From a virus, in the IMG/VR virus record IMGVR_UViG_3300019742_000002, positions 1 through 64,000 of that record: a stretch of DNA of 64,000 nucleotides; one strand, given 5' to 3'. The position numbers and the translations under genes are program-made. The notes under the pieces were generated by a model. That model was given only the letters and a program-made list of their open reading frames with translations. It was not told the DNA's origin and did no database searches. Positions 1 to 64,000 of this stretch are shown one piece after another (positions within the stretch are counted from its first letter, which is position 1; every line of letters starts with the position of its first letter).

Positions 1-123
1 TTTAAAAAAATAAATTAATAAACACTTTAGTTAATATTTTAATTATTTATATTATAGCTAATGGATGTTTAAAATATTTGATATTCTTTAATTATTTATA
101 AAAAAGATAGAACTATCTTAAAT
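1..123 (-). repeat. Partial third copy of the promoter/leader segment of the palindromic element (rest probably upstream of the window)
   Basis: 1-80 (tttaaaaaaataaattaata..cactttagttaat..tattatagcta) matches the reverse complement of ~62470-62555 and resembles 23281-23340; 100-123 (aaaaagatagaactatcttaaat) matches the reverse complement of ~62565-62593. Confidence 0.75.
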
Positions 124-300
124 CCATTTTATAGTACTATTATGAAATGTTTCATATATCGCATTATCAATAACCTCCTATACACTATTTCCATTATCTA
201 GTGTATCTTGGTAAGCTTTCTTAGAATTAACTATAGCCGATTCTACAATTTCTTTCTCTAACTCATCCATTTCTATATCAGTCATTTATTCCTCCAATCT

Positions 301-1230
301 TTATTTATTTCCTTTTCTTGAAATCATCCCATACTCCCATCCATTAGATAAATGTTCGTCTACCTCTGATAATATAACATATTTATTCTTGTCTAGCTCA
401 ACATTCTTCATCATTTTAGATTTACAGGTCTCTCCTACTTCCCACCATTTAGGTAAATCCCAATCTTCATTTTTAAAACTTTCAAATTTATTTAAAACAC
501 TTTGTCTATCATTGTTCCATTCGTTTTCCCAAATAACAATAACTTGCCAACCTAGTCTTCTCAGCCTGAAATTTTTTGCTCTATCTTTTTTCCATTTTTC
601 TTTTGCTGTCATTTTAATCATTTTAATATAATCATCTGGTTTGTATATTATAGGATTTGCATGATAGAGGTCTCCATTATATTCTATAATTATTTTCTTT
701 TCAAAATTAACTATATCACACATCATACCTTCAACAAATTGCTCAACTAAGAAACCATCCACTTTTAATATATCTCCTATTTCTTGTTGTGCTTTGGATA
801 TATAACCAATTGACGAACCTTTAAATATTTTCTTATAATGTTCCTCTTTCATCTTAGGGTCATCGTCCAACATTTTATGAAAAATTCTACTTGCATTTTG
901 TCTCTGTTTTATATAAATTGAGTACTCTTCATCCGTCATTGCATCTACTCTTTCTCTACTAAAACGACCTTTATTAGGTTTTAATGTACCGTCTTCGTTA
1001 TAATTTCCTTTTATTCCTGCCAGAGAACATAATAAAGGTCTAGCACAATTACCACAATATTCTTTATTAATCAATCTCAATCGTCTTTCAAATATAAAAC
1101 TACTATACTCAAAAACTTTATTACACATTTCACACTTAAATTCATAAATCGGATTAGCTAATTTACAACTCTTGTGTAGTTTGCCCTTTTTGGTATATTT
1201 TAATTTGTTATGAGAATATTTTATTATCAA
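301..1230 (-). CDS. Homing endonuclease, Vsr/DUF559 (Hef-like) nuclease domain with N-terminal zinc ribbon
   Basis: CDIVNFEKKIIIEYNGDLYH...KDRAKN...LGWQVIVIWENEW motif; CxxC pairs; TTG start; late promoter TATAAATA at 1251-1258 (-). Confidence 0.8.
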   Translation of the reverse strand: MIIKYSHNKLKYTKKGKLHKSCKLANPIYEFKCEMCNKVFEYSSFIFERRLRLINKEYCGNCARPLLCSLAGIKGNYNEDGTLKPNKGRFSRERVDAMTDEEYSIYIKQRQNASRIFHKMLDDDPKMKEEHYKKIFKGSSIGYISKAQQEIGDILKVDGFLVEQFVEGMMCDIVNFEKKIIIEYNGDLYHANPIIYKPDDYIKMIKMTAKEKWKKDRAKNFRLRRLGWQVIVIWENEWNNDRQSVLNKFESFKNEDWDLPKWWEVGETCKSKMMKNVELDKNKYVILSEVDEHLSNGWEYGMISRKGNK

Positions 1231-1344
1231 TTTATAACCCTTTTTTACTATATTTATAAAAAAGGTACGGTACTAATTCAATAGTTTAAATAACATTTTT
1301 AACTGTCTTTTTAAAATGGTTTATTGAACCCATATCTATAAATT

Positions 1345-1698
1345 TCATATATTCCCTTTTTCTTGTTTAACATTTTCATTACCAAATGTATATAAGTCTT
1401 CACCATATTTTTCAACTGATTTCATCATTTCGTGAATATTCATAATAATTTCAAAAGAAATATCGTCAATATGTTCATTTGGATAGGAACTCATAAATTC
1501 TTCTTTATTTGGATATATATAGGTATTCCTAATATATCTACCGTAAGAATGATGATAATCAATTAATGACTCCTTAGTACCATCATTTTCTAAAAACTCT
1601 TTTAAAGCATTTGGTTCATTTTGAAAACCTTTTAGTTCATCCATAAATATTTTATATGTTAGTGGATTTGGTCTTTGTTTTGGTATTACTAATTTCAT
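1345..1698 (-). CDS. Hypothetical protein (possibly DUF6794-like)
   Basis: HHSYGRYIRN...HIDDIS motif; RBS present. Confidence 0.5.
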   Translation of the reverse strand: MKLVIPKQRPNPLTYKIFMDELKGFQNEPNALKEFLENDGTKESLIDYHHSYGRYIRNTYIYPNKEEFMSSYPNEHIDDISFEIIMNIHEMMKSVEKYGEDLYTFGNENVKQEKGNI

Positions 1699-2171
1699 TT
1701 CTTTATAACTCCTTACAACAAATTTTTCTATGTTTATGAAAATCTTCTCTAGCTTGTGACTCTTTTAACATTTGTTTTAACATATCAATTACACAAATTA
1801 AACTATCTATCTTATCTTTATCGGATATTTCCAATTTATCTATATTATTTTTCATTCTTTATTCCTTAATAAATTTGCTATATATTTCTAGTTTCATATA
1901 CGGATTCTATTTCAAATGATTCGATAGAAGATTTAAGAGAGTTTGACATATACAATGAATTATTTTCTAAATATATGTATATATCAGTATCATTCACTAC
2001 CTAAATAAATGAATCTATCTAAAATTTTGCTTAATAGCAATAATACCATTAATTTCTATAACTTTTGATAAACCACTCCAAGGGTGGTCTAGTGGTGTTT
2101 TATTATTAATAAATCAAACCCATCTCTTATAACTTCTATAACTTTATTACTATCATATAGTAATAATTCTC

Positions 2172-2567
2172 TCATATATTATTCTCCAATCTGTATAATA
2201 CATCTATATCTATTTTACTATCACTATAGTCTAAAATAGGGTGATAATAAACAAAATCCTCATCTGAAGAGATAGATATAAAACCCTTTAATACACTTGC
2301 TGAGGTTTCATCAAAAAAGTAAAATTGTTCTCGTTTGCCATATCTGTGATAAACTATACCACCATTCATTAAAAATTTAGAAGCCTCTTTCTTAGAATCA
2401 AATAATCTAATACTTTGATAAAATTCTAACTCTTTTTGATAATTATCTCTTACATTTTGATTGTCTATAGTATAAACTTTTGATGTTTTATATCCATTAA
2501 GATAGTCTAAGCTTCTTTTAATATCTTCTCTCCAGTCTAACATACGCTGATTTAATTCTTTTGACAT
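2172..2567 (-). CDS. Hypothetical early protein
   Basis: ORF with AAAGGA RBS in an early block. Confidence 0.7.
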   Translation of the reverse strand: MSKELNQRMLDWREDIKRSLDYLNGYKTSKVYTIDNQNVRDNYQKELEFYQSIRLFDSKKEASKFLMNGGIVYHRYGKREQFYFFDETSASVLKGFISISSDEDFVYYHPILDYSDSKIDIDVLYRLENNI

Positions 2568-2579
2568 TTTATATCCTTT

Positions 2580-2825
2580 TTAGTCCAAATCTTCTATAAA
2601 TTCATAACCTAAATTCTCTAATATTACTTCCCTATGTTCACAATATTGTGAGTGATTAAGAATATTACCATTAATTTGAGGGTCGGGTATTCCACAATCA
2701 ACACAACAGTAATAGGGATTACCGTCACCTATTGGTTCATTTTCGTAAGAGTTGTTATAGAATATATTATTATCTTCATCCATTATAACCTCTTCATTTG
2801 TTTCAATATGCTTTAATTTTACCAT
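2580..2825 (-). CDS. Small zinc-binding hypothetical protein (true start MVKLKH at 2825)
   Basis: RBS aaaggattt before ATG 2825; promoter 2854-2874; CCxxC...HxxxC. Confidence 0.65.
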   Translation of the reverse strand: MVKLKHIETNEEVIMDEDNNIFYNNSYENEPIGDGNPYYCCVDCGIPDPQINGNILNHSQYCEHREVILENLGYEFIEDLD

Positions 2826-2893
2826 TTTAAATCCTTTATCTTTTATTACTCTAATTATAGCCACATAAACTTAATCTATTGTTGGGTTTTTGT

Positions 2894-3457
2894 TTATTTG
2901 TTATGTATATCCAAAATCTCCCTAAAAAATGATAAAAGAATTTCATCTTTAACATCCTCTAAGTTTATAGGATGTATTTTACAGTTATAATCAGCATAAT
3001 ATAGTATACCTTGGTTGGCATATCTAAAACTGCCATATCTATATAAGATATTATCTAATTCTTCTCTAGTTTTTGTTCTAGTATAGTTGGTGATGTTTGT
3101 ACGAATTGCATTTATCTTTATTGTTTTATCTACTTCTATTCTTTTTGATTCTATTTTATAAGAATAGTATTCCACAATATCATCAATATCTTCTAGGTTA
3201 TCATATAGTCCTTTATTAAAAATAGTAGTTGTACCGTAGTAGTATATATTTTCAATTGTATTATCTCTATTGACTATTACGGAAAATCTCTCGTTATTTA
3301 GGTTGGTATATATGTACTTTCTATCATTTACTTTTTTAGTAAGTTTAAGAGCATTACAGTTAACAAAATCAAATACTCCATAACAACCATCTCTATAGTA
3401 TTCGTCCAACTCTTTATCACTATTATATACATAGAATATTTTATTTAGTTTTACCAT
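2894..3457 (-). CDS. Hypothetical early protein
   Basis: Promoter 3512-3533; RBS and first codons (MVKL) shared with the neighbouring gene. Confidence 0.7.
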   Translation of the reverse strand: MVKLNKIFYVYNSDKELDEYYRDGCYGVFDFVNCNALKLTKKVNDRKYIYTNLNNERFSVIVNRDNTIENIYYYGTTTIFNKGLYDNLEDIDDIVEYYSYKIESKRIEVDKTIKINAIRTNITNYTRTKTREELDNILYRYGSFRYANQGILYYADYNCKIHPINLEDVKDEILLSFFREILDIHNK

Positions 3458-3511
3458 TTTAAATCCTTTTATAAGAGAGTTTAAATTTTGTTTCTCTCTT
3501 TTATTACTCTA

Positions 3512-3533
3512 ATTATAGCCAAATAAACTTAAA
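3512..3533 (-). promoter_or_regulatory. Sigma70-type early promoter TTTAAG-N10/11-TATAAT (representative of about 20 copies)
   Basis: Same motif upstream of - strand genes near 2854, 6254, 11078, 13539, 15343, 22769, 24649, 27159, 30229, 35629, 45302, 46056, 48889, 49950, 54741, 63862, and on + at 21103. Confidence 0.85.
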
Positions 3534-3548
3534 CCATTATTAATTTTA

Positions 3549-3556
3549 TATAAATA
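3549..3556 (+). promoter_or_regulatory. T4-type late promoter TATAAATA (representative)
   Basis: TATAAATA just upstream of structural genes at 6281, 6670, 11104, 13593, 14220, 15653, 17196, 18738, 18791, 19605, 27198, 30405, 54768, 63888; on - at 1251, 26458, 36947, 48301, 59975; gp55 is encoded in the window. Confidence 0.9.
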
Positions 3557-3575
3557 TCAATAAAAAGGTTCATAA

Positions 3576-4430
3576 ATGAGTAATTTTCAAAAATATAGAG
3601 ATTTTGGTACTAAAATAGCTTGTGATAAAAAACTAACGGAATATAATAGAAAAATTCTTGATGTAAGGTCTAAGTTTTATTCTGCTAAAGAACTCTCCGA
3701 TATTATAGCAAATAAATTAGATGAATTATTAACTCAACCTTTACCAACAAATACAAAAACCTATGATATTAATTCTCTTGAAACTGCTACATTTTTGGAA
3801 AGAATTATAAAACCTAATATTATAAAAATCCCTTTGGTACTTGCCGAAATTTTAATTCCTCAAAATATTAAGGTTGAGACTTTATCTAATATTGATACAT
3901 CAAATCCTGCTGAACTATCCGATATAGCTTCTGAATATATTAATCAAGAAATGGAAACTTTTCTAAATGACCCCGAAAAATCAGTTGATGAGGTATTTAG
4001 TTTTTTAGATACACTTTCACCTCTTATTACTAATTCTTTCTATATAGAAGTATTTGGGCTATTAGATAGATTAAATCATTTTATAATTAAAACTAAATTT
4101 ATACAAGGATATATTGAACAAAAAGAAGCTTATAATATTCTAATGACTTATTGTAAATTTGATGAAAAATCTTTGATAAATGATTCGTTTCTTTGGACTA
4201 ATTATGAAGAGGATTTTATTTTACCTATTAATATTAATGATGGTAAGATAAAACTTACTAAATTCTTTGAAAATCCTACTCAATCTAAAAAAGAAAAACT
4301 TAATAGAATTGAGGTAGAATATTTTAGATATTTGGAGCAAAGAGGTAAAGTTTTAGATAAACTCAAAAGCTTAACACAAGATGTTGATGATGATAAAAAT
4401 CCTGTGTTATTAGCTGAGAGCCTAACCTAA
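3576..4430 (+). CDS. Late hypothetical protein, probably virion-associated
   Basis: Late promoter 3549-3556, RBS; no recognisable motif. Confidence 0.65.
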   Translation: MSNFQKYRDFGTKIACDKKLTEYNRKILDVRSKFYSAKELSDIIANKLDELLTQPLPTNTKTYDINSLETATFLERIIKPNIIKIPLVLAEILIPQNIKVETLSNIDTSNPAELSDIASEYINQEMETFLNDPEKSVDEVFSFLDTLSPLITNSFYIEVFGLLDRLNHFIIKTKFIQGYIEQKEAYNILMTYCKFDEKSLINDSFLWTNYEEDFILPININDGKIKLTKFFENPTQSKKEKLNRIEVEYFRYLEQRGKVLDKLKSLTQDVDDDKNPVLLAESLT

Positions 4431-5130
4431 ACTAGGTATTTTATATAGCCTTGATTTGGTTTTAAGGTTATATATTTGTTTTATGTTGAATATACTATCC
4501 TCTATATTTTTATACTTGTTACATAATTTATTGAACTCTTTTTTAAGTTCAGTATAATTAATCGCTCTTGAATATTCTCTATATTGGTGTGAATTATATG
4601 TACTATATAATTCCTTTAATTTATGTATCTCTATGTATATAGAATTTCTAATTTCATACAGTCTTATTAGTTCGTTTTCGTCTTTTAAATTCATAATTTA
4701 ATCCTTTGTTGTTTTCTAAATATTTCTTAAGTACACCTAATGCTGATAATTTAGCTCCTGTTATAGTTTTATTAATGTATCCAACAGCTGTATCATTTTT
4801 ATATTCAACTCTTGATAAATATCCACCATCAATGCTATCATGAGTATAGTATCTCATTCCATTTATATTGGTAAATATCTCCATAATTTAATCTTTTATT
4901 CTATCAATATACTCTTCCAAATCAAATATAGATGTCTTTAGATTTTCTATTTGGTCATTATGAAATTTATATCTCATCTTTAGTTCATCTAAATGTTTGT
5001 TATTGTGATTCTTATCCATTAATAAATTATCTATTTCATAAATCCTTTCTTTATGTTCTTCAATTTGCTCATAATTTTCTTTAATCTTCTCTCTAGTTGA
5101 TTCTATTTCTTTAGTATTATATGAACTCAT
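4422..5130 (-). other. Three small hypothetical early ORFs (4422-4694, 4654-4884, 4888-5130)
   Basis: Abutting or overlapping co-oriented ORFs. Confidence 0.6.
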
Positions 5131-6224
5131 AGTGAAATCCTATCTATAATTTTTCTAACCTTATCAGAAGATACATTCTTAGGATTTGTAAATAATTCAG
5201 AAACCTTTTGTTTAGCTTCTGTTTTGGTATATGTTGGTAATATCTCAACACTATCTACTATCATACAAGAAGTTCCATTAAAATCTACAGCATATTTACC
5301 ATTAATTTCACCATAATATATAGCTTGTGTCTCAAAGCCATCATCTCTTTTAGCTAGAACTATATCACCTTGTTTGACAGGTTTTTTAGTTGGTTTTAGT
5401 AAAGCTTCCTCATAAGAGATAACTTTAAAATCACCTGATACTAAAAAATCTAATGTACTATCATAAACTGTATAGTTATTATAGCCATCATTTGATATAT
5501 CAAGACAAGTTTTGTCATCGTGCATATATAAAAATTTATCTAACGGTATTTTTAAAATATTATTATTCAACCATCTTAACAATTCTCTATATTTTTCCTC
5601 AGTATCACAATGTACAGCTACATCACTCAGTAGCAAATCTTTATTAAACTCTACCAAATTTACTTCTTTAGTTGGTTTTAGTAAAGCTTCTTTATAGGAG
5701 ATAACTTTATATTTATCTCTTATAAATCTATCTTTATTATCATCAACAATATATTCACTATGTATATCATCATATATTAAAATACAAGTATTCTCTTTAT
5801 GTTTATATAAAAAACTATCCAATTGTATATTAAAAACATTAGAATTAATCCACTTCAATAATTCTCTATATTTTTCTTGGGTATCACAATGTACAGCTAT
5901 ATTACCACTAAGCGAATCTAAATCAAATTCTACCATTTTATTATCCAAATCTAAATCGTATTTTCTCTTAATATCTTTAAATTGAACAACATCGAGACTT
6001 CTATCTTTATAGTAATCAATATGTGCATTACATACAGTTCTATGTACTATATAAAACATACCACAATCTTCATTAACTAACCATTTTTCTTCAAGACTAG
6101 TATCTATTTTTATATCTTTGTATAAGGATGATAATAAAACCTCCAATTCTTTAGCTTCCTCTTTAGTTTCGCAATGAATACCTATTTTCTTATTGATAAT
6201 TGTATCTAAATCAAACTCTACCAT
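5127..6224 (-). CDS. Hypothetical protein with three tandem ~95-aa repeats plus an SH3-like C-terminal domain
   Basis: VEF..D....I(G/A)VHC(E/D)T.E...ELL unit occurs three times; YxEALLKPTK twice. Confidence 0.75.
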   Translation of the reverse strand: MVEFDLDTIINKKIGIHCETKEEAKELEVLLSSLYKDIKIDTSLEEKWLVNEDCGMFYIVHRTVCNAHIDYYKDRSLDVVQFKDIKRKYDLDLDNKMVEFDLDSLSGNIAVHCDTQEKYRELLKWINSNVFNIQLDSFLYKHKENTCILIYDDIHSEYIVDDNKDRFIRDKYKVISYKEALLKPTKEVNLVEFNKDLLLSDVAVHCDTEEKYRELLRWLNNNILKIPLDKFLYMHDDKTCLDISNDGYNNYTVYDSTLDFLVSGDFKVISYEEALLKPTKKPVKQGDIVLAKRDDGFETQAIYYGEINGKYAVDFNGTSCMIVDSVEILPTYTKTEAKQKVSELFTNPKNVSSDKVRKIIDRISL

Positions 6225-6311
6225 TTTATTTCCTTTATTATTTTATTCTTATAATTATAACCAACTAAACCTTAAAGTTTTATAAATAATCTTAAAAGTA
6301 GAGGTAAATTT

Positions 6312-6665
6312 ATGGAATATATTGATATTAATTCTAACATTAATCAAACTAATGTATCCGGTGAAAGTGCTATAAAAAATAGTGTAGTAAATATATTAAC
6401 CACCGAAGTTGGGTCTGTACCGGGTCATCCTGAATTTGGTTCTGCTGTTGTTAAGTATTTGTTTCAACCACTTGACCCCTTGACTACAGAAATGATAAAA
6501 GTAGAGGTAAGATATGCCCTTGAAAGATGGGAAACTAGAGTAACAATTAAGGATATTATAGTTAAAGAAGATATAGATTATAATAGATTAGATGTAGAGA
6601 TTATATATTTTATAAAAGTTGATAGAGATGTTGAGAATACTTTACTATATAGTTTTGTTAGATGA
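6312..6665 (+). CDS. gp25: Baseplate wedge subunit gp25
   Basis: AIKNSVVNILTTEVGSVPGHPEFGS...LFQP...ALERWETRV signature. Confidence 0.93.
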   Translation: MEYIDINSNINQTNVSGESAIKNSVVNILTTEVGSVPGHPEFGSAVVKYLFQPLDPLTTEMIKVEVRYALERWETRVTIKDIIVKEDIDYNRLDVEIIYFIKVDRDVENTLLYSFVR

Positions 6666-6698
6666 TTTTTATAAATAAATTAAAAAGAGGATATTAAT

Positions 6699-9600
6699 AT
6701 GCTAACAATAGTACCGTATCAATTGGATACAATTAAAGAAGATTTAAAAACAAAGGCTGTAGGATTAGGATATACTGACGCTATACAAGAGGGTTCTAAT
6801 ATTTCACAATTAATAAATCTTCTTAGTTATGCTACTTTATACCCTAACTTAAACTTTACTTTTGGATTAAATGAGATGTTTTTAACACAAGCCACTGACA
6901 GAGCTAATGTTCTAAAACACGCAAGAGATAAAGGATATATTAGTAAAAGAATGCAATCGTATCAATATAAAATTAAACTATTGACTAATAAATATGGTGA
7001 AATTACATTAAATAAATACCAACAATTTTCATCTAATGGAAATAATTATATCTATATGGGGGACTCTATCACAAATGTATATGGAAACTATGCTTATATT
7101 AAGCTACTTTCTAACGAATTTAATAATAGCTTAGATAATACCTATATTGATAATATTTTAGAAGAATCTAATATAGTTACAGAAGATGGTCAGGTTTGTT
7201 ATATATATAGCAAAGAGATTGGAACTTCTAACAAATTGTTAATAAAAACATTAGATGATGAGGATTTACCTATATTTTCTACACTTCCAAAAGAAATCTA
7301 TACACACGATGGAACATATTCAGGAGGATATAGAAATCTTCAAAAAGTCGGTGAAATTGATTCTTATATTACCTCTACTGATGGAAATGAATTTAAGATA
7401 CAAATTACAACGGATACACCCGGAGATTTTCCTATATTTACGGAAGTTATTGAAAATAAAGCACTAAATCAAAATGGTTCTATATTTAAGTTTGATACTG
7501 ATGTAGCAAATCCAATCAAATATATAAAATCTATAGTAGTGGACTCCTCATCAGAGAGTATAGATTTACTTAGTGTAGAATATAATGAAGGTGATTATAA
7601 TGCTAGTATACCAACAGGTCAATTATCTATTATAGAAAACCATCCAAATACCGATATATCCACTGATGTAGATTTTAATGCTAATATAGATACTACTCAC
7701 AATATTATAGAATTAACAGGGGTACAATTAGTAAAAGGTTCAAATAATATAGATATATCTACGAACGATTTAAGTTTTATAGGTAATACAATCTCTATAT
7801 TACAACAATCATATCAAGATACTGAATCTAAAATTGTAAGTGGTTCTACTATCCAATTAACACAAGATAATATAGATATAGTTCTTTATGTTATTATTAG
7901 AAGTACCTCATCAACTCTTATAAGTAATTTTAGTTGGACTACCGATGGAGTTATAACAATTTTAGATGAATTTAATGCACCTGATACACAATATGATGGA
8001 TTAAATGTAGATATTGATTTTAAATATATAGAGGATTATACAAATGTTGATGATATTAACATATCCTATACATATAATAACAATACACTTGCAGGTGAAC
8101 CAATAACAGTGACTTATGAATATGATATTGGAGGTGATGGATTCTTAGATAAAAAGTTTTTCTTTAGTGATTTAAGAGGTGAATATTTAGATAATGAGAC
8201 TAATTGGGAAGGTTTTTATGCAAATTCTTTTGACCCCGAAACATCCATATTAACCTTTGATATATCAGGTACTAATAATTTATATGTTAGTATAGAAAAT
8301 AATGGAATTTTTGAAGACCCTTTGCAATTGAATGAAGCTATAGAATCTCCTTATAGAAGGACTAGGTTTTCAAATGGTGTTGTATTCGACGAGAGTACTT
8401 GTTTTGCTTCTATAAATAACACAGAACTAAAAAACACAATAGAGATAGTTGTGAAAGAGGGTGAATTAAGAAGATATAGTGATGTGGATGATTTATCAGA
8501 ACCTTTGTATCCAAATCAAACTTTTATTATTAATAATGATATGGAAGATTCGGGATATTTTATGATAGATGCTGATACTATTGAAAATAATGGTATTGAG
8601 ATGTTTGTAACAAGAACTATAGATGATGGTTCTTTAGTGACTGATGAGGTTTGGACTAAAAGAGAGCTTTTGTTACCTGAGAAAAAACTAGAAGAGGATA
8701 AGACTTTTATTATACTATCTGACTTAAATTACGAAAATTATGTAAATATCTATACTAGATATGCAGGAACAGGAACGGCTTTAGGGTTAGGTTCAACTAT
8801 TAAATTGAATATGATATATTCAAGTGGTTCAAATGGATTTACTAATGATATAATAGAACCTATTGATAATACTGATTTTATTGGAACAATGTATGATGAG
8901 GATTTAAATATCCCTAATATTGTCTATATAGAGGGGTCTGATAAAGAATCCACACAAGATATAAAAGATAATGCTTTATTATTTAACAATACAGCATCAA
9001 GAGCCGTTACCAAAAATGATTATTTAACAATAGTAAATTCTCAGCCATTTATAGGGGATACTGAAATTTGGGGTGGAGAGGATATAGTACCTACACCTGT
9101 ACCCGGTCATATATATATAACGGCTATACCAACATCTAAACCTAGTGATTTTGTTCTAATTAATAATGAGTATATATTAACATCTACTAACACAGATTTA
9201 TTCTACCCTACATATTATCAAATAACAGGTAAAGATAGTTATATAGACTATGATGCAAGTACAGAAGCTGAGGTATTATTTAATATTATAGATAAATATA
9301 AAGTAATGACACTACAATTGGATTATGTTAAAACTATTTATTTAGATTTTAAGTTAGATATAAGGATTCTTAAGAAAACTTTCTTTAAGAGTACTGAGGA
9401 GATAAATGATGAGATGTTTAATAAGATAAAGGATTATTTCTATACTAATATAGAGACATATAACTCAAACTTCTTCAACTCAACAACAACAAAATATATA
9501 GATTCGGTTCTAGGTGATGATTTTGGTTTTGAAATGAATGTAGATTTTAGTGTGGAGTTGTTTGATTATATAGACGACCCCGATAGAGGAGTTTTTACCA

Positions 9601-10469
9601 ACTATAGTATGAATTATTTAGATGATACTCCTTATAACGGTTATAAGGATACCTTTGTGTTTGAAATGCCTATATCACTACCTTTAGACGGATTGTTTGA
9701 GGATAATATAATAGAGTTAGATGGTTCAATAACTTATGGTAATTTAATATATGAAAATTTAACAAATATTAATACAAACGATTTTCTAAAAGTGAATGAT
9801 AGAATATATGTAGGAGGACTGGAAACATCAAACTATAATCCAATTTCAAACTCTAGTTATATAAAATTACCTATAATGTATACCGAAAATAGGAATAGTA
9901 TTGTAGAAGAGTTTGTAGTGGGTGAGTATAATATATACCCTAAGAAAAAGATTATAATTCTTAAGATATTTGTGGATAAATATCTAAATCAAGATAATTA
10001 TGAGCAAAGATATTTGGTTAGTTCTGGTGATTTGGTTCTTGAAGACCCTATATTAAAAAATGGATATGTGAATAATTTTGGTGAATGGATTAGGTTTGAT
10101 ATTGGAGGAGTCCCTGATGAAGTTGGAGATTATTCTGATAATGTAGGGACTCCATTAGATGATTGGATTCCAAGACGATTAATAGATATAGAATTAAGTA
10201 CAAATTTATTGGATGGTTCTTTTAACACAAGTGTTTTAGATTCATATAAAACTAATGAATATTTTACTACACCTATTCCGTTTGGTTATATAAATCAAGA
10301 GAAATACGATATAGACCCTCTTGACATAACTATAGAATATGTAAGAGAGTTACCACTACCAAGAGATTCTTTTATGTCATCTAAAGAATTGTCTATAAAT
10401 CCAAAAGGTGACAATATTGAGAGTTTAAGGAATGTTTTCAATAGATTAAGAGAGGTTAGGTTTATCTAA
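6699..10469 (+). CDS. gp6: Baseplate wedge subunit gp6, enlarged by insertions
   Basis: EGSNISQLINLLSY..NEMFLTQATDRANVLKHARDKGY N-terminus; GSDKEST..IK..RAVTKNDY, WGGE; follows gp25. Confidence 0.88.
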   Translation: MLTIVPYQLDTIKEDLKTKAVGLGYTDAIQEGSNISQLINLLSYATLYPNLNFTFGLNEMFLTQATDRANVLKHARDKGYISKRMQSYQYKIKLLTNKYGEITLNKYQQFSSNGNNYIYMGDSITNVYGNYAYIKLLSNEFNNSLDNTYIDNILEESNIVTEDGQVCYIYSKEIGTSNKLLIKTLDDEDLPIFSTLPKEIYTHDGTYSGGYRNLQKVGEIDSYITSTDGNEFKIQITTDTPGDFPIFTEVIENKALNQNGSIFKFDTDVANPIKYIKSIVVDSSSESIDLLSVEYNEGDYNASIPTGQLSIIENHPNTDISTDVDFNANIDTTHNIIELTGVQLVKGSNNIDISTNDLSFIGNTISILQQSYQDTESKIVSGSTIQLTQDNIDIVLYVIIRSTSSTLISNFSWTTDGVITILDEFNAPDTQYDGLNVDIDFKYIEDYTNVDDINISYTYNNNTLAGEPITVTYEYDIGGDGFLDKKFFFSDLRGEYLDNETNWEGFYANSFDPETSILTFDISGTNNLYVSIENNGIFEDPLQLNEAIESPYRRTRFSNGVVFDESTCFASINNTELKNTIEIVVKEGELRRYSDVDDLSEPLYPNQTFIINNDMEDSGYFMIDADTIENNGIEMFVTRTIDDGSLVTDEVWTKRELLLPEKKLEEDKTFIILSDLNYENYVNIYTRYAGTGTALGLGSTIKLNMIYSSGSNGFTNDIIEPIDNTDFIGTMYDEDLNIPNIVYIEGSDKESTQDIKDNALLFNNTASRAVTKNDYLTIVNSQPFIGDTEIWGGEDIVPTPVPGHIYITAIPTSKPSDFVLINNEYILTSTNTDLFYPTYYQITGKDSYIDYDASTEAEVLFNIIDKYKVMTLQLDYVKTIYLDFKLDIRILKKTFFKSTEEINDEMFNKIKDYFYTNIETYNSNFFNSTTTKYIDSVLGDDFGFEMNVDFSVELFDYIDDPDRGVFTNYSMNYLDDTPYNGYKDTFVFEMPISLPLDGLFEDNIIELDGSITYGNLIYENLTNINTNDFLKVNDRIYVGGLETSNYNPISNSSYIKLPIMYTENRNSIVEEFVVGEYNIYPKKKIIILKIFVDKYLNQDNYEQRYLVSSGDLVLEDPILKNGYVNNFGEWIRFDIGGVPDEVGDYSDNVGTPLDDWIPRRLIDIELSTNLLDGSFNTSVLDSYKTNEYFTTPIPFGYINQEKYDIDPLDITIEYVRELPLPRDSFMSSKELSINPKGDNIESLRNVFNRLREVRFI

Positions 10470-10494
10470 CTTTCTCTATCTTTCTCTAATAAAC

Positions 10495-11049
10495 TTATTC
10501 GATTTCATTTGAGTAATCCCAAAATTCATCTACGGTCATATCCATGGCTTCAGGTTTAATATCTATTTTTGGGTTACTCTTTTTAACTTTTCTAACTTTT
10601 GGTAATGTTACATTACTTCTTTTTATTGATAAACCATTACTATTAGATAATCTTATGACTTTATGATTATAAGTATCTTGTAAAATATAATGTTTTGATA
10701 TGTTTATTCTATTCCTTATATCTAAATATCCCACTTTTCCGTTAGTTAATCTAAGAGTTGATATAATAGTTAATATATTATCTTGCCTTGTGATTAGTAT
10801 ATAGTAATCTCTATCTCTCCAATCTTTAAAATTAACAACTATTGAACTATTACCAAAACTTAATAATCCGTACCTTATAGATAATTTAACAATATCCTTA
10901 TAGTCACCTTTCAATAAGTCCATATCCCTTGATGTCAAAGAATCTTCATATCTTCCTTTATATGAATGAATTGATTTATTCACAATTAATGTTTTATGTT
11001 GCATTTCAATTGTAAAATATTTAACACTTTTATGTATAGAGTTTCTCAT
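10495..11049 (-). CDS. Hypothetical early protein between baseplate genes
   Basis: Own sigma70 promoter 11078-11099. Confidence 0.65.
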   Translation of the reverse strand: MRNSIHKSVKYFTIEMQHKTLIVNKSIHSYKGRYEDSLTSRDMDLLKGDYKDIVKLSIRYGLLSFGNSSIVVNFKDWRDRDYYILITRQDNILTIISTLRLTNGKVGYLDIRNRINISKHYILQDTYNHKVIRLSNSNGLSIKRSNVTLPKVRKVKKSNPKIDIKPEAMDMTVDEFWDYSNEIE

Positions 11050-11132
11050 AAATTTCCTTTATCTTTTAATATATCTAATTATATCCACTTAAACTTAAAG
11101 TTTTATAAATATCTCTAAAAAGGAGTATAAAT

Positions 11133-13049
11133 ATGGATGAAACTTTAATACCCGAAAATTTTAAAGATATTGATAATATAGCTAAATCTATGGAAATCTA
11201 TACAGAGGGTAGTAAAGAACTAAATAAACTTACTCTAAATCCTATAGATTTACTAGATATTGATTTTCTTATAGACAAATATAATACAACTCTTAATGAA
11301 AATTACAGTAAAATCAAGGAAGAACTTTTCAAGATACACTTAAATGAGGTGTATAATGTCTTTGAACAGGCACAAGAATCAGAAGATATTTACAACAAGC
11401 TTAAAGAGGTTTATAGTTATTATGGAATAACTGATGAGGTAAAGTTAGGGTATCAATTAGAGGATACTATAAATCAAGAATATATAGATTCATCACGAGA
11501 ATACAAAACATCTAAAGGTAGAAAAAAAGCTTTTTATTTCATACACGATATTATAAATAAGGTTAATCTTCAAGAGATAGATAATACAAATTTTATAGAT
11601 ATTATAGAGGGTTCAAATATAGACCCAAATTTACCATATCATTATACAATTAAAACAGCCTTATATAAAGAGGTTGTTGAGGAAACTTTAATACCTCTTG
11701 CTCATCCTTTAGGTTTTATATATTCTTTTATTAAATTTATAGAAACTAGTTTTGAGGATTATTTTAATTTAGATGTTACCGAAGAGATAGGAGACCTTTT
11801 TACCAATTGTTATTCTGAAAGTGGTATTATTCAAACCCCAATAGACGAAACTAATTTCGGTGTACTTTCAAATTATGAAGAAATAACAAGTATCGTAGAT
11901 TCTACCAATAGAGTCGTATTAGATTTTAACGCCATTAACCCTTTTGTACCTCTTGCAATAGAGGATGGTTTTAGATTAGTTAAAGATTATAATGGTTCTT
12001 TATATAAATTCGATAAGCAACTCAAAAAAACAGTAGGATTAGATATAGAGTATCTAAGAATTTCTGAAATAGAGATAGAGGATGGAATGGGTGAATATGA
12101 GATTTTTATGTTTAGTAATGAAATGGACGCTATAGAGCTTATTAGATTCCAACTATATAGAGTACAAGATATTACTGATTTAATTGTTAAATTTAAAATT
12201 AAGGATGATTTACCTAATAAATGGTACATATCTAATATACCTTTGAATAATACCAATATTTATGATGATAGATTATATGATTATAACTTAATAACACCAG
12301 CTAATATTTTTGAGAATGCCTTAGACTATGACGGAAAATTTGTAGAGGAATATACTGATTGTGAGCTTATATTCAATCGTACATATACATATATAGTTAT
12401 CACGGATGATTCGGAATTCACTAATAAAAAACTAAAAAATACCTATGAATATTGGTCAAGATTAACTATGTATAATATACCTCTAGTTTGTACTACATAC
12501 GATTCTATAGACAATCCTTTATACGATTATAATGAATCTATAGAATCTTACTATGCTTATTGTGAAAATACTGAAAATATAAGATATGATGACCCAGATA
12601 ATTCTTATGATGATGAAAATATAGTATATGAAAGTAGTGGACAATTAGGTGTTTATGACGATAATATGATTTATGATGAAGATGGTGTATATGATGATGA
12701 GAATAAAAAACATATATTACATAGATTTGATACAGGGTATAACTCAACATTAGATAATAATAACCTTCCTAGTATTGTTGGTAGAATGGAACACTACTTT
12801 GCACCTGATTACCAAACAGATTTGGACTTAATAAGTTCTCCAACACTTTTACAAGATTACATAGATGGAAATATAGGAAATGATGAGTATTCAGCTAGAG
12901 AGGATTTTATAATGGGTGTTTATATTGGAGGTGTTTTACAAATTGATAATAATATAGGTGCTTTGGTTAGAGATATAAAATATGATGAGATTAATGCTTT
13001 AGGTATAGAGTCTAAATATGATAGTGTTGATGATTTTTATAAATATTAA
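11133..13049 (+). CDS. Putative baseplate wedge protein (gp7-like)
   Basis: YKTSKG..AF.FI and LAHPLGF motifs typical of gp7/tail protein I-like proteins; late promoter; position after gp6. Confidence 0.6.
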   Translation: MDETLIPENFKDIDNIAKSMEIYTEGSKELNKLTLNPIDLLDIDFLIDKYNTTLNENYSKIKEELFKIHLNEVYNVFEQAQESEDIYNKLKEVYSYYGITDEVKLGYQLEDTINQEYIDSSREYKTSKGRKKAFYFIHDIINKVNLQEIDNTNFIDIIEGSNIDPNLPYHYTIKTALYKEVVEETLIPLAHPLGFIYSFIKFIETSFEDYFNLDVTEEIGDLFTNCYSESGIIQTPIDETNFGVLSNYEEITSIVDSTNRVVLDFNAINPFVPLAIEDGFRLVKDYNGSLYKFDKQLKKTVGLDIEYLRISEIEIEDGMGEYEIFMFSNEMDAIELIRFQLYRVQDITDLIVKFKIKDDLPNKWYISNIPLNNTNIYDDRLYDYNLITPANIFENALDYDGKFVEEYTDCELIFNRTYTYIVITDDSEFTNKKLKNTYEYWSRLTMYNIPLVCTTYDSIDNPLYDYNESIESYYAYCENTENIRYDDPDNSYDDENIVYESSGQLGVYDDNMIYDEDGVYDDENKKHILHRFDTGYNSTLDNNNLPSIVGRMEHYFAPDYQTDLDLISSPTLLQDYIDGNIGNDEYSAREDFIMGVYIGGVLQIDNNIGALVRDIKYDEINALGIESKYDSVDDFYKY

Positions 13050-13080
13050 CAAAAGGAAGGCTTAGATATTCCTTTTGTTA
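13047..13080. terminator. Bidirectional hairpin between convergent genes
   Basis: taacaaaaggaa / ttccttttgtta 12-bp stem. Confidence 0.7.
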
Positions 13081-13103
13081 TTTATTAAATTTTTATACTC
13101 TTT

Positions 13104-13499
13104 CTAGTATCCATTCTCGTAGAAATTCATACCTATACTAATAACATCGTCCCAATTATCGGTGGTATCCACATTATAATCTCCAAAAACATCTATATAA
13201 TTATTACCTCTATCACTAACCTCAATTACGAATAACTTAGTACTACCTCTATTAATTGAATAAGATGGTTTTTCATAAACCTTATACTTTTTTGGATTTC
13301 TTCCATAATCATCATAGACTATATCTTCATCAATACCATCATAAAATACAAGTTCAGTACCTTCAGGTAATTTTTTACCCTTAACAAACTTTTTTAAAAT
13401 TCTCTTCATATTAGAATTTTCCATTCTTGTGATGTTATCACTCTCAGATAATTCACTCTCCATAAATTTAACAAAACCCTCATTTAACTTATTACTCAT
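13104..13499 (-). CDS. Putative internal head protein with capsid-targeting-like N-terminus
   Basis: N-terminus MSNKLNEGFVKFMESELSE resembles that of 15010-15303; early and late promoters upstream. Confidence 0.55.
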   Translation of the reverse strand: MSNKLNEGFVKFMESELSESDNITRMENSNMKRILKKFVKGKKLPEGTELVFYDGIDEDIVYDDYGRNPKKYKVYEKPSYSINRGSTKLFVIEVSDRGNNYIDVFGDYNVDTTDNWDDVISIGMNFYENGY

Positions 13500-13524
13500 T
13501 TATAACTCCTTAATTTTTAATTTC

Positions 13525-13585
13525 TTTAAATGTACCTAATTATAGTCTAATAAACTTAAACTAACTTTAAATACAAAACCTTTTA
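13525..13585. repeat. 61-bp exact direct repeat (early promoter cassette), copy 1
   Basis: Identical to 15329-15389. Confidence 0.92.
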
Positions 13586-13618
13586 TATTATTTATAAATA
13601 TTAACAAAAGGAATTATA

Positions 13619-14215
13619 ATGAACTTAGAAGATAATACAAATGATATAGTCGGTCATTTTAGAATAGAATTAAGAAAAAATGATGGAACTATTGAAGTAT
13701 TTGAAGAAAAGAATTTAATTATGGATACAGCTAGAGAAAATATGGCTAATTTAGTCGGTGGATATTCTTTAGGAAATCCTATCAATAAATTTGTACTTGG
13801 TACTAAAGGTCATATAGGGACTGATGTACTTACATTTAAACCTGTTGGTTCTTACGGTTTTGATTCAACAAGAACTGAATTATTTTCAGAGGAGAGTTCT
13901 GATTATACATATCAAATAGATTTTGATACAGTCTCTAGTAATGATATAGAAACAGATGCTCTAGCTGTTGGGGAGATGCAAGGTTCGGGTGTTACAAGTC
14001 TTTGCTCAGTTACTAGAACAATTTTTGAAAGAAGTGTTAAATTTGAGATAACTATACCAGCAGAAGCAGGAAATCCTATTGACGGTTCTAATGCAATTGG
14101 TTATACAGAAGCAGGATTATATGCTGACAATCTATTGTTTAGTCAAAAGACCCTATCAGTAATTGCCAAAGATGAAACTAGTGAGATATATGTCAGTTGG
14201 ACAATAATATTTTAA
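13619..14215 (+). CDS. Baseplate/tail-fibre attachment structural protein
   Basis: GHFRIE..E.KNLIMDTAR, INKFVLGT, YTEAGLY..LFS.K..I.KD....VSWTI pattern of tail-collar/baseplate proteins; late promoter. Confidence 0.6.
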   Translation: MNLEDNTNDIVGHFRIELRKNDGTIEVFEEKNLIMDTARENMANLVGGYSLGNPINKFVLGTKGHIGTDVLTFKPVGSYGFDSTRTELFSEESSDYTYQIDFDTVSSNDIETDALAVGEMQGSGVTSLCSVTRTIFERSVKFEITIPAEAGNPIDGSNAIGYTEAGLYADNLLFSQKTLSVIAKDETSEIYVSWTIIF

Positions 14216-14244
14216 ATTATATAAATAAAATAAAAAGGAATTAA

Positions 14245-14961
14245 ATGTTAAAGTATATACAAAAAAAAGAAAAGTTCAATATCAAAATAGGCTCAAAAGA
14301 GGTTAATTATATCAAATGGACAGGTAAACATCAAAGAGATTATCTAATAGCTTTGGAAAAATCAAAAGAAACTGATGTAACCGATAAGATGATTTTTGAT
14401 TCACTTATTAAACCTTGTGTGGATGAAAAAAATATAGTTCTTTCCCAAAATGAACAAAGATTACTTTTAATTGATATGAGAAAAAAGGGGATTGGAGAAA
14501 CTTTTGAGGATGAAATAGAATGTCCTATATGTAAAAATAAGAAAAAAGTTAAATTAAAATTAGATGATATTATAAAAGAATTTAAAGAATCTAAATGGGA
14601 TGTTATCGAAAAGGACGATATAAAGATAACTATTGGAGAAATTAAGAGTAATAAAGATAAAGATATTTTAATTCCATCTAATGGTGCTATAAAATATGTA
14701 TTTAATGATTTTTTCTTGCATATTAAGAGTATTGAATATAATGGTGAAGTTCACGAGGTTAAAAATATAAAAATTGTTGATAAGTTTTTTCAAGATATGC
14801 CGTCGGATGTTTCTATGTACTTTTTTCAAGAGTATGAAAAGATGACTGATAAATTGGTTCTTGAATATGATTTTATTTGTGATAATGAAGATTGTGATAG
14901 TAAGATTGATGAACCTTATGTAGTTAATTATGATAGGATACCTGGGTTTTTGTGGGTGTAG
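14245..14961 (+). CDS. Baseplate hub assembly protein (gp26-like)
   Basis: LLIDMRKKGIGE...ECPIC...LKLDDI and a C-terminal Cys pair; late promoter. Confidence 0.7.
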   Translation: MLKYIQKKEKFNIKIGSKEVNYIKWTGKHQRDYLIALEKSKETDVTDKMIFDSLIKPCVDEKNIVLSQNEQRLLLIDMRKKGIGETFEDEIECPICKNKKKVKLKLDDIIKEFKESKWDVIEKDDIKITIGEIKSNKDKDILIPSNGAIKYVFNDFFLHIKSIEYNGEVHEVKNIKIVDKFFQDMPSDVSMYFFQEYEKMTDKLVLEYDFICDNEDCDSKIDEPYVVNYDRIPGFLWV

Positions 14962-14972
14962 AATATTAATAT

Positions 14973-14992
14973 AGACCCTCTCGGGTCTTTTA
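14973..14992 (+). terminator. Rho-independent terminator
   Basis: agaccc-tctc-gggtct followed by T run. Confidence 0.7.
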
Positions 14993-15009
14993 TAGTTTAA
15001 GTACATTCC

Positions 15010-15303
15010 TTATTTAGAGTCTAACTTTTCTTTATCCTCTAAGTTTAAGAATCTATCCATACTTAGAGAAGCTATAAATCCATCATCAGCTTCAAATACA
15101 AAATTACTACCTATAACATCCATAATTCTATACCATTTACCTACTGTTAATTTATACCTAGCACTACTAGTTCCATCAGGTTTGGTGAGAAGTCTAAGTT
15201 CATCACCTCTTTTAAATTTATAGTTTCTAATATCATATACTTTTCTCTCATTTAATTCCCTCTCTATAAAATCACTAAAACCCTCATTTAATCTTTTTCT
15301 CAT
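15010..15303 (-). CDS. Putative internal head protein: capsid-targeting-like N-terminus plus SH3-like domain
   Basis: MRKRLNEGFSDFIERELNE then FKRGD...LTVGKWYRI...DDG. Confidence 0.55.
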   Translation of the reverse strand: MRKRLNEGFSDFIERELNERKVYDIRNYKFKRGDELRLLTKPDGTSSARYKLTVGKWYRIMDVIGSNFVFEADDGFIASLSMDRFLNLEDKEKLDSK

Positions 15304-15328
15304 TTTGTGTACTCCCTGTTTTCTTTTA

Positions 15329-15389
15329 TTTAAATGTACCTAATTATAGTCTAATAAACTTAAACTAACTTTAAATACAAAACCTTTTA
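15329..15389. repeat. 61-bp exact direct repeat, copy 2
   Basis: Identical to 13525-13585. Confidence 0.92.
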
Positions 15390-15391
15390 CA

Positions 15392-15625
15392 TTATTTACT
15401 TTTTCTTCTACCTCTACGAACTTTTGGCTCGTCTTCAACAGTTTCAGTATCCTCAACTACAACTTCTAATTCACTAACAGGTTCTTCAATCAATAATTCT
15501 ATTTTTTTAAATTTGCTTTTATTTTTTAAAACAACCTCTACATCATCATTATACATAGCACCTACTTTTATTAATGAAGCTTGTCCATTTACCACTGCCT
15601 TAAATTCCTCTATACATTTATACAT
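15392..15625 (-). CDS. Small late protein with acidic linker and basic tail
   Basis: RBS aaggag; palindromic late promoter 15649-15660; ends KVRRGRRKSK. Confidence 0.7.
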   Translation of the reverse strand: MYKCIEEFKAVVNGQASLIKVGAMYNDDVEVVLKNKSKFKKIELLIEEPVSELEVVVEDTETVEDEPKVRRGRRKSK

Positions 15626-15680
15626 CTTTTACTCTCCTTGTTTTATTTTATTTATAAATAATAAAAAAGGAATTTATAAA

Positions 15681-17189
15681 ATGAGTTCAATTACAGAATC
15701 TTTAAAAAAAGCTCTATTTAATAAACCAAAGAAAGAGGAACTATCCTCTGAACCTGATGTAGATAAAGTTGAAATACATGTAGAAGATAATATTCCTACT
15801 GGCTTTTTTGATAGTTATGATACTACATATTATGGAAATATGTCAAAAGATACATATATTCAGGAGCAAACTAGACTTATAAAAACTTATAGAAAATTAT
15901 CAAATCAACCTGAGGTAGCGAATGCCGTTTCTATTATAGTTGATGAGGCTATTTTTAGTCCGGGTTCTGATGAAATTATTGAATTAGACTTTAAAGGTGA
16001 TACTTCGGATTCTCTTAAGAAAAAATTAATACAAGAATTAAAAAATATTAATAACCAAATAAACTTAGATAAAAATATATATGCACTTTTCAATAGATTT
16101 TATATAGATGGTCAGTTAATCCTTCATACTCCATTTGTCGATAAAGATTTAAAAAAAGGTGTTAAAGATATAAAAGTTCTTAGTCCTTTAAATTTTGGAT
16201 TTAATAGAGATAAGGATGTTTGGGAATATGTAGAGACTGTTAATATAGGTGGATACACAAATACAACCTCAACAAAAGGTGGAGATATTAGTTTTGATAG
16301 AGATGAAATTATAAGAGTGGATTCGGGTATATATTCCGATAATCTTATTTTAGGTAATCTAAATGAATCGATTCTACCATCAAATATCCTAAAATCATTG
16401 GAGGACGCTCTTGTACCTATGAGATTTACAAGAAGTGTTTCAAGACGACTTTTTAATGTGAATGTAGGAAGACTTAATGGGAATAAGGCACAAGAAGCTA
16501 TGAATAAGATTAAAGAAAGTTTTAAATATAAGAAATTTTATAATCTTGAAACTGGAACTATATCTAATCAACAACATATCTCATCTCTTGTAGAGGATTA
16601 TTGGATGCCTAATCAAGGGGGTGAAAGAGGTTTACAAGTTGATACTATTGATGAGACAGGAAATCTAGGCGAACTTGGTGATATTCTACATATCAAAAGA
16701 AAGCTTTATACATCCTTAAAAGTACCCACAAATAGAATAAATGATGAGGGTTCTAATTCTGAATTTGATTTTACTGGTTCTAGTATAGATAGAGAGGAGT
16801 TAAAATTTTTCAACTTTATTTCAAGGTTAAGGAATCAATTCCTAGAATTATTTTACGAACTTCTAAAGAGAAATTCTGTAGCCAAAGGAATATGTACTCA
16901 AAAAGAGTGGGAGGATACGATTGTAAAAGATACTAAAATAAAGTTTGTTTCTGAAAATAAATTCTTTGAAAGAATGGAGAGAGAAAAATTACAGGAGTCA
17001 CTTAATCTTTTTAGAGATATTGAGGATATGGCAGGTAAATATTTTTCTTATGAATATATTTTTAAAGATGTTTTAGGAATGTCGGATGATGGTATTGAAA
17101 AATTACAAGAACAAATTAAGAAAGAAAAGGAGGATGATTTTTATAAACAATTTTATTCTAGTTCGGAAGATGGTGATGAGTGGAAATAA
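15681..17189 (+). CDS. gp20: Portal vertex protein gp20 (true start 15681)
   Basis: PEVANAVSIIVDEAI, FYIDG, LEDALV..R.TRS..RR.F, EDYWMP, LKVPTNR, IDREELKF..FI.RLR; RBS and late promoter before 15681. Confidence 0.95.
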   Translation: MSSITESLKKALFNKPKKEELSSEPDVDKVEIHVEDNIPTGFFDSYDTTYYGNMSKDTYIQEQTRLIKTYRKLSNQPEVANAVSIIVDEAIFSPGSDEIIELDFKGDTSDSLKKKLIQELKNINNQINLDKNIYALFNRFYIDGQLILHTPFVDKDLKKGVKDIKVLSPLNFGFNRDKDVWEYVETVNIGGYTNTTSTKGGDISFDRDEIIRVDSGIYSDNLILGNLNESILPSNILKSLEDALVPMRFTRSVSRRLFNVNVGRLNGNKAQEAMNKIKESFKYKKFYNLETGTISNQQHISSLVEDYWMPNQGGERGLQVDTIDETGNLGELGDILHIKRKLYTSLKVPTNRINDEGSNSEFDFTGSSIDREELKFFNFISRLRNQFLELFYELLKRNSVAKGICTQKEWEDTIVKDTKIKFVSENKFFERMEREKLQESLNLFRDIEDMAGKYFSYEYIFKDVLGMSDDGIEKLQEQIKKEKEDDFYKQFYSSSEDGDEWK

Positions 17190-17225
17190 AAAATATATAA
17201 ATAAAATAAAACAAGGAGTTTAAGA

Positions 17226-17825
17226 ATGAAAGAATTACAAGAAGCTATAACAGCTGTTGAGGAAGAGAGATTTAGCGATTTTTCAAAAATAATTACAACA
17301 AGTCTTAGTGACAAATTTAGAAATAACCCAAAGGTTCAAGAAATGGCTGATAGGGAATTTAGAATGAAAGGTATTCAAGATGCTTTTAGAGATATTTCTA
17401 GGAAGTTGAATGAGGATGAAAAACCTAAATTTAAAGTAGGAAACGAAGTTATATTTTATGGAGTTCAAGGTGATAAAGATAGAGGTATTATATCTAAATC
17501 TTTTAAAGATGATAATATTAGAGGTGAGAAAGTATATTTTTATGATATAGAAACCAAATCTAAATTAGTAAGAGATGTACCTGAAGGTGATATTTCTAGG
17601 AAGTTGAATGAGGATGAATTAGCTTATACAATATTGGAAAATAAATTAGCTGATAGGGAACTAAAGAAATTGGGATTCTCGTTAGTAACAAATAAAGATG
17701 GGATGAAAGAATATCAAGACGATAATAAAAATACTGTTTGGTTTAGTAGTCATTATTTAGAAACAGAAACTAATGATAAAGAGCTAAAGAAGAAGATAGA
17801 AGATATTTTAAAGTGTAAAGACTAA
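17226..17825 (+). CDS. Prohead core protein (gp67/68 position) with appended domains
   Basis: Lies between portal and protease; DISRKLNEDE occurs twice around an SH3-like domain. Confidence 0.6.
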   Translation: MKELQEAITAVEEERFSDFSKIITTSLSDKFRNNPKVQEMADREFRMKGIQDAFRDISRKLNEDEKPKFKVGNEVIFYGVQGDKDRGIISKSFKDDNIRGEKVYFYDIETKSKLVRDVPEGDISRKLNEDELAYTILENKLADRELKKLGFSLVTNKDGMKEYQDDNKNTVWFSSHYLETETNDKELKKKIEDILKCKD

Positions 17826-17836
17826 GGAGTTTAATC

Positions 17837-18733
17837 ATGAAATTAATAATAGAAAATCCTCTCATTCTTGAAACCGTTATTCAAGATGAGATGAATGAAG
17901 CTATAGGAATGTCAGAAAGAAATTACTATATTCAAGGAATTTTCTCAACACCTGAGGTAAAAAACCGAAATGGTAGAATTTACCCTAGGAGTCTTTGGGA
18001 AAGAGAAGTTAAGGAATATCAAAAGGAAATTTTAGAAAGAACTGTTAATTCATTAGGTGAAAATGAACATCCACCTAGTACCGATATTAATATAGCCAAT
18101 ACAGTTATTAGAATTGTTGAATTAAAAATCAACGAAGATGGTAATGTATGGGGTAAGGCTAAAATACTAAATGATAATACTCATCTTACAAATAAACTAA
18201 AAGGTTTTATAAAAGAGGGTATGAAAATTGGAGTATCTTCAAGAGGATTAGGTTCTGTAAATGAAGATGGTATTGTAGAGGATTTTAAGCTAATAACCTA
18301 TGATGTTGTCTCTATGCCTTCTGATTATAATGCTATGCTAACAGGTCTTCAAGAGGGTTACCAATTTCTTAATGGAATGGCTACTAATAAAGAGTTCAAG
18401 CTAGATGAATCTGGATGTATTTCAGAATGTTCTTTAGAAATTCCTAAGAAAGTTGAGAAGATTGATGAAACTACTTTAGACGAGTTTTCAGGTGATTATG
18501 TGTATGTCCAAGCATTGAAATCAATCCTAAATTCTAAAGGTGCTGAAAAATTATGTGACCTTAGTTTAGATATGAAAGAGGATGTTTTGTCTCAATTTGT
18601 AGATATGATTAGAGAATATGATGGATATGTCAAGGATTATGAAATTTATTTGGAGTCACAAGCTCTAAAAAATGATAAAACCATTGGATATAAAGAATTA
18701 GCTAAAAAGCTTAGGGAATATAATGGAAAATAA
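17837..18733 (+). CDS. gp21: Prohead protease gp21 with C-terminal extension
   Basis: YIQGIF..VKNRNGRIYP, GENEHP, GVSSRGLGS, YDVV..PS. Confidence 0.95.
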   Translation: MKLIIENPLILETVIQDEMNEAIGMSERNYYIQGIFSTPEVKNRNGRIYPRSLWEREVKEYQKEILERTVNSLGENEHPPSTDINIANTVIRIVELKINEDGNVWGKAKILNDNTHLTNKLKGFIKEGMKIGVSSRGLGSVNEDGIVEDFKLITYDVVSMPSDYNAMLTGLQEGYQFLNGMATNKEFKLDESGCISECSLEIPKKVEKIDETTLDEFSGDYVYVQALKSILNSKGAEKLCDLSLDMKEDVLSQFVDMIREYDGYVKDYEIYLESQALKNDKTIGYKELAKKLREYNGK

Positions 18734-18859
18734 TTTATATAAATAAGTATAGATTAATAAAAATTGGAACTTTATAAGCCTAAAAACTTATATAAATAAT
18801 AATAACTTATATGAAATAGTTTGAAAATTTAAGTTATAAAAAATTGGAGGTAAAATAAA

Positions 18860-19576
18860 ATGTTAGAACAAATATTAAACGAGGCTAAGATTGATGATTC
18901 AATTAAGTCACAATTGACCGAAGCTATTGAGAAATCAATAAATATAAAAGCTCTTGAATTAGCAGAAGCTAAGAGTGAAGAATATACTACTCTTGTGGAT
19001 GCTTTTATGAGTGAAAAAACAGAAGCTTTAACTCAAATGTTAGAGAAATATCTTGACAAAGTTGTTGATGATTTTGTTGATACTAATTTAGAAACTATGC
19101 AAGAATCGGCTGATAAACAAAATTATAAAGCTGTATTAGATGGTTTTGGAGCTGTATTAGAAACAGCAGGTGTAGAGTTTATGGATATAGCTGATACTAA
19201 AAAAAGAGTAGATGAATCAAGTGACTTACACGATACTGTGGGTAGTTTAGAATCTAAAATTGATTCATTAGTTTCTGAGAATTTAGAACTTGAAAATAAG
19301 GCTAATAAATATCTAGTTACGGGTCTTAAAAGACAAATTACAGAGGGTATGTCCGATATGAAAAAAGAGAGATTTGAGAGACTTTCGAGTTTTGTTAAAT
19401 TTAATCCAAATGAACCTCAAACTTTTATCGATGCTCTTGATGATATTGCTGAATCACTTTCGGAAGATGCTCCTAGAGAAATTAAAAGGGTGAAAGAAGT
19501 TAGAGAAACTAAGATTGTTAAAGAGAATATACAAGCATCTAAAGACGATATTATGATGGGTAGACACCTTTGGTAG
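18860..19576 (+). CDS. gp22: Prohead scaffold protein gp22
   Basis: Acidic coiled coil between gp21 and gp23; KYLDKVVDDF motif. Confidence 0.85.
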   Translation: MLEQILNEAKIDDSIKSQLTEAIEKSINIKALELAEAKSEEYTTLVDAFMSEKTEALTQMLEKYLDKVVDDFVDTNLETMQESADKQNYKAVLDGFGAVLETAGVEFMDIADTKKRVDESSDLHDTVGSLESKIDSLVSENLELENKANKYLVTGLKRQITEGMSDMKKERFERLSSFVKFNPNEPQTFIDALDDIAESLSEDAPREIKRVKEVRETKIVKENIQASKDDIMMGRHLW

Positions 19577-19637
19577 ATTGTCCTAAATGGACTAAAATAA
19601 ATTATATAAATAATATAAATTAAACAAGGAGAATTAA

Positions 19638-21053
19638 ATGAAAACAATGATAAACGAAAAAGTAAGAGAGAGTATGAAGCATACTTACGGTGAGGATATT
19701 GTAGGGCTTTTGGAGTCTGAAAGATTTCCTGCTATTCAAGAAGATAACTTAGGAACACAAGCTATAGTATTGGAAAATACTAAAAAAGAAATAGCTAGAC
19801 TTTATGAGGATACCTCTACATCAGATGTTGCTGTATTTACACCAATATTTATGCCGATGACTCGTAGAATTCAACCAGCTCTTATAGCGAATAGACTTTT
19901 GGGTGTTCAACCAATGTCACAACAAACAGGTTACATTAATACTCTAATCTTCAAATATACAGGTTTTGGGGCAGACGCTAATGATAGACTTGGTGGAAGA
20001 ATTGACCCTGGTGTTAGTTCGCAAATTATAGAAATTACTGGTCATACACTTGTAAAAGGTGATGTTATCTCTAGTGATAATGTTCCTGATACAAATCTTG
20101 CAACTGTAATATATGTAGAGGGTGATTTACTATTGATTGATACTGCAGTATTTAGTGCAGGTGGAATTGTTTATGATAATGCGGCTGTACCTGCTCAAAT
20201 TGGTGCTTTAGTTATTGCTAATACATATTCAAATCAACTTACTTTTAAGAAAATTCTAAAAGGTTACACAGGTTCACTTCCAACCACACAAGCTGAAATT
20301 CTTGGGTATGATATGAAAGAAATCGGGTTCACTGTTACACAAACTCTTATTGAGGCTAAATCAAGAAAATTGAAAGCTGAATATACTGTTGAAATGTACC
20401 AAAACTTGAAAGATACTTATGGTCTTAATGCTGATGAAGAGTTAATGAATATGATGAGTTCTGAGGTTCTTAACGAGCTTGATAGAGAAGTTATTGATTC
20501 AGTAAACTCATGGGCGGCACCATCTAGTGACTTTACAATAGCAAACGGTGCAGGTGCAAGTGGTTCTACAAGATTTGAGATGGAATCAATGGCTCATATC
20601 GGAGTTAAAATCCAAAATGAAGCTAGAGAAGTTGGAAAATTGACAAGAATGGGTTCAGCAAATATTATATTGGCTACACCAAGAGTTGTTACAGTTCTTG
20701 AACAATTGAGAGGATTTAAAGCTATTGAGAATGATTCTATGTTGAGTACAAATGTAGCTGGAGCAAGTGTTGTTGGAACATTTGGTGGAATGGAAGTAAT
20801 CCTTGATAACTTTACTGATAGAGAGTATGTTACAGTGCTTTATAAGGGAGATAATAGGGCATCTATAGGCTACTACTCACCTTACAAAGGCATCTCATTT
20901 ACTAGAGTAACTCATCCTGATACAGGACAACCTGCTATTATATTGAGTTCAAGATACGGTTTGATTGAAAACCCACTAAACCAAGATAATGGTGTTGGTA
21001 TCTTTGGTAGAACATTTGATGTTATATTTGATTCTACATCGGTATTAGCATAA
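19638..21053 (+). CDS. gp23: Major capsid protein gp23
   Basis: RRIQPALIA..GVQPM, AKSRKLKAEYTVEM.Q.L..GLNADEEL, YYSPY, QPAI..SRYGL..NP. Confidence 0.97.
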   Translation: MKTMINEKVRESMKHTYGEDIVGLLESERFPAIQEDNLGTQAIVLENTKKEIARLYEDTSTSDVAVFTPIFMPMTRRIQPALIANRLLGVQPMSQQTGYINTLIFKYTGFGADANDRLGGRIDPGVSSQIIEITGHTLVKGDVISSDNVPDTNLATVIYVEGDLLLIDTAVFSAGGIVYDNAAVPAQIGALVIANTYSNQLTFKKILKGYTGSLPTTQAEILGYDMKEIGFTVTQTLIEAKSRKLKAEYTVEMYQNLKDTYGLNADEELMNMMSSEVLNELDREVIDSVNSWAAPSSDFTIANGAGASGSTRFEMESMAHIGVKIQNEAREVGKLTRMGSANIILATPRVVTVLEQLRGFKAIENDSMLSTNVAGASVVGTFGGMEVILDNFTDREYVTVLYKGDNRASIGYYSPYKGISFTRVTHPDTGQPAIILSSRYGLIENPLNQDNGVGIFGRTFDVIFDSTSVLA

Positions 21054-21059
21054 CAAAAT

Positions 21060-21085
21060 AAATTAGAGTCTTTTGGCTCTAATTT
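21060..21085 (+). terminator. Terminator after the capsid gene
   Basis: aaattagagtc-tttt-ggctctaattt hairpin. Confidence 0.75.
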
Positions 21086-21134
21086 AATAAGAAAGTGTAT
21101 ATTTTAAGTAACTATACACTATAATTATAAAGAT

Positions 21135-21211
21135 AAAAAATCTTTTATATCCAATAAGAAACTTTACTAGGCTCAACTTATTGGATATAAAAGATTTTTT
21201 GAGCCTAGTAA
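21135..21211 (+). promoter_or_regulatory. Structured 5' leader (24-bp hairpin whose loop is complementary to the 3' flank)
   Basis: 21135-21158 pairs perfectly with 21177-21200; 21164-21176 pairs with 21199-21211; follows sigma70 promoter 21103-21125. Confidence 0.8.
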
Positions 21212-21244
21212 CTCAAATATCTTAATTAAAATTTAAGGTTATAA

Positions 21245-22018
21245 ATGAAATATACAACTCCAAAAATACCACACGAGGATTTATTCTTCAAAGATGTAAA
21301 ATTTAAAACTACAGGTTATTATGTAAAAAGATTTCCAAAAGAATTGGAAGAGTTTCTTATTATGGATTTAGATTTAAAACATTCAAAAAGATACTACATT
21401 GATTCAGTTTATAGATTCTATATAGATAATTTAGAAGAATTAAAAACAGATATTACTCCTTTTATAGAATTTTATAAATCCAATAATAAATTTTATGGTA
21501 AACCTACAATAGCTAAAACATATCCTGAATTATTAGAACAATGGATAGAGGCTACCAAAAAAACTGAATATACAGTAGAAAAATTATATGAATTATGTAT
21601 AAAAGGAGCTTTACCAAAACCAAGAGAAAAATATAATAAAATGATAGTGGATTCTTTATGTGATGAAGCAAAAGAAGAATTTAATAAAGGTGTTAAATTG
21701 TCTTTTGTTATAAGAAAATATATTAATAAAGAAGATATTAATACTCTTTGTAAATCTTGTGGTAAACCAGTTAAACAATTAACAAATGAGTGTTTAGATT
21801 GTACTAAAAGTTTAAAGCAAAAAAGAGCTTCTAAGAAAAGAGGTTTAAGAATGTTAGAAGATAAACCTTCTTATGTTAGTGTTGTAAAAGGTGATGTATT
21901 TTCAGAAGATATTCGTAGAGAAAGACTTACGATTAAATGTTCTAATTGTAATAGAGAATTTTCTTATGTATTGAACTTAGGTAAGAGACACCTATTCTGT
22001 CCAATATGTGATAAATAA
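21245..22018 (+). CDS. Zinc-ribbon protein resembling the DNA-binding part of a homing endonuclease; no nuclease domain visible
   Basis: CKSC, CLDC, CSNC, CPIC then stop; directly downstream of gp23. Confidence 0.55.
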   Translation: MKYTTPKIPHEDLFFKDVKFKTTGYYVKRFPKELEEFLIMDLDLKHSKRYYIDSVYRFYIDNLEELKTDITPFIEFYKSNNKFYGKPTIAKTYPELLEQWIEATKKTEYTVEKLYELCIKGALPKPREKYNKMIVDSLCDEAKEEFNKGVKLSFVIRKYINKEDINTLCKSCGKPVKQLTNECLDCTKSLKQKRASKKRGLRMLEDKPSYVSVVKGDVFSEDIRRERLTIKCSNCNREFSYVLNLGKRHLFCPICDK

Positions 22019-22020
22019 GT

Positions 22021-22052
22021 AGATAAACCTAGTTAAATAACTAGGTTTATCT
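22021..22052. terminator. Perfect 15-bp inverted repeat, bidirectional terminator
   Basis: agataaacctagtta-aa-taactaggtttatct. Confidence 0.8.
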
Positions 22053-22112
22053 TGAACCCCTAACCAAAGTCTCCATATAATAAGAGTTCATTAAACCTAA
22101 TTATTCAGTCAC

Positions 22113-22740
22113 CTAATTAAAATATTTATCAAAATAGATTGTATCAAATCTTAACCTTAATAAATCAACATCATTCATATTACTAAAATCGATAGAATTA
22201 ATCTCAACATCACAAAAATACTTAATTAACTTTTTCTTAATCCCTAAAATCAAAATATCTCTAGTCATTTCACTCCCCTTCTTTCATTCCAACCAATTAA
22301 CTTTTCATTTAAAAGCTCAATCACATAACTTTCAATATTATTTGAGTTCAATACCTCTAAAAAATATTTATTATTATTTTTAGGTAGATAATTAAAATAG
22401 TGACCAATATCTCCATCTTTTAAAGCCATTAGATAAGAACTTTTATTTAAATGACTACTTATACCATCATTTGTGATAACAATATAATTACCATTTTCCA
22501 TTAAAAAGTATAACTCATCGCAAACCTCAACAAATTCTTTAATCATTTTATATCCTTTAGTGATAGCTTACACTTTATCCCATCAAATTCATAACTATAT
22601 GATTCGCTAATTCCTTGACCTATAACTACCTCTTTAGTTGTAGGTTTTAATTCACTCACATCATAACCGTTATTAACTAAGTAGTCCTCTACTATTCTAA
22701 GTACCGACTCAGCTGTTATCTTACTATTTACTTCTATCAT
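22113..22740 (-). other. Small early ORFs (22113-22268, 22265-22546, 22543-22740)
   Basis: Promoter 22769-22790; RBS before ATG 22740; overlapping stop/start codons. Confidence 0.6.
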
Positions 22741-22792
22741 TCTATATCCTTTGTGTTTTAATATTATAATTATAGTCAAATAAACTTAAGAT

Positions 22793-22930
22793 AAAATAAA
22801 AAGTATCTACGATTGAATATATTAATTTATATTTTTTAAAATTTTTTATTTTTTCTTTATTATAAGAGTTTTTATTTACAAATTTTGATTATTATAAGTT
22901 TTTGTTATAGTTTTAATCTTAGATGGTTTT
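22793..22930 (-). repeat. Dispersed non-coding repeat, copy A (left arm of palindrome 1)
   Basis: Reverse complement of the unit aaaaacttataataatcaaaatttgtaaataaaaactcttataataaag...tattcaatcgtagatacttttt. Confidence 0.95.
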
Positions 22931-23098
22931 ATTATAAATGGGTATAGTATATGATTTAAGAGTTCATTAATCTATTTTGATAGTAGGTATGAGTTAGGTT
23001 ATTTAAAGAGGTTTAAAGGTGGTTTATAAGTGTGAATGAGTATTATTATATCTATATAAAATTGGAATAGTAGAAATTAAATAACTACAAGATTATAT

Positions 23099-23220
23099 CT
23101 ATAACAAAAACTTATAATAATTAAAATTTGTAAATAAAAACTCTTATAATAAAGAAAAAGAATTAAAAATTTTAAAAAATATAAATTATTATATTCAATC
23201 GTAGATACTTTTTTATTTTA
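23099..23220 (+). repeat. Dispersed repeat, copy B (right arm of palindrome 1)
   Basis: Near-identical unit, inverted relative to copy A. Confidence 0.95.
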
Positions 23221-23340
23221 ATCAACTATAGTAAAATGAGTAAAACTTATATTAAAATTTAAAAGGGAAGTGTCTTGAAGTAAAAAATAAATTAACAAGA
23301 AAACTAATCACTTTAGTAATCTTATTAATTATTATATCAA

Positions 23341-23859
23341 CTATTTAAATCTCTTAGCCAAATCATAATCTGTTTGGGTAATAATTTTAAATTTATCATA
23401 TAATATAGGTGAGGTTTGGCTTTTCTTTGTGTACATCTTATGAAAATTATTATGATGTTCTTCGCACAAACATACACCATTTGAGTCTTGATAAGCCAAT
23501 GTTGGATGGGTAGCTTTGTCCCATAAGTGGTGTGCAGTTAATTTTTCTTTAGTGTGACATATATCACATTTACCCACCTCTTTAACTCTCATAGCCCAAG
23601 CTTTGAGTTTGACTTGGTCGAACTTTTTTGTTTTTGGTTGAACTTCTATACCTTTTCTTTTAGGTTTTAGTTTATTTAACTCATATTTTAAGTTATTCTT
23701 GTCTATTCTTAAAATAGACAAATTTTCTTTCAACTTAGAATTATCAACTTCAAGAACTTTAATATTATCTTTCAATATATTATAATCCTCTAGTCGAGTA
23801 TAGCCAAGATAGTTTGCTAAACTATCAATAAGTTTTGTAAATGTTGTTTTAGTGTTCAT
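23341..23859 (-). CDS. HNH endonuclease with N-terminal coiled coil
   Basis: KCDIC...LTAHH...NGVCLCEEHHNNFH. Confidence 0.85.
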   Translation of the reverse strand: MNTKTTFTKLIDSLANYLGYTRLEDYNILKDNIKVLEVDNSKLKENLSILRIDKNNLKYELNKLKPKRKGIEVQPKTKKFDQVKLKAWAMRVKEVGKCDICHTKEKLTAHHLWDKATHPTLAYQDSNGVCLCEEHHNNFHKMYTKKSQTSPILYDKFKIITQTDYDLAKRFK

Positions 23860-24308
23860 CTTATTTCCTTTATTTTAGTATGTCTAATTATACTAAAATA
23901 AATATAAATCTAAGCTTAAACTCTTTTATTTATTATTATATCTTTTCTATCTTTTACAAGCTCACGAGTTGCTTTTATAAAAGTTTCAGATAACTCACTT
24001 ATAAATTGATTAGTATATGGTAAATTATTTTTTATAAGAAATGGAATTATATAAGGTTTAATCTCTTCAATTTGTTTTGTATTTATTTTATTTTCTCCTT
24101 ATCTAATATAAAATCATAAGCGTTACATAAAGCTTCATAATAAATATTACCATAAAATTTATCAAGATTATACACATTTCTTTTTGATATATCTTTATAT
24201 AGTGATATAGAAAACCTATTAGTGTGTTTATCTATATTGTTTGTATAACCTAAACATAAACTGTTAATTTTACCTAACATACCATCTATCTTCATTTTTT
24301 TAATTCCT

Positions 24309-24620
24309 TTATTTATACCCTACAATCCCTATTATTGCCCTCTTTTTGTTTCTTGTATAACCTTTACCACCACAAGTTCTACAAGTACATTTTTTCCAAG
24401 TCATTGAATCAAATTGACCACTATCAGGTAATCCTTTAGGATAAACATCAATAAATTCCGATACCTCACCTGTTCCTTCACATTCAGGACAAATAAAATT
24501 TAAACCATTTGATTTACCTAATTCTCTATTTTTATATAAGTCATAACAAGAATTATGTAATATAATACCCTTATAAACCTTACCGTCGTCTACTTGTTCT
24601 TTACAATATTCACATTTCAT
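24309..24620 (-). CDS. DnaJ-type zinc-finger protein
   Basis: CPECEGTG and CRTCGGKG repeats plus N-terminal CxxC..HxxC. Confidence 0.75.
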   Translation of the reverse strand: MKCEYCKEQVDDGKVYKGIILHNSCYDLYKNRELGKSNGLNFICPECEGTGEVSEFIDVYPKGLPDSGQFDSMTWKKCTCRTCGGKGYTRNKKRAIIGIVGYK

Positions 24621-24676
24621 TTTATTCCTTTGTTTTTATATAGTGTAATTATACCCAATTAAACTTAAAGTAACTT

Positions 24677-24809
24677 AAAACCATCTACAATTAAAATATA
24701 ATAAAAACTTATAATAATCAAAATTTGTAAATAAAAACTCTTATAATAAAGAAAAGAATAAAAAATTTTAAAAGTTATAAATTAATATATTCAATCGTAG
24801 ATACTTTTT
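24677..24809 (+). repeat. Dispersed repeat, copy C (solo)
   Basis: Full unit from aaaaccatct to tcgtagatacttttt. Confidence 0.95.
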
Positions 24810-24870
24810 ACAAATATCAATAAAAAAGGAGTTCAAATGTTTTGACTTTAGATAAGAGTTTGTGAACTAG
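24809..24870 (+). pseudogene. Decayed copy of the late promoter, RBS and first codons of gene 30432-31418
   Basis: tacaaatatcaataaaaaaggagttcaaatgttttgactttagataagagttt versus tataaatatcaataaaaaggagtttaaatgttagattttagagaggaattt at 30405. Confidence 0.75.
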
Positions 24871-24911
24871 ACTATAAGGGAAGCACTTTGCTAGTAAACT
24901 TAAGGTAGATT

Positions 24912-25196
24912 TTATAATTCTTTAATTTCTATTTTTAAATAAAAACCTCTTTTAACTAATAATCTATGATAAACCATTTTATCTATATAAAATATAGAAC
25001 CTTTTGTTAATCCCATAGGTAACTTATTATCTAATTGTAAATAACAATTATTACTCTCTAAAACCTTTATATGTCTATCTCTTTTATCCCTATGCCACAC
25101 CAATTCTTTAGTATCATTTATATATTCCTCTTTAAACTCTCTTACAAATAAATCTTTATCTATATATGTTTCTACATAAGGTTTACCAAAACGCAT
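24912..25196 (-). CDS. Small cupin-fold protein
   Basis: ELVWHRD..DR.IKV...LQLDN.LP...YHRL; His pair typical of cupins. Confidence 0.65.
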   Translation of the reverse strand: MRFGKPYVETYIDKDLFVREFKEEYINDTKELVWHRDKRDRHIKVLESNNCYLQLDNKLPMGLTKGSIFYIDKMVYHRLLVKRGFYLKIEIKEL

Positions 25197-25722
25197 CTTT
25201 ACTTCCTGAATAATCTAGTCCTAATTGTTTAGCATATCTAGGAAGTCTACAACTCCAATAACCTGCTGTAGTTTTGTCCGTTTTATCCTTACAATTATGT
25301 CTACTAGCAAAATTCTTTCGTGCTTTTTCATTATCTATCTTAACTTTTAATCCTGAAGTATCTCCGAATTGAACTTTAATAATATTACCTTTATTATTTT
25401 TGGTGTATACATAAAATTTCTTAGCTCCACCTCTTTTAGGAGAATTTAATTCTTTTTCTTCTAGTAAAGGATAGTCTAATAATACTTTTGTGTCATATAC
25501 TATTGCACTATTACCTATATCAGTATTTAATACTTCCATTTCAAAAATATCTAATTCGTAATCTAATTTATTTTCTCTTATATAGTTATAATATCTCTCA
25601 AACATATAACTATTAGGTCTGTATAAACATTTTAATATATTATTTGTGTCGATACTTTTTAATATCTCTTTAGTTTCTTCCTCATACAAAAACTCACTCA
25701 TACTAATAAATCTATTTTTCAT
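25183..25722 (-). CDS. Conserved phage protein of unknown function with a capsid-targeting-like N-terminus
   Basis: KKFYVY..KVQFGD..ARKNFASRHNC..TAGYWSC domain; N-terminus MSEFLYEE; part of a late operon. Confidence 0.6.
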   Translation of the reverse strand: MKNRFISMSEFLYEEETKEILKSIDTNNILKCLYRPNSYMFERYYNYIRENKLDYELDIFEMEVLNTDIGNSAIVYDTKVLLDYPLLEEKELNSPKRGGAKKFYVYTKNNKGNIIKVQFGDTSGLKVKIDNEKARKNFASRHNCKDKTDKTTAGYWSCRLPRYAKQLGLDYSGSKDAFW

Positions 25723-25763
25723 TTATTTCTCCTTTAATTGTTTTTGGTATACCCAAATAAAAC

Positions 25764-26438
25764 TTAAATAAAACTATAACTCTTCAAAGGAAATCTCTTA
25801 CCATTTTGATAATATTCTAATTCATAGGTTTTATTCATAAGTTTTTCTCTAACAAGCACTTTATAATTTAAATCATATTCTATATAGCCTTTGTTTTTAG
25901 GTATATTCCCATCGTATTCTAATAAAATTTTAGAACTAGATATAAAACCTTTTATATATTTATTGGTACATATAAAAATATTATATCCTTTATTTTCAGC
26001 TTTACCCCATCTATATATTATAGAATTACCTAATTTTTCGGATAGTTCTTTAAGTTCTGAATGGTCTTGTGCTTTAAATATACATAGATATTCATTTGAA
26101 TTTATATTAACTATATCTTTAGGGAGTATATAGTTCCAATAACTAACATCTTGACCACCTCTTCTTTGTAGTATATAAGCTTCATTTGGGTATCTAGGTT
26201 TTACTACAGAAATAAGCCAAGACTTTTGAGAACTAGAGGCTATATCATAATTAATAAATTTAGGGAGGTCTTTTTCTTGAATATAAAGGTATCTATTGTG
26301 AGGAGGTTTTAGGTAAATAAATTCTTCATATACAACTCCATTATTTCTCGCAGCAGTTAAGAAAGTATTATATTCTTGAACACTATAATATGGGTCAAGT
26401 GTTATGTATAGATATTTTGATTCATTTATGGGGTTCAT
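25764..26438 (-). CDS. Late hypothetical protein (true start MNPINE at 26438)
   Basis: Late promoter 26458-26465 and RBS lie inside the longer track ORF. Confidence 0.65.
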   Translation of the reverse strand: MNPINESKYLYITLDPYYSVQEYNTFLTAARNNGVVYEEFIYLKPPHNRYLYIQEKDLPKFINYDIASSSQKSWLISVVKPRYPNEAYILQRRGGQDVSYWNYILPKDIVNINSNEYLCIFKAQDHSELKELSEKLGNSIIYRWGKAENKGYNIFICTNKYIKGFISSSKILLEYDGNIPKNKGYIEYDLNYKVLVREKLMNKTYELEYYQNGKRFPLKSYSFI

Positions 26439-26484
26439 TTTATTCTCTCTTTTGGAATATTTATAAAAGAGAGAACAAAACATT

Positions 26485-27129
26485 CTAACTATCTTTATAT
26501 TTTATTTTATGAAATATTTCATCCAAATATATAATGATGTCTTTATAAAACATATCTTCACAATAATATATCCCCTCATAAGACAAAGAAAGAAACGAAA
26601 GATGACCAGCAACTATTGTATACACATCATTTCTTTGATTATAAGTATATGTTTTATCATAACCCAATTTTGATATATAGGTCTCTATTAACTCATATAT
26701 TTTAATGTCTATTTTTATTCCTGATACAATAACTCTAGGTGCGTACTCGGGAAGTGGTCTTTTTATTATTTCCATATTACATCCTTTTATTTTTAATTAT
26801 ATATAATCAATCTAGTTACTATTGGCAAAATATCTACTATTCCTATCAAATAAATCATCAACCTCAATATCTTCAATAACATATAAAGTAGAATCTATTA
26901 CACATCTCCAATTACTACTAGAGAATGTTTTTGAAATACCATCTTTTGTAGTTACTATTGCTTTGAATTCTACATTTGTATCTAATGGTTCAAGAGTAAC
27001 TTTAATATTATATCCTTGTTTCTTAATCCATTGTAAGCACTTAATTGATAACTGCGTTTGTGACATCTTTTGAATGTTGTCAGTATCTTTTAATACATTA
27101 TCTATAATTTTTTGCTTCTCTGATTTCAT
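26485..27129 (-). other. Two small early ORFs (26485-26775, 26812-27129)
   Basis: AAAGGA RBS; promoter 27159-27181. Confidence 0.65.
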
Positions 27130-27224
27130 CTTTTATCCTTTAGTTGTTTAGATAATGTATTATAAACTAAATAAACTTAAACTATTATTAAAATCTTTAT
27201 AAATAATCTTAAAAGGATAAACAA

Positions 27225-27758
27225 ATGGCTTTTAAAATGACGGACGAACAAAAAGAATCCCATGTAATGATGAAAGGTCTCATAGATAAAAAACCAAGAA
27301 AACTTAAAGCTTCTGATTTTAAACCGGGTTCATTAATTCTATTTTCCTATAATGCTAAATATAAGAAAAATCCTTATGATAAAACTCCTTTATGCTTTGT
27401 TATATCAACCGAGGGTAGAAAATATCTATATGGTATTAATTTCTCATGGATACCACCAGCTTTAAGAAAAGGTATTATGGATATGATATTAAAGAAAAAT
27501 AAAAAGAATATTGAAAAGGGTTTAGACTTAGAAATACCTAAACTACTCCTTATGAAAATAGCTAGAATGGGTTTACCTGCTTTTAGGCGTTATTTAAAAA
27601 ACCGTGTGAGTCCATCTGGAATAATTATTGGTTATGAGAACTACGCGAAAGTTATTCACCTAAGAGGTGAACATTTTACAGGAATATCTTCCGAACAAGC
27701 TTGGAATATAGCTGTAGCCAAGATTAAAAAAAATAAGAAAAAAGTGGCTAGAAAATAG
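27225..27758 (+). CDS. gp2: DNA end protector protein gp2
   Basis: PG.L.LF.YNAK.K..PYDKTPL...GINFSWIPP..R, RRYL; late promoter. Confidence 0.85.
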   Translation: MAFKMTDEQKESHVMMKGLIDKKPRKLKASDFKPGSLILFSYNAKYKKNPYDKTPLCFVISTEGRKYLYGINFSWIPPALRKGIMDMILKKNKKNIEKGLDLEIPKLLLMKIARMGLPAFRRYLKNRVSPSGIIIGYENYAKVIHLRGEHFTGISSEQAWNIAVAKIKKNKKKVARK

Positions 27759-27764
27759 TCACAT

Positions 27765-28535
27765 CTAACTTTCCTCAATCCTTTTTTTAGCTATATTATA
27801 AGCTACTTGATTTTGGTCACAATATATACCTCTACGACCTAACTTTTTAGCTACTGCTATAGTTGTTCCACTACCACCAAAGAAATCAGCTACTATTGAG
27901 TTTTCATTTGATGATGCTTTTATGATTCGTTCAAGTAATTTTGATGGTTTTTGGGTACTATAAATATAATCCTCACTATCTTTAGTTTTTAAGTATCCAC
28001 TTCCATCTGCTATAGATTTTATATTCCAATAATCTTTTATTCTACTTCCATTATCGCTATTTTTTAATAAATTAATTATTGGAATGTTTGTCTTTCTGTA
28101 AACATATATATCATCGTGTTTTGTAGCAAACGGTTTTTGTTTTGAACTACCACCCGCACCATAGCACCAAACTATATTATTTAAAAAATTATCTTTACCA
28201 AATATCTCATCTAAGAGTATTTTTATATAGTGTCCTACATGCCAATCAATGTGAACATATATCGAACCTTTATCACTAAGTAGCTCTCTCATCTTTACTA
28301 ATCTAGGATAGATAAAACTTAAAAACTTTAAATCATTTTCATTTAGTATCTTATCAAACATTCCATAAACTAATGGTTCGTAATAGTTAGTTTTCTTCCA
28401 AGCTATCATATTAAACTTCTCATCTTGTTTTATCCCAAAAGGAGGGTCTATGTATATTAAGTCTATAGAATTTTCATCTAACTTATCCATTATTTCTAAG
28501 CAATCACCAATATACATATCTATTTTATTATCCAT
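27765..28535 (-). CDS. N6-adenine/N4-cytosine DNA methyltransferase, beta class
   Basis: LIYIDPPF (motif IV) precedes YSTQKP..LLERII..ADFFGGSGTT (motif I). Confidence 0.92.
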   Translation of the reverse strand: MDNKIDMYIGDCLEIMDKLDENSIDLIYIDPPFGIKQDEKFNMIAWKKTNYYEPLVYGMFDKILNENDLKFLSFIYPRLVKMRELLSDKGSIYVHIDWHVGHYIKILLDEIFGKDNFLNNIVWCYGAGGSSKQKPFATKHDDIYVYRKTNIPIINLLKNSDNGSRIKDYWNIKSIADGSGYLKTKDSEDYIYSTQKPSKLLERIIKASSNENSIVADFFGGSGTTIAVAKKLGRRGIYCDQNQVAYNIAKKRIEES

Positions 28536-28556
28536 TTAAATTCCTTTTATTTTTTA

Positions 28557-29761
28557 CTAACAAGTTATACCACCTATATAGACTTTCTTTTCATATTTTT
28601 CTAAATTACATTCTAAAGTTTCTAAAGTAGCTTCATCACTATAGTTATATTTAAAAGATATATTATCAAATCCTTCATCTTTGAAATGGTTTCTTAAAAT
28701 CTCTTCTAAGTCATCTAGGGTTAGTTCAACTTTCAATTGCATTTATGTTCCTTTAGTAGTTTAATAATTATCTTTTGGTTATTAATGATAATATTATGAT
28801 TATTACCTATGTGTTGATTAGTTATAACCCAAAGTAAAAAAACCTCTAAAATTATAATTGCTGTTGGAATTACTAAATCTTTCATACTATATTCTCATAA
28901 TTAAAATTATCTACAAATTGGTATTCTTTTTCCATAAAAATCCTACCTATCATCATTTCTAAACTTTGTTCGTCTATATACATATCGTTCTCCAAGGCAA
29001 ACTCCATTAAATCATTAGGCTTTGGACAATTATCAATCCATCCATAAAAATCTTCTAATTCATAGACATTGTTATTAATATCTACCACAAATAAACTATA
29101 CCATTTATTTGTATTTTCAACAGTAATAACTGGTTTTTTATATTCCTCACCACAATATATTAGATTAATATTTCTTGTTGATTTATATATCATTTTAAAC
29201 CTCCTTCAATTCTGCATGAAATTTAGCATATTTTCCTGATATTTCTAATATCTTTGGTTTAACACCTTCAATTTTCCAATCACCATCTTTATACTCAATT
29301 TTAGATAACTCGTTTAAAGACATATAAAGGGTGATTATACCGTGTTTAGCTTTGTATTTATAGTTAGAGCTATATTCAATAGTTTCGTCCTTATATGCTA
29401 ATTTATACCCATCTACATATAGACTTTTTTCTGAACCCATACCATAACCATCATCAAGATAGTCTAAAATTCTATGGGCTTTTTCTTTAAGTAGCTTGAA
29501 TCTTTTAAAAGAGATTCTCTTTTTAGTTTTGGTTTTTAGATTTAAATATTGTTTTTGGAGTATCTCATTAGCTTTCTTAATCTCATCTTCAACTCTATAT
29601 AATCTAAACTTTTCATAAAGTTTAGCTCTATTTCTACTTGTTGAGAAAGTATCTAATAACTTTTTGTCATCATAGTTACCTGTATATTTAGCTAATAATC
29701 TAGCCTTTTGTGGAATTGTTTTACTCTTTTCTGTTTGTTTTTTGAGTGTTTGTAAGTTCAT
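28557..29761 (-). other. Small early hypothetical ORFs (28557-28742, 28882-29193, 29195-29761)
   Basis: Co-oriented ORFs with RBS. Confidence 0.6.
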
Positions 29762-30003
29762 TTTTTATCCTTTTGTTTTTAATATAATATATTAAACTAA
29801 CTTAATTATAGCTTAAAACTCATATATCTTTTTGAATTCATCTTAACTATATAGTCTACATATCCCTTAATATCTTTAACCCAATGATATATCATATTAG
29901 TATTACTTATTTGATATTTTAGAAGATTAAGATTATATGAATGAAAATCAACAATATAACCGTTATACTCTAGTATTCTCTTAGAGTTGAATTGTCCATA
30001 TTT

Positions 30004-30198
30004 TTATTTACAATTTTGTGGTTTAAGTGTTTTGGGATTTATCCAAACACTTAATTTCTTAGTACTGTTTAGATAATATATATTATCCACACAAATCTTA
30101 TTAAATGTACTAAATCCTGAGTTTCCTTTGGTAGTATAACTATCATCACATCCATTGATTGTCATTAATATTGCCAATATAACTAATACTCTTTTCAT
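30004..30198 (-). CDS. Small lipoprotein
   Basis: MKRVLVILAILMTINGC lipobox-type signal; early promoter. Confidence 0.7.
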   Translation of the reverse strand: MKRVLVILAILMTINGCDDSYTTKGNSGFSTFNKICVDNIYYLNSTKKLSVWINPKTLKPQNCK

Positions 30199-30258
30199 CT
30201 TTTATCCTTTATTTTGTTTAGATAATATATTATATAATAAGTAAACTTAAACCAAGAT

Positions 30259-30405
30259 AAAACCATCTAAGATTAAAAAATTATTTATAGTATATAATAA
30301 AAACTTATAATAATCAAAATTTGTAAATAAAAACTCTTATAATAAAGAAAAGAATAATAAATTTTAAAAAATATAAATTATTATATTCAATCGTAGATAC
30401 TTTTT
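30259..30405 (+). repeat. Dispersed repeat, copy D (solo)
   Basis: Full unit; abuts late promoter 30405-30412. Confidence 0.95.
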
Positions 30406-30431
30406 ATAAATATCAATAAAAAGGAGTTTAA

Positions 30432-31418
30432 ATGTTAGATTTTAGAGAGGAATTTAAAAACCTACAATTTAATGAAGCTATTATGTTGGAGTTAGAAGAT
30501 ATTGAGTTAGTTGAGCGTATTTTACCTTCACAAGCTATTTCATCAGCCTCAAAGAAAGATGTTAGAAAGATGTCAAGAGCTAACTTACAAAAAATCGTAG
30601 ATAAATTTACGGAGTTTGTGGCTATAGAATATCAAAAACATCCCAAAAAACAAAAATATCTAGGTAGAATGAGATTTATTACGGATACAGGAAAGATTGT
30701 AGAGTATCCTATTAAATCACTTACAAAAGATTCTTATGACAAGATTATAAAAAATAAAGAAGAGGGTAGAGGTAGAGATACATCTACGGATAAAGCTAAT
30801 AATAAATTAAGAGTTGAGGTTGGATATGGTGAATGGATTACTATAAATCTTGATAATGTATTGGGATTGATTTTTAAAGGGAAAGTATTTAGTTTAGAGG
30901 ATATATCTAGGCAAGATTTAGATAATGAAACACAAGAATCAACTATTATGAGATTTGTTAATAATCAAGCTAGAACAAAAACAAAAATAATTAATAATCT
31001 TATACCAATTCTAAAAGAGTTCAATTTTTCTAAAATACCTGATGAAGCTGACGAAGAAAAGGAAAAAAGAAAAGCTTTAAAAAGTATTAGGTCTATGAGT
31101 ACAGTTACTAAGTATATTGCTCAATCAAAAAGAGAAAAGGCTATGGATGACACCAAAGATAGCTATAGTGTTACTGTTAAAGGATACAATCCAAAAGATG
31201 ATTTGTTGCAAGTTGAGGTTAAGATAAATCTTCAAGAAGTTCTAAGTAATTTTGGTTATGATAATTTGACTTTAGGGAAAGTTCCTGAAGGTTTTTCAAA
31301 GAGTGATTGGAAAGAAAAAGTACAAAGTATAAAAGATGAGATTAGTGAGGTATTTGTAGCTAATGGGTTTAACTGTAAAGTAGGTAGAGCTTGGATTAAT
31401 TGTATAGTAGAGGGTTAA
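30432..31418 (+). CDS. Late protein, probable internal head protein
   Basis: Late promoter; N-terminus MLDFREEF..LQFNEAIMLELE. Confidence 0.55.
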   Translation: MLDFREEFKNLQFNEAIMLELEDIELVERILPSQAISSASKKDVRKMSRANLQKIVDKFTEFVAIEYQKHPKKQKYLGRMRFITDTGKIVEYPIKSLTKDSYDKIIKNKEEGRGRDTSTDKANNKLRVEVGYGEWITINLDNVLGLIFKGKVFSLEDISRQDLDNETQESTIMRFVNNQARTKTKIINNLIPILKEFNFSKIPDEADEEKEKRKALKSIRSMSTVTKYIAQSKREKAMDDTKDSYSVTVKGYNPKDDLLQVEVKINLQEVLSNFGYDNLTLGKVPEGFSKSDWKEKVQSIKDEISEVFVANGFNCKVGRAWINCIVEG

Positions 31419-31423
31419 TCCCT

Positions 31424-32534
31424 CTATTGGTATCTAAATAATAAGTCTATTTGATGTTCAAGTTCATTAGCTTCTTCATATATCCAAATCATATAATCTT
31501 TAGTTACCTCATCTTGCTCGTATAAATCTTTTATAGAATCTACATAACCTCTTAGGTAAGAATCTCTAAAATTATTCAATTCTTTTCTATAATTATGGGA
31601 ATATTTATAATCATCTCTTAACTTTTCAAATCTAGCTATTGGCTTAAATATTTTCATTTTTTGTTCCTTTTAATATAATAGTGTATGTTTAAGTATGTGA
31701 TATGTATTATAGCAATATCAGTAACCAATAATATAATTCCTAAAATTATCATTTTTATCTCCCAAATATTTTCCAAGTAACTTATATACATACCTAAATG
31801 CAATAGAGATAAAGGGGTGAATATAAGAAGTATAAATAAAGTATCCCATAAAAACCACAATATATTTTTTAATAGTTTCATTATAAATACTTAGAAAATT
31901 TTAAAATAGCATTCACTTCATATTCTGAAGGGTCACTATTAGTGATATAATCTTTTATAGATTTATCAGTAATCTCACAATCATCATCTTCAATAGATTC
32001 CATACAATCTATAATATCTTCTTTTAGGTATATAGAAATACTTGAATTCTCTATATAATCTTGCATATCATCGTAGTTATCTATTTCATCATTTTGTCTC
32101 ATTATATCGTTCATTGTGTTTTCAAATCTACAATAGCTCATATTCATTTTAAATCCTTTTGGTTGTTTAGATAATGTATTGTATAGTAACTAAACTTAAA
32201 GTACTATTAAATAGATATTCTATATGGTTATTTAATAATTATTTTGATAACATTCTACATCTTTATTTATACCCTCAAAATAGCACCTAAACCAACAAAA
32301 CTCTTTTGAATCTTCTCTTATATGTTTACAATTATATAGATATGCTTTTTTAGGTTTTATTGTGAATAGGGAATTTATTATAAAATTATCCCAAGTATTA
32401 TATGGTATTGTATACGAATTGGTATATTTCTCTATACCCTTAGAATCAAATACTCTAAAATCTTGTACATATTCAACCTCTATATTCATACTCTCTAATA
32501 CATCTTTGATATTATCTCTTTTAAATTCTAACAA
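31424..32534 (-). other. Small early ORFs including a two-TM membrane protein (31654-31881) and an MSYCRFENT-type protein (31881-32147)
   Basis: Co-oriented ORFs; hydrophobic helices; promoter near 32179. Confidence 0.6.
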
Positions 32535-32675
32535 AATTCACTCCTCTTTATTAGTATTTATAAAGAAGTTTGGATTTTATTTTACTCTCAACTATTTAGA
32601 GATGTATTATCAAAATAACCTAAGTCATATTCTCTCCACTCTTTTATACTATTTTTATCAAACCCACATAAAATT

Positions 32676-33878
32676 TTAAAATTCATTATCTTCATATTTA
32701 AGTAATTTATCTTCAAGCTCTTTTATCCTCGTTCTTAATTCTTTAATTAATTTAGATTCATCTTCTTGAACCTTTGGTTTAGCCTTTATTACCTTTGTGG
32801 ATTTTATACTATTATAATTGAAATCTTTTGGTGTATCTTCAAGTTTTTGTTTTATATCTTTTAAATCATACAAAAATTTTTGTGGTATTGGCATAATCAA
32901 TGTATATACCTCACTTGAAACTATCTTAATAGGATGGTTGTTATCTTGTATAAATATTTCAATTTCATTCGTATCTATAGCCTTATGTACTCTTTTAGCA
33001 TCTATAACTATCTCTAATGGAGCGTCTATATTATAATCACAACTCAATCTTTGAGTATAACCTATTTTATTTTTAATATCATCGTATTCTTGAACTATAC
33101 AAATTCCATCTTGAAAAATTAATTTACATTCTTTTATTTTTTCTGTGGCTTTTTTGAGTTCTATACCATTAATTTTTATACTAATATTAAACTCTTGTTT
33201 AATAACTCGTTGATAGTCACTAGTTATATTATTTGTATATAATTTAGATGTTATTTTAATATCGTTATCTACATAGAAAGATACAAACTCTTTACCTATT
33301 TTAACTTTTTTAAGTATTATATTAGGTACAATAGCCTTTTTAGGAATAGCATATAAACCTACAGAATTAGGTGAAAATTCATTTATGGTCATGGATATTG
33401 TGTCTGTGCTAATAATTTTATGATTATTATAATCTACCAATAATCCTTTATAGACATCTAGCGCATAATTTGGATTTATTCCATCATATATAACCTTAGA
33501 GATAGGAATATCATCTTTATTAACTAGAACATCATTATTAAACATATCTTCATAATCTTTATATGTTTTGTCTATTTTTGGATTTTTTATGTTTTCAAAA
33601 GATTTTTCCAATGTCCCTGATTTTATTACAATTTGACTATCTTTAAACTCAAATTCTAAATCATCTTTAGAGTTTTTTAAAAAATTCTTAAACTCTAAAA
33701 AATCTATCTTGAAATCAGGTAAAGTTAAGGGTATTGAGCAAGATGTTTTAAATTCATAAGAACCAGTCTCTAGTAGTGTATTATTATCTTTATTTGTAAA
33801 CAATAATAAGGGTTGAGTATTTTTGTTGTAACTTTTTTGAAGATATTTCATATATCTTTTAATGTCTTTTATTTTCAT
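32676..33878 (-). CDS. Divergent DNA polymerase III beta-clamp-like protein with C-terminal coiled coil
   Basis: KGLLVD..IISTD, IPKKAI, ITSKL..DYQRVI, HPIKI..TLIMPI match DnaN motifs in the right order. Confidence 0.75.
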   Translation of the reverse strand: MKIKDIKRYMKYLQKSYNKNTQPLLLFTNKDNNTLLETGSYEFKTSCSIPLTLPDFKIDFLEFKNFLKNSKDDLEFEFKDSQIVIKSGTLEKSFENIKNPKIDKTYKDYEDMFNNDVLVNKDDIPISKVIYDGINPNYALDVYKGLLVDYNNHKIISTDTISMTINEFSPNSVGLYAIPKKAIVPNIILKKVKIGKEFVSFYVDNDIKITSKLYTNNITSDYQRVIKQEFNISIKINGIELKKATEKIKECKLIFQDGICIVQEYDDIKNKIGYTQRLSCDYNIDAPLEIVIDAKRVHKAIDTNEIEIFIQDNNHPIKIVSSEVYTLIMPIPQKFLYDLKDIKQKLEDTPKDFNYNSIKSTKVIKAKPKVQEDESKLIKELRTRIKELEDKLLKYEDNEF

Positions 33879-34456
33879 AATAATCCCTTCTTATTTCCTT
33901 TATTATATTGGATTCTTTATAATCCAATAGAAACTTTCCTGATTCATTTTTAATTATATACATAAGACACTCATCTTTATTGTTACATTTGTTAAACATA
34001 GACTTAGAATATAATAAAGGTAGCTGATACTTAGCTTTTAGTTCCATTTGCCATTTATCTAGCATTTTTAATCTCCTTCACTAAATCGGGTACATAGACA
34101 CTAGATAGTGGGTTTTTGTCTATATACCCTTGACCTATTTTTTGAATATATCTAATTATATATTCTTTCTCTTTTTCATTCAACTCAGAATTATCAAGGG
34201 TATATTCATCAATACTATTTACAATTACACCAATTATCTGGTGAGATATATCTTTTAGTTTTCGTGTAGAGATTTTCATATTTTGATTTTTGGTAAAGTA
34301 TTCATCAATAGACATATCTTTTCTGGTAAGTATTTTTATTGAGTTATAGTTATTTCCATACTCAGCTCTCACCTCCTTTAAAGTCATTTGTTCTATCTCT
34401 AAATACTCAGTCTCTTTATTTTGATAAGATATTTCTATAATCATCATACACTCCTT

Positions 34457-34876
34457 TTAAATTTCATAAACTGTTATATTATCAGGTAACTTATTCAGTT
34501 TAGATTTAATCATATTCTCATCTAAACCTCCGTTTAATGTTCCTAAAAGTGTCATAGCAATTGTTTTGTTGCTATTTTCCAAAGCGAATTCATTTAATTT
34601 AGAAATAGTTCTATCAATCAAATCAATAGGTGACGGATTTTTAAAATGGATTTTAGTTTGAAGTGCTATGATTCTATCTATTACCAATAGATTAAATTCA
34701 CTTAAATGTTCTATCTTATTCCCAAATTCTAAAGAAATTCCTTTAAAATTATCTCTAAAAGCCTTCGCTACACCAGCACCCATAACTAATTCACCATTCC
34801 TTTTGATAACTGAATTAGCTGTGAAACATATATAATCCTCTTCGGCTTGTAATATGTTACCTTTTTTATATTTCAT
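34457..34876 (-). CDS. Macrodomain protein (ADP-ribose binding/hydrolase)
   Basis: KGNIL..TAN..VMGAGVAKAF...TKIHF..S...IAM..LGTLNGGL. Confidence 0.85.
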   Translation of the reverse strand: MKYKKGNILQAEEDYICFTANSVIKRNGELVMGAGVAKAFRDNFKGISLEFGNKIEHLSEFNLLVIDRIIALQTKIHFKNPSPIDLIDRTISKLNEFALENSNKTIAMTLLGTLNGGLDENMIKSKLNKLPDNITVYEI

Positions 34877-34933
34877 TTTATTCCTTTAATTTTTAGTATT
34901 CATAATCATAACCAAATAAAACTTAAAAGAACA

Positions 34934-35419
34934 TTAACCATCCGTTAAAATAGTCAAAGTACCCCAGTCAATTTTACCTGCTATGAAGACATTAAGATTA
35001 TCTAAATTAAGAGGTTTCTTAAATTTCTTTTTGATTATATTATCCACAAAACTTCTATGAATTTCATCATAATTTAACTCATCTTTTATTACTTTATATT
35101 CACAAGTATAAGTAAGTCCAACTAAAAATGAACCGGATTCATCGTGATAATTTTCATCTTCTATGAATATACATTCATCTTCTAGTCCAAGTTTCTTAAT
35201 CTCTTTTTGAAAATCTTGTATAATTTTTATGTTATTATCTAAATCATCAATATTATAAAAATTTGGTGATGATATAGAACTCCAATCAAAAAATTCTACT
35301 CCAAGATACGAATGTTCATATTTTGTACCTTTTTGATATTTTGACTTTTCTATTTGGAAATAATCCTCTATAGATTTTGCATAAGATTTTAGCTCATTGT
35401 GGTATTGTTTTGTTGTCAT
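34934..35419 (-). CDS. Hypothetical early protein
   Basis: ORF with RBS. Confidence 0.6.
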   Translation of the reverse strand: MTTKQYHNELKSYAKSIEDYFQIEKSKYQKGTKYEHSYLGVEFFDWSSISSPNFYNIDDLDNNIKIIQDFQKEIKKLGLEDECIFIEDENYHDESGSFLVGLTYTCEYKVIKDELNYDEIHRSFVDNIIKKKFKKPLNLDNLNVFIAGKIDWGTLTILTDG

Positions 35420-35669
35420 TTTGTTCCTTTTTGGTTTGATTATCTATATCTCTAAGCTCTTCTATGAGTTTGAATACTTCAACAAAATTTGTTCTATAAC
35501 TAATTGTATCACAGTAAGGAGTATCGCATATTATTCCAAAATTATCTTGCTTCAAATACTTATCCATATTCTCATAATCTTCTATACTAAATACCATTTT
35601 TAAATCCTTTATTTGTTTTGATATTATGATTATAGCCAATTAAAACTTAAAAGAATATTAATTTTAAAT

Positions 35670-35951
35670 CTATTCGTTATGATATTCCCATAAAACAGCA
35701 TTACAATATGCGTGAACTGCTCCGATACTTAAATCAGTTTTTCTACAATGATGTAAATGTATGGGATAGTTAAACATACCTTTTGGAAATGGTTTCTTAT
35801 TTATAGGATGCGTTTTCATAAGTTCTTTTGGTTTATCTTTTAGAGGATTTTTACAATATATACAAATACCTTTTTGTTCTTGTATATATTGTTCTTTAGC
35901 TAATTTTCTTATTGTATAGTGAGAGGTTTTGTAATTGATTGGAAGTTTTAT
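35670..35951 (-). CDS. Endonuclease VII/HNH-like small protein beginning at ATA (absent from the ORF track)
   Basis: 93 open codons: EQKGICIYC..L...PIHLHHC..T..IGAVHAYCNAVLW; AAGGA RBS 5 nt upstream of ATA. Confidence 0.7.
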   Translation of the reverse strand: MKLPINYKTSHYTIRKLAKEQYIQEQKGICIYCKNPLKDKPKELMKTHPINKKPFPKGMFNYPIHLHHCRKTDLSIGAVHAYCNAVLWEYHNE

Positions 35952-35952
35952 G

Positions 35953-36930
35953 TTAGTCCTTTATCTTGTTCTTTCTTCTAATGACACCTGCTATCTTCTT
36001 TATAGTAGTTTCAGCCCCATCGGTATAACCCACTCTATAATGACCTTTACCTTTGACCATATAATGAGTATCTTTTAATTTTGTATAGTATTCTAATTCA
36101 TTAACTTGTATAGTGTTTTGATTTTCATTATCGGTAACCCAAACATTCCTGTTACTATGAGATTTTCTATGTCTTGCTAGGTTACTTGTTCCAATTTCCT
36201 TATCACAAATTCCACAAGGATGTCTTTCTTCTATATTTCCTTTATTGACACCTACATACAAATCTTTATTTCTCTTGTACTCTTCTTTTGGTATAGAAAC
36301 AAATTCACCTGTAGATTTTAACTTCATAGATATATTATCATTGGGTCTTATGTATAAACATTTATTCTTATGATACTCTTCTTTAGTTACAGTTATCTTC
36401 TCATTAGTGGATTTTAATCTAGTATGAATTTTACCATGATTAACGCCCTTTAGATTATCATTGGAGTCAAATTCTTCTTTCGATACATTTTTGAAATTAT
36501 TTGTTTCTATATCTATACAAGTGACTTTATCACATTGAACCGATTTATATAGGTGTGGATTTTCCCTAAACTCTTTCACCGATATAGTCATTCTTTCGTT
36601 TGTTTCTAGGTTATCAGCTGTAACTAAACCTGTCCTATCATCTCTTGAAGCTAATCCTTGGTTTTGTTCATTGAAGAATTTTGGATTAGCTCTTACATCT
36701 AATCTCATGTGTACCTTACTTTCATACCTAATTGCATCCATTGAATCCTTGCCAATATATAGAATTTTAACTCTAACTTGATTAATATTTGATTTATAGT
36801 AATCCTTTAGTTTTCCAGAACTGAAATATGTAACTCCAACATCCTCTATCTCTCCTGAATGCTTTCCTACATAATACTTTCTATTGTCCCAAGGTTCTAA
36901 CAGCTCTAGTCTATACACAAAATGTTTCAT
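35953..36930 (-). CDS. GIY-YIG (Seg-like) homing endonuclease
   Basis: FVY..KYYVGKH..YFSSG..E..FFN; short DNA-binding repeats; C2H2 finger; late promoter 36947-36954; true start 36930. Confidence 0.85.
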   Translation of the reverse strand: MKHFVYRLELLEPWDNRKYYVGKHSGEIEDVGVTYFSSGKLKDYYKSNINQVRVKILYIGKDSMDAIRYESKVHMRLDVRANPKFFNEQNQGLASRDDRTGLVTADNLETNERMTISVKEFRENPHLYKSVQCDKVTCIDIETNNFKNVSKEEFDSNDNLKGVNHGKIHTRLKSTNEKITVTKEEYHKNKCLYIRPNDNISMKLKSTGEFVSIPKEEYKRNKDLYVGVNKGNIEERHPCGICDKEIGTSNLARHRKSHSNRNVWVTDNENQNTIQVNELEYYTKLKDTHYMVKGKGHYRVGYTDGAETTIKKIAGVIRRKNKIKD

Positions 36931-37056
36931 AAATACCTTTTGATAATATTTATAAACCATTTAAATCAACCTATTTGATTAATTTCTACTTCCATATAAC
37001 ACTTTTTATCATCTAAGTATTTTAATACTCATAATATCATAGGTAAGACTTTCATA

Positions 37057-38442
37057 TCAACCTATATCTATATTATCAAGCTCTTCCAACCAAGTTTCTT
37101 TAATATCTTTATTAGTAATATCTTTAAGTTCTTTTTTCAAAGATGATATTTTCTTTCTAAGTTCTTGTACTTTTTCGTATGTTAAAGAGCTTATACTCAT
37201 TCTAAGAAGATAATCAAAGGAGTTATCTACCTTAGTTATACCATCTATGGACTTTAGTTGAGTCTCGATTTCAGTTTTCTTTTTCTTGTGGATAACTATA
37301 GAACCATCAACCACTCCCGATACAAAAAGAAATTTAGGTTCATTAATTGCTATATCACCCAATATCTTTTTGATTAGATGGTCTTTTCTTTTTTGGTAAT
37401 ATTCTAATCTAATATTAATAAAAGATTGTAATATTTCATTAGAATCCTCAAAAACTTTTATTGAATTATTTTCGGTCATACATGTATAATTTTCTGTGAA
37501 TTTAGTAATCAACCCTAAAGAATTTAGAATATTATCTTCACTCATATCAAATTTTGAATCAACTTTTACTTCAAACCTAAATTCATCTTTTTTGGTGTCA
37601 CTCAAATCTTTATAAGACTTTATAATTTTATCTTCAACCAAACTCTTTAATTTTTCTATATATGTTGTGAATCGCTTCTTACTCTTATCTGATTCTTTTG
37701 ATTTTTTATCTGACTTTAGTTGATAACCTATAGGAAGTTCGGTTATTAGTATATTCAATTTATCTATCTCGTACTTACCATAGGTCTCGTATTTGCCTTT
37801 ATCTACTTTCTTTACAATACCTCTAAATCCTTTCCAATATGGTAATAAATCATCTTGTTGATGTGTTGAGTTTTTAAGTTTTTTATACAAAATGTCTTTA
37901 ATATCTTTTGGATTTCTAGGTAATATTAACTGGGCGTGTCCTGTTCCTATACCCAAAGAACCATTAATTAGAATAAAGGGCAGTACAGGAATAAGGAATT
38001 TTGGTTCTATATTTCTTCCTTCAAATTCTTGCCCTATTAAAACTTCACTATCCAGTGAATTAAAATAGTCATTCAATTGGGATAATAATTTTACCTTTAT
38101 ATATCTTGCCTCACCCGGTTTATTATTTAGTCTTTGACCAAAATTTCCTTTAGTTCCCATCATAGATATGTTGTTTGATGTTGAATATCCTCTAGCTATA
38201 TTTATAATCACCCCTTCAATATTTTTAGCTCCACCTAAGTACTCAGTAAAATCTGAAGTTGCATTAGCTAAACTATCTACTTTTTTTAACTCTTTTATAT
38301 TATGACTTATAATAGTAAAGAGAGACTTTCTAGCTGTTGGTCTAAAACCATCAATATACGAAGCTATATTTTGGTAATTATCATTTTGAGCTTGTTGTTT
38401 AAATTCTTTCTCGAAGAAATCTGATATACTTCTTTTTCTCAT
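37057..38442 (-). CDS. gp52: Type II topoisomerase medium subunit gp52 (GyrA-like)
   Basis: DGFRPTARK, GNFG, ARYI (catalytic Tyr), EPKF.IPVLP..LING..GIGTG, ITELP. Confidence 0.95.
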   Translation of the reverse strand: MRKRSISDFFEKEFKQQAQNDNYQNIASYIDGFRPTARKSLFTIISHNIKELKKVDSLANATSDFTEYLGGAKNIEGVIINIARGYSTSNNISMMGTKGNFGQRLNNKPGEARYIKVKLLSQLNDYFNSLDSEVLIGQEFEGRNIEPKFLIPVLPFILINGSLGIGTGHAQLILPRNPKDIKDILYKKLKNSTHQQDDLLPYWKGFRGIVKKVDKGKYETYGKYEIDKLNILITELPIGYQLKSDKKSKESDKSKKRFTTYIEKLKSLVEDKIIKSYKDLSDTKKDEFRFEVKVDSKFDMSEDNILNSLGLITKFTENYTCMTENNSIKVFEDSNEILQSFINIRLEYYQKRKDHLIKKILGDIAINEPKFLFVSGVVDGSIVIHKKKKTEIETQLKSIDGITKVDNSFDYLLRMSISSLTYEKVQELRKKISSLKKELKDITNKDIKETWLEELDNIDIG

Positions 38443-38457
38443 TTATTTCCTTTCATT

Positions 38458-40320
38458 TTAAAGTTCTAATATACTAAATTCATATCCATCTAACATATCT
38501 TTTCTGTCACTAGCTCGTTTACCATTTAAACATTTATCAATAAGCTCATCAGTTAATTCCTCATCTTCAATATACATAACCTCTAGCATTTGTTCTATAC
38601 CCTCTCTATCTATTATCACTTGTAATTCTTCTTTATCCCAACTTGATAAACCCTTTTTATATTCATATTTATACTTGCCTTTGGTTTCTTTTTGATGATT
38701 TCTTTGAGACTCAAAATCATAGAACCAATCAATAATATTATCCTTATTATCCGTACACATAAATAGAGGAGTTTTTAGAACCTTAATCCTCCCTTCTTTA
38801 ATTAGATTCTTTCCGTACTTATAAAACATACCAATCAATAATGAGCGAATTTGGTAACCGGCAATATCTTCATCAGCGGCAATAATAATATTTTGAAAAT
38901 TTATATCTGTTTGTGTAGTTTTGCTAAATCTAATACCTAGTATATTTGTAAAGTCTCTGAGTTTATCTGATTTTAGGATATTAGACATCGTCATATCATA
39001 AGCATTTGGTGGTTTTCCGAACATTGCGTAATGTCCAGCTTTGTCTCTACCTATAATAGATGCTAAAGATGAAGAAGCTGAGTCACCCTCGGCAAGATAT
39101 ATATCTCTCCATTCACCAATAGGTTCAAGAAACTTTTCACTATCAGGTTTTTTCTTAGTAGGTTTCTCCAAACCTTTCAATTCTTGTTGCTTTTTATACT
39201 CTTCTTTAATCCTAAAATAATCTACAATAGGATTAATAATATCTTTATTTTTGTATATCTTATCTACTAATTTATCAAAATCAATATCCTTAAAATACTC
39301 TATAAAATATCTATTAGGTGTTGTTATACTCTCTTTGGTTTGACCATCCCAATCAATTTCTCTAACATTCTTAGCTATAACCACTAAAGTCAATCTATTT
39401 CTAATATCGGCAGGTTTGATTGTTTTATATTTTTTAATAATCTTCTCTCTAAGTCTATTAACAATATTATCAATAACATAGTTGATATGAGTACCACCTT
39501 TTGATGTTTCTAACCCATTTATGTATGAGATTTGTTTAAAATCATCAGTTTCATTTGGTGTAACAGCTATAAAAAAATCATTATAACTTTCTACTATGTT
39601 TATATCATTAAGCATAGATATAAATTTTTTAGGAGTATAACTCACAACCTTTGAGTTAAATGTAAATCTAATATTAGGGTAAGTTAATGCTTGTAATAGA
39701 GTATATTCATACATTCTTTTTATGTGTTCATTGTCTATCTCAATACAATCAAATATATTAAAGTCAGGAGTAAATTTTACGGATACACCTGTTTTACCTG
39801 TTTGTTTTTGTTTTGATACTGTATGTATTAAGTTATTTTCTTTAACAATTAATTTAACTCTACCATTTATATCTTCCGATACTACAAGTAAATGTGAACT
39901 TAAAGTTGTACAAAGTTTTATACCTATTCCATTAACACCTTTTTGACCTTGCCCTCTATTATCACCATAATTAGATGAAGTATTATATTTACAAAATGCT
40001 TTAAATAAAACACTTTCTCCATCAATATCTCTAGTATCTATACCATATCCATTATCCTTTACCTCAATGGAGTTACTATCAACTTTAATATCAATCTTAT
40101 CACATCCACCCTTTATAGCAACATCAATAGGATTATCTAAAGATTCCATAAATAATTTTAACAATGCCGGTACTATGGTTGACTCTCCATATTTAATAGA
40201 TTCGTTAGTTATATTAAATCGTTCCTTTTTTATAGGATTAATTGAACCAGCTAAGTTGTGTGGTCTATTAATAATAGCTTCTCTTTGTGTCTCTTCTTTA
40301 ATAATTTCAGGTTTTTTCAT
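38458..40320 (-). CDS. gp39: Type II topoisomerase large subunit, fused gp39+gp60 (GyrB-like)
   Basis: ESLDNPID, DNGYGI, G.NGIG.K, GGTH, GQTKE, AEGDSA, DxD, YKKGLSS. Confidence 0.95.
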   Translation of the reverse strand: MKKPEIIKEETQREAIINRPHNLAGSINPIKKERFNITNESIKYGESTIVPALLKLFMESLDNPIDVAIKGGCDKIDIKVDSNSIEVKDNGYGIDTRDIDGESVLFKAFCKYNTSSNYGDNRGQGQKGVNGIGIKLCTTLSSHLLVVSEDINGRVKLIVKENNLIHTVSKQKQTGKTGVSVKFTPDFNIFDCIEIDNEHIKRMYEYTLLQALTYPNIRFTFNSKVVSYTPKKFISMLNDINIVESYNDFFIAVTPNETDDFKQISYINGLETSKGGTHINYVIDNIVNRLREKIIKKYKTIKPADIRNRLTLVVIAKNVREIDWDGQTKESITTPNRYFIEYFKDIDFDKLVDKIYKNKDIINPIVDYFRIKEEYKKQQELKGLEKPTKKKPDSEKFLEPIGEWRDIYLAEGDSASSSLASIIGRDKAGHYAMFGKPPNAYDMTMSNILKSDKLRDFTNILGIRFSKTTQTDINFQNIIIAADEDIAGYQIRSLLIGMFYKYGKNLIKEGRIKVLKTPLFMCTDNKDNIIDWFYDFESQRNHQKETKGKYKYEYKKGLSSWDKEELQVIIDREGIEQMLEVMYIEDEELTDELIDKCLNGKRASDRKDMLDGYEFSILEL

Positions 40321-40710
40321 AATTCTCCTTTGTTTATGGTTCTATAGCTAAAAAAGTATATATTTGAACTTGATTTAAATTTATATAAAAGTTTATCATA
40401 ACCTATGAATCTTTCGACATTTAATCCATTCAATATAATATCTAAAATCCTAGCCTGTCTCTTACTAATAAATTCAACAAATAAAAGTTTAAAACCTCTT
40501 TTATTCTTCAAAATAATATCCTCAAATTTATATAAGTATATATCCATATAACTTACTTAAGGTTTCTATAAATATAATATGTTCTAGGTATATTCATAAA
40601 TATATAAAATTTATTATAACCTTCCATATAATCAAAAGACCTTGTGTAAAACCATATAAATATATCAACTTCACTTTTAATTAACTTATATTTTACTTCT
40701 AACCAATCTA

Positions 40711-41007
40711 TCATATTAACTCCTTTTTGTTTATATATACATCATCTAACAACTCATAGGAGTTTGATAAAGTACCATTTATAACCTGTAAATCGTCAAT
40801 AAATTGTTTAATAGGACTTTTATTGAGTCCTAGTGATATAGCCTTAAAAACTGTTGTGGCATCATTAGATTCTATATAAACTACACCATCTTGAAGTATT
40901 AAAAAACCAAACTTTTTGAATATATTATATACCTCTTGTTTTATATCCAATCCATTTTCCCCATTTATTACAGAAAATAGGATAAACCATCTTTTTGAAC
41001 TCTTCAT
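40711..41007 (-). CDS. VapD/Cas2-fold protein
   Basis: Y.IFKKFGF..LQ.GVVY...TVF.AI..L...P...FIDDLQV resembles VapD; the expected Asp at the end of strand 1 is Ser (LFS). Confidence 0.55.
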   Translation of the reverse strand: MKSSKRWFILFSVINGENGLDIKQEVYNIFKKFGFLILQDGVVYIESNDATTVFKAISLGLNKSPIKQFIDDLQVINGTLSNSYELLDDVYINKKELI

Positions 41008-41280
41008 TTACATATAATTTATTACAAAAGTTCTTATACCACCACTAACTCTAAGTCTATTATATTCTTGTTCTTGTATATATCTACAATTTCCTCCACA
41101 TTTAACTCTATATCTTTTGATATAGTTTCCATCTTTTGTACTATTTAACCAATTATAATCTCTTTGTTGATATATCCATACTTCATTTTTGGCTATATTA
41201 TATAGATATTTAGTATTATTTGCCATAGCAGTACTAGATATTATACTAACTATAGCTAGACTTTGTATTAATTTTTTCAT
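41008..41280 (-). CDS. Secreted/periplasmic small protein
   Basis: MKKLIQSLAIVSIISSTAMA signal peptide; RBS before 41280. Confidence 0.65.
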   Translation of the reverse strand: MKKLIQSLAIVSIISSTAMANNTKYLYNIAKNEVWIYQQRDYNWLNSTKDGNYIKRYRVKCGGNCRYIQEQEYNRLRVSGGIRTFVINYM

Positions 41281-41379
41281 TTCTTTCCTTTGGTCAATGT
41301 ATGACTTCATATTTTATAATAACTAATTAGCTATTAACCTCTTTTTATGGGTAAATTATATAGGATATTTATTTAAAAT

Positions 41380-42839
41380 TTACTCATTTTCTATTGTTAT
41401 TTCTAAATCTCTATAATATGCAAATTGTTTCAATTTTATACAATCACCTAGATATGTATCTCTAATATTTTCTTTGGTATATATTATTATACCACTTTGG
41501 TTATCTATATCAATCCACTCAAAAGATATACCCATATTTATAAGAAACTCCTCTAATTTAAGAAGAAAGTATCTATTATATATCATTAGAACCTCATAAT
41601 TATCTATATGAAAGTTTAATTTTTGAGTACCTTTTATAGCTAAATTAAATAAATTTTCGGATGTATACTCTAAATCCTCTCTCAATATAAAATATACATT
41701 CATAATACTTAGACTATTTTTTGAATATTTATATGAGGTCTATTCTTTTCATCAACAAATGGTATAATGATAAAATGTTGTGGATTATTGAAATTAATCT
41801 TGATGTATGAATAAACTACTTTCATATAACTAAAGAGATGTAGATTACCTATTTCCTCTACAAAAAAAGCCTTAAGCTTAGATTGTTCTTGCATTGTAAA
41901 GTTTATTGTTGTTACATCTGGTAGTATATCTGTAGTATATTCTTTGTTTATTTGTGTCATTTATTTTCCTTGTTTTTTAATTTGTTTTGTTAATATCTCT
42001 ATTCTATTTTCTAAGAAGTTATCATATTTAATTTGATTTCTTTCATTTGATTTATCGTAATAGAACCATTCAAAATCTTTTGTTTCTATAATACAACCCA
42101 ACGAAAAATTATTAATATCTCTACTTAAAGCCAATCCTAGCTTATGTAAAACCTCTTTGTTTATTTTCCAAATAAGACCATTTTCACTCATTGTCTTAAA
42201 ATCCATAGTAGGGTTTGGGTTATTATTGTGTAGAAGTTTTTGAAAGAATATTTTAGTTTCCTCTTTAGATAGTTTATCTATAGAATTGATTATATTATCT
42301 ATCTTGGTGTTCATTTATCTCCTTTATTTTACCATTCTCTCTATACATCCTTCTAACCTCTTTAATTTTTTCATAATCTCTTATAGCTTTCAAATGTTTT
42401 AAATATTGTTTATCAACGCACCCATCTTGACAACTACTACAACAAGAAGATACTTCTGTCTTCAATCTATAAAACTTCGATTTATCTTTCAATTTATTAC
42501 ATAATGAACATATTTTTTGATTATTATAACTCATATCACTTCCTCTAATTTGTATTCACGAAAACATGTATCTCTATCTACCCGAGTATTATATCTATCT
42601 TTTGTAAACTCGTATATAAAATCATATAACACATTAAGACTTTCCATATCCATATCTTTTGTTGTAATTCTAATGGTGCCGGGATATTTTTCCTTTATAT
42701 TAAACTGAATTCCATATCTTTCTATATTGTCTATACCAATATAATTTTTAATATCATCAAATTGAGGTGTATTTATAAAACCCCACTTTCTTCCTATAAA
42801 CTCTCCATAACTAATATTGATTGGCATATCTATCATCAT
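41380..42839 (-). other. Small early ORFs (41380-41703 possibly degenerate PTH2-like; 41709-41960; 41961-42314; 42295-42534 zinc finger; 42531-42839)
   Basis: Tightly packed co-oriented ORFs; YFILREDL start resembles PTH2 (weak). Confidence 0.55.
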
Positions 42840-42895
42840 TTTGTTTCCTTTATTTTTGTAATTATATATAATTTTTGTTTAAAATATTCACTTTT

Positions 42896-43720
42896 CTAAA
42901 CTTCCAAAACACTTATCTCATTATATGATTCATTTGGATAACATAAAGGGTTACATATAAACTCTACTCCATCCTTTTTAAAATTAATAGAACTATGAAT
43001 ATGTCCAAAGATATGATATTTAACTTTCATTCTTTTAAGTTCATTTAAGTTATCGGAATGGTATAATTTATTTGCCTCAGAACCTAAATATTTTTCATCA
43101 TTTACTATATCACAAGGAACGTGACTTACAAATATATCGCATTCTTTTATTAATTTTATTTTATTTATTTCTGATTTATAGTAAGATTCTGTATCAAATG
43201 TAGGTTTAAAATCTTTACCACCCCATCCATAGTCTATATAATACGGTTCTAATCTGCTCATAATTAACCTAGAATCGTTTGATTGTTCTTTCCAAACCTC
43301 ATCATCATTCGATACATTATACCACATAGGACATCCACCAATTTTGATACAATCAAATTCATATACATTACCATCAAGAACTTTTATATCATTTTCTTGA
43401 AGCATTTGTTTAAACTCGTTTAATCTATTTAGGGAGTTATATTTATATTTCTTTTGGATAGATTTAGAAATTAAATATAATTCGTGATTTCCAAATGTAA
43501 CTAAAACTTCCTTGTAATATGTTTTAAGTTCTTTTAGAACAGCAAGTGATTGATTATTATAGTGACCTATATCTCCTACTATAATAAGAATGTCAGCAGG
43601 TTTAGGGACTAGGTAATTATCTATATATTTTTGAAGTTCTTTTTTAAATTTAGGTGTATTTGTATCTATAGATTTAATATAAAAATCTATATGTAAATCA
43701 CTGATGTAAGCTATTTTCAT
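42896..43720 (-). CDS. Calcineurin-like metallophosphoesterase
   Basis: SDLH, GDI, GNHE, SHVP, FGHIH motifs. Confidence 0.92.
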   Translation of the reverse strand: MKIAYISDLHIDFYIKSIDTNTPKFKKELQKYIDNYLVPKPADILIIVGDIGHYNNQSLAVLKELKTYYKEVLVTFGNHELYLISKSIQKKYKYNSLNRLNEFKQMLQENDIKVLDGNVYEFDCIKIGGCPMWYNVSNDDEVWKEQSNDSRLIMSRLEPYYIDYGWGGKDFKPTFDTESYYKSEINKIKLIKECDIFVSHVPCDIVNDEKYLGSEANKLYHSDNLNELKRMKVKYHIFGHIHSSINFKKDGVEFICNPLCYPNESYNEISVLEV

Positions 43721-45274
43721 AAATTATCTTTATACTTTTCACACATAATATCGTAAATACCTAAAGATAAACTTTCAAAATAAGTATTATTTCTACTTGA
43801 AACTATACCCATAACCTCATTAGCAAGTTCACCACCTATTTCATAAAAGAAATCATAATCTTGAAAATAGTTTTGGGGTTCGTCTAAGCTATAATCTTCA
43901 AGAATTTGTTTAATATATTCCTTAGTTAAAAATACTATTCTATCATCTGTATAATATGATAGAATCCAATTATCTAAAAAATTATATCCTAGGTTTTCTA
44001 TAATATTTTCTCTAATCCCTACATTGTCGTCTATATCAACATCTTTTGATAAACTCTTTATATCTACTTCTAATTTCATTTTTATTCCCTTTTTATATTA
44101 ACCCAAAACTTTTAAAATTAACTATTATACCTATAAACTCTAAAGCCGTATTTAAATCCTCAAATAAAGTAAAATTATAACCACCTATTGAGCGTTGCAA
44201 AATATGGTCTGTTGGTATATTGTGCTTATGTCCTACTTCTATCATATTATCTCCTTTTATTGTAATAATATTTCATCTTTGAGTTATATATTCTATCATT
44301 GGTTTCACTTATATGAGTTTCACCATATCTACTTAAAAATTCACCAACAATCTCTAAAGTATCATCACTCCTATTCCCAAAAATTGACATAACTACTCCC
44401 AAAGCTTCACCCTCATTACTGACATAGGTATCAATATCTTTTGGTTCTATATAAACCCAACTATTACTTTCCAATTCATAAAGATTCATTAAGAAACTTG
44501 TACAACTTGCTACCTTAAGATTTTTAACCATTTTAACAAAGTTTTTAGACGCTTCCTCTCCAATTTCTTTGAGAATATTGTCATGAATATGGGTGAGTTT
44601 TTCGGAATCTAAGTCCGAGATTATAGCTCCTCTTCCTGATGTATAACCGGGTCTTGAACTCATTGAATTTGGTAGAAATTTTTCTGAAATGTAACTCATA
44701 TTTCATCCTTTTATTTTTTTGAATAGTTTAAAATTTAATAGAACTACCTGATAATTTAGATTGGGATATAACTCTATATACCCTCTTCATCTTTATAAAC
44801 AGATATTCCCTTAGTATTGTCAAATACATAAGTTGAATTAGAACTAAAATCATTTAATATACCATCTTTAGAATCCAAAATAAAATCATAATACTTCATT
44901 TTGGATTCCATCTCTTTTTTAAATGAATTAAGTGATAAGCCTATTGAAAATAAAATAAAAATTATCACCAAATATATAATTATTTCAAGTATCATCTATT
45001 TTCTCCAAGTTTTTATTGTTAATGATTTAAATAAATTAACCAAACTATCTCTATCTTTCCTATACCACTCTCTATTTGCATAAGATTCATCCAATTCATC
45101 AAAAAGATTTTTACCTGACATCTCCATACCTATAAATGCACCAGTAATTATATTGTATAAATCACAATACTCCTTTTTATCTACTTCTACTTCTTGTACT
45201 TCACATAATAACTCGTCAAGCTGATTGAGTGTTAATAACTCTTCATTCATATATACTTGATAATATATAGCCAT
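43717..45274 (-). other. Small early hypothetical ORFs (43717-44079, 44247-44699, 44774-44995 membrane-anchored, 44996-45274)
   Basis: Co-oriented ORFs with RBS; promoter 45302-45323. Confidence 0.6.
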
Positions 45275-45334
45275 TTTATATCCTTTAATTTAATATCTCT
45301 AATTATAGCCAAGTAAACTTAAACTTTTATTAAG

Positions 45335-46036
45335 TTATTTAATATAAGCTATCAATCTATACTCTGATTTATCAGTTTTAGGTGTAATTGACCAAATCTC
45401 ATCATCTTTCATTCTAGTTAAATCATCCGAAATAATTGTAGATGTAATATTATCATAAAGAACTACCGAAATTCTTTTATCGTCTATCATATATTTCCAC
45501 TCTTGATTGGAATTAATAAAATTCTTCCAAAGTTTTATAGCGTTTATGTGTTGAACTGAATCGGACATAATTATATCTCCATCAAACATCATAGACTTAT
45601 ATATAGCAGTAGCCATTCTTTTACCTCTATGAGATGTATGAGTATCAATAGCTTTTACCTCTTTCACTTCACCAAATTTTTTATTTTTTACTACCTTGAA
45701 GTTCATATAACTATATATTTTAAACAATCCCTCATTACAAACTCCTAACATAGTTCTTGAAATGTTATTTGTTAATATAACATAATTCTTAAGGTTTTTA
45801 CCACCTTTATTATATATAGCATCAAAATTTCTAATATAGGATTGTGAATAATAATCTATATAATCATCAATCCCTTGTAGTTTCATTAAAGTTTCTTGTC
45901 CAAATTGACAATCCTCATACTCAGCAACAGGATTTTCATTAACATATTCAGAAAATGTTTTGAAATGATACCTATCATCCTTATAATTGTTTATATATTT
46001 TACAACAAACTCTCTAAAATCCATTATATCTTTCAT
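45335..46036 (-). CDS. GNAT-like acetyltransferase with capsid-targeting-like N-terminus
   Basis: THTSHRGKRMATAIY (acetyl-CoA motif A), IMSDSVQ..AIKLW; N-terminal FKTFSEYVNE. Confidence 0.6.
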   Translation of the reverse strand: MKDIMDFREFVVKYINNYKDDRYHFKTFSEYVNENPVAEYEDCQFGQETLMKLQGIDDYIDYYSQSYIRNFDAIYNKGGKNLKNYVILTNNISRTMLGVCNEGLFKIYSYMNFKVVKNKKFGEVKEVKAIDTHTSHRGKRMATAIYKSMMFDGDIIMSDSVQHINAIKLWKNFINSNQEWKYMIDDKRISVVLYDNITSTIISDDLTRMKDDEIWSITPKTDKSEYRLIAYIK

Positions 46037-46387
46037 CTGATTCTCCTTTTATTTATTATATCCAATTTAACTTAAACTATCATAAGATAAATCTTTTAAT
46101 TTCAAATCATCTATATATTTCAATAATTCTATAAATTGATTATAAGTTATCCTATCATTTTTAATCCATTGAAATAAAACATTATATCTTTGTGTACTAT
46201 TATATAAAGTTTCCTTTAGGTTTTTGATATTTTTATTCATATAGTATCCTTTTTTTATTTATTGTATCTAAAAATATATTAATATAACCTTAAATCTTAG
46301 TAGTTTTAAAATTTGGCACAACTATCCCCTTTGATATTTAAGAATACATACTTTTATATGATAATTAGGTGTTAAATTTAACCTTTG

Positions 46388-48181
46388 CTATAGAAGAGCT
46401 ACCTTGGTGTATATAAATCTATCAAGAGTCATAAAACCTTTGAGTAACTGTAAACTATAGATAGTATTTGTTATTAGTTTGATAAAGAGCATCTTTCTAA
46501 TATTGTTCTTAAATCTTTTAACCCCTATCTTAATACCCTTTTTAATAGAGTGAATTAATTTAGCTCTTTTTCTTCTTTTAATAAACTCTTTTCTCTTTTT
46601 TTCTGATTCAAAATATTTAATATAACTTCTAGTTTCAGAAAAATCTATTATTTGATTGTTTAATTTCAACATCTTTTGAATTTCTTTAATATCAGTTAAT
46701 TCAAGTTTAGAAATTTCATTAATAGGAATAAGAAGTCCATCATGTACATTTACTATATGTTCAATTTTAATTTTTTTAGTACCTAGGTATGCTTTAAGAG
46801 AATTCATAATTTTAGTTTCTTCTAACATAAACATTCTTGAAATATTTTCATATCCTAAATTTCTAGCTATAATATCTAATTCTTTCATTTCTGAATTAAA
46901 ATCTTTATAAAAAGTTGAAAGTTTAAGTGCATCATGTACAGTTTTATCATCTTTTGTATTTCTATTAAAAGGAGTTAAATGTCTTCCAAATATAGCACTA
47001 AGATACTCCATTTTAAACATAGACCTAAATTCAATCTTTTTGTTAGCTCCTTGTTTACCTCTAATATTATCAATTGTATCTACATTGGACTCAATAATCT
47101 TTTTTCTATTTTTTATATATTCAATAAGACAAGGATAGTTAATAGGGTCTATATTATGGTTCTCAAAACAATTCTTTATTAATCTTGGTGCGGCATTTTC
47201 TAAATCAAATTCAATATAATCTCTAAATAATCCATTTCTTATTTTTTTAGGAATCTGATTTAAAATATCAAAAATTCTACCAGAAGATGTAAATGTTCTA
47301 TTAAAATAAATATGTTCATCTACTATATTTTTTCTTATTAATTTCATAGAATTAATATATCTTCTTCTTTGAGCTGGGTATCTCATATATCCTATATCAT
47401 TATCTAATTCATCGAGAATCTCTAAGTAATTATTGGGTAATTTAAATTTTATAATATCTTTGTAATTTTCCTTAGGAACTTCTCTTGGAATATTTTTAGA
47501 TTTAGATGTAGTTACATCATCAGAGAGTCTCATTATAACCATATCAATAGGTTTTAGAGGTTTTTGTTTAGAGGCTATATCATAAAACTCCTGATATTTG
47601 GCTAGAGAAATAGTACCATTTAGAACTTTTTTAAGAATAGTATCTACTTTTTGGACTTTTGAATATACTTGGTTACTGTTGTCATAAGGATTGTTTAAAA
47701 ATTCATAAGAAGAACAACCTGAACCATCAAAAGAATTACCTCTTCTTGTTTGATTAAGATAAAGGTTATAGAAATCTCTATATGATACAAAAGAAGATAG
47801 GGATTTTTTAAGGTAGGTATTACTAAGAGCAAGGTCACCTGTTAATTCATGAACTGAATGAGCAGAAGAAAGTAGTTTAGAAATAGATTTTAGAACATTG
47901 ATTGATAGGTTATATTTAATATATTTTTTTGCACTTTTAAATTGAATCATATCTTGAACAATACTAGGATGTGGAACTATAGAGTAACTTCTTTTTTGTT
48001 TTTCTATATTAGTAAAGGTTTTATCTGATTTAATTGCAGTATGAACTTGAATAATAGCCTCTTTTGGATTAAGGATATTTTTAATGTAGTAATAATCCTT
48101 GTGGATTGTAAGATATGTTAGGTCATAATTAAATGGATTGGTAAGTATATAATCTTTGAGGTTTTCTTTTTTAATTTTCAT
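46388..48181 (-). CDS. PolA-superfamily (TV-Pol-like) polymerase without a recognisable exonuclease domain
   Basis: SGRIF..L..IPK.IR; motif A YIEFDLENAAP; motif B R..FK..YLSAIFG; EETKIM; motif C VHDG. Confidence 0.75.
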   Translation of the reverse strand: MKIKKENLKDYILTNPFNYDLTYLTIHKDYYYIKNILNPKEAIIQVHTAIKSDKTFTNIEKQKRSYSIVPHPSIVQDMIQFKSAKKYIKYNLSINVLKSISKLLSSAHSVHELTGDLALSNTYLKKSLSSFVSYRDFYNLYLNQTRRGNSFDGSGCSSYEFLNNPYDNSNQVYSKVQKVDTILKKVLNGTISLAKYQEFYDIASKQKPLKPIDMVIMRLSDDVTTSKSKNIPREVPKENYKDIIKFKLPNNYLEILDELDNDIGYMRYPAQRRRYINSMKLIRKNIVDEHIYFNRTFTSSGRIFDILNQIPKKIRNGLFRDYIEFDLENAAPRLIKNCFENHNIDPINYPCLIEYIKNRKKIIESNVDTIDNIRGKQGANKKIEFRSMFKMEYLSAIFGRHLTPFNRNTKDDKTVHDALKLSTFYKDFNSEMKELDIIARNLGYENISRMFMLEETKIMNSLKAYLGTKKIKIEHIVNVHDGLLIPINEISKLELTDIKEIQKMLKLNNQIIDFSETRSYIKYFESEKKRKEFIKRRKRAKLIHSIKKGIKIGVKRFKNNIRKMLFIKLITNTIYSLQLLKGFMTLDRFIYTKVALL

Positions 48182-48215
48182 CTAATTCTCCTTTTTTATT
48201 TAGTCAAAAGTAGAA

Positions 48216-48289
48216 TGCTGTCCTACTTCTTAAGAGAGTTCATATCAAGTGGTAGGACAGCAAAAGCACCTGTATATGAACTCTCTTAA
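48216..48289 (-). promoter_or_regulatory. Structured 5' leader (long hairpin whose loop is complementary to the 3' flank)
   Basis: 48230-48245 pairs with 48274-48289; inner 48246-48251 with 48267-48272; 48216-48226 pairs with 48252-48262; lies between late promoter 48301-48308 and the RBS. Confidence 0.8.
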
Positions 48290-48318
48290 AGACTTTATGT
48301 TATTTATATATTTATTTC

Positions 48319-48359
48319 TAGTAAGATATTGGTTTATCTATATTACCAATATCTTACTA
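48319..48359 (-). terminator. 15-bp stem hairpin after gene 48370-48870
   Basis: tagtaagatattggt / accaatatcttacta. Confidence 0.75.
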
Positions 48360-48369
48360 TTCTTATTCT

Positions 48370-48870
48370 CTATACCTTAGCAGAGAATAAGAATACCATT
48401 TCGTCGCTGTTTTTTTTATAACTGTCAAAATTTGAGTTATTAAATATACTAGAACTACTAACATCTTTAAAAACTTGCTCCATTTCATCTTTAGAGATAC
48501 TTTTAGTTGATATAGATATATGGAAATATATCTTTCCATTTTTATAATCAACTAACTTCATATCAAATTTATGTATGTCCATTTTATTTAAAGTATTATT
48601 CAAGTATCTAATATCTTTATTTATCTTTATGGTTTTATCAAACTCTATATCTTTTGTTGTTATTAAGTCTTTAGAGGTTACTTTATCTATATTACCGTTT
48701 TTAATATAGATAACTCTAGCTTCTGTTGGAGATACAAATTTATCAAAAAAACCTATTTGACCGTCTACAGTTATAAATTTATCGTATACCTCAAATTCAT
48801 TAAAATTACCTTTACCCTCATTTAAGCTCATTTTCACAAACTCACTAAATCTCATATTTATTTTTTTCAC
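48370..48870 (-). CDS. Putative internal head protein
   Basis: N-terminus MRFSEFVKMSLNE; early promoter near 48889. Confidence 0.55.
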   Translation of the reverse strand: MKKINMRFSEFVKMSLNEGKGNFNEFEVYDKFITVDGQIGFFDKFVSPTEARVIYIKNGNIDKVTSKDLITTKDIEFDKTIKINKDIRYLNNTLNKMDIHKFDMKLVDYKNGKIYFHISISTKSISKDEMEQVFKDVSSSSIFNNSNFDSYKKNSDEMVFLFSAKV

Positions 48871-49136
48871 CTTAACTCCTTATTTTATATTATAGCCTAA
48901 ATCTATTTAAAAATAAACTAATCCGATAAAAGATTTTGATTTAATATCAATCTCTTTTTATTATTTATAAAATTATTTTTAATCTAAAATATAAAAATTA
49001 GTCCATATTAACCAAGATTTAAGTTTTTGTTGTTTACAAGCATAACAATATACACCTAAACCTTTTGAAGGATTTGGTATAATTTGGTTACACATTAAAC
49101 ATTCATTAAAAGTATATCCGTAAAATATAGATTTAC

Positions 49137-49765
49137 TCATTTTTTATCTTCTTTATCACAATGTATTTCTAATATGGTGTCTTTTACACAAGTTACAATA
49201 TCATATAATTCATTTATAGTTGATTTTTTAGCATCATACATAAAAATCAAGGTAAATGGAAATATTATTAGTGTAGATACCATCACTAGGAAGGCTTTTG
49301 CTGATGTAGGTAAATTAAATCCTCCACTTACAAAACTCATCATCAAATATAATAAGGTTGTCAATAATAACCAAATTATAACATTTAAAACCAATCTCTT
49401 TTTTATCATTTTATTCTCCTCTAATATTGAAAATCACAGTTAATATCATATAGATAATCATTAAAATCCACTTTATACATACAATTCTCAGCTAGATACT
49501 CCAACATATCTTTAAATTTAGGGTCAATTATATAGGAGTCCTTGGTATCATATCTTTGAGATACAATAGCTATATTAGTTTCATTATATGATATAACTGC
49601 TACAAAATCGTGACCTTCACCAAAATCAAAATTCTTTATATCGTTTTCTAATTCAGCTAATAATTCTTCTCTTGTGAATATATAGTCTTCATACATTAAA
49701 CCTCTGATTGTATCATTTCTACCTTGAAGATGGTAAAAGGCTTTTTCTTTTATTTCGAGTTTCAT
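49137..49765 (-). other. Two small ORFs (49137-49409 two-TM membrane protein; 49421-49765)
   Basis: Hydrophobic helices; RBS. Confidence 0.6.
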
Positions 49766-49977
49766 TTATTAGTCCTTATATTATCTACTAAGATATTTTA
49801 TTATGGATTTTTCACATTCTAACTCATCTTGTATAATTTTTAGTGTTTCTTTTGCTTGTATTTCCAATTCTAATAATTTTAGAATTCTTTTCTCTTTACT
49901 TGTGATTACATCTTTAATTTTATCAGTCATAATTTAATCCTTTTAATTTATTATATACTAACTAACTTAAATTCTAC

Positions 49978-51087
49978 CTAAAACTCCCACAAAATCTCAT
50001 CAAATTCATCATAACATGGCACAGTAAAACTTCTCATCATACCAAGATATACATTATCATGGATAAATTTACCTTTTCTTTCACTTGCTCTTTGTTTAAT
50101 AATTTCCAAAGATGTACAAAATATGATGGACTTTTTGTGATAGTCTTTAGGGATAGAGTGAAGCCATTTTCGTCTTGATTTAATACTAAGATTTGTCATA
50201 TCAATAATAATATTTTCTCTATCTTTAACAGCCTTTTGGAACTTCTTTTGGACTAATTTATCAATCTCTTTGTGTAGGTCATTTTCGGTTAGATATTTCC
50301 AAGCTTGATTATAGTTCATATTATCGTCTATTTTAGAAATATAATCCATCATAGTATTATCTCTACTAATTACAACCTCATCTTTAATATTGTTTTTTAT
50401 GTATGTAGATTTACCTGATGAGGGTAATCCTGTCAATAAAGTTATATTTTTACTTTTATTAATAATAGGTTCATTTGAGGTGTATTTTAGAAAGGTATCT
50501 TCATTAAAAATATCTTTACCTAATCTAAGAGTATCCTCTTTTTTTGAAAATTCATCACCAAATCTTCCTAAAGAATCATATTTAACTTGATTTACAAGTG
50601 TGTAGTAATCCTCTATATCTCTGAATTTAGAAACTAACTTTTCTGGTTTATATTCCATTCCATCTTTAATATGATTAAAAAGAGTTCCGTGTAATGAAAT
50701 AGCATTAAGAATTTCTGACTTTTCTTCATCACTTAATTCAATTTCTTTTTGAAGATTATTAAGAATTTCTATAGCTAACCAAAAGGAGATTCCTTCGTGT
50801 CCTTTAAAAAATGTGCGTTGTTTCTCATTATCAATTTCTAAAGATTTTGGTTTTCCTATATCGTGGAGTAAAGCCACAATTTTGTTAATTTTAGTAGCAT
50901 TATATAGTTCAGCTACTTTACAAACCATCATTAAATGTGTCCATATTTGTCCTTCTATATGATATGGGTTAATACTATCTTTGTAATGATGGGTACAACT
51001 TTCCATATCTTTTGTTAGCTTGGGTTGAGTTACTTGAAACCATTTTATTAGTTCGTTCATAGTTGGGTTTTGTTTATTTTTGAACAT
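49978..51087 (-). CDS. HD-domain phosphohydrolase fused to a P-loop (polynucleotide kinase-like) domain
   Basis: YHIEG.IWTH..LLHDIGK..F.GHE; GLPSSGKST, ISRD, IIDMTNL..SRR.W. Confidence 0.88.
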   Translation of the reverse strand: MFKNKQNPTMNELIKWFQVTQPKLTKDMESCTHHYKDSINPYHIEGQIWTHLMMVCKVAELYNATKINKIVALLHDIGKPKSLEIDNEKQRTFFKGHEGISFWLAIEILNNLQKEIELSDEEKSEILNAISLHGTLFNHIKDGMEYKPEKLVSKFRDIEDYYTLVNQVKYDSLGRFGDEFSKKEDTLRLGKDIFNEDTFLKYTSNEPIINKSKNITLLTGLPSSGKSTYIKNNIKDEVVISRDNTMMDYISKIDDNMNYNQAWKYLTENDLHKEIDKLVQKKFQKAVKDRENIIIDMTNLSIKSRRKWLHSIPKDYHKKSIIFCTSLEIIKQRASERKGKFIHDNVYLGMMRSFTVPCYDEFDEILWEF

Positions 51088-52400
51088 TTGTTTCCTTTAC
51101 AAACCCATAAGCCATACAACCAAATCTAACATCTAAATCAATATCATCAATACCTTTAATACTCACCTTACCTGATATTGATGTCAATTTAGTTCCATTT
51201 GGTATAAAATTATATAAACTAAGAGGAATCACAACAAGTCTATTATCCCAATTACCAAATCCTAATTCATAAAGTTCTTCTTTTGAATATATAGAAAAAT
51301 CAATTCCTTTAACTTGATTAGGTATATTATTCATAGCTAATTTAAGCTCTTTTACACAAAAATCAGAACTCCAATTATATGCACAAATCTGTGCAGAAGT
51401 TCTTGATAAACTATCATTGTGTAACCTAATAATATCTTTTATGGAAACCCTTTCAATTACAATATCGTATCCACTTTTAAACTCTCTTGTGTATATTTTT
51501 TTATTAATCATCTTTATACCTTTTATTTTTATTAATTATATCAAAATCAAACTTTAATAAAGCTTAATCAAAATCTTCACAAAAACTACTTTATGAGTTT
51601 TGTCCTGTTTATATCTTTTGCTACTCTTGGTTTACATTTAATAGCAACTATAGTATTAGGGTCTATAAAATATCTCACAAGAGCTACATGGTCTAAATCA
51701 TATCTATCACATTCGTCAATAGCATCTCTAATCTCTTTTGGTGATACAGCATAATCACACCCATTTAGTATTAATATAGCAATTAGTATTATTGTTTTCA
51801 TTTATTTAGTCATTTTTTTATTTATTATATCCAAACTAAACTTCAGTATAGTTTAATTGAAAGCTATTATATCAAAGATTTCTCTTCTTTAATATATTTT
51901 ATCTCATTTTCAATATACTTTACCTCTAAATCAGTTAAAATATTTTCGTATTCTACTAATAAACCTATCAAAGATTTCTCTTTATCTACAAGTAGTTGAA
52001 GTTTTCCTCTCTTCATGGTATCATTAAAACCTTCTATTTTGCTTTTTAAAGATGTTCTCATTTTAAATCCTTTTCTTTTTAATTTATTTATTATACCCTC
52101 TTTAGACTTTAATATAACTTAAACTATAAACTATAACTATTTCACTAAAATCATCTCACCATTTTCAACATTATTATCATATATAGTAGTAAATCTATAT
52201 CCACCTATATTAACATTAAATCTACTAATCTTTTCAAAAGGTTTTATATATGATGTACTATTACCGTATTCTTTGAATTGAATATTATAACTAATAATCA
52301 AATAAAAGATTTTTGTATTGGCTAAGATATATTTAAAATCTTCTATACTTGTGTCTATGTTTAAACTTATTTGTCTTATGGCTTCATAATTAAGAGTCAT
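51074..52400 (-). other. Small early ORFs including lipoprotein 51586-51801
   Basis: MKTIILIAILILNGC lipobox; individual early promoters. Confidence 0.6.
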
Positions 52401-52409
52401 CCAACATCC

Positions 52410-53774
52410 TTATTTAATTAACTTTACAGCATTTTTAGCCTCTTCTATAGATTTTCCTGATGCTATCGTTGAAATAAATATAGCATCTTGTCGAACCTTA
52501 GTCTCGTACTCTTTAGTTTTAGTTTCCAGCATTTTAGCAAATTTAGTACCTCTATTATTTACATCGGATAAATATTTTGTGGTGTGAGTATCATCAATTT
52601 GAATTTGCATAAGATTTTCTACTACTGTATGTACCTTTTCAGCCGTTGCTTCGGTTAATCCTGATACCAATATTGATGTCTCTTCCCACATTTTTTGAAA
52701 ATCATCTACATTGGATAATAAAGAACCTATAGCTGATTCATCAGTTAAATCTGCTTTCTTAGATGGTAAATCTTGACCTAGTTTTATAATAGTTGCTTGT
52801 GTCGCTATAAAAGCTCCTTCTACTTTAACTACCCTATCATTTAATTTGGCTATATGTGATTGAATTTGAGATTTAAGTAAAGTATCTCTAATTGGTATAT
52901 CGGAGGGATTATCATAAACCTCTAATTCAACATTTAATTTATTGAGAATTTCATTAGATGCTTTTGATTGAGCTACCATATTTGATTTTGCTTCTTGTAA
53001 ACCCTCAGCTATTACTATTAATTTCTCGTGCTTATCATAGATGATACCAAACAATTCATCAATATTTACTTGTACAGATTTATGTTCTGTTTGAATATCT
53101 TTAACCGAGTTTCCTATAGAATTGATAAGAGGTATCTTATTAAAATACTTATTAATAAGTGATATTTTTGTTGGTTTATTCGTTTGTAATTCCTCAATCT
53201 TACTCTTAGCTTCCATAAAAGATTTAACTAATAATTTATTATCCCCTAGCGAATGTTCATTATTAATTTTCTTAGATACTTCGGAGGTTTCCGATATAAC
53301 CTTTTGAAATTGTTCTTTAAGTGATGAGGTGTTGTCTATGTCTATATGAACCTCTTTAGCTTCTTGAATTAGTTCAGTTACGGGTAACATATTTTTACCT
53401 TTATTTGTCATTTCTTCTTTCAGTTGTAGTCTTTTATATTCACTTTTCCTAGCTTGTGAAATAGTTGAATAAATAGAGTCTATAGCTTTTTCTATAATTG
53501 TAGATGATACCTCTTGATATATACCACATTCCAATTTAAAACCTTCTAACCATTCTTGATTATCATTTATTGGTATAAATTTGATTTTTGTGTCATATAA
53601 ATATAATCTTCCTTCAATACCTCCGCATTCCTCTACTATATCAAAATATTCTTTTGAGGTTCTATCTTGGTAGAACTTTAGATAATATCGAGATTTGTCT
53701 GCATCAACACTCTCTATAACATCATAACTATTATTATATCTCTTTACAATCAAATTTTTATAAACTTCGTTCAT
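52410..53774 (-). CDS. TelA-like (toxic anion resistance) coiled-coil protein with an N-terminal extra domain
   Basis: FNKIPLI...KSVQ.NID.L and a long helical region; second RBS and ATG at 53390. Confidence 0.55.
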   Translation of the reverse strand: MNEVYKNLIVKRYNNSYDVIESVDADKSRYYLKFYQDRTSKEYFDIVEECGGIEGRLYLYDTKIKFIPINDNQEWLEGFKLECGIYQEVSSTIIEKAIDSIYSTISQARKSEYKRLQLKEEMTNKGKNMLPVTELIQEAKEVHIDIDNTSSLKEQFQKVISETSEVSKKINNEHSLGDNKLLVKSFMEAKSKIEELQTNKPTKISLINKYFNKIPLINSIGNSVKDIQTEHKSVQVNIDELFGIIYDKHEKLIVIAEGLQEAKSNMVAQSKASNEILNKLNVELEVYDNPSDIPIRDTLLKSQIQSHIAKLNDRVVKVEGAFIATQATIIKLGQDLPSKKADLTDESAIGSLLSNVDDFQKMWEETSILVSGLTEATAEKVHTVVENLMQIQIDDTHTTKYLSDVNNRGTKFAKMLETKTKEYETKVRQDAIFISTIASGKSIEEAKNAVKLIK

Positions 53775-53855
53775 CTCTATTTCCTTTTATTTAAAATCTT
53801 TTATAGATTTATTAAATCTAATCATTTGTTTCGCAATCATCTTGAACAAATTTTC

Positions 53856-54709
53856 CTAAGGTATATTTTCCATTTCAATATCTTTCAAAAATTTCTTAAG
53901 ATTAGATGTATAAAATCTATGAGTTCCTGAAATATATTCAGAGATTATACTTATTTTGTCTATCCACTTTTTTTGAATATCTACTATAAAAGTAGCATCT
54001 AATCCCAGAGGTTTGTAATATATCTCGTAAACCTCTTTATTTGATTTTATTATCGTTGTCATATTTTTCCTTTAGTATATCTATTAATTCTACAAAATTT
54101 ATCAAAATTAGATTAGGATTTTCTTTCATTTCTAAATTTAAACTTAATAAATCTATATTATTTAAGGTTTCAAATTGAGCTATATTACCTTTAACTAATG
54201 TGTCTTCATTTATTTTAGATAGTGAATGGTATAAAAATTCATTATATTTATCATAAATAGATACCAAAATCTCCTTGAAATCTTTTGTTACTAAATATTT
54301 AGTCATCCTTATCTCCTTTGAAATATTTTTTTAACCATCTTTTATCCTTTTTTTTATTTTTTAAGATATGTAATTATCTACTAACTAAGCTTATATATAA
54401 CTTAAACTATAAAAGTATTTCACTAATTACCCTACTATCAATATTATTATCTCTAAAAAAATCTATAGTAAACCTCTCTTCATCTAATATACTTTGTAAA
54501 CCCTCATCTCTTGTTTTATAAAGTTGAAATTCAAATACTGAATTAGACTTGTTATCTTGGTCTGGATTTGTATGGTAAAAATAATTTATTTGTATATCAT
54601 CCCCATCCGAGAGAATTTTAATTCCAATTACCTCTATTTCTATCACCTCACCTTTCTTAGATTCCACAAAACCTATATCACCTACATCATACTTAGTTTC
54701 TATTTTCAT
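53856..54709 (-). other. Small early ORFs (53856-54062, 54037-54306, 54407-54709 SH3-like)
   Basis: RBS and duplicated promoter cassettes. Confidence 0.6.
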
Positions 54710-54795
54710 CTTTTATCCTTTTTTATTTTTAATATTTCTAATTATATACTAACTAAGCTTAAAGTTTTATAAATAAATATAAAAAGGAGTATAAA

Positions 54796-55044
54796 ATGGC
54801 AAATACAGCTTATGAAGAATATCCTAAATCAAATTCTTGGGTAAAAGTAGATTATATAACAACAGGGTTTCAGGCTAAAAATCCAAGAGGTTTTGAATAT
54901 GGTATAAAAACTGTTGATTCATTACCCTTAGACACCGATGAGATTTTTACTTGTGTATATTTAGAAACTGTTACATACGCAACAGGTAATTTTCTATATG
55001 TTAGAAATAAAGAACAAAATATTAATATTACAGTGAGGGTTTAA
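54796..55044 (+). CDS. Small late structural protein
   Basis: Late promoter 54768-54775; first gene of the fibre operon. Confidence 0.6.
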   Translation: MANTAYEEYPKSNSWVKVDYITTGFQAKNPRGFEYGIKTVDSLPLDTDEIFTCVYLETVTYATGNFLYVRNKEQNINITVRV

Positions 55045-55046
55045 TT

Positions 55047-58000
55047 ATGAGTACAGATTGGGACGGAATAGGTGGAGGAGGTACGACTACTCCTGTTGTG
55101 GATAACTTAACATCCACCAGTACAACAGATGCACTTTCAGCTAATCAGGGAAGGGAACTAAAGGTTTTAGTAGATGGTATAATAACAGGTATAAGAATAA
55201 TAGATAATTGGAATGCTACTACAAATACTCCTGATATTTCCATAGTAACTCAATCAGGAGATGCCTATATAGTAAATATAGCAGGTTCTACTGATATTGG
55301 AGGAATAACCGATTGGAAAATAAATGATATTGCTTTAAAAACTGATTCGGGTTGGCTTAAAATAGACAATACAGAAGATGTCACTATACTTAAAGATGCT
55401 GATATTGGCGTAAATGTACAAGCTTATGATGTAGATATAGTTTCGGATTCAAATTATATACACACTGATAATAACTATACTACAACCGAAAAAACCAAAT
55501 TAAGTAATATAGAAGAAAATGCCAAAGATGACCAAAATGCAAGTGAAATTCCTACTACTAATATAATAGGTACTCCTACAATAGCAAATGATGTCAAACA
55601 ACAATTAGACTATGTTAATACAAGTGGTATTATTGAAGGTTGTGACTTAACCGATAATGGAGATGGTACAATTTCTACCTCTGATGGACATGCTTTTCTT
55701 AGACCTACTAGTGGAGATGATTTATCTCCTTTAATATTAGTCCAAGGTACAGGTACAACTAATATCACTTTAATTGATGGTGAAACAAATTATGTCTATT
55801 TAGACTATAATGGCGGAAGTCCTATTTGTAAATCAACTACAATTCAAAGTGATATAGATTGTCAATCAAAATGTTTAGCTTATATTATTTATAGAAATGG
55901 TACTAAACTTCATGTAATAGATGATAGACAACATGGATTAGATGCTAGTAGGAAATCAAGAAAAGTTATGAGAAGTCTATCAAGATTTATTCATCAAGGT
56001 GATGGTTCTATTTTAGGAGAAGTTGGTAATCTCGGATTGAGTTTAACATCAGGTAGTTTTTTCTATACAGTCACAGAAATACCTCATCCTGCTTTTGATA
56101 CAAGTATAGTTGGTACAGCTAATGAAAATACTTTTGTACTTCATTATAGAGATGGATTAGGTGGATTCATTGATGTAGAAGGTGTTAAAGTAATAGATTC
56201 AACTGTTTATGATAATGGATCGGGGATTCCTACAAGTATCTCAAATAATAAATATGGTGTATCATGGGTATATATATTGAATGATACTCCTAGTGAACTT
56301 CATGTTGTGATGGGTCAAGATGAGTATGGAAGTCAATCAGAAGCTGAAAATGCTTCGTTACCAAGTACATTACCTAATATATTGGTTGGATTAGGTGCTT
56401 TAGTTGGATTTGTAGTTTATCAAGAGGGTAGTATTAATTTTGATAATATATTAAGTGCTTTAGGTAGAACTTTTAGCTCATCTTCTCCGACTGAACATGA
56501 CGGATTAAGTGGATTAAATGTAGGTGATTATCAACATTTAACAGTTGATGAAAAAACTTATATAACTTCTAATATAGAAGATTTGTTACAAATTAATTTA
56601 GATACTAATGAACCAACAGGTTTTATTAGAGAACAAAAACAAACTTTAGGAGTAATAGAATTTAGTCCAGACGGAACTAAAATAATATCCAAAAAAGGAG
56701 ACGAAACCATTTCTATCAGAACAGATGGATTATTTTATGACGGTTCTATAGCTACAGCTAGAGAATTTGCTATTAGTCCTTTATCTGTTGTAGATGGTGG
56801 AGACGATACATTTTCTATCTACATTGAAGGTATAAAATACATTAAAACAAGTACTGAAAAAATTACCTTATTAGATACTAGTGGATTAAAATTTGTATAC
56901 TTTGATAGAGTAACAAAAACACTTTCTGTTGGTTCTACATTTAGTTTTGATTATTTTGAAGATTCTCCTATTGTTTCTACATTTTATTGGAATACTAATA
57001 CACAAAAATTAGTAAATTTTGGAGATGAAAGACATGGTATAACCATGGACGGATTTACTCATAGATACCTACATTTTACCCAAGGTACTAAATACATATC
57101 AGGAATGGAGATTCAAGGAATGTCAAACGGTTCTCCTACATTTACACAAGTTACATCAGGGTTAGCTTATGATGAGGATGTAGATATGTATCCTTTACAA
57201 CAATCAACTCTACCATTTCTTCATAGAGCTGGTACAAGTTGGACTGTTGAAACTGATAATAACAGTATCGCATATTTGGTTGGTGGAGTTACACAATTTA
57301 ACTGTGATACAAATTATGTAAATTATGGTGTATCAGGTGTTGATTATATTCCATCAAACTCTTATGAATTAAGAGATGTTACTGGTAATGATAGAATGAT
57401 TATGTTCTTTATACTAACTAATAATATTGAATTCCCTTATGTTAAAATATTGGGTCAAAAAACTTATGCTAGTTCTACAACTGCTAGAGCTGATGTTGAG
57501 AAAGCAATTGAAGAGCTGAAACTAGATGGACTTCCTACACCAGAATTTATGCCAATTGGAGCTGTGATAGTAGATAGTTCAGGAAATCTTGATGATATTA
57601 CTTCTGATGAGATATTTGTAGATTTAAGAAAATATATAGCAGGTGGAGTTGGTTCTATATCAGGAGTTGCTAGTATTCATAATGATACAACTGGCAGAGA
57701 TTCGGCAGACGCTCATCCTATAAGTGCTATTACAAATTTACAAACAGAATTAGACAGTAAGGCTAATATAGTAGGTGGTAACAATTTTACTGGGGCAAAT
57801 AAGGTTATCCCAGTTGCTACCAATACAATGGCATTAGACTTTGCTATTAACACAAACTTTAGAGTAGATACACTTACTGCTACAACAATTACAGCTTTAA
57901 ATGTAACTGGAGCAAATGGTTTAAGTGGCAGGATAGAAATAGGAAGTATGGCAACACCAGCTGATACTATTACTGGATGGAGTACAGAATACAATACTGG

Positions 58001-58091
58001 TGGATTAGGTACTCTGTCATCTACAGGTTTTACGGTTATCGCTTATGTTGTACGAGATGGTATGATTTATCTATACCAAGTAGGTGTATGA
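55047..58091 (+). CDS. Tail fibre / virion appendage protein
   Basis: VVDNLTSTSTTDALSANQGRELK, WNATTNTP, HTDNNYTTTEKTKL, HPISAITNLQTELDSK fibre modules; Gly/Thr/Ser rich. Confidence 0.75.
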   Translation: MSTDWDGIGGGGTTTPVVDNLTSTSTTDALSANQGRELKVLVDGIITGIRIIDNWNATTNTPDISIVTQSGDAYIVNIAGSTDIGGITDWKINDIALKTDSGWLKIDNTEDVTILKDADIGVNVQAYDVDIVSDSNYIHTDNNYTTTEKTKLSNIEENAKDDQNASEIPTTNIIGTPTIANDVKQQLDYVNTSGIIEGCDLTDNGDGTISTSDGHAFLRPTSGDDLSPLILVQGTGTTNITLIDGETNYVYLDYNGGSPICKSTTIQSDIDCQSKCLAYIIYRNGTKLHVIDDRQHGLDASRKSRKVMRSLSRFIHQGDGSILGEVGNLGLSLTSGSFFYTVTEIPHPAFDTSIVGTANENTFVLHYRDGLGGFIDVEGVKVIDSTVYDNGSGIPTSISNNKYGVSWVYILNDTPSELHVVMGQDEYGSQSEAENASLPSTLPNILVGLGALVGFVVYQEGSINFDNILSALGRTFSSSSPTEHDGLSGLNVGDYQHLTVDEKTYITSNIEDLLQINLDTNEPTGFIREQKQTLGVIEFSPDGTKIISKKGDETISIRTDGLFYDGSIATAREFAISPLSVVDGGDDTFSIYIEGIKYIKTSTEKITLLDTSGLKFVYFDRVTKTLSVGSTFSFDYFEDSPIVSTFYWNTNTQKLVNFGDERHGITMDGFTHRYLHFTQGTKYISGMEIQGMSNGSPTFTQVTSGLAYDEDVDMYPLQQSTLPFLHRAGTSWTVETDNNSIAYLVGGVTQFNCDTNYVNYGVSGVDYIPSNSYELRDVTGNDRMIMFFILTNNIEFPYVKILGQKTYASSTTARADVEKAIEELKLDGLPTPEFMPIGAVIVDSSGNLDDITSDEIFVDLRKYIAGGVGSISGVASIHNDTTGRDSADAHPISAITNLQTELDSKANIVGGNNFTGANKVIPVATNTMALDFAINTNFRVDTLTATTITALNVTGANGLSGRIEIGSMATPADTITGWSTEYNTGGLGTLSSTGFTVIAYVVRDGMIYLYQVGV

Positions 58092-58678
58092 TGTTTGGAT
58101 ATTTATTAGGTGCTACTAATACTCAAAGTGAGATAATACCATACGCTAGATACTTATTGAAAAATGATGCAAATGACAGTATAGGGGATAAAGATGGGGC
58201 AATTGTAGGAGGTAACATAACTTTTGATGGTACACAGGCTACTTTTGATGGCAATTCGATAATTCAAACTCAATTAGCTCTAAATATTTATACATACTCT
58301 TTTAATTTTAAATTTACACTATTCTCAACATCTGGGTACACCTTTTTGACAGACTCAACAACCAGAGTAGTAATAGCTGTATATGAGAATAACCTTTTAT
58401 TATTCAATAATGGATTTATCACAATTGATACAAATGTAATAGACATTAATACTGAGTATAATATCGTAGCTGTATTTGATGGTGATCAATCTACTATCAA
58501 TTTGAATGGGACTACTTATATTAACACCATAATACCAACGCAACTTGCGTCTTTTTTTTTAATGGGTGGGGAAAAGAGCAACACTGCTGGTCTTGCTCTG
58601 GATGGAACTATGCGTAACTTTAATGTCTATGACAGAGCTTTAACTGAAAGTGAAATAAACATATTAGCAAATCAATAA
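58088..58678 (+). CDS. LamG/concanavalin A-like lectin domain protein (true start 58088)
   Basis: DANDSIG..G...FDG, IVAVFDG, G.MRNFNVYDRALTESEI. Confidence 0.8.
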   Translation: MMFGYLLGATNTQSEIIPYARYLLKNDANDSIGDKDGAIVGGNITFDGTQATFDGNSIIQTQLALNIYTYSFNFKFTLFSTSGYTFLTDSTTRVVIAVYENNLLLFNNGFITIDTNVIDINTEYNIVAVFDGDQSTINLNGTTYINTIIPTQLASFFLMGGEKSNTAGLALDGTMRNFNVYDRALTESEINILANQ

Positions 58679-58689
58679 AAGGAAAATAA

Positions 58690-59247
58690 ATGCAAGTATA
58701 TATATTAAGTACAAAGAAAATAGAGGATATTAAGATACATAAAAATATGTATTTAAATAAATTGAATGATGTAGAACTTAGAGATTTAGGAGTTCTTAGA
58801 GTAGTTATAGACCCTATCTGTAATACTAATTTTTATGATATTGAGCAGGTTGGAGTACAAGATGGTAATATTTGGAGAGTTGGTTGTGTATCTACCCCTA
58901 AAAGCATTGAAGATATTAAGATATATCTTAATGATATAGTTAATAGGGTTGCAAGAGATAAGATTAACGCAATCACTTCAAAATATACTCCAGCAGAGAT
59001 GGCAGTTTGGTACACGCTAGAAGCTGAAGCTCTGAATGATGATAGTACAGGAATACTAGGAGCTGAGGCACTTATAGCAGGTATCCCATTTGAAGATTAT
59101 AGAGATAATATTTTAGCTAAAGCAACAAGTTTTAAGGATTTCAAGACTCAGGTCTGTGGTACTAGAGCTAAGTTATCTCTACAGATAGAGGCACTCTCTA
59201 CACTAGAGGAGTGTATTGAGTTTGAGGTTACTGCTAAGAGTTGGTAA
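58690..59247 (+). CDS. Tail fibre-associated/assembly protein
   Basis: Y.PAE..W..EAEA...IL.KA..F...G.R pattern; follows the fibre genes. Confidence 0.55.
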   Translation: MQVYILSTKKIEDIKIHKNMYLNKLNDVELRDLGVLRVVIDPICNTNFYDIEQVGVQDGNIWRVGCVSTPKSIEDIKIYLNDIVNRVARDKINAITSKYTPAEMAVWYTLEAEALNDDSTGILGAEALIAGIPFEDYRDNILAKATSFKDFKTQVCGTRAKLSLQIEALSTLEECIEFEVTAKSW

Positions 59248-59249
59248 TT

Positions 59250-59463
59250 GATAAGTGTAGTTCTTGTTTTTGGTGGTTTGATAGAATTTTATGGTTAGAT
59301 TGATGTAAATGTTGTAAAGAGCATGATAGGACACTACTCAAACAAACACATAACTAGGTACAAAGCTGATGTTTTGTTGTTCAAGTAATGTTTGTAGAGT
59401 TAGACTAGGTTGGATTGTATATTCTAAGTTTAAGAGTGTACAATTCCTAAAAATAAAAGATTA
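59250..59463 (+). pseudogene. Decayed phospholipase A2/DUF1353-like phage gene
   Basis: Fragments C..WWFD...*CKCCKEHD / Y....TRYKADVLLF / VRLGWIVY in shifting frames with stops. Confidence 0.55.
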
Positions 59464-59489
59464 AAATATACCAAAGCTAATTAATAAAT

Positions 59490-59957
59490 CTATATATAAC
59501 TCTCAATAGTAAAATTATCATAAACTAATCCAATGTCTAGGGTGATTATTTCATCCTCTGATATTGAGTTAAATTCTAAATCACCTATAGATTCTATTCT
59601 AGCTGAATGATATGTAACTTTTAAAATATTATGCCCATTATCATCTTGTAAAACTATCCAAGCTTGACCTTCTAAATCAGAACCTAATCCCTTATCTTGC
59701 TCTCTCATTACAAAAATAGTGCTCATTATACTTTGCCAAGTTTCTAATTTCTCATCAACTATTATATTTACATTCAAAGCATTAAAAACCAAAGTATCAC
59801 CCGTTAAAAAACCCTCAACAGAACTTTTACTAGTTTTAATATGACTAAAAGCAACACCCGGTAAATTTACTTGTTGAATGTTATAAAGTACATTATCTGT
59901 AAATAGAGTTGTTCCAAAATAATAATTAGAATTATGAGTAAAGTTTTTGTTTGACAT
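59490..59957 (-). CDS. gp3: Tail completion/tube terminator protein gp3
   Basis: IQQVNLPG...GDTL.F..L.V.IIVDEKLETW; late promoter 59975. Confidence 0.8.
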   Translation of the reverse strand: MSNKNFTHNSNYYFGTTLFTDNVLYNIQQVNLPGVAFSHIKTSKSSVEGFLTGDTLVFNALNVNIIVDEKLETWQSIMSTIFVMREQDKGLGSDLEGQAWIVLQDDNGHNILKVTYHSARIESIGDLEFNSISEDEIITLDIGLVYDNFTIESYI

Positions 59958-60070
59958 AAATACCTCTTTGATAATATTTATAAATAGTTATATAATACCA
60001 AAATAAACTTAAAATAACCTTAATTTTAAATAAAATTACACTATAATTAATAAAACATAAAGGAGAATGA

Positions 60071-61366
60071 TTGAGTGAAATACCTAAAAAAACCAAAAAA
60101 TCTATAAGACAATATGTACAAGAGGATGAGATTAAATTTTATATATACCTTTTTAAATATTCCCAACAATTAAAAAATATTGAAGAAATGACTAAAGAAG
60201 AAATATTAGAAAAACATAAAAAGGCCGTTCAAGCTAGATTGAAAAGAATTAAATCGAGTATTCTAAGGAAATATGAAAATTTTTTAAATGTCATTGAGGC
60301 TGGTGATAATGATTTAACTGATGAGTTTGTCTTATCAAGGTTTAATAAATTAGATAGAGATAATAAAGAAATATATACTGATTCTTTAGAGGGTATTTTT
60401 ATATATAATAAAAATAAAGAGTATGTTAAATGTTGGGAAGCACCTATAGATAGAGATTTAATTATAAAAGAATTTAATGAGAAGAGGAATAATTATATAG
60501 AATTTCTTGAAAATACGGACAATAAAAGATTTAAAAATGAGTTAGATTATGTAAAAAATATTAAAATATCTTCTAATACATCTAAGGAAAAATTTGGTAA
60601 AATTATAATGATTATGGTACATAACTTATTAAAAATGCCTAGTTTTAGTTCGTATACAGATAATTGGAGTTCTGATTTTTATTCAAATGCTGTAGAGAAA
60701 ATATTATTATATACTCATAATTATGATGAAAATATACTATCTTCTATATCAGGTCAAAAAAGTAAAGCCTTTGCATATATAACACAAGTTTGTACCAATG
60801 CTTTTAGGAATATTATAAATACAAGAAAAGAAGATGAGGAGTGTCTTAGAGATACTATTTCATTGAGTACATTTCACACCGATGGTGTATTAATAGATTC
60901 TACCAACAAAAGTACATATATTAATGAACATAACTCAATAAAAATTAGACTAAAAACTAAAGACATTCTTATAGAGATTAAAGATTATATTGATAAAATT
61001 AGAGAAACTAATTCTATAAACTTTGCTAATATATCTATAAAAACTGAGTTAAAATATTTAAAAGAGGATATAGATGAGGTTGATAAAAATAGTGACTATT
61101 ATGATTATATAGAACAACTAGAAAATAAAATAAATCATTCTAAGTTGATAGAAGATTTAAGTAACAACGAAGACGAAATTGAAGGTGTTACATTTATAAA
61201 AGATTCTAGTATTAGTTTAACTGAGGATATTTTAAACGAAATAGAGGCTTATAAAGGTTCTCTATATGTATCAATAATAAATTATAAAGAACCTATAGAA
61301 ATTGAAAAAGAGGAAATTATAGAAAAAATAGTTAAGAAAAAGGTGGATTTTACAGATGAGTTCTAA
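60071..61366 (+). CDS. gp55: Late-transcription sigma factor gp55 (enlarged, 431 aa)
   Basis: FGKIIM..V.NL...SFSSYT..W..DF..A.E..L.Y..NYD...AFAYITQ..NAF; adjacent to gp47. Confidence 0.88.
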   Translation: MSEIPKKTKKSIRQYVQEDEIKFYIYLFKYSQQLKNIEEMTKEEILEKHKKAVQARLKRIKSSILRKYENFLNVIEAGDNDLTDEFVLSRFNKLDRDNKEIYTDSLEGIFIYNKNKEYVKCWEAPIDRDLIIKEFNEKRNNYIEFLENTDNKRFKNELDYVKNIKISSNTSKEKFGKIIMIMVHNLLKMPSFSSYTDNWSSDFYSNAVEKILLYTHNYDENILSSISGQKSKAFAYITQVCTNAFRNIINTRKEDEECLRDTISLSTFHTDGVLIDSTNKSTYINEHNSIKIRLKTKDILIEIKDYIDKIRETNSINFANISIKTELKYLKEDIDEVDKNSDYYDYIEQLENKINHSKLIEDLSNNEDEIEGVTFIKDSSISLTEDILNEIEAYKGSLYVSIINYKEPIEIEKEEIIEKIVKKKVDFTDEF

Positions 61367-62459
61367 AGTTATTATATTAGGAGATACTCATTTTGGTATC
61401 AAGAAGTTTTCGTTAGAATTTCTTGATAATCAACTAGAACTTTTTAATTCTCAAATATTTCCATATATGCAAGAGAATAATATAAAAGAAATATATCAAT
61501 TAGGAGACCTTTTTGATAATAGAACAACAGCTGAAGTTGGTTGGCTAGAGAGTGTTAAATCTAAATTCTTTGAGACTCTAAAAGAAAAAGATATAGTTCT
61601 ATATACTCTATTAGGAAATCACGATATTTATTTCAGAGAGTCAAGAGAAATATCTTTAATCGAAACATTTTCTGAACTATACCCTAATAATTTTAAGATA
61701 TTTAAAGAGAGAACTTCAATAAATCTTTTGGGTAGAGAAACATATATAGTGCCTTGGATTACTAAAAATGAATCTCTTGAATATAATGAAATAAAAGATA
61801 AAGAAATCATTTTAGGTCATTTTGAAATTAGAGATTTTAGTATGGTTAAAGGTCATGTGGATAAATCGTCAAAACTAACTAAAAACTTTTTTAAAACTGA
61901 TACTAAAGTAGATAGAGTGTTTTCGGGTCATTATCATCTAAAAAATACAGATTCTGATATAAAATATTTAGGTACACCTTTTCAACTAACTTTTGCTGAC
62001 CATAAAGAAGAAAAGGGTTTTTATGTATGGGATGGTTGGAATTTAGAATTTATAGAGAATACTTGCACTAAAAGATTTATAGAAATTCATTATAATGATT
62101 CAAATTTAGATGGTAATGTTGAGGTTATAGGATTAGCTAAAGAAAGTTTATATTATACCAAAGACGAGTTTAAGGATACTTTAGAGAGTTTAGAAAAACA
62201 CGATTGTAAATTTATAGTAAAAGAATCTAAAAATAGAGATTTTGACGATATTATATTTAACATAAAAGAATCTAAAATAAAAGTATCAATATCTAATCAA
62301 CAAGAAGTTAAAGAGCTTATAGGTGATGTAACAAATATTGATGAAAGTGTTCTCAAAGATACTAGAAAATTTATATTAGATAAAGTGAAAGATAGTGATG
62401 AAAATTTAGTTCCTACTTTATTGGAAATTTTTAGTGATTTGGATTCAATTACAAGCTAA
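61356..62459 (+). CDS. gp47: Recombination endonuclease subunit gp47 (Mre11/SbcD)
   Basis: GDTHFG, LGDLFDNR, GNHD, VPWI, GHFE, FSGHYH, YLGTP. Confidence 0.93.
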   Translation: MSSKVIILGDTHFGIKKFSLEFLDNQLELFNSQIFPYMQENNIKEIYQLGDLFDNRTTAEVGWLESVKSKFFETLKEKDIVLYTLLGNHDIYFRESREISLIETFSELYPNNFKIFKERTSINLLGRETYIVPWITKNESLEYNEIKDKEIILGHFEIRDFSMVKGHVDKSSKLTKNFFKTDTKVDRVFSGHYHLKNTDSDIKYLGTPFQLTFADHKEEKGFYVWDGWNLEFIENTCTKRFIEIHYNDSNLDGNVEVIGLAKESLYYTKDEFKDTLESLEKHDCKFIVKESKNRDFDDIIFNIKESKIKVSISNQQEVKELIGDVTNIDESVLKDTRKFILDKVKDSDENLVPTLLEIFSDLDSITS

Positions 62460-62469
62460 TTTTTAATAT

Positions 62470-62555
62470 TTTAAACAAGTATTAGCTATAATATAGACAA
62501 TTAAAAAAGATTAACTAAAGTGTTTATTAGTTTTTCTTATTAATTTATTTTTTTA
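62470..62555 (+). promoter_or_regulatory. Sigma70-type promoter and conserved leader pointing into palindrome 2
   Basis: tttaaac-N-gctataat then ttaactaaagtgtttattag..ttaatttattttt; homologous to 23281-23350 (-) and 1-80 (-). Confidence 0.6.
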
Positions 62556-62740
62556 AAATATGAAAGCAAATTTAAGATAGCTCTATCTTTTTTCATATTT
62601 AAAACTTTTTATATAAAATACCTCCGTTTAATTCCCTTTTTTACATTTCATCTATAAGTTTTAATTCATTAATATATAACTATAAAAAGATACTCTTCAA
62701 TTAAACATAATAAATAATATCTATAGTTTACAGTTGCTCA

Positions 62741-62887
62741 AAAGAGTATCTACGATTAAATATATTAATTTATAACTTTTAAAATTTTTTATTCTTTTCT
62801 TTATTATAAGAGTTTTTATTTACAAATTTCACTTTTTATAAGTTTTTATTATATTTAAACTATTATATTCAATCGTAGATACTCTTT
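62741..62887 (-). repeat. Dispersed repeat, copy E, with an extra inverted terminal motif
   Basis: Unit on - strand at 62741-62856; tattcaatcgtagatactcttt on + at ~62866-62887. Confidence 0.92.
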
Positions 62888-63055
62888 ATAAATTTCATAT
62901 AGTAATTCACTTTATCTACTATAGTCAATCAAAACAATACTTCAATATAAACTATGTACTATTTAATCATCCATAAACTACCTTTAAACCACTTTAAATA
63001 ATATATCCTATACCTTACTATTAAAATCAATTAATAAAGCCTTAAAATACCCAAT

Positions 63056-63197
63056 AAAATCATCTATGATTAAAACTATAATAAAAACTTATAATAATCA
63101 AAATTTGTAAATAAAAACTCTTATAATAAAGAAAAAGAATTAAAAATTTTAAAAGCTATAAATTAATATATTCAATCGTAGATACTTTTTTATTTTA
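63056..63197 (+). repeat. Dispersed repeat, copy F
   Basis: Full unit. Confidence 0.95.
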
Positions 63198-63279
63198 AAT
63201 GATTAAGTAATTATATACTATAGATATTAAATGATGATTATAGATGAAATGTGAAAAAAGGAATTAAACGGAGGTATTT

Positions 63280-63837
63280 CTATAAAAGTTTCACATTCCA
63301 ATACTGTATATCACTCTCTTTTAGATTGTATGGATTTGTATAATATCTTGTTCTATTTCTAAAGGCATTAATTCTACATCTTTTATTTCTTGCCTCAAAA
63401 TATTTTATAAGCTCATCACCACCTCTAAAGAATATATTAAATAAAGGTTTTAATATACCCTCAAATCTACTATCACTTATTTCATTTCTTAATTTAACTG
63501 ATATAATTTGCATACATAAAGGATGTGAGTTTTTTGTTTTGTGGCAATAAGAATGTAAATCTTCTAATTTAGGTACTGTTGTATACCCACTAGTTTTAAT
63601 AGGAGAATTACTCATATTTATTGTATAATCCTTTCTATCTACCCTTAAATACATATCCAATTTTCTAATATCACCTCTAATATCACCACCGTTAGTATTA
63701 AAACTTATACGAAATGACGAACTTTTATCAATAACTATATATTCATTCAACGAAATATTTTTATAACTAGTATCTTTATCCTCTAAATATTGAACAATAT
63801 ACTCAACTACATTTTCTAATAAACTTTTAATTTTCAT
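63280..63837 (-). CDS. Hypothetical protein, possible internal head protein
   Basis: MKIKSLLE..YLE N-terminus; early promoter 63862-63883. Confidence 0.55.
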   Translation of the reverse strand: MKIKSLLENVVEYIVQYLEDKDTSYKNISLNEYIVIDKSSSFRISFNTNGGDIRGDIRKLDMYLRVDRKDYTINMSNSPIKTSGYTTVPKLEDLHSYCHKTKNSHPLCMQIISVKLRNEISDSRFEGILKPLFNIFFRGGDELIKYFEARNKRCRINAFRNRTRYYTNPYNLKESDIQYWNVKLL

Positions 63838-63915
63838 ATTATACCCTTTTATATTTTGTTAATTATACCCACTTAAACTTAAATCTTTATAAATAATCCT
63901 AAAAGGATACCTAAA

Positions 63916-64000
63916 ATGTCTATACAAGATATAATTAACAATAAAACTACCTCAACATCTCCAACAAATTCTTACAGGGCTACTGTAGTTGATGTTGAAG
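63916..64000 (+). CDS. 5' end of probable baseplate hub gp5 (truncated by the window)
   Basis: MSIQDIINNKTTSTSPTNSYRATVVDVE resembles the gp5 OB-fold start; late promoter 63888. Confidence 0.5.
   Translation, partial: MSIQDIINNKTTSTSPTNSYRATVVDVE

Follow-up and report, generated by a model that had tools for sequence, protein, structure and literature searches.

Three small genes with a common N-terminal leader in an uncultured T4-like phage, candidates for head-packaged internal proteins

One targeting leader on diverse payloads is a textbook feature of the T-even phages (PMC3012670, PMC9026906). The IMG/VR record analysed here belongs to an uncultured T4-like phage and is about 47% complete; its contig measures 91.7 kb, and the window is the 64,000-nucleotide stretch of it in which the genes described below are located. 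Two small minus-strand genes, g13104 and g15010, share an upstream sequence and an N-terminus and then diverge, which raises the question of why proteins that are otherwise unlike each other begin alike. A first-pass annotation of the sequence had answered with a dispersed family of about eight T4-like internal proteins, in which promoter and leader would travel as one reusable cassette. From the sequence we lean towards a narrower answer, that g13104, g15010 and a third gene, g48370, encode three internal proteins which would be packaged into the head and trimmed there by a protease.

The leader and the proteins that carry it

13104..13499, minus strand: g13104, 131 aa, open reading frame with an AAGGAG ribosome-binding site (RBS); leader at residues 1-19/22, payload at about 25-131, an uncharacterised family
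13443..13499, minus strand: leader-coding segment of g13104, with L-N-E at 5-7, F9/F12/M13 and L-S-E at 17-19
15010..15303, minus strand: g15010, 97 aa; leader at residues 1-19, basic orphan payload (pI 9.3)
15247..15303, minus strand: leader-coding segment of g15010, MRKRLNEGFSDFIERELNE
48370..48870, minus strand: g48370, 166 aa, third leader gene; GTG start at 48870, AAGGAG RBS, orphan payload

The first 19 residues of g13104 (MSNKLNEGFVKFMESELSE) and g15010 (MRKRLNEGFSDFIERELNE) are identical at 11 of 19 positions (BLASTP E 3e-5), and past the leader BLASTP finds no significant similarity, as the first-pass annotation had described. A BLOSUM profile built from these two leaders and scanned over 24,100 windows from all other proteins gave its best two scores, 33 and 29, in g48370, the next best being 23.5. 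Read from its GTG, g48370 begins MKKINMRFSEFVKMSLNE-GKGNFNEFEV and carries two overlapping leader units, at residues 4-18 and 16-30. Outside the leader the three proteins show no significant similarity to one another, and the presence of the leader in one N-terminal register on three unrelated proteins argues for packaging into the head.

Six further similar starts had been proposed. The one at 48370 is the gene recovered by the profile, whereas those at 45335, 25183, 30432, 63280 and 25764 show no significant similarity, and the family of about eight contracts to three genes. FKTFSEYVNE, quoted as the start of 45335, occupies residues 26-35, and in 25183 the quoted MSEFLYEE has its first residue at position 8; 25764 probably does start with MNPINE, from an ATG at 26438 that has a late promoter 20 nt before it. 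Loose motifs of the capsid-targeting type were enriched only 2.5-4 fold at N-termini, with a post-hoc p of about 0.01. None of the eight proposed members gave an informative match in Pfam or PHROG.

Mutagenesis of the T4 tag assigned targeting to residues 4 and 7 (Y, F) and processing to residues 8 and 10 (I, E) (PMC9026906 section 2.6). The leader described here has aromatics at i/i+3, a hydrophobic residue and then L-x-E at 17-19; N6, F9, F12, L17 and E19 are invariant across the three genes, and position 13 is always hydrophobic. The aromatic pair F9/F12 (F8/F11 in g48370) lies five residues further in than T4 Y4/F7. As a match of sequence, L17-[S/N]-E19 closes the leader in all three genes (L16-N-E18 in g48370), and two of the three carry an extra L5-N-E7. 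These invariant positions are of the residue classes important in T4, which speaks for a packaging function. A regular expression derived from T4 leaders only, [FY]..F.{0,9}[LI].E, points the same way, with 4 of 132 N-termini matching (0.5-1.0 expected) and three of the four being the leader genes; because the three leaders are paralogous, such enrichment figures amount in essence to a single independent observation.

It is very improbable that the three are instead paralogues over their whole length, one family whose C-terminal parts drifted beyond recognition and which has no swappable payloads. A weak match joins g13104 67-85 to g15010 15-33 (E 0.14-0.8) and VYD follows the leader in both g15010 and g48370, but the proteins differ in length (97, 131 and 166 aa), lack significant similarity outside the leader, and include a payload whose family stands alone. 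This is the payload of g13104, for which six stand-alone homologues of 107-142 aa were found; they have no leader, and their alignment starts at residue 23-25 or so. The leader is therefore an add-on. In the AF2 model of g13104 (pLDDT 87.5, domain above 90) the leader helix, residues 4-18, is separate and of low confidence; a payload that exists without leader and a leader modelled as a separate helix both favour packaging.

The g13104 protein has no family in Pfam or PHROG, and Foldseek found no match to its model in PDB and BFVD. VIA-align placed frataxin, PsiB, an Rhs immunity protein and AcrIIA11-like alpha+beta sandwiches at the top (Z 6.4), which is not taken as evidence because the score is below the tool's noise level of 7-8; T4 IPI* is absent from the top 50 VIA-align matches. 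A HMMER match to the 1859-aa leucine-rich-repeat protein P0008 was rejected as a repeat artefact. For g15010 the only relative found is an ortholog (P0006, 98%) in the related genome L006, and its single-sequence AF2 model (pLDDT 44) is unreliable and unusable. A resemblance of its payload to the SH3-like insert of the protein encoded at 17226-17825 (KFKRGDEL vs KFKVGNEV) was rejected (E 0.19). For g48370 neither family nor homologue was found, and the ESM Atlas offered nothing usable on it or on g15010. A word-based homologue search with g13104 and g15010 returned self or near-self only, and neither tblastn against GenBank phages nor searches of viral contigs for the cassette and for the leader pattern revealed relatives. 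Related-locus searches with g13104, the protease, the portal and the leaderless homologues P0011 and P0013 revealed none either, the one locus retrieved being a 7.7-kb fragment (L001, 99%).

At the DNA level the leaders of g13104 and g15010 are about 79% identical, and the RBS spacer that separates the cassette from the start codon has diverged. All 11 residues conserved between them use identical codons, with zero synonymous differences, and leader conservation could for this reason stem from DNA that was duplicated recently, or from an element acting in the RNA, instead of from selection on the peptide. The nucleotides TTAAATGAGGGT are conserved in all three leader genes, and the shared 12-mer lies at +13 in two of them and at +46 in the third. 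Conservation at both nucleotide and peptide level would suit a tag for something else, be it modifying enzyme, host factor or protease degron, or an mRNA-level translational operator at TTAAATGAGGGT. We consider this alternative unlikely: with the 12-mer shifted in one gene, an operator at a fixed site close to the start is improbable, and a tag for another partner leaves unexplained the likeness of the leader to the phage's own head-protein N-termini. A radical-SAM gene, which could supply a modifying enzyme, was looked for and not found in the 91.7 kb available of this roughly 47% complete record.

Promoter, hairpins and the module around g13104

13525..13585, minus strand: 61-bp promoter cassette, copy 1, exact repeat, containing TTAAGTTTA-N6-TATAAT
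15329..15389, minus strand: 61-bp promoter cassette, copy 2, exact repeat, abutting the stop codon of gene 15392-15625
13050..13078, minus strand: hairpin 3' of g13104 with a 9-bp stem, -7.8 kcal/mol, z -2.2
14973..14988, unstranded: GC-rich hairpin between gene 14245-14961 and g15010
13036..13058, unstranded: left 23-bp direct repeat, TTTATAAATATTAACAAAAGGAA, perfect, bounding the g13104 module
13591..13613, unstranded: right 23-bp direct repeat, identical with the late promoter and RBS of gene 13619-14215
13059..13613, minus strand: 555-bp indel module comprising hairpin, g13104, RBS, cassette and one repeat copy, absent in L006

The cassette sits 26-86 nt upstream of the g13104 and g15010 open reading frames, and these are its only two exact occurrences in the 91.7-kb contig. 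Its core, TTAAGTTTA-N6-7-TATAAT, occurs 11 times in the window, always on the minus strand (0.03 copies expected), and just two of these copies are identical over 61 bp. The core is the phage's general promoter for minus-strand genes and not, as had been supposed, a private part of a leader cassette. Its TTAAGTTTA box is similar to TTTAAGTnTT, the -35 motif of C. jejuni (PMC3824568), but is placed closer to the -10 box.

All three leader genes have this early-type promoter directly upstream. The late promoter TATAAATA, a frequent motif in this AT-rich genome, lies 90-92 nt upstream of g13104 and g48370; for g15010, the preceding gene has TATAAATA at -24. A hairpin stands downstream of each of the three genes (-7.8, -11.6 and -18.5 kcal/mol); the hairpins have no sequence in common and are separate from the promoter motif. 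Each leader gene can be read as a promoter-gene-hairpin module. The hairpin at 14973..14988 could serve bidirectional transcription termination. Elsewhere the contig holds another gene pair with a near-identical 5' end, in a non-virion context.

The 97.5%-identical relative L006 lacks the entire 555-bp module and has one copy of the 23-bp repeat (alignment, blastn), and g13104 is thus an accessory gene. PMC3012670 cites Repoila et al. 1994 for polymorphic internal-protein loci in T-even phages, and PST differs from T4 in five internal-protein differences (PMC4122927). Presence or absence of the g13104 module between two such close genomes resembles these loci and adds to the case for packaging. 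In contrast to the single T-even locus the leader genes are scattered (13 kb, 15 kb, 48 kb), and the indel is bounded by a 23-bp late promoter/RBS repeat.

PeSL promoter/stem-loop cassettes have been documented to drive the shuffling of modules among T4-type phages (PMC2839356, PMC4122927). The phage resembles such systems in its dispersed early-type promoter motif, in hairpins beside small novel open reading frames and in an indel ending at regulatory repeats; it differs in consensus (TTAAGTTTA-N6-7-TATAAT) and in that the repeat bounding the indel is a late promoter/RBS and not the early cassette. The main alternative is accordingly that the leader is a functionless passenger, promoter and 5' coding end having recently been recombined or duplicated in front of ordinary early accessory genes. 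We find this rather doubtful. The 11 dispersed core copies, the promoter-gene-hairpin build of each leader gene, the repeat-bounded indel, the identical codons and the second gene pair with a near-identical 5' end all suit it, but the leader is in frame and in register on three different payloads, and the positions retained match in residue class those important in T4. With the cassette 100% identical, the RBS spacer scrambled and the leader 79% identical, the leader is older than the cassette copy, its key positions having survived. Shuffling is moreover compatible with a functional tag, since T4 ipII and ipIII show both.

Head-assembly genes and comparison with other phages

17226..17825, plus strand: gene in prohead-core position, between portal and protease; the protein starts MKELQEAITAVEE and has two DISRKLNE-DE repeats
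17837..18733, plus strand: gp21-family prohead protease (phrog_207 E 7.7e-51; 37% identity to T4 gp21, E 2e-22)
18860..19576, plus strand: gp22-type scaffold, N-terminus MLEQILNE-AK (phrog_237 E 1.8e-11)
19638..21053, plus strand: gp23-type major capsid protein, N-terminus MKTMINE-K (phrog_138 E 1e-73)

Packaging of the leader proteins in the T4 manner gains from the presence of genes for a gp21-family protease, a gp22-type scaffold and a gp23-type capsid protein. The LNE-G of the leaders mirrors ILNE-A of the scaffold, MINE-K of the capsid protein and the repeated KLNE-DE of the core-position protein, as the T4 tag QEFIAE-A mirrors the T4 gp22 N-terminus EQLIAE-A; this co-variation of leader and scaffold N-terminus is a further argument for packaging. 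The amphipathic leader of about 19 residues would act like the T4 capsid-targeting sequence, docking each new protein on the scaffold core while the prohead assembles. Cleavage by the gp21-type protease would come after the Glu of L-[N/S]-E at residue 19, and possibly also after L-N-E at 7, leaving the freed payload inside the head to be delivered to the host along with the DNA. In T4, an Asp at the cleavage position prevents processing yet leaves targeting intact. Recombination at short regulatory repeats would create new leader-payload genes and move them as units of promoter, gene and hairpin.

In T4 (NC_000866) ipII and ipIII have a common early-promoter/stem-loop region and MKTYQEFIAEA and then diverge. 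That T4 ip genes likewise stand behind early-type promoters, with upstream regions in common, is consistent with packaging of the leader proteins. The analogy with T4 drawn in the first-pass annotation is sound, given this equal architecture, the leader residues of the same classes as the T4 determinants and the gp21-type protease. T4 propeptides are 10-19 aa long (PMC9026906 section 2.6), and in the T4 sequence IPI is cut after I17-T-E19. Both phages place a short N-terminal leader, in our phage a putative propeptide, on unrelated small proteins, with an i/i+3 aromatic pair followed by [LI]-x-E, and in both the tag resembles the scaffold N-terminus and upstream promoter regions are held in common.

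Against packaging stand the absence of homology between leader and T4 tag and the general early-type promoter in front of the genes. The aromatics are at 9/12 in place of 4/7, two L-x-E motifs (5-7, 17-19) are present, P2 is Asn/Ser where T4 has Ala/Thr, and g48370 has a tandem leader unit. Mature g13104 would be acidic (pI 4.8), whereas the T4 internal proteins are basic. Sequence homology to T4 IPI, IPII or IPIII did not emerge, as tblastn gave no hit in 50,697 phage records and no PHROG or Pfam family matched, so that any membership in this class would be functional or analogous and not by descent.

Campylobacter phage CP30A, which is available in culture, has detectable portal DNA similarity to the analysed phage. 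Three of its unrelated late genes, gp092, gp136 and gp151, start with (MN[VI])YS[KI]F[LI]NE, which aligns residue by residue with T4 MKTYQEFIAE, [LI]NE taking the place of IAE; no description of it on these genes was found in the literature consulted. T4-like [LI]NE leaders on three unrelated late genes of a related lineage also support packaging here. CP30A shares with our phage unrelated payloads and a leader ending in [LI]-N-E, but its leader is compact (8-10 aa), keeps T4 positions 4/7/8/10 and follows directly behind TATAAATA late promoters, where the analysed phage has 19 aa behind an early-type promoter; the compact T4/CP30A-type motif had no regular-expression match in the 91.7 kb available. 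The giant phages phiKZ and SPN3US also process many head or ejection proteins with a gp21-related protease that cuts at x-x-E (PMC5694885, PMC7411985), yet their cleavage consensus differs, the proteins are much larger and a short common leader is not the organising principle. In Vibrio phage Va1, whose capsid protein is the best match (42%), the head module is rearranged, and the region read contains no leader like this one.

Meaning for T4-like phages

Injected internal proteins act ahead of any phage gene expression. Some of those of T4 counteract host defence: IPI blocks GmrSD, and IPIII is required on E. coli ECOR17 (PMC3012670; bioRxiv 10.1101/2022.04.14.488369). The three leader genes are plausible candidates for injected helper proteins of this kind, and their payloads might have anti-defence activity. 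The value is incremental, because the principle is already known from T4, where ipII and ipIII have the same architecture. The yield would be three new orphan candidates, one of which, g13104, has a confidently modelled fold with no clear match among known structures.

A leader recognisable in a distant, AT-rich T4-like branch would give a sequence rule for such proteins in uncultured phages. Tentatively, the leader may be a packaging adaptor particular to this lineage and predictable from sequence, which free-standing genes can acquire by grafting, its tag co-evolving with the scaffold N-terminus; together with the CP30A leaders it could make the injected cargo of the Campylobacter-phage-related T4-like branch readable from sequence, new first-response anti-defence proteins included. 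If this is true, the leaderless homologues of the g13104 payload would catch the grafting of a leader in the act and exemplify, in nature, how a free-standing gene gains a packaging tag.

The leader, its cassette and its members

Genes g13104 and g15010 each lie downstream of one copy of an exact 61-bp repeat bearing a promoter (the cassette), and share with a third gene, g48370, an N-terminal leader of about 19 residues. On balance, we regard the three products, from their sequences, as candidate internal proteins with a targeting leader.

13525-13585: cassette, copy 1, upstream of g13104
13104-13499, minus strand: g13104, 131 aa
15329-15389: cassette, copy 2, upstream of g15010
15010-15303, minus strand: g15010, 97 aa
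48370-48870, minus strand: g48370

The proteins of g13104 and g15010 are identical at 11 of their first 19 residues and show no significant similarity to each other past residue 19, which bears out the first-pass annotation of an identical cassette and a common N-terminus followed by divergence; that all three proteins are diverged paralogues is highly improbable. At the DNA level the two loci differ by segment: identity is 100% in the cassette and about 79% in the leader, with a scrambled RBS spacer in between, and cassette copying is therefore placed later than the leader. The leader DNA differs only non-synonymously, with the same codon at every conserved residue, and these data do not tell selection on the peptide apart from common DNA descent. 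The identical codons leave room for a recent duplication, with the leader a functionless passenger of cassette shuffling, which we consider possible but doubtful, and also for an RNA-level explanation; that the leader is an RNA element, or another kind of tag, is unlikely.

Residues 5-19 of these two leaders were made into a BLOSUM62 profile, which was scanned across 24,100 windows in the remaining 130 predicted proteins. Its highest scores, 33 (residues 4-18) and 29 (residues 16-30), both fall in the N-terminus of g48370; the next is 23.5. This gene (GTG start, AAGGAG RBS upstream) carries a leader aligned in register, shorter by one residue, and a second unit overlapping the first. In a six-frame scan of the full 91.7-kb contig the motif [FYW]..[FYW][IVML]...[LIVM].E occurs, among real genes, only at the three N-termini. 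About eight members had been proposed; the profile scan retains g48370, and the other five (45335, 25183, 30432, 63280 and 25764) have no significant similarity to the leader.

Weaker patterns, noticed post hoc, serve as leads only. The predicted proteome has three instances of DFRE, each occupying residues 3-6 of its protein, and the tetrapeptide may, by sequence, represent a second, looser class of N-terminal motif; two of the three genes lie 20 nt downstream of TATAAATA.

30432-31418, plus strand: DFRE gene
45335-46036, minus strand: DFRE gene
L007:2566-3198 (contig 66566-67198, beyond the window), minus strand: DFRE gene

F.EF is about five-fold enriched within the first 15 residues, permuted control motifs showing no enrichment, and the late gene 25764 starts MNPINE. 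A compact T4-type regular expression had no match in the contig. The product of 25183-25722 (minus strand) matches phrog_7595 in its C-terminal residues 90-159 (E 1.5e-9); its first 89 or so residues are extra and start MKNRFISMSEFLYE, where F-L-Y-E resembles L-Y-E of the capsid protein.

Payload, indel module and promoters

HMMER searches of 1.84 billion representatives delivered six homologues of g13104 (107-142 aa, 30-37% identical), which match it from residue 23-25 or so to its end and themselves start at that point, lacking the leader. The leader is an add-on to the g13104 body. AlphaFold with the homologue alignment gave a confident model (pLDDT 87.5), with the leader as a detached, low-confidence helix (4-18) and the body (25-131) as an N-helix, a seven-stranded sheet and a C-helix. 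Fold searches with this model found no convincing match and the family look-up no existing name. The payloads of g15010 and g48370 are orphans.

A metagenome scan for the leader recovered a contig (L006) with both flanks 97.5% identical to the window. In L006 the g15010 ortholog is present and its leader is identical, but a 555-bp module of hairpin, g13104 and promoter cassette is missing. Perfect 23-bp repeats (13036-13058 and 13591-13613) border this module in the window; they include the following gene's late promoter and RBS, and L006 has a single copy. Thus g13104 is an accessory gene, in keeping with T-even phages, whose internal-protein genes are polymorphic (PMC3012670). Each of the three leader genes is a promoter-gene-hairpin unit, and these units and the indel fit PeSL-type modular shuffling (PMC2839356, PMC4122927). 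The passenger reading is further favored by a second gene pair with a common 5' end in this genome: L007:10165-11214 and L007:12896-15310 (contig 74165-75214 and 76896-79310, both minus strand) are of unequal length with almost identical first 30 or so residues (MTLKEELEKLRNSKGEIRNLAFYS...). L006 also has a TAA stop (325-327) at the window's TCA codon 11493-11495, residue 121 of a 638-aa baseplate-region gene (11133-13049), which reflects a sequencing error or else a defective variant.

Late genes have TATAAATA 18-26 nt upstream. A dispersed motif, TTAAGTTTA-N6-7-TATAAT, precedes minus-strand genes; its 11 copies, where 0.03 would be expected, are confined to the minus strand, and its box resembles the -35 motif of C. 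jejuni (TTTAAGTnTT, PMC3824568) but sits nearer the -10. The three leader genes have early-type promoters, with late promoters only at a distance. The late promoter core frequently takes the form of the near-palindrome TATTTATAAATA (13588-13600, 15648-15660, 59974-59986), giving divergent genes a copy of TATAAATA on each strand of the interval that separates them.

Head genes and comparison with T4 and CP30A

The record (91.7 kb, 26% G+C, about 47% complete; the window is its first 64 kb) is, by sequence, that of a T4-like myovirus. Head-gene assignments have PHROG E-values of 1e-11 to 1e-122, with T4 counterparts 27-37% identical.

15681-17189, plus strand: portal
17226-17825, plus strand: core-position gene in the portal/protease interval
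17837-18733, plus strand: gp21-family protease
18860-19576, plus strand: gp22-type scaffold
19638-21053, plus strand: gp23-type capsid protein

The sole nucleotide similarity to GenBank phages is a portal segment, 66% identical to Campylobacter and a few Vibrio phages; the capsid protein best matches Vibrio phage Va1 (42%).

Among the T4 sequences compared, ipII and ipIII have MKTYQEFIAEA in common, along with similar early-promoter/stem-loop regions, before they diverge; the propeptide of IPI is 19 residues long and ends I17-T-E19. Mutagenesis of the T4 tag assigned targeting to Tyr4 and Phe7 and processing to Ile8 and Glu10, with propeptides of 10-19 residues (PMC9026906). Conserved in all three leaders are F9, F12, L17, E19 and, at position 13, a hydrophobic residue; the aromatic pair is displaced relative to that of T4. 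A regular expression built from T4 leaders alone matches four of 132 N-termini, including all three (0.5-1.0 expected); since these three are paralogous, the count amounts to one family meeting an independent rule.

In T4 the tag mirrors the way the scaffold itself begins (gp22, MLKEQLIAEA). The present phage has MLEQILNE-A at the start of its scaffold, MKTMINE-K at the start of its capsid protein and KLNE-DE at two sites in the core-position protein, from which LNE would seem to be its lineage's counterpart of IAE. The core-position product starts MKELQEAITAVEE, two DISRKLNEDE repeats flank a small beta-rich segment, and it looks like a core protein with predicted cleavage at KLNE.

Campylobacter phage CP30A (NC_018861), a cultured relative, offers independent support, at the level of sequence. 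Three of its proteins, unrelated outside the leader, start (MN[VI])YS[KI]F[LI]NE, fitting positions 4, 7, 8 and 10 of MKTYQEFIAE, with TATAAATA directly upstream of each gene.

L009:29609-30022, minus strand: gp092, no homologue in other GenBank phages
L011:26849-27313, minus strand: gp136, annotated putative exonuclease
L011:35207-35917, minus strand: gp151

[LI]NE lies within the first 12 residues of nine of 153 CP30A proteins (2.4 expected), one a gp24-like vertex protein. CP30A gp069 (L009:6556-7335, minus strand), kept in about 40 Campylobacter phages, has KGITLNEA twice in its N-terminus, then SINES, followed by an acidic linker; homologues of its C-terminal domain (residues 156-244) occur in cyanophages and Pseudomonas phages, and a processed head protein is one possible identity.

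The internal-protein reading would account for four features: the leader has a constant register and conserved positions, it resembles the N-termini of head proteins encoded by this phage, it is an add-on, and the leader genes are accessory. This reading is only somewhat more likely than not, and the displaced aromatic pair and the promoter type count against it. A common targeting leader with diverse payloads is already established for T-even phages; to that precedent this case usefully adds an indel module and payload homologues without the leader.

Follow-up and report, generated by a model that had tools for sequence, protein, structure and literature searches.

A candidate structured RNA leader of interleaved helices before a Hef-like homing endonuclease gene of an uncultured T4-like phage

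The Locus behind the Capsid Gene

The window analyzed here is a 64-kb stretch of a 91.7-kb IMG/VR record, which derives from an uncultured T4-like phage (26% G+C, ~47% complete); the DNA runs containing the phage sequence are labeled as microbial mat metagenomes, and two of these may be its source. Downstream of a capsid gene that is distant kin of the Campylobacter phage capsid genes lie, in this order, a terminator hairpin, a promoter-like site, an element of interleaved inverted repeats, and a 257-aa ORF. The features of the locus are as follows.

19605, + strand: T4-type late promoter TATAAATA of the capsid gene, taken from the promoter list
19638..21053, + strand: gp23-type major capsid protein gene (Pfam PF07068, E 1e-75)
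21059..21086, + strand: capsid-gene terminator hairpin, 10 bp perfect, 12 bp counting G.U pairs
21104..21127, + strand: promoter-like site TTAAGTAAC-N7-TATAATTA, predicted start ~21132-21134, 1-3 nt before arm A
21135..21158, + strand: arm A of the 24-bp stem, starting with A6
21159..21176, + strand: loop of 18 nt, whose 3' 13 nt (21164-21176) are segment B, abutting arm A' with no spacer
21177..21200, + strand: arm A', ending in U6; the A:A' hairpin has -25.7 kcal/mol
21199..21211, + strand: segment B', perfect complement of B, overlapping A' by 2 nt
21198..21217, + strand: small hairpin H2 (UUUGAG / CUCAAA), which takes the 5' part of B' if B' is unpaired with B
21219..21239, + strand: weak local hairpin H3 (AUCUUAA / UUAAGGU), covering the Shine-Dalgarno AAGG at 21235-21238; its z-score is only -1.5
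21245..22018, + strand: 257-aa ORF, N-terminal part of a Hef-like homing endonuclease with two zinc ribbons; a nuclease domain of ~290 aa is deleted
22021..22052, no strand assigned: hairpin of 14-15 bp between convergent + and - gene blocks, terminator-like on the - strand

By eye, the capsid-gene terminator resembles the TAGAGC...GCTCTA hairpin 3' of the capsid gene in contigs L015/L016. The 257-aa ORF belongs to no Pfam family, and no relatives were found among a set of 5.8 billion proteins. In contig L006, however, whose capsid protein is 99% identical to that of the window, the orthologous gene is intact (550 aa) and matches phrog_3339 "homing endonuclease" (E 5e-107). With the L006 ortholog as query, tblastn retrieved genes annotated as Hef-like homing endonuclease in 418 phage records, with 11-12 Hef-like gene copies per Campylobacter phage. 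The window ORF terminates at CPICDK, the point from which L006 and L016 run on for ~290 aa into the nuclease domain, and 0.3 kb of window sequence stands where L006 has ~1.16 kb; thus, the window gene is the DNA-binding remnant of a homing endonuclease. The zinc-ribbon gene that the earlier note took to be DNA-acting and potentially harmful is indeed a Hef-like homing endonuclease gene (HEG), here truncated.

Protein-guided scans of viral and metagenome contigs recovered only L006, the L016 contigs, and L023, and a DNA pattern for the apical stem returned 119 matches in 118 stretches, the sole real one being the L006 contig. A Hef gene directly 3' of the capsid gene is also present in Campylobacter phage Los1, in L016, and in L023, the last with two in tandem. 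In L007-L010, the same post-capsid place is occupied by a homing-endonuclease-like gene with an HNH-type C-terminal motif.

Window and L006 also differ in a second replaced segment (17413-17823 vs. 919-1185 of L006), within a 199-aa ORF at 17226-17825. An intergenic repeat unit of ~120-140 nt with AATCGTAGATAC, its copies 80-98% alike, is found in both.

23099-23220, 24676-24810, 30293-30407, 62741-62861, and 62972-63197: copies of the AATCGTAGATAC repeat in the window
64702-64837, 69901-70046, and 80103-80578: copies of the AATCGTAGATAC repeat beyond the window

Promoter Signals

The earlier note placed a sigma70 promoter ahead of the stem, a claim that stands in part. The -10 TATAATTA at 21120-21127 is exactly that of the early promoters of the phage, and the sequence around it recurs almost identically at 60036-60049, immediately 5' of gene 60071. 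Yet, on a matrix built from the 19 strong occurrences of the early-promoter consensus TTAAGTTTA-N6-TATAATTA, all on the - strand, the 21104-21127 site ranks poorly unless its spacer is shortened by 1 nt, since the upstream box is degenerate and lies 1 nt too far away. The site is plausibly a weak promoter. Late genes of the + strand carry a perfect TATAAATA 15-25 nt ahead of the Shine-Dalgarno; between 21054 and 21240 no TATAAATA late promoter occurs, only matches at 6-7 of 8 positions. Across the genome, the promoter classes are split by strand, with TATAAATA late promoters before + strand structural genes and early-type ones on the - strand, and early-type and late promoters often stand back to back within one shared cassette. 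Deletion of 21135-21217 leaves a leader that looks, by eye, like the ordinary short leaders of this phage; the element therefore reads as a module added onto a standard leader.

Geometry and Folding of the Element

The perfect 24-bp stem, the 18-nt loop, and the 13-nt complement between loop and tail were all found with the coordinates and sequences originally claimed. Complementarity of A and A' is 24/24, the longest perfect inverted repeat in the 91.7-kb record. In a null of 60 second-order Markov genomes of the same size as the record, the longest perfect stem measured 11-16 bp, against 24 observed, and the best interleaved A-B-A'-B' total was 17-23, against 37 at 21135 and 27 at a second site, 48216. 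A frequency equal to that of shuffled sequence had been named beforehand as grounds to abandon the pattern; 0/60 Markov genomes came near the element at 21135. Weak interleaved pairs, on the other hand, are at noise level in the genome-wide scan (21 observed vs. 18.6 expected), so that only the sites at 21135 and 48216 stand out. As a base rate, 827 kb of unrelated viral DNA held one region with an interleaved score of at least 24, GC-rich and different in kind. We ruled out this single locus (L094) as a member of the same class: it is GC-rich non-coding sequence near a possible integrase-like ORF (by eye). A mobile hairpin element was likewise rejected, given that the 91.7-kb record holds no second copy. 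At Rfam gathering thresholds the whole 64-kb window gave zero matches, and a permissive Rfam search only generic long-hairpin (miRNA precursor) matches, far under threshold.

The region 21054-21260 has an RNAfold z-score of -9.5, and 0/200 shuffles fold equally well. In the predicted fold of the full-length RNA the 24-bp stem is dominant, with B and B' ~75% unpaired; the hairpin formed by B-A'-B' alone reaches -17.7 kcal/mol, and the A:A' stem is ~8-9 kcal/mol more stable than the B:B' state. Both helices end by 21211, and B' sits 23 nt 5' of the Shine-Dalgarno. Constrained folding predicts a probability of ~0.1 that the Shine-Dalgarno is unpaired whether A:A' or B:B' is enforced. Since predicted accessibility is equal in both states, no direct effect on translation is visible in the window, and a toggle that opens and closes its ribosome-binding site is unsupported. 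The "switch" behavior proposed in the earlier note thus finds no backing here, with one stem dominating the folding and the alternative leaving the ribosome-binding site as it was. In the one metatranscriptome with a match, only the capsid gene of a relative was covered, at ~93% identity and not extending to the leader.

A Compensatory Change in the Closest Relative

Around the site, window and L006 share 97.6% identity, and within the ~190-nt spacer they differ by one loop indel and two substitutions only. The sole indel is one T, in the loop of the 21059-21086 terminator. The substitutions, 21166 A (window) to C (L006) and 21209 T to G, fall on partners in B:B' and turn an A-U pair into C-G. 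As far as the two sequences tell, this change is compensatory and maintains the loop/tail helix; the chance of two substitutions matching on one pair is, by a rough estimate, on the order of 1 in 1000. With one close relative only, the compensatory pair counts as a single event, and template switching in DNA could also produce such a transversion pair in a single step. Only two known leader variants were seen in the DNA runs, and a contig consistent with the L006 variant came from an independent run (X4). We also considered pairing of the loop with the Shine-Dalgarno region (AACUUUA with UAAGGUU), and rejected it as chance-level: the L006 change disrupts this pairing, yet is compensated in B'.

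The Same Layout at Other Endonuclease Leaders

The earlier note suspected a recurring structural class, and the same topology does recur before other HEGs in related phages (L023, L007-L010), with covariation. The shared layout consists of a long AT-rich stem, a loop whose 3' side is complementary to bases 0-20 nt past the stem and then, usually, a small ribosome-binding-site hairpin. It is found with unrelated sequences at four other places, namely the leaders of the two tandem HEGs of L023, those of L007-L010, and the window site at 48216. The second L023 gene (HEG2), a 35% identical homolog, has a 19-bp perfect stem and a 15-nt loop that holds the complement of AGGAGTGCA, which is the Shine-Dalgarno, 2 nt past the stem. 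In the leader of the first (HEG1), the 19-bp stem includes one U.G pair, and the 3' 10 nt of its 13-nt loop form B, abutting A'; B' follows 1 nt past A', ahead of a hairpin over the Shine-Dalgarno. These two genes lie right after the major head gene, at 18-4030 of L023. In the first, a Hef-type N-terminal region is combined with a nuclease of another family (phrog_15137), a sign that domains may be swapped at the hotspot.

In L007-L010, with an HNH HEG after the capsid gene, an AT stem of 20-23 bp carries a loop partner of 12-13 nt. A TATAAATA late promoter overlaps the end of the stem, lying between A' and B', and the loop complement follows ~15-20 nt further on, ahead of a hairpin able to cover the Shine-Dalgarno (by eye). 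From L007/L009 to L008/L010 the flanks hardly change, but both partner segments are entirely replaced and still complement each other: 6/12 pairs of B:B' are changed on both sides, where slid registers give 0-1. Their A:A' helices add one compensatory pair and one U.G. Because U.G pairs are mismatches in DNA or in antisense RNA, they point to sense-strand RNA. Interleaved totals at the L023 and L007-L010 loci exceed every Markov null, whereas loci without a HEG or without a long leader gave no interleaved signal. No U run follows the analogous stems in L023 and L007-L010. A layout common to all Hef leaders was rejected, being absent from the L016 homolog and from Campylobacter phage Los1 (6 Hef genes in 50 kb).

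The second interleaved leader, inside the window, and two further long hairpins of the same genome, both beyond the window, are as follows.

48178-48308, - strand: second interleaved leader, beginning ~11 nt after TATAAATA (48301-48308)
72438-72497 (beyond the window), - strand: long perfect AT-rich hairpin (stem 21 bp, loop 18 nt), immediately followed by the Shine-Dalgarno of an unknown ORF of 104 aa; TATAAATA overlaps the hairpin
79324-79373 (beyond the window), - strand: long perfect AT-rich hairpin (stem 17 bp, loop 16 nt), immediately followed by the Shine-Dalgarno of an 804-aa ORF

The 48216 site has the A-B-A'-B' topology of the 21135 element with no sequence similarity, an architecture that, as had been proposed, is real and non-random (totals of 27 and 37, above the Markov maxima). 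In its best fold, the tail partner GUAGGACAGCA pairs with UUCUACUUUU; since UUCUACUUUU is also nearly complementary to the Shine-Dalgarno AAAAGGAGAA, this leader may be a relay. L008 and 48216 each have an anti-Shine-Dalgarno segment, with which the tail partner competes or against which it lies. The 597-aa gene behind the 48216 leader (46388-48181) has no recognizable family and no relatives in viral contigs. Its reading as a polymerase was dropped, with no Pfam, PHROG, or PDB support and only a weak atlas lead (0.76) to DNA_pol_A. The hairpins at 72438 and 79324 have no nearby loop complement, and reading the sequence of the 804-aa ORF by itself gives a Walker-A-like GSGKT motif. The idea of a class that marks DNA-acting genes in general is not supported: the 597-aa gene lacks a family, long leader hairpins also precede the 104-aa and 804-aa ORFs, and the Hef genes of Los1 and L016 are without the leader.

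Two other hairpin sites of the window deserve mention. A 172-aa HNH endonuclease gene (23341-23902, - strand; phrog_119, E 1e-7) has a 13-bp perfect hairpin at 23869-23902 just before its Shine-Dalgarno, with its own -10 (TATAATTA) within the 5' arm and loop. Transcripts from this promoter would consequently lack the 5' arm, like those of T4 I-TevI and gene e. At 48319-48395, perfect hairpins of 15 and 14 bp abut each other, set between gene 48370-48870 and the late promoter that serves the following gene; the pair is tandem-terminator-like and overlap the end of the upstream ORF.

Function of the Element and Competing Explanations

Homing endonuclease genes are selfish, and phages have to keep them quiet. 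The same layout, with unrelated sequences, stands before such genes in related phages, which makes the element probably an RNA device restraining expression. As a specific model, we give about an even chance to a structured RNA 5' leader that doubles as an insulator of the Hef-like HEG cassette and limits HEG expression; this estimate includes the reading of the locus as a cassette, with its own weak early-type promoter, leader, and gene, inserted right behind the major capsid gene of a T4-like phage. The sense-strand RNA would hold down or gate the nuclease and insulate its gene from the very strong capsid transcription. During transcription the 24-bp stem would form first. Only 1-3 nt separate it from the predicted start, and its last bases are U6, so that it may both cap the RNA at the 5' end and halt a fraction of the polymerases; the transcription halted in this way could come from the capsid gene or from the element's own promoter, and RNA ends could be protected as well.

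The loop cannot reach B' while the stem is whole, as B' begins where the stem ends, and on geometric grounds the two full helices cannot coexist, for the third loop has 0 nt (a 2-nt overlap) against a 24-bp stem. An attenuator-type mechanism fails as well: on the sense strand, polymerase reaches B' only after A' and the U run, too late for B' to forestall the stem. Loop and tail might still pair by three routes: in a pseudoknot with the upper stem, roughly iso-energetic by estimate, if the AU-rich lower two-thirds of the stem is absent or opened; in 5'-truncated RNAs without arm A; or between two RNA molecules. In relatives, the loop/tail pairing covers the ribosome-binding site or adjoins the covering hairpin on its 5' side, and the likely effect is that translation is shut; in the window itself this last link is out of view. 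The intermolecular route leads to a bolder proposal, which we consider very doubtful: each leader would carry an antisense "address" on a long stem, plus its own target, and leaders, or short RNAs ended at U6, would bind full-length mRNAs of the same cassette and cause shut-off as concentration rises. The matched partner swap between L007 and L008, and the differing partners in L023, would on this view result from co-infecting phages being selected to keep their addresses private. If true, pairing between molecules would be a new kind of dose control.

A different origin would lie at the DNA level, with perfect interleaved palindromes left behind by fold-back or template-switch synthesis, in replication or in the repair of HEG breaks, and serving no function as RNA. 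Joining arm A to B' and taking the reverse complement gives exactly the 37 nt at 21164-21200, so that the layout reads as an inverted copy inserted in once-contiguous sequence; moreover, the stems are all perfect, and the elements sit at endonuclease cassettes, sites of frequent breaks and repair. Even the lone compensatory event between window and L006 is a transversion pair with no wobble intermediate, as if one arm had been copied from the other. We nonetheless judge this unlikely: the same ordered layout, with B at the 3' side of the loop, B' just past the stem and usually a ribosome-binding-site hairpin, is found in at least four independent sequences, the U.G pairs of L023 HEG1 and L009 are mismatches in DNA or antisense RNA, the tail partner in L023 HEG2 is the Shine-Dalgarno itself, and L007 and L008 exchange whole partner segments, complementary each time, between nearly identical flanks.

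Alternatively, the A6/U6 24-bp stem might be just a second, two-way terminator and an end-protecting hairpin of the abundant capsid mRNA, the loop/tail match having no role. The flanking A6 and U6, the hairpin energy of -25.7 kcal/mol, the position 80 nt past a first and weaker terminator without a U run, and the long AT-rich leader hairpins at 72438 and 79324 without a loop partner would all suit such a role. That this is the whole story seems to us quite unlikely, since stem and loop are far longer than those of the evident terminators of this phage, the consensus scan makes no call, the analogous stems of L023 and L007-L010 have no U runs, and the 13-nt complement, its compensatory change, and the covarying partners of the relatives would go unexplained. 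We find it more improbable still that the arm pairs are dyad DNA sites for a dimeric protein, such as the zinc-ribbon domain of the endonuclease repressing its own promoter. I-TevI does repress itself via an operator at its promoter (PMC3014915). Relative to the predicted start, the arms span about +3 to +68, the window retains only the DNA-binding part of the protein, and a symmetric change of both half-sites preserves the dyad. Half-sites of 13 and 24 bp with gaps of 22 and 18 bp are, however, atypical, the arm sequences before homologous proteins (L023, L006) are unrelated, and U.G positions in relatives break the DNA dyad; we know of no precedent for the interleaving of two operator dyads.

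Comparison with Known Systems

The structured-leader reading that we favor has its closest known counterparts in the masked leaders of T4-type HEGs and of T4 genes e, soc, and 49. RNA structures restrain the translation of I-TevI, mobE, and segB in T4-type phages, and masked leader hairpins are described for I-TevI, I-TevII, I-TevIII, Aeh1 mobE, and T4 segB, as well as for T4 genes e, soc, and 49 (PMC3014915). As in the T4-type HEG leaders, a cis RNA structure would occupy the leader of a phage HEG that sits as an insert amid essential genes, and in either case the presumed purpose is a nuclease made sparingly or late. The L007-L010 leaders are also T4-like in having a TATAAATA late promoter between the partners of one helix; the window element has no internal late promoter. 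Its main helices further exclude the Shine-Dalgarno and the start codon; in L023 HEG2 the Shine-Dalgarno does lie within a helix. Instead of one hairpin there are two interleaved, mutually exclusive helices of 24 and 13 bp, with a stem far exceeding those of the T4 cases, and sequence similarity is zero.

H-type RNA pseudoknots, which include the autoregulatory leader of T4 gene 32, share with the element the strand order (stem 1, stem 2, stem 1, stem 2) and, in stacked pseudoknots, a middle loop of zero length. Here, however, a third loop of 0 nt would have to span a 24-bp helix; we infer that the only sterically possible pseudoknot combines the upper third of the stem with the 13-bp helix. 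Two-way terminators and 5' stabilizers resemble the element as stable A6/U6-flanked hairpins after a highly expressed gene, here 1-3 nt past a predicted start. An intrinsic terminator has a short GC-rich stem and a 3-8-nt loop, followed by a U run; of these features the element has the U6, but its 24-bp AU-rich stem and 18-nt loop are outside the usual range, no call is made by the consensus scan, and the elements of the relatives are without U runs.

Where T4 uses simple ribosome-binding-site hairpins, we thus find a more elaborate layout with unrelated sequences and covarying helices, which recurs before several endonuclease families at one insertion hotspot right behind the capsid gene. On this evidence, folded, self-addressed leaders look like a general accessory of mobile nuclease cassettes that has so far gone undescribed, and searches keyed on the layout could locate endonuclease cassettes in phages not yet cultured.

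Follow-up and report, generated by a model that had tools for sequence, protein, structure and literature searches.

The repeated element of this phage is a unit of about 130 bp, and not the palindrome in which two such units can be combined. The window analysed here is the first 64 kb of a 91.7-kb virus record that represents about 47% of a genome. The anatomy of the unit, its copy number, the constant orientation and distance at which it stands from genes and promoters, its hairpin potential, the exchange of blocks between copies and the indels that neighbour it can be read directly from the DNA. By analogy with the promoter-early stem-loop cassettes (PeSLs) known from T4-type phages, the unit would be, with a probability of roughly one half, a dispersed and lineage-specific regulatory cassette of a T4-like phage.

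Judging from its genes, the source is an uncultured T4-like myovirus, the major capsid protein being 38% identical to that of Campylobacter phage CP21 and 42% to those of Vibrio T4-like phages. The main promoter family of this phage has the layout TTTAAGTTTA-N6-7-TATAAT and counts 22 sites, 21 of which are on the minus strand, and structural genes are preceded by a late promoter, TATAAATA. Generic scans are uninformative in this DNA, which is 74% AT: a sigma-70 scan gave 11 promoter-like sites against 8.1 expected, and a terminator scan called none. A tRNA scan of the window was also negative.

The unit is an AT-rich imperfect hairpin of 130-150 bp without coding capacity. It is bounded by terminal inverted repeats (AAAAGTATCTACGATT... 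versus ...AATCTTAGATGGTTTT) and has an A-run at one flank and a T-run at the opposite one, the stem being bracketed by AAAA before it and TTTT after it. These terminal repeats are imperfect and 15-19 bp long in type-a units, and near perfect and about 30 bp long in type-b units. Predicted folds of solo units range from -27.6 to -28.5 kcal/mol (z from -3.2 to -4.1), and the hairpin z over all tested units lies at about -3 to -7. Copies are present in both orientations. In sister metagenome contigs at least 34 distinct copies were found, with about 90 invariant positions, at a level of relatedness where orthologous genes of the sister phages differ by 2-8%; the original prediction of a maintained multi-copy element is borne out by these figures. 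In the alignment of 34 units, 22 predicted pairs show no compensatory changes, the copies being too invariant for a covariation test. T-tracts are phased with a peak at 9.5-10 bp, as curved DNA might show, although this phasing amounts to a single observation, all copies being one sequence. Together with the invariant positions and an 18-nt terminal motif, it gives a hint of a bound protein or of a role at the DNA level.

At locus 1 the inverted repeat was found exactly where it had been predicted, both by a repeat search (22828-22920 with 23089-23181, 93 nt, 87%, and 22793-22873 with 23138-23218) and by BLAST, which aligns arms 22792-22920 and 23220-23089 at 94% over 132 nt (E 4.5e-52). The region is free of ORFs, as had been stated, with none of at least 40 aa between 22780 and 23336, and the iterations and end motifs attributed to the units are present in the form given. 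Arm A (22792-22920, plus strand) is a single type-a unit of about 130 bp, in R reading (terminal motif first) on the plus strand, with a degenerate inner inverted repeat, AATCTTAGATGG. Its outer terminal motif, TATTCAATCGTAGATACT on the minus strand (22802-22819), makes up the unit's terminal inverted repeat jointly with the A/T run that flanks it. Arm B (23089-23220, minus strand) is the second copy, in R reading on the minus strand and with its outer motif at 23192-23209. Both arms are separated by a directional, non-coding spacer of 168 nt (22921-23088, plus strand), which contains 30 G and 2 C in its peak 120-nt window, a conserved core at about 22967-23031 and a Shine-Dalgarno-like AAAGAGGTTTAAAGGTGG at 23005-23022.

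The tail of locus 1 (23221-23340, minus strand) carries a small hairpin and a T-run and is adjoined by the end of an HNH endonuclease gene (23341-23859, minus strand; phrog_119, E 1e-7). Two minus-strand sequences in this tail resemble promoters, namely a box AAGTTTTA..TATAGT (about 23250-23225) and a bare TATAAT (23336-23331). The latter had been taken as a promoter feeding the palindrome, but it is a -10 hexamer alone, scoring below 6 bits in the phage's own -10 model and devoid of an upstream box, and a promoter in this tail is not supported. The strong promoter of the locus is a member of the main family (22741-22791, minus strand, 24 bits), with AAGTTTA at 22787-22781, TATAAT at 22774-22769 and a ribosome-binding site; it points leftward, away from the palindrome, into gene 22543-22740. 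Three genes of about 180 aa located to the right of the three palindromes were considered as one mobile family and rejected, since they have no mutual similarity.

The 91.7-kb record holds 10 copies of the unit, three inverted pairs and four solo units. As originally predicted, the layout of locus 1 recurs in inverse orientation at a second locus (62740-63197), with 76% identity in an alignment of 474 nt that takes in the spacer (E 7e-94). The tail of locus 2 (62465-62739, plus strand) contains a -10-like AGCTATAAT (62484), a small hairpin, a terminator hairpin with a T-run (62574-62593), a C-rich box, ATACCTCCGTTTAATTCCC, and a promoter-like box; the hairpin at 62574-62593 is an example of the ordinary short terminators that are also present in this phage. 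Next to the tail lies a type-b arm (62740-62890, plus strand) with a near-perfect terminal inverted repeat of about 30 bp and a second full motif at 62866-62883, the fold energies of which are -30.8 kcal/mol in R reading and -37.7 kcal/mol in F reading (z -5.6 and -6.9, respectively). It is followed by a paralogue of the 22921-23088 spacer (62891-63069, minus strand), whose G-rich sense strand is the minus strand, and by a type-a arm (63070-63198, minus strand). The third palindrome (locus 3) lies outside the window at 80156-80578, its layout spanning 80.1-80.8 kb. The tail of locus 1 is partly homologous to 1-78 and 62465-62553; its segment 23282-23337 matches 62553-62491 (84%) and also 5-52, in agreement with the recurrence predicted near the record start. 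This last tail copy (1-130, minus strand) is cut by the record start. Its minus strand carries AGCTATAAT and TATAAATA, and a terminator hairpin at about 103-121 is bidirectional; the window's own start falls in a repeat, at an assembly break. The solo units are found at 24676-24810 and 30257-30407 (both minus strand), inside the window and absent from the original prediction, and at 64702-64844 and 69901-70042, outside it.

The context of the solo units follows a fixed order of stop codon, unit, about 12 nt, promoter and next gene in at least nine copies. In these tandem contexts the distance from the end of the same-strand upstream gene to the unit is -4 to +23 nt, the unit is always in R orientation, and the next gene starts 40-137 nt (mostly 58-64 nt) after it. 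The promoter located 10-20 nt past the unit is of the main family type in seven metagenome copies and TATAAATA in three. The family promoter occupies this position at 24.7, 30.2 and 69.9 kb and in contigs L038, L046, L048, L063, L064 and L065, and TATAAATA does so at 64.8 kb and in L043, L060 and L062. For instance, the unit at 24676-24810, in R reading on the minus strand, is followed after 12 nt by a family promoter (24666-24648) and gene 24309-24620, and on its far side lies a late-gene remnant whose intact counterpart is found in sister contig L038. The unit at 30257-30407 stands between divergent promoters, with a late TATAAATA at 30405 directed to gene 30432-31418 on one flank and a family promoter (30248-30229) directed to gene 30004-30198 on the other. 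Each palindromic locus is at the head of an operon, and at eight of them an outward gene starts 16-55 nt past the motif end of the proximal arm. The order of tail, type-b arm, antisense spacer and type-a arm is identical in all six loci whose flanks can be read. The palindrome had been regarded as the functional unit; however, solo units outnumber pairs, and contig L002 has kept the tail, one arm and the spacer but misses the second arm.

From its distribution, the unit is specific to one phage lineage. It is absent from isolated phages, where megablast gave no matches; the only match in an isolated phage is a 62-nt stretch of promoter and ribosome-binding site in Campylobacter phage IBB_35. 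Distant relatives (L017-L030, with major capsid proteins 49-62% identical) are devoid of it, and one of them, L029, has an unrelated palindrome with 200-nt arms and 25-bp tandem repeats between divergent genes. An exact 24-mer of the unit had no match in 185,579 prokaryote genomes, so an origin from a host MITE or a prophage was rejected. The palindrome is not an assembly artefact, since its arms have diverged instead of being identical and since independent assemblies of sister samples reproduce the structures with substitutions of their own (L033, L035/L041, L036/L047). Contigs frequently break inside units; at about 16 of the 34 metagenome loci the unit is too close to an end for its flanks to be read, and some loci are slices of longer contigs.

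At the sequence level, allele blocks have evidently been exchanged between unit copies. At orthologous sites of a sister phage, units are identical or differ by blocks that are also seen in paralogues, and all four combinations of two variable blocks are found among the units. Homology between copies extends past the unit into the promoter and the ribosome-binding site (24615-24861 versus 30193-30455, 82%), and a second extended homology joins 24626-24810 and 69849-70037 (85%). Indels are also found beside the units: the window differs from L038 by 1 kb beside the 24.7-kb unit, and from L035 by about 2 kb, with a homing endonuclease gene, beside a palindrome. The break-points of both indels are located in promoters or coding DNA adjoining the unit and are not shown inside it.

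From these arrangements we infer terminator, insulator and promoter activities, as well as any role of the spacer. At the RNA level, the hairpin would stop or attenuate transcripts leaving the upstream gene and, at the DNA level, the unit would separate neighbouring promoters, while a phage promoter (either TTTAAGTTTA-N6-7-TATAAT or the late TATAAATA) within about 12 nt would restart transcription. A palindrome would represent two opposed units that enclose, where an operon begins, a short stretch of non-coding DNA. The distal one would close the incoming transcription unit, and possibly a counter-transcript of the spacer too, and the proximal one would separate the spacer from the outward-firing operon promoter. 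Phage recombination would keep the near-identical copies alike through exchange between them, and through recombination at the copies the flanked genes could be inserted, deleted or shuffled. Several observations speak against the regulatory cassette. Its stem-loop is 5-10 times longer than those described for PeSLs and is AT-rich, not GC-rich; short terminators of the ordinary kind exist in this phage besides; a plain terminator needs neither about 90 invariant positions nor a conserved 18-nt motif; a terminator is unneeded between the divergent promoters that flank the 30.3-kb unit; and the conserved spacer core and tail are left unexplained.

The unit could instead be a selfish miniature mobile element (MITE/PATE-like) that transposes into intergenic DNA by means of its terminal inverted repeats, any regulation being secondary, which we regard as possible but doubtful. 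Such an element would fit the terminal inverted repeats of 15-30 bp, the size of 130-150 bp with hairpin potential and without coding capacity, the presence of more than 34 near-identical copies in both orientations, and the restriction to one phage lineage. However, direct repeats that could be target-site duplications were not seen at the unit flanks, and Y1_Tnp, TnpB zinc ribbon, Resolvase/serine recombinase and rve (DDE) were not found in the 91.7-kb record (about 47% complete). Empty sites were not seen either among orthologous contigs, all of which had been fetched by presence of the unit. Moreover, orientation relative to transcription is fixed in all tandem contexts, homology runs past the inverted repeats into promoters, and the mosaicism of allele blocks fits recombination better than copy-out.

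A conserved spacer core and tail recur in at least five loci. It is conceivable, at a similarly low level of confidence, that composite blocks of about 750 bp (tail, distal arm, C-poor spacer and proximal arm; at least 5-8 per genome) are dedicated loci. These would produce RNAs of about 430 nt with perfect double-stranded stems of about 130 bp (for instance an RNase III substrate or decoy, or a counter-defence RNA), or would be palindromes that are opened or cut to start R-loop- or recombination-dependent replication.

Taken by itself, a replication start is rather unlikely. A transcript through the G-rich, C-poor spacer would form a persistent R-loop beside meltable arms, or the palindrome would be extruded or cut, priming recombination-dependent replication. 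T4 has multiple replication origins, and here there are several copies per genome, with arms of nearly pure AT, internal repeats and an extreme G-over-C skew of the spacer at three loci (+0.88, -0.85 and +0.92), which at loci 1 and 3 runs opposite to the flanking genes. The location of locus 2 directly after an SbcD-like gp47 gene and the unrelated L029 palindrome, with its tandem repeats between divergent genes, also point in this direction. However, strong G-over-C skew is commonplace genome-wide (7.8% of windows), and the cumulative GC skew follows gene strand and has no turning point at the palindromic loci. The -10-like box past the proximal arm is weak (6-8 bits, a score reached by 263 sites of the record) and has disappeared from L035, L036 and L049, one arm is missing in L002, and solo units are arm sequence without spacer. 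A MotA-type middle promoter, sought as (A/T)3TGCTT(T/C)A-N11-13-TAnnnT, is absent from the entire record, TGCTT itself being absent from loci 1 and 3. The transcription-primed origin first proposed for the palindrome is not supported, and neither is its feeding promoter at locus 1.

An RNA gene is improbable as well. It would give a transcript of about 430 nt, initiated just outside the distal arm, with a stem of about 130 bp, or a spacer RNA or mini-ORF transcript of about 150-300 nt ending at the distal arm. Locus 1, when read leftward, folds at -133.7 kcal/mol (z -24.6) with a U-run at its end, and the G-rich composition of the spacer is typical of transcribed strands in this phage. A promoter-like box is present directly outside the distal arm in five loci, reaching 18 bits at 80607, but its score stays under 8 bits at loci 1 and 2, and L035 has no such box. 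A Shine-Dalgarno-like sequence and an ATG are conserved in seven of nine spacer copies, and the spacer paralogues contain ATG mini-ORFs of 3-16 codons; however, these vary in length and sequence and include a 1-nt indel between orthologues, and a coding spacer was rejected. Arms differ within the three loci (1, 5 and 8 differences) as they do between loci (median 8), so homogenisation from arm to arm, considered as a sign of selection for pairing, is limited to the 80-kb locus (1 difference). Compensatory changes are null, RNAalifold on eight spacer paralogues gave -1.6 kcal/mol (sense) and 0 (antisense), leaving a conserved spacer fold unsupported, an Rfam search of 22000-25000 at E up to 1 gave no matches, and L002 has a single arm. 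The earlier suggestion of a non-coding RNA with a long double-stranded stem is supported neither by covariation, for which the units are too invariant, nor by a conserved fold or a feeding promoter at locus 1.

A programmed inversion site, flipping the spacer or the 40-kb segment between loci 1 and 2, is very improbable: those loci are in inverse orientation, contigs frequently break in units, and CP21 and CP220 differ by inverted modules bounded by repeat regions (PMC4546147), but the six flank-readable loci share one polarity, and therefore no inversion isomer is seen, alternative junctions are absent among the 34 metagenome loci, and neither an invertase nor a resolvase was found in the 91.7-kb record.

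PeSLs are defined by a promoter with an AT-rich upstream region and a stem-loop terminator, located at indel borders, and they are known in the T4-type phages RB49/phi1, T4/PST and KVP40/nt-1 (Arbiol et al. 2010, PMC2839356; Comeau et al. 2014, PMC4122927). Like them, the unit is a repeated intergenic stem-loop placed after the upstream gene and accompanied by a conserved predicted promoter for the next gene; it is present in many copies in a T4-like phage, and these adjoin indels between sister phages and are plausible recombination substrates. However, PeSL stems are short and often formed by G/C-tracts, whereas the stem-loop described here is AT-rich, near-invariant, 130-150 bp long and provided with an 18-nt motif. 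Also unlike PeSLs, the units precede late as well as early-type putative promoters and can be paired in inverse orientation, with a conserved spacer between them and a conserved tail beside them. If the unit is a regulatory cassette, the PeSL idea would be extended to a distant, uncultured and AT-rich T4-like branch, in which the stem-loop part would have grown to a near-invariant hairpin of 130 bp, pairing up into palindromes of 430 bp.

In T4, oriF (uvsY) and oriG (34) combine a middle-mode promoter with an unwinding element, located downstream, at which an R-loop primer is formed. The palindromic loci resemble them in that AT-rich DNA adjoins a segment that would have a G-rich transcript and in the existence of several loci per genome. 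They differ in the absence of a MotA box and in a candidate -10 that is weak and unconserved, and T4 origins are not palindromic repeats. If the origin or the RNA reading were true, these loci, being compact and repeated, would offer a phage model in which origin function or long double-stranded RNA could be studied.

The Campylobacter group II phages CP21, CP220 and CPt10 carry repeat regions, RR1-RR4 (Timms et al. 2010, PMC2853527; Hammerl et al. 2015, PMC4546147). Two-armed regions, some with inverted arms, that enclose unique sequence have been described among them (Hammerl et al. 2015, PMC4546147), and one was seen in the CP21 sequence, inspection of which gave 9+4 units of 85 bp; the original prediction, which knew of no promoter-plus-inverted-arm architecture described for CP21-type phages, was inaccurate on this point. 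Both systems consist of extragenic two-armed regions with unique sequence between the arms and of single units elsewhere, in AT-rich T4-related myoviruses, and both break assemblies, a practical concern for phages of this kind, and are proposed recombination substrates. However, the relationship to CP21 is distant (38% identity of the major capsid protein), the units have no sequence similarity, and in CP21 each arm is a tandem array of 3-18 units of 72-86 bp, whereas each arm here is one unit of about 130 bp. The CP21 core, AAACTTAAAGCAA, lies inside the CP21 unit. Its reverse complement corresponds to the TTTAAGTTT box of the promoter family of the present phage, a box that lies outside the unit. 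The core has no exact match here, and its two one-mismatch matches (24661 and 30243) are the promoter box beside units. Since the core consensus equals this promoter box, the long-unexplained repeat regions of Campylobacter phages may be arrays of promoter cassettes.

The record is 91,723 bp long (26% G+C, estimated 47% complete), the window being its first 64 kb. Its major capsid protein (19638-21053) is a homologue of T4 gp23 that is 42% identical to those of Vibrio T4-like phages, 38% to that of Campylobacter phage CP21, and only 49-62% to those of metagenomic relatives, except for one near-identical strain. These identities indicate a distant AT-rich T4-like lineage and not a CP220/CP21-type phage.

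The observation behind the original prediction is sound. No ORF reaches 40 aa in the region described as ORF-free (22780-23336, locus 1). The two arms of the inverted pair (22792-22920 and 23089-23220) enclose a spacer of 168 nt and show 94% complementarity over 132 nt (E 4.5e-52). The inverted recurrence is found at 62740-63197 (locus 2), which matches locus 1 with 76% over 474 nt, spacer included. A portion of the locus 1 tail appears again at 62491-62553 and at 1-78, the very start of the window. A third palindromic locus (80156-80578) lies beyond the window. Of four solo copies of the arm, two lie within the window (24676-24810 and 30257-30407) and two beyond it (64702-64844 and 69901-70042). 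These structures are not assembly artefacts, since the arms have diverged and sister-sample assemblies independently show them with their own substitutions. Locus 1 is next to an HNH endonuclease gene (23341-23859), and another repeat locus neighbours a homing-endonuclease-like gene (301-1128). Locus 2 (from 62465) directly follows the gene for SbcD-like gp47 (61356-62459), in place of Rad50-like gp46, and gp47 is preceded by the late sigma factor gene gp55 (60188-61366). The record also ends in a direct tandem duplication of 96 bp, 99% identical (91526-91723, beyond the window).

The unit is judged to be a maintained, lineage-specific repeat, in agreement with the proposal of a multi-copy element under selection. 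About 90 positions are invariant in an alignment of 34 distinct copies; orthologous genes of a sister strain differ by 2-8%. Read with the terminal motif first (R orientation), every aligned copy contains an A-run, GTATCTACGATTGAATAT, phased T-tracts, the two internal iterations already noted, TTATTATAAG(AG)TTTTT, an inner end, and a T-run. The inner end distinguishes two types: most copies (type a) have there a degenerate inverted version of the 18-nt terminal motif, AATCTTAGATGG, whereas type b, to which the distal, tail-side palindrome arms and a few solo copies belong, has a near-perfect inverted version of ~30 bp. With its terminal inverted repeats, the unit is thus in itself a hairpin, long but imperfect. 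The folding energy is ~-28 kcal/mol (z -3 to -4) for solo units and, in both orientations, -31 to -38 kcal/mol (z -5.6 to -6.9) for type-b units. An exact 24-mer of the unit occurs in 46 copies at 34 loci, all in four sister metagenomes, and has no match in 185,579 prokaryote species (one genome each); a sequence search found no similar unit in isolated phages. At ~16 of the 34 metagenome loci, the flanks of a unit are unreadable because it sits too near a locus end; some of the 16 are slices of longer contigs, so that not all are true contig ends.

The context of the solo copies is very regular. A same-strand gene ends from -4 to +23 nt ahead of the unit, and relative to this gene the unit invariably has R orientation; a promoter, either of the early-type family described below or the T4 late word TATAAATA, begins 0-20 nt past the unit, and the next gene begins 40-137 nt (mostly 58-64 nt) past it. 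At least nine solo copies show this layout. The 30.3-kb copy, like its counterpart in the metagenome locus L038, lies between a divergent pair of late and early-type promoters. Similarity among copies extends into the promoter and the ribosome-binding site, indicating that unit and promoter duplicate as one cassette. We favour, at a probability of about one half, a hairpin-plus-promoter cassette resembling the promoter-early stem-loops (PeSLs) of T4-type phages. It would punctuate transcription units, its copies would recombine, and the palindrome would be its paired form, placed at the head of operons and enclosing a small insert that is conserved but non-coding.

Of the units at orthologous sites of the sister strain, two show no difference and two differ by blocks (for instance, TTTTGATTATTAT vs TTTCACTTTTTAT) that are alleles also found among paralogues. 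Two variable blocks are seen in all four combinations, and together these features are a signature of exchange between copies. Beside the 24.7-kb unit, ~1 kb found in L038, with one early and one late gene, has been lost from the window, leaving of the late gene a stump of promoter and start codon. At 24811-24911 nothing is left but ATG-TTT-TGA and a late promoter, itself degenerate (TACAAATA); L038:3230-3790 carries the intact TATAAATA-driven gene (~170 aa), whose N-terminus, MFDFRKEFVNE, resembles the MLDFREEF of gene 30432-31418. Judged from sequence, this deletion is recent. Beside another palindrome, ~2 kb of the window, with the homing-endonuclease-like gene and its neighbour (1345-1698), is absent from the metagenome locus L035, which passes from the orthologous upstream gene through a 31-codon ORF straight into the palindromic locus. 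That the unit is a mobile element, a role its terminal inverted repeats would suit, is unlikely, this being the best placed of the alternatives.

Two promoter families are present. The T4 late-promoter word, with a ribosome-binding site, is found upstream of structural genes; the second family is very uniform (TTTAAGTTTA, 6-7 nt, TATAAT, usually TAGAG, AAAGGA, ATG), and 21 of its 22 sites are on the minus strand. No MotA-type middle promoter was found in the record. The box of the second family agrees with the C. jejuni -35 consensus TTTAAGTnTT (PMC3824568), yet its distance from the -10 is shorter than in C. jejuni and, because of this spacing, the host is not deduced from it. A generic promoter scanner was uninformative on this DNA; scores come from a weight matrix built on 19 of the phage's own promoters. 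In 22700-23400, only the outward promoter at 22790 exceeds 8 bits (it scores 24 bits; the one at locus 3, 34.6 bits). The TATAAT thought to feed the palindrome from the tail (23336-23331) lacks an upstream box and its -10 block is below 6 bits, so that this part of the original prediction is not supported. A box just outside the distal arm scores 18 bits at locus 3, but at loci 1 and 2 it stays below 8 bits. Past the proximal arm lie -10-like words of 6-8 bits; the record has 263 such sites, and the words are missing from three metagenome loci (L035, L036 and L049). A transcription-primed replication origin, with the iterations as iterons, is improbable. A stretch of 62 nt comprising promoter and ribosome-binding site (22740-22801) matches Campylobacter phage IBB_35 (HM246722.1 22546-22606) with 82% and is the only part of the locus similar to any isolated phage, which suggests a promoter type common to this phage and Campylobacter phages. 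A second repeated cassette of ~150 bp, 84-88% identical (window 13441-13598 and 15245-15398; record 88288-88431), consists of back-to-back early-type and late promoters and shows that regulatory cassettes in repeated form are a general feature of this genome.

Read leftward, locus 1 gives a stem of ~130 bp (-133.7 kcal/mol, z -24.6) with a U-run at its end, but such a stem is a consequence of the symmetry of the DNA and does not count as separate evidence. Arm differences within loci (1, 5, 8) vs between loci (median 8) reveal no extra likeness within loci, and covariation, proposed as a check, was absent (0 compensatory changes in 34 nearly invariant units). In the spacer family, neither a conserved fold nor an Rfam match was found. 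The spacer has a conserved primary-sequence core with a double Shine-Dalgarno-like word, and seven of nine copies also have an ATG that opens a mini-ORF (3-16 codons, non-conserved). A long-hairpin or small RNA is as improbable as an origin.

Palindromic polarity is constant in the six loci with readable flanks (22.8, 62.7 and 80.2 kb, L014, L002 and L035). The order is upstream gene end, often with the tail, type-b arm in R orientation, antisense spacer, type-a arm, strong outward family promoter, and gene; the gene starts 16-55 nt past the proximal arm in eight loci. L002 keeps tail, type-b arm and spacer, with a late promoter in place of the second arm, so pairing is not obligatory. Antisense here means that the spacer would yield C-rich, G-poor RNA in this reading direction. 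Its G-over-C skew is extreme (+0.88, -0.85 and +0.92 at loci 1, 2 and 3) and at loci 1 and 3 opposite to that of the neighbouring genes; strong G-over-C skew marks the sense strand genome-wide. The spacer skew could be a sign of a counter-transcript or equally could reflect a C-rich, G-poor stretch favouring Rho loading on read-through RNA. An inversion site is very improbable.

Large intergenic palindromes recur in the clade while their sequences turn over. For instance, a distant relative (L029; capsid 54% identical, 22% G+C) carries between divergent genes a palindrome unrelated to the units here (2526-2995), with 200-nt arms (97% complementary), nested hairpins and three central 25-bp tandem repeats. 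Campylobacter group II phages possess extragenic two-armed repeat regions around unique DNA, some with inverted arms, and single repeat units elsewhere in the genome (PMC2853527, PMC4546147); inverted arms are thus, contrary to the original prediction, not new to CP21-type phages. In our own reading of the CP21 sequence (L031:16030-17100 = HE815464.1 ~55.6-56.8 kb), 9 and 4 inverted 85-bp units flank a unique centre of ~130 bp. Each pairs a TTTAAGTTT box with a TATAAT (GGATATAAT following the box), and reverse-complementing this box gives the 13-nt core consensus that has been published, AAACTTAAAGCAA. The CP21 arms therefore look like promoter-like arrays converging on the unique centre; promoters are not mentioned for these repeat units in PMC2853527 and PMC4546147. 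The units described here share no sequence with those of CP21 and are single, whereas CP21's are tandem; they are an analogue and not a member of that type. PeSLs combine a stem-loop terminator with a conserved early promoter that has an AT-rich region upstream, and are repeated in plastic genome regions where they mediate indels (PMC2839356, PMC4122927). Although the hairpin described here differs from theirs in size, composition and invariance, and its coupling to late promoters and its paired form set it apart, the solo unit and its promoter have the same layout as a PeSL.

Follow-up and report, generated by a model that had tools for sequence, protein, structure and literature searches.

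The analysed window of 64,000 nucleotides is the first 64 kb of an IMG/VR contig of 91.7 kb (completeness, ~47%). On its minus strand, positions 46388..48181 (stop codon included) hold the coding sequence of a 597-residue protein (P0001), for which the open reading frame list, 19 remote HMMER homologues, and an AF2 model point to a TV-Pol-like polymerase. The contig carries genes for a T4-type portal protein (gp20), a major capsid protein (gp23), a gp6-like baseplate protein, and a gp47-like nuclease, and it also codes for both topoisomerase II subunits and a gp55-like late sigma factor (60071-61366), which bears out the view of the first-pass annotation that the phage is T4-like. No cultured phage has a major capsid protein more than 42% identical to that of the contig, which therefore represents a deep-branching T4-like lineage. 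With a GC content of 24.7%, against 26.3% for the genome, the polymerase gene is not compositionally foreign. Elsewhere in the window, a candidate clamp gene (32676-33878) was seen as a weak PHROG match only.

Expression signals precede the gene on the same strand. A strong Shine-Dalgarno sequence, AAGGAG (48188..48193), stands 6 nt before the ATG, in agreement with the ribosome binding site (RBS) noted earlier, and TATAAATA, a T4-type late-promoter motif (48301..48308, minus strand), lies 119 nt before the ATG, upstream from a structured leader. In a genome-wide census, 39 of the 75 copies of TATAAATA were intergenic, though intergenic DNA makes up 14.5% of the genome; the motif was found 17 to 25 nt before the ATG of ~19 genes, including those for gp23, the gp6-like protein, and other structural proteins, and its context at the polymerase gene resembles that of the gp23 promoter. 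The copy at 48308-48301 is thus a credible late promoter, as first proposed, and late timing of the polymerase gene can be inferred. The earlier claim that the gene forms its own transcription unit held in part. Promoter, leader, and RBS are in place, but the upstream terminator is not: the 15-bp perfect hairpin that follows the upstream gene (48319..48359, minus strand; z = -5.25) lacks a U-run, a terminator scan of 45.0 to 49.5 kb returned no terminator-like site, and the 147 nt past the polymerase stop codon showed no structure (z = +0.95). An isolated transcription unit is therefore only partly supported.

The protein belongs to a sparse and divergent family. Among 1.84 billion cluster representatives, an exhaustive HMMER search picked out 19 relatives with identities of 26 to 33%, all of them metagenomic singletons that are unnamed or labeled "hypothetical." An identical copy of the protein is encoded on a 173-kb contig. 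Neither the protein nor the family profile drew a meaningful match from sequence searches of Pfam, PHROG, and PDB; the Pfam DNA_pol_A family (PF00476) matched neither the protein at E <= 10 nor the genome at E <= 1, nor any of the homologues (0/19), and Pfam RNA_pol gave no match for the protein. A tblastn search of 50,697 phage records with the polymerase yielded no match, a word-indexed protein search yielded the self-match only, and scans of IMG/VR with the protein and with alignment A2 found no relatives; alignments A1 and A4 proved too divergent to serve in locus scans. One further match (L005) was discarded, as it lies off-frame within another ORF. Two of the family sequences, P0015 (the N-terminal domain alone) and P0014 (the polymerase part), come from one 3,490-bp JGI contig and appear to be a single relative's gene split in two. 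The family profile also found P0023, a protein of 823 aa (hmmsearch, E 5.7e-6; hhalign, 95%, E 3.8e-8), in which the matching region runs from the GR motif to motif B in the N-terminal part, and a DUF5906 D5-type helicase makes up the C-terminal part. The combination of a polymerase with a D5 helicase is the architecture that defines Sputnik-type TV-Pols (PMC2579912).

The AF2 model, built on the family alignment, has a mean pLDDT of 69 and a pTM of 0.46, and its quality differs along the chain. The first-pass annotation had described an N terminus of ~290 residues with no known fold; the absence of a known fold stood, whereas the notion of a single piece gave way to three segments. Residues 1 to 63 are unconserved and modeled with low confidence. 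They are followed by a family-specific alpha/beta domain at residues ~60 to 210 (47552..48004, minus strand), which is confidently modeled (pLDDT 86), bears conserved HSxH, LSxxYLK, and GCSSY patches, and gave no convincing match to a known fold and no match to an exonuclease fold. A disordered linker occupies residues 210 to 243, and the polymerase thumb starts near residues 235 to 250. In the thumb region, helices are modeled at residues 252 to 261, 263 to 267, and 269 to 284 with a pLDDT of just 55 to 76, and alignments to family-A polymerases run from residue ~235. In TV-Pols, the thumb is described as two antiparallel helices ahead of the hairpin (PMC2579912). Matches to the family-A fold define a thumb-palm-fingers core at residues ~235 to 520 (46622..47479, minus strand). 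They are confined to this core and no exonuclease was hit in Pfam, in keeping with the absence of exonuclease motifs noted at first; nor were exonuclease genes found among the neighbors of the polymerase gene. Past motif C, the alignment is poorly conserved. The C-terminal tail, first basic and then hydrophobic as originally described (residues 515 to 597; 46391..46639, minus strand), varies among homologues and is modeled as a long helix (residues 515 to 571) with low to moderate pLDDT. A D/E-x-F-I/L-Y/F-like C-terminal end, which might serve in clamp binding, was seen in several homologues.

Structure comparisons place the core in the family-A/T7-RNAP-type right-hand fold, in line with the order in which motifs A, B, and C occur. 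Foldseek matches in the PDB were all family-A DNA polymerases, with Pol theta and Pol I the best (top E, 4e-4). Among viral models (BFVD), the best named match was a Zamilon V13-like "DNA replication protein" (E 7.4e-6), followed by a Qinghai Lake virophage "helicase/primase/polymerase" (E 9.2e-5), with canonical phage PolA at ~1e-2, and the ESM Atlas structural neighbors of residues 234 to 528 bear D5_N/DUF5906 domains. The nearest relatives are thus virophage V13-like proteins, D5_N/DUF5906 clusters, and the TV-Pol-D5 fusion matched by the profile, which supports the kinship with TV-Pols suggested in the first-pass annotation; this similarity was measured through P0023 and the Zamilon V13-like Foldseek match, in a comparison set without a named TV-Pol sequence.

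The catalytic motifs reported at the outset are intact and conserved across the 19 homologues. Ahead of motif A, a T/DxxGR-type motif (TSSGR; 47276..47290, minus strand; alignment A1) lies in a predicted beta-hairpin, modeled as strand-turn-strand at residues ~290 to 303, and its R302 is invariant in the 19 sequences. Motif A, EFDLENAAP, spans residues 324 to 332, within a strand and helix start (residues 322 to 334; 47180..47218) that carries D326, N329, and A331 in alignment A1. Motif B, FRSMFKMEYLSAIFG, forms the O-helix at residues 385 to 399 (46985..47029), with R386, K390, L394, F398, and G399 marked in the same alignment, and motif C, NVHDGLLIP (residues 478 to 486), lies in a beta-turn-beta (477 to 479/482 to 486) at residues 477 to 486 (46724..46753), where H480 and D481 are at least 90% conserved; all three motifs are on the minus strand. 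The residues invariant in the alignment are R302, R315, D326, N329, A331, K390, G399, M452, E455, and T456, and F319, F398, H480, and D481 are near-invariant, with D481 absent solely in one truncated sequence. Position 386 is Arg here and Lys in most homologues, and helix 379 to 398 bears it together with invariant K390. Judging from order and spacing, we take SSGR302 to correspond to Klenow R668 and T7 RNAP R425, D326 to Klenow D705 and T7 RNAP D537, R386-x3-K390 to Klenow R754/K758 and T7 RNAP R627/K631, F398-G399 to Klenow Y766-G and T7 RNAP Y639-G, and H480-D481 to Klenow H881-D882 and T7 RNAP H811-D812. Alignment of the family profile with single T7 gp5 and T7 RNAP sequences by hhalign was not significant; with either enzyme, motif B gave the top local segment.

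These positions bear on the choice of sugar. Motif A reads D-x4-E in Pol I and D-x4-G in T7 RNAP (Klenow E710 and T7 RNAP G542). In the phage family, the steric-gate position (D326+5, equated with E710 by motif spacing) is Ala331 in all 19 sequences, and Leu stands in place of the ddNTP-discriminating Phe (Klenow F762). With the gate Glu replaced by Ala and F762 by Leu, ribonucleotides are probably not sterically excluded by the TV-Pol-like family, which by its sequence would probably accept them. CcPol, which uses dNTPs, retains both E710 and F762 (PMC7581432). The T7 Y639 position is F398 in nearly all sequences, the hhalign match to T7 RNAP over motif B being local and not significant; because of this Phe, positive selection of rNTPs is also unlikely, and the sugar preference cannot be called.

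Between the promoter motif and the RBS lies a leader of the form A-B-A'-B' (48216..48289, minus strand) with perfect arms of 16 and 11 nt. Its fold (z = -4.55) was equaled by 0/200 shuffles, confirming the structured leader of the first-pass annotation. Arm A (48289-48274, plus 48272-48267) pairs with A' (48245-48230, plus 48251-48246) in a stem of 16+6 bp (22 bp; -27.3 kcal/mol) around a 15-nt loop. The loop ends in segment B (11 nt; 48262-48252), which can pair perfectly with B' (48226-48216), a segment that begins 3 nt past the stem; the B:B' helix has -17.0 kcal/mol. A 3-nt linker is too short to span 22 bp, and A:A' and B:B' are therefore mutually exclusive, with no pseudoknot. In the window, the Shine-Dalgarno sequence is unpaired in both conformations, which makes simple masking of the RBS unlikely. 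An Rfam search of 45.5 to 49.5 kb (E <= 1) returned no family, and the hairpin sequence is unique within the window.

The DNA context was covered for four other homologues: L002/L007 (P0005), L003 (P0009; a 3.1-kb fragment), L004 (P0011), and L006 (P0019). The leader topology precedes three of the five homologous genes. At L003 it has a 25-bp stem and 12-nt B/B' segments (z = -5.69), at L006 an 11- to 13-bp stem and 13-nt B/B' segments, and in both cases the sequence is unrelated to that of the window leader. It is absent before the L004 gene, where a sigma70-like promoter and TATAAATA directly precede the RBS, and from the 173 nt available before the L002 gene. A census of the whole genome found three elements with both perfect arms of at least 10 nt, against 0.5 expected from Markov-2 simulations of 91.7 kb, and all three are upstream from ORFs. 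The second (21135-21211) precedes a 257-aa Zn-ribbon-like ORF; the third (genome 88547-88680), like the one at the polymerase gene, begins ~10 nt after a copy of TATAAATA and precedes a 900-aa ORF (genome 88755-91457). The nearest ESM Atlas clusters of this ORF carry DEAD/ResIII, BT4734-like_N, PriCT_2, and Herpes_ori_bp domains, a set that suggests a fusion of an AEP-type primase with an SF2 helicase. P0024 showed no significant similarity to the 902-aa ORF of L002 or the 731-aa ORF of L006. The leader is a real recurrent device of the lineage, enriched before replication-type accessory genes and not confined to the polymerase gene. The proposal of a polymerase that makes specific use of its own leader is weakened accordingly, with the topology found before two unrelated genes and missing before two homologues.

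The first-pass annotation had also tied the polymerase to iteron-containing palindromes, and no connection of this kind was found. The leader hairpin is not a member of the repeat family, whose ~130-nt copies lie at 23.1, 24.7, 30.3, and 62.7 to 63.2 kb of the window, none of them near the polymerase gene; in the parts of the other polymerase-bearing contigs that were covered, the family does not occur, and no tandem arrays were found near the window gene. Of the proposed co-occurrence of gene, leader, and repeats, only that of gene and leader thus persists, in part. As to genomic setting, 4/4 flanked loci are T4-like; three have the topoisomerase II genes gp39/gp52 no farther than ~7 kb away (the polymerase gene is 1 kb downstream from gp39/gp52 at L004 and 7 kb from gp52 at L006) and the fourth, L002/L007, has a dda-like helicase, the 902-aa helicase-like ORF, and EndoVII beside the gene. 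Neighboring genes lack Pfam and PHROG assignments and differ from locus to locus, except for one small unknown ORF common to L002 and L003. No D5-like helicase, SSB-like, or recombinase gene lies beside the polymerase in the window, L002, L004, or L006, and neither a helicase nor an SSB partner recurs there from locus to locus. Family searches for PolB (gp43 in T4) and DnaB found none in the four gene-bearing fragments, which are 13 to 47% complete and could miss both.

Taken together, we think it probable that the gene encodes a catalytically competent, proofreading-free nucleotidyl transferase of the family-A/T7-RNAP type, a putative primase-polymerase, that is expressed from a late promoter through a two-state RNA leader. 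A separable family-specific N-terminal domain precedes a minimal core (residues ~235 to 520) equipped with the metal-binding pair D326 and D481, with R302 for the primer terminus, and with the R/KxxxK pair (386/390) for the triphosphate. Such an enzyme would copy a template without proofreading, and its open gate would most likely serve the making of short RNA or mixed primers, or strand initiation, in an accessory role beside the T4-type machinery for replication and recombination. A primase-polymerase role has been proposed for TV-Pols (PMC2579912) and shown for CcPol-MP (PMC7581432). For the phage enzyme, a primase or initiator activity is inferred by analogy, and late expression would be odd for a replication initiator. 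A gp55-type late promoter would drive transcription, and the 5' leader, adopting either the A:A' or the B:B' helix and common to at least two other phage genes, would most likely act at the RNA level, on mRNA stability, processing, or translation. As conjectures, the likeliest are that the leader stabilizes the mRNA, that its long stem undergoes RNase III-type processing, or that it binds a common factor.

The strongest alternative, possible but on balance unlikely, is a primer-dependent DNA polymerase only, which would fill gaps, bypass lesions, or displace strands in late recombination-dependent replication and would not prime. The best structural matches are indeed DNA polymerases, CcPol alone only extends primers (PMC7581432), and the late promoter and the lack of a conserved SSB or helicase partner nearby would fit such a role; however, both residues with which Pol I and CcPol keep out rNTPs have changed, E710 to an invariant Ala and F762 to Leu, and the nearest relatives are the domains that occupy the primase position in virophage and D5 fusions. 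We regard as very improbable a miniature single-subunit DNA-dependent RNA polymerase, whether it transcribes a subset of phage genes or is packaged and injected like N4 vRNAP. Residue 398, at the Y639 position, is Phe and not Tyr, the core of ~290 residues appears too small for a specificity loop or an intercalating hairpin, the N-domain match fell below the stated noise level of the tool and Pfam RNA_pol was not matched, and a recurring candidate promoter was not found. Least probable of the three is that A-B-A'-B' works in cis at the level of DNA, as an origin, priming signal, or hairpin promoter on which the polymerase and the primase-helicase would act: origins often adjoin initiator genes, the topology adjoins two replication-type genes here and polymerase homologues elsewhere, and the L006 polymerase gene is followed by iteron-like arrays (30-bp x4.1 and 26-bp x3.9), but the remaining copy in this genome precedes the unrelated Zn-ribbon-like gene, every copy lies in sense orientation between a promoter-like motif and an RBS, the window stem has a G-U pair whose counterpart in the opposite strand would be an A-C mismatch, the window gene has no arrays close by, and the element is missing before two homologues.

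The primase-polymerase reading can be taken one step further. The TV-Pol-like enzyme and the AEP-like primase/SF2-helicase might form a second, non-T4 strand-initiation module, in which the polymerase, free of a ribose gate, makes RNA or mixed primers and both genes are co-switched late by bistable leaders sensing a common trans factor; we consider this decidedly unlikely, and if true, it would add a new regulon and a biochemically new type of minimal polymerase to T4-like phages. TV-Pol-type enzymes are biochemically uncharacterized except for CcPol. With ~290 residues, the core of the phage family is among the smallest in family A. Together with a steric gate predicted to be naturally "open" and a confidently modeled accessory domain without a known fold, this makes the family a compact test case for sugar choice and priming ability in family A. 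Its occurrence indicates that large T4-like phages can bear additional polymerases of a sort otherwise usual in virophages and transposons, and its recurring two-state leader is conserved in topology and not in sequence.

Several known systems invite comparison. T4 has translational operators at its replication genes, such as the pseudoknot in the gene 32 leader and the gp43 operator hairpin. The phage leader is similar in that a structured 5' element precedes the gene for a nucleic acid enzyme and is followed by an A/U-rich unstructured stretch and a Shine-Dalgarno sequence; it differs in its far longer stem (18 to 26 bp), in an interleaved second helix that a 1- to 6-nt linker keeps from forming together with the first, and in being common to unrelated genes. 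Compared with the Pol I domain of Klenow, Taq, T7 gp5, and Pol theta, the phage core is small (~290 residues versus >400), and the protein lacks a 3'-5' exonuclease, has its steric-gate Glu replaced, and falls below the PF00476 threshold. Unlike T7 RNAP, mtRNAP, and N4 vRNAP, it apparently has no large promoter-binding N-terminal domain or specificity loop, and it lacks a Tyr639 equivalent and is one third the size of the T7-like enzymes.

CcPol-MP and the PolA-SSB primases, found on SCCmec and Bacillota mobile elements (PMC7581432, PMC10061031), offer a further parallel, in which an A-family domain without proofreading exonuclease activity works outside canonical replication. CcPol-MP sets the precedent for an A-family domain that primes de novo, whereas CcPol alone only extends primers (PMC7581432). 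The phage family departs from it in having Ala and Leu where CcPol has E710 and F762, and neither an OB-fold partner gene nor a helicase operon was detected beside the phage gene. TV-Pols are fused to or neighbor a D5-like helicase, or go with a helical N-domain and the recombinase of a mobile element, whereas the phage polymerase stands alone and has a link to a D5 helicase solely through the remote relative P0023; its N-terminal domain is alpha/beta, while that of TV-Pol is described as all-helical (PMC2579912); it resides in a large T4-like phage genome and not in a small virus or transposon; and its family has diverged too far to be recognized by Pfam or PHROG. With TV-Pols it shares a minimal family-A core without nuclease domains, the beta-hairpin Arg, two conserved palm Asp residues (D326 and D481), the R/KxxxK pair of the fingers (386/390), and occurrence in viruses (PMC2579912). 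By its sequence, the enzyme is best filed as a very divergent new variant of the TV-Pol type, in or beside the TV-Pol clade, with predicted catalytic activity.

The 900-aa ORF P0024 lies outside the window, farther along the same phage genome (L010:5530-8457, genome 88529-91457), and is preceded by the late-promoter motif TATAAATA and an A-B-A'-B' leader, that is, a hairpin whose loop can pair with a 3' segment (18-bp/15-bp, z = -6.3). Its product carries an N-terminal pattern, LDIDD...STNHG...RFRI; SPTNSGKT forms its P-loop, and a DEAH box is also present. Pfam and PHROG gave no match for P0024; the ESM Atlas clusters closest to it contain DEAD/ResIII, BT4734-like_N, PriCT_2, and Herpes_ori_bp domains, which suggests that the protein joins a primase of the AEP type to an SF2 helicase. 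A third A-B-A'-B' element, with a perfect 24-bp stem, was found at window positions 21135-21211, with the gp23 terminator region on one side and, on the other, a 257-aa ORF (21245-22018) that has weak zinc-ribbon matches. The loop of this element, TTACTAGGCTCAA, and the segment TTGAGCCTAGTAA are complementary, the latter overlapping the stem's 3' end.

The leader of the window polymerase is unrelated to a dispersed repeat family of about 130 nt (23099-23229, 24696-24826, 30292-30422, 62741-62859 [inverted], and 63076-63206), whose copies share the core ATTCAATCGTAGATAC, occur in both orientations, are up to 94-96% identical, and often have a TATAAATA promoter at their end. In the T4-like contig L006, directly past the stop codon of the polymerase homolog P0019, a region without ORFs (L006:11862-12304) contains a perfect 30-bp tandem array (4.1 copies), (ATT)x42, and a 26-bp array (3.9 copies), a layout that looks iteron or origin-like; no such layout was seen adjoining the window polymerase gene. 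In L004, the contig encoding the homolog P0011, a 70-nt perfect direct repeat and duplicated topoisomerase gene segments (87-94%) lie upstream of the intact gene (L004:4611-4912 and 4684-4846 versus 7052-7227), and the gp39 homolog is split into two ORFs (5166-6884 and 6875-7597); the duplications and the split gene suggest rearrangement or insertion.

A 369-aa HD-domain and P-loop kinase protein (AAA_33/KTI12-like, PHROG polynucleotide kinase-like), encoded at window 49978-51087, two genes before the polymerase cluster on its upstream side, may act in RNA repair or nucleotide processing. An Acb1 (anti-CBASS phosphodiesterase) homolog (L010:256-747, genome 83256-83747; Pfam E value, 1.2e-28) adjoins class I ribonucleotide reductase genes.

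An acidic-aromatic patch (DRFIY, DRFWAEW, TDFLMRF, QEFIFLM, and ELFTIFD) closes several family members, as seen at the C-terminal ends of the window polymerase (about 30 residues, window 46391-46480) and its homologs P0013, P0017, P0019, and P0020. Although the likeness could be due to chance, these ends resemble the clamp-binding tails of T4 gp43, gp33, and gp55.

Follow-up and report, generated by a model that had tools for sequence, protein, structure and literature searches.

A modular leader RNA with a hairpin loop complementary to its own 3′ flank recurs before late genes of AT-rich T4-like phages

Introduction

T4-like phages are the textbook setting for translation control by leader structure, where the known mechanism is a single hairpin bypassed by a late promoter. 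Among other phage leaders, P1 C4 and P4 CI (Rfam family C4) are antisense small RNAs that are excised from the leader of a transcript and then repress it. T-even leader hairpins that sequester the ribosome-binding site (RBS), with bypass by a late promoter, have been described for I-TevI, I-TevII, I-TevIII, segB and mobE of Aeh1 and for genes e, soc and 49 (PMC2988022). Aeromonas phage 25 has, in its seg43(25) leader, a hairpin of great stability that stands just 5′ of the RBS and leaves the RBS uncovered (PMC2988022). The gene 32 leader pseudoknot of T4 and T2 has a hairpin loop that pairs with sequence 3′ of it, giving coaxial helices; the stems are small, the loops are long enough to cross them and the structure is a protein operator (PMC3014915).

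Here we describe E1, a leader element of an uncultured T4-like phage in which the loop of a long hairpin is complementary to the sequence immediately 3′ of the stem. The T-even RBS-hiding leader hairpins of late genes are the closest established kind, and E1 lacks two of their defining features. Our literature search found no paper on this short-linker form, nor on a related form in which the promoter lies between the complementary strands.

Results

E1 lies between a late promoter and an orphan gene of a T4-like phage

The window analysed is a stretch of 64,000 nucleotides (positions 1 to 64,000 of IMG/VR record IMGVR_UViG_3300019742_000002); the source record, a 91.7-kb fragment from an uncultured virus, has 26% G+C and an estimated completeness of 47%. 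The phage is T4-like, with a gp20-like portal, a gp23-like capsid protein, a prohead protease, a baseplate wedge protein, topoisomerase II subunits and a gp55-like late sigma factor, and the closest described capsid proteins are just 38–42% identical to its own. The T4-type late promoter octamer TATAAATA is found 25–33 nt 5′ of the ATG in ~25 genes of the record. Unlike these usual leaders, that of E1 places the octamer (48301–48308, minus strand) 127 nt from the ATG, with a predicted start at ~48295, ~5 nt 5′ of the long stem. The exceptions with long leaders among late genes of this promoter type are E1 and two further loci, E2 and E3; interleaved helices occupy each of these leaders, and the long stem begins 1–5 nt past the predicted late start.

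The gene behind E1 is a 597-aa ORF on the minus strand (46388–48181, ATG at 48181). Its product is an orphan late protein: Pfam, PHROG and PDB gave no match, a homologue search returned the protein itself alone, and a protein atlas offered a weak lead to DNA_pol_A (PolA, 0.76).

Several features of the surrounding promoters and hairpins were recorded alongside. Between a 166-aa ORF and the E1 promoter, two perfect hairpins of 14 bp and 15 bp abut (48319–48395, minus strand); the 14-bp hairpin spans the stop codon of the 166-aa ORF, and neither carries a U-tract. The octamer TATAATTA replaces TATAAATA before E2 (21121–21128) and before a copy of E1 on the metagenome contig L017 (~715–722), and could be either a late-promoter variant that is tolerated or a −10 box of the sigma-70 type. 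Late leaders at, for example, 6281, 11104, 54768 and 63888 have a longer cassette in common, cttaaaGtttTATAAATA...AAAAGGAG...ATG, which suggests a duplicated promoter/leader module 5′ of unrelated late genes. A perfect minus-strand hairpin of 21 bp beyond the window (L019:939–1002, genome 72438–72501) has its 5′ arm overlapped by TATAAATA and its 3′ arm adjoining the Shine–Dalgarno sequence (SD), the classical layout of T4 gene e and I-TevI; late transcripts there would be without part of the inhibitory arm.

The E1 loop and the tail beyond its stem are perfect GC-rich complements

On the minus strand, E1 opens with the hairpin S1 (48229–48290), which has 23 bp, one bulge and a 15-nt loop. The lower stem (48290–48274 with 48245–48229) consists of 17 bp, 16 Watson–Crick and one U·G, and is separated by a bulged A (48273) from an upper stem of 6 bp (48272–48267 with 48251–48246), one G·U among them. 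The loop (48266–48252) reads CUUU followed by UGCUGUCCUAC (48252–48262), which adjoins the S1 3′ arm and is the 5′ strand of a second helix, S2. The 3′ strand of S2, GUAGGACAGCA (48216–48226), is the perfect complement of UGCUGUCCUAC and lies 2–3 nt 3′ of S1; we call it the tail. It doubles as the 5′ arm and loop of a small hairpin, S3 (AAGUAGGA/UUCUACUU, 48208–48228), which appears in both minimum free energy and centroid folds and forms with the tail free. The SD, read from the sequence as AAGGAG (48193–48188), begins 22 nt past the tail and 35 nt 3′ of S1. A predicted anti-SD, UUCUACUUUU (48206–48215), matches the SD region AAAAGGAGAA (48186–48195) by complementarity at 9 of 10 positions, and constrained folds place it inside S3 in the ground state.

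The complementarity stands out from its background. The 11-mers have 55% G+C against 26% for the genome and form the GC-richest inverted repeat of at least 11 nt in the 91.7-kb record. The fold of the region has a z-score of −7.9 relative to shuffles, and when the loop and a 40-nt flank are shuffled the probability of a complement of at least 11 nt is ~1e-4. The earlier note had described a 16-bp plus 6-bp stem, a 15-nt loop, a 3-nt linker, ~20 nt to the RBS and complementary 11-mers that are GC-rich in an AT-rich genome, and this account is confirmed, with one more pair if the U·G is counted. Its placement of the element in a leader also holds: TATAAATA lies 10 nt 5′ of the stem and a late gene lies 3′.

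A terminator or attenuator was considered and rejected. There are no terminator-like sites in 48100–48500 or 20950–21350 and no U-tracts, and the tails of E2, E3 and E4 are not U-rich.

The architecture recurs with unrelated sequences

E2 occupies the plus strand of the window at 21121–21245, from TATAATTA at 21121 to the ATG at 21245. It has a perfect 24-bp stem (21135–21158 with 21177–21200) and an 18-nt loop with UUACUAGGCUCAA as its final 13 nt, and the complement of these (21199–21211) overlaps the end of the stem by 2 nt. E3, a long-loop variant outside the window (genome 88529, at 88.5 kb; L018:2530–2776), has S1 and S2 states that are almost isoenergetic (−57.4 versus −56.1 kcal/mol). 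Two more elements are present in a distant relative, G002, whose capsid protein is 49% identical. E4 has an 18-bp stem, a loop of CUC plus a 12-mer, a 2-nt linker and the complementary 12-mer; E5 has a 19-bp stem, a loop of CUC plus a 9-mer, zero linker and the complementary 9-mer. Both are built on a common scaffold of 5′ AUAAGAG, CUC and a ACUCUUAUAAU...UAUAGGAGU hairpin over the SD, and between these paralogous scaffolds S1 and S2 are wholly replaced in sequence while complementarity is retained. Each precedes a protein with a NUMOD3 motif (E = 8e-6 for E4 and 6e-14 for E5). NUMOD3 is a DNA-binding module of homing endonucleases of the Seg/I-TevI type.

The short-linker elements have a geometry in common. 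Their loops are 12–18 nt long, with 3–5 nt 5′ of the S2 strand, which directly abuts the S1 3′ arm, and the linker to the tail runs from −2 to +3 nt. Perfect GC-rich complements of 9–13 bp occur in five short-linker elements of unrelated sequence. Stems are near-perfect duplexes of 18–26 bp across members, the long stem comes first relative to the gene in every one, and each E element is positioned between a late promoter and an SD. The negative control consisted of 19 unrelated phage hairpins that share these AT-rich arms; none (0/19) has a GC-containing complement between loop and flank.

A related family has a longer spacer. Its members L003–L006 lie 3′ of the capsid gene and L029 lies before another ORF; each has an AU-rich hairpin of 13–26 bp followed by a second hairpin, H2, and a 12-mer in the first loop is complementary to the loop of H2. 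The L003-type spacer is 14–28 nt, and TATAAATA, which occupies the base of the S1 3′ arm, separates the loop from its target. Comparison of the loop strand of E4 (CUCUUAGUCGGGUUC, L024:654–668) with that of L003 (CUUUUAGCGGGGUUU, ~4487–4501) gives matches at 11 of 15 positions, a likeness of sequence that hints at common ancestry of the short-linker and promoter-in-between forms.

Searches for additional members yielded little. A scaffold scan returned nothing beyond four known contigs and unrelated hairpins, the latter being the source of the negative control, and further searches for relatives likewise gave no new members. At 27091–27221 a 14-bp hairpin has a loop that complements the SD region of the gene at 27225, but this is probably trivial because two divergent genes share the SD context AAAGGATAAA. 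A scan match at 64685 was set aside as AT-only. An interleaved repeat at L025:11990–12072 was also set aside, as carrying a tRNA-like T-arm, GGTTCGAATCC, although ARAGORN calls no tRNA there; G002 has ~20 tRNA genes (L025:7532–16513) near this repeat.

Substitutions in relatives preserve the loop/tail pairing

The one relative of E1 is on contig L017, which carries E1 before a gene with 98% identity over the first 249 residues of the 597-aa protein. Homology begins ~5 nt 5′ of S1. Upstream the context is different: the 166-aa gene, its two following hairpins and the TATAAATA of the window are missing, which is why this block behaves as an inserted or deleted cassette. Since the leader sits in a new upstream context, it travels with its gene. 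The gene 5′ of E1 on this contig (L017:1–560) is another ORF, rich in repeats, in which 'W(D/N)VSNVT...MF'-like units recur.

Within the leader, the L017 copy differs from E1 by one extra U in the loop and three substitutions, and all three substitutions fall within S2. S1 (23 pairs) and the other 93 nt of the leader are identical. Three changes in the 22 nt of S2 are an excess over the coding background of 2.5% (P = 0.018), and all 11 S2 pairs are kept: one A-to-G change in the loop strand and two changes in the tail turn three Watson–Crick pairs into G·U on the transcript strand. The chance that all three one-sided changes preserve pairing is ~0.05, a value that comes from the one relative available for E1. 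At E2, comparison with L002 (L001/L002) shows just two changes in the leader, which together form a compensating exchange of A-U for C-G in S2; the 774 nt of coding sequence that follow contain 123 changes. Pair counts on A3 for the related family (L003/L005/L004/L029) show pairing of 100% in S2, where both partners have changed in 7 of 12 pairs, of 96% in S1 with 3 double changes and of 94% in H2 with 2; slide controls on the same family are 33–54% paired. A proposed SD-sequestering helix, H3, is 78% paired in the L003-type family and shows zero compensatory changes.

These patterns bear out the pairing between loop and tail, which is real and conserved, and covariation in homologous leaders, whose absence the earlier note had named as one part of a refutation, is present both in the L002 exchange and in the double changes of the related family. 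E1 is thus very probably a functional RNA element in which the S2 pairing is under selection.

Interleaved inverted repeats can also be a property of the DNA, and the A-B-A′-B′ arrangement in intergenic positions would suit a site for protein binding, cruciform formation or recombination that is kept perfect by template-switch correction; one template-switch event could yield the paired change in E2. The L017 substitutions speak for RNA, being G·U on the transcript strand but A·C mismatches in DNA and on the opposite strand. The long stem leading the gene in every member, the constant position between late promoter and SD and the unrelated sequences of the members tell against a DNA site as well, and we give this explanation very little credence.

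A second alternative takes S1 as a stabiliser or insulator at the 5′ terminus that travels with the gene, and S2 as the fading relic of a promoter-between form that silenced read-through transcripts. It would account for the position of TATAAATA in the L003-type relatives, whose target lies in the loop of the following hairpin, for the resemblance of the E4 and L003 strands, for the three G·U pairs that weaken S2 in L017 and for the identical folding of read-through and late transcripts at E1. A relic would hardly explain why perfect complements persist in five elements of unrelated sequence, why E2 underwent a full compensatory swap or why so strict a geometry, with the S2 strand abutting the arm and a linker of −2 to +3 nt, should be conserved. 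We regard it as improbable.

By A-form geometry, the long stem and the loop/tail helix exclude each other in one molecule

In A-form geometry, the 23-bp S1 measures ~64 Å and a 2–3-nt linker spans at most ~25 Å. The linker is therefore too short for the stem, and S1 and S2 cannot coexist in one E1 molecule. E1 has the pairing of a loop with 3′ sequence that marks an H-type pseudoknot and lacks crossing loops of sufficient length (2–3 nt against 23 bp); the earlier note had judged a simple H-type pseudoknot unlikely, and on this geometric estimate it is excluded. The gene 32 leader is alike in being a T4-type leader whose loop pairs with 3′ sequence and unlike in that the linker of E1 cannot cross its stem.

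A pseudoknot might still form if S1 melted in part, with the upper 6 bp and S2 coaxial and the lower arm serving as a long crossing loop. The S2 strand abuts the S1 3′ arm with 3–5 nt on the other side, which is ideal for coaxial stacking, and the 14–28-nt spacer of the L003 type would permit a pseudoknot in cis. The price is ~17 bp of S1, when the nested S2 state already lies 7.6 kcal/mol above the S1 state, and E2, E4 and E5 are without a bulge that would divide the stem. A partly melted pseudoknot is accordingly a most improbable explanation.

Formation of the S2 state in cis costs 3.5–11 kcal/mol relative to the S1 state. An intermolecular duplex of loop and tail is estimated at a net −10 to −15 kcal/mol after opening costs, a figure that ignores the strain of placing 9–13 bp in a closed loop of 12–18 nt. 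The ground state thus leaves a strong and conserved potential for pairing unspent. Because a loop cannot reach its own tail while S1 stands, capture of the tail would be intermolecular or would follow cleavage of S1 or loss of its 5′ arm.

Capture of the tail is predicted to close the E1 Shine–Dalgarno sequence

Constrained folding predicts two states of the E1 leader that differ in SD access. In the S1 state (−36.5 kcal/mol), the tail is held in S3 with UUCUAC and the SD has an unpaired probability of 0.88. When S2 is forced (−28.9 kcal/mol) the probability drops to 0.21–0.22, and it reaches the same 0.21–0.22 when the tail is blocked as if bound in trans or the 5′ arm is deleted. With the tail engaged, S3 dissolves and UUCUACUUUU pairs with AAAAGGAGAA, a predicted anti-SD relay. 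Folding of the L017 variant gives the same relay (0.80 to 0.21), and the SD changes in the same direction in L004 (0.35 to 0.01), L029 (0.49 to 0.22) and E4 (0.21 to 0.01).

As a universal rule the relay was rejected: E1, L017 and L004 show it, E4 and L029 do so weakly, and E2, E3 and E5 do not. We treat it as a prediction for E1 and not as a rule of the class, because the SD state predicted by folding in E2, E3 and E5 is independent of S2. From these models, action of E1 on translation through SD access seems slightly the better bet. Of the possibilities that the earlier note had raised, an alternative fold gains to the extent that it changes the SD state of E1 in predicted folds; the folds do not choose among an alternative fold, kissing and a processed antisense hairpin.

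The comparison with T-even leaders can now be drawn. E1 resembles them in serving T4-type late genes driven by TATAAATA that are accessory or mobile (E4 and E5 before NUMOD3 proteins), with leader RNA structure setting translation. It differs in three respects: its promoter lies 10 nt upstream of S1, so that read-through and late RNAs fold alike; its big hairpin excludes the SD, which is accessible in the ground state; and control would go through the loop/tail helix and the anti-SD relay. The L003-type relatives do have a late promoter between inhibitory loop and target, and the T4 bypass logic fits them and not E1. Folds of read-through and late E1 transcripts are identical, and discrimination between the two at E1 was rejected on this ground. 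The seg43(25) leader is also similar, with a very stable hairpin directly 5′ of an exposed RBS before a mobile late gene in a T4-like phage; unlike E1, it has no reported complementarity between loop and flank, a comparison made by description (PMC2988022).

A model in which the loop of one transcript captures the tail of another

We propose the following sequence of events. The late transcript would begin ~5 nt 5′ of the very stable S1, whose loop would show the GC-rich 11-mer at its 3′ end. In the ground state the tail would be in S3, the anti-SD UUCUACUUUU would be tied up, the SD would be open and the gene would be translated. Capture of the tail by a loop 11-mer, forming S2, would dissolve S3 and let UUCUACUUUU pair with AAAAGGAGAA, turning translation off. 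The capturing partner could be the loop of a second copy of the transcript or an S1 hairpin freed by host RNase III, and expression would be self-limiting as E1 RNA accumulates.

Our main reading, to which we assign a probability of roughly 45%, is that E1 is a cis-encoded regulatory leader belonging to a recurrent modular class at accessory or mobile late genes of an AT-rich T4-like clade and that it acts by intermolecular, self-limiting capture. For E1 itself, we infer only tentatively that the capture of the tail takes place between molecules. A bolder formulation is that these are frustrated self-antisense leaders, in which a sender loop and a receiver tail pair only between molecules, mRNA concentration sets translation through the anti-SD relay and sequences diversify against cross-talk; we offer this as a possibility that is more doubtful than not.

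Intermolecular capture is the trigger that we favour, and refolding after RNase III cleavage or 5′ decay is the next most likely. In the latter, removal of the S1 5′ arm would let the remainder refold into S2, S3 would open and the SD would close, giving a timed shut-off or a re-capped silent mRNA. Every member offers an 18–26-bp near-perfect duplex, and at E1 the 23 bp with one bulge match the ~20 bp or more of near-perfect duplex expected of an RNase III substrate. An RNA beginning in the loop folds into S2 with an SD access of 0.21 in E1, and E4 behaves alike. On either side of the S1 3′ arm the S2 strands leave 0 and 0–3 nt, so that the S2 hairpin encloses exactly the old 3′ arm. But RNase III cutting both strands would detach the loop strand from the mRNA and leave the route in trans alone, and silencing an mRNA that is already damaged brings no evident gain. 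No RNase III or dsRBD protein is encoded in the record, which is estimated to be 47% complete. We consider such a switch in cis unlikely.

The trigger might also be a protein. The product of the gene itself, acting autogenously, or an RNA-binding protein of host or phage could occupy the S1 5′ arm or loop of nascent RNA and so allow S2 to form and the SD to close. The autogenous leader operators of T4 (gp32 and gp43; PMC3014915) are a precedent, and sequence and gene differ from element to element. A single architecture before unrelated proteins points to a general mechanism instead, and the elements have no common binding motif; the odds of a protein-operated switch seem to us long.

E1 can also be compared with the antisense RNAs P1 C4 and P4 CI, of which the earlier note had been reminded. 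The way of working is alike: regulator and target lie in cis on one transcript, with an 11-nt perfect complement further 3′ in E1, and short complementary stretches, which vary from one relative to another, confer specificity. Kinship does not follow, for E1 precedes a lytic T4-like late gene and is not in a prophage immunity region. A covariance search of Rfam, which the earlier note had suggested, was run (gathering threshold, E ≤ 10) and returned no C4 or other phage family, only generic noise from long hairpins of the miRNA-precursor type, and ARAGORN found no tRNA-like fold for RNase P at E1. Overall, the interpretation in the earlier note is partly supported.

Discussion

E1 is a real, selected and modular RNA leader; its short-linker form with the promoter upstream is new, and its mechanism is partly resolved. 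Against the known single hairpin bypassed by a late promoter, a more elaborate and clearly selected design recurs before orphan and endonuclease-like late genes of an uncultured phage clade, where the class probably throttles translation of accessory or mobile genes. On a conservative reading, these leaders are an uncatalogued class of structured RNA with good covariation support, open to modelling and to searches of viromes. If the helix forms between molecules, the mRNA would sense its own dose, and the leader would be a compact control module, portable and programmable by sequence, that mobile genes carry with them.
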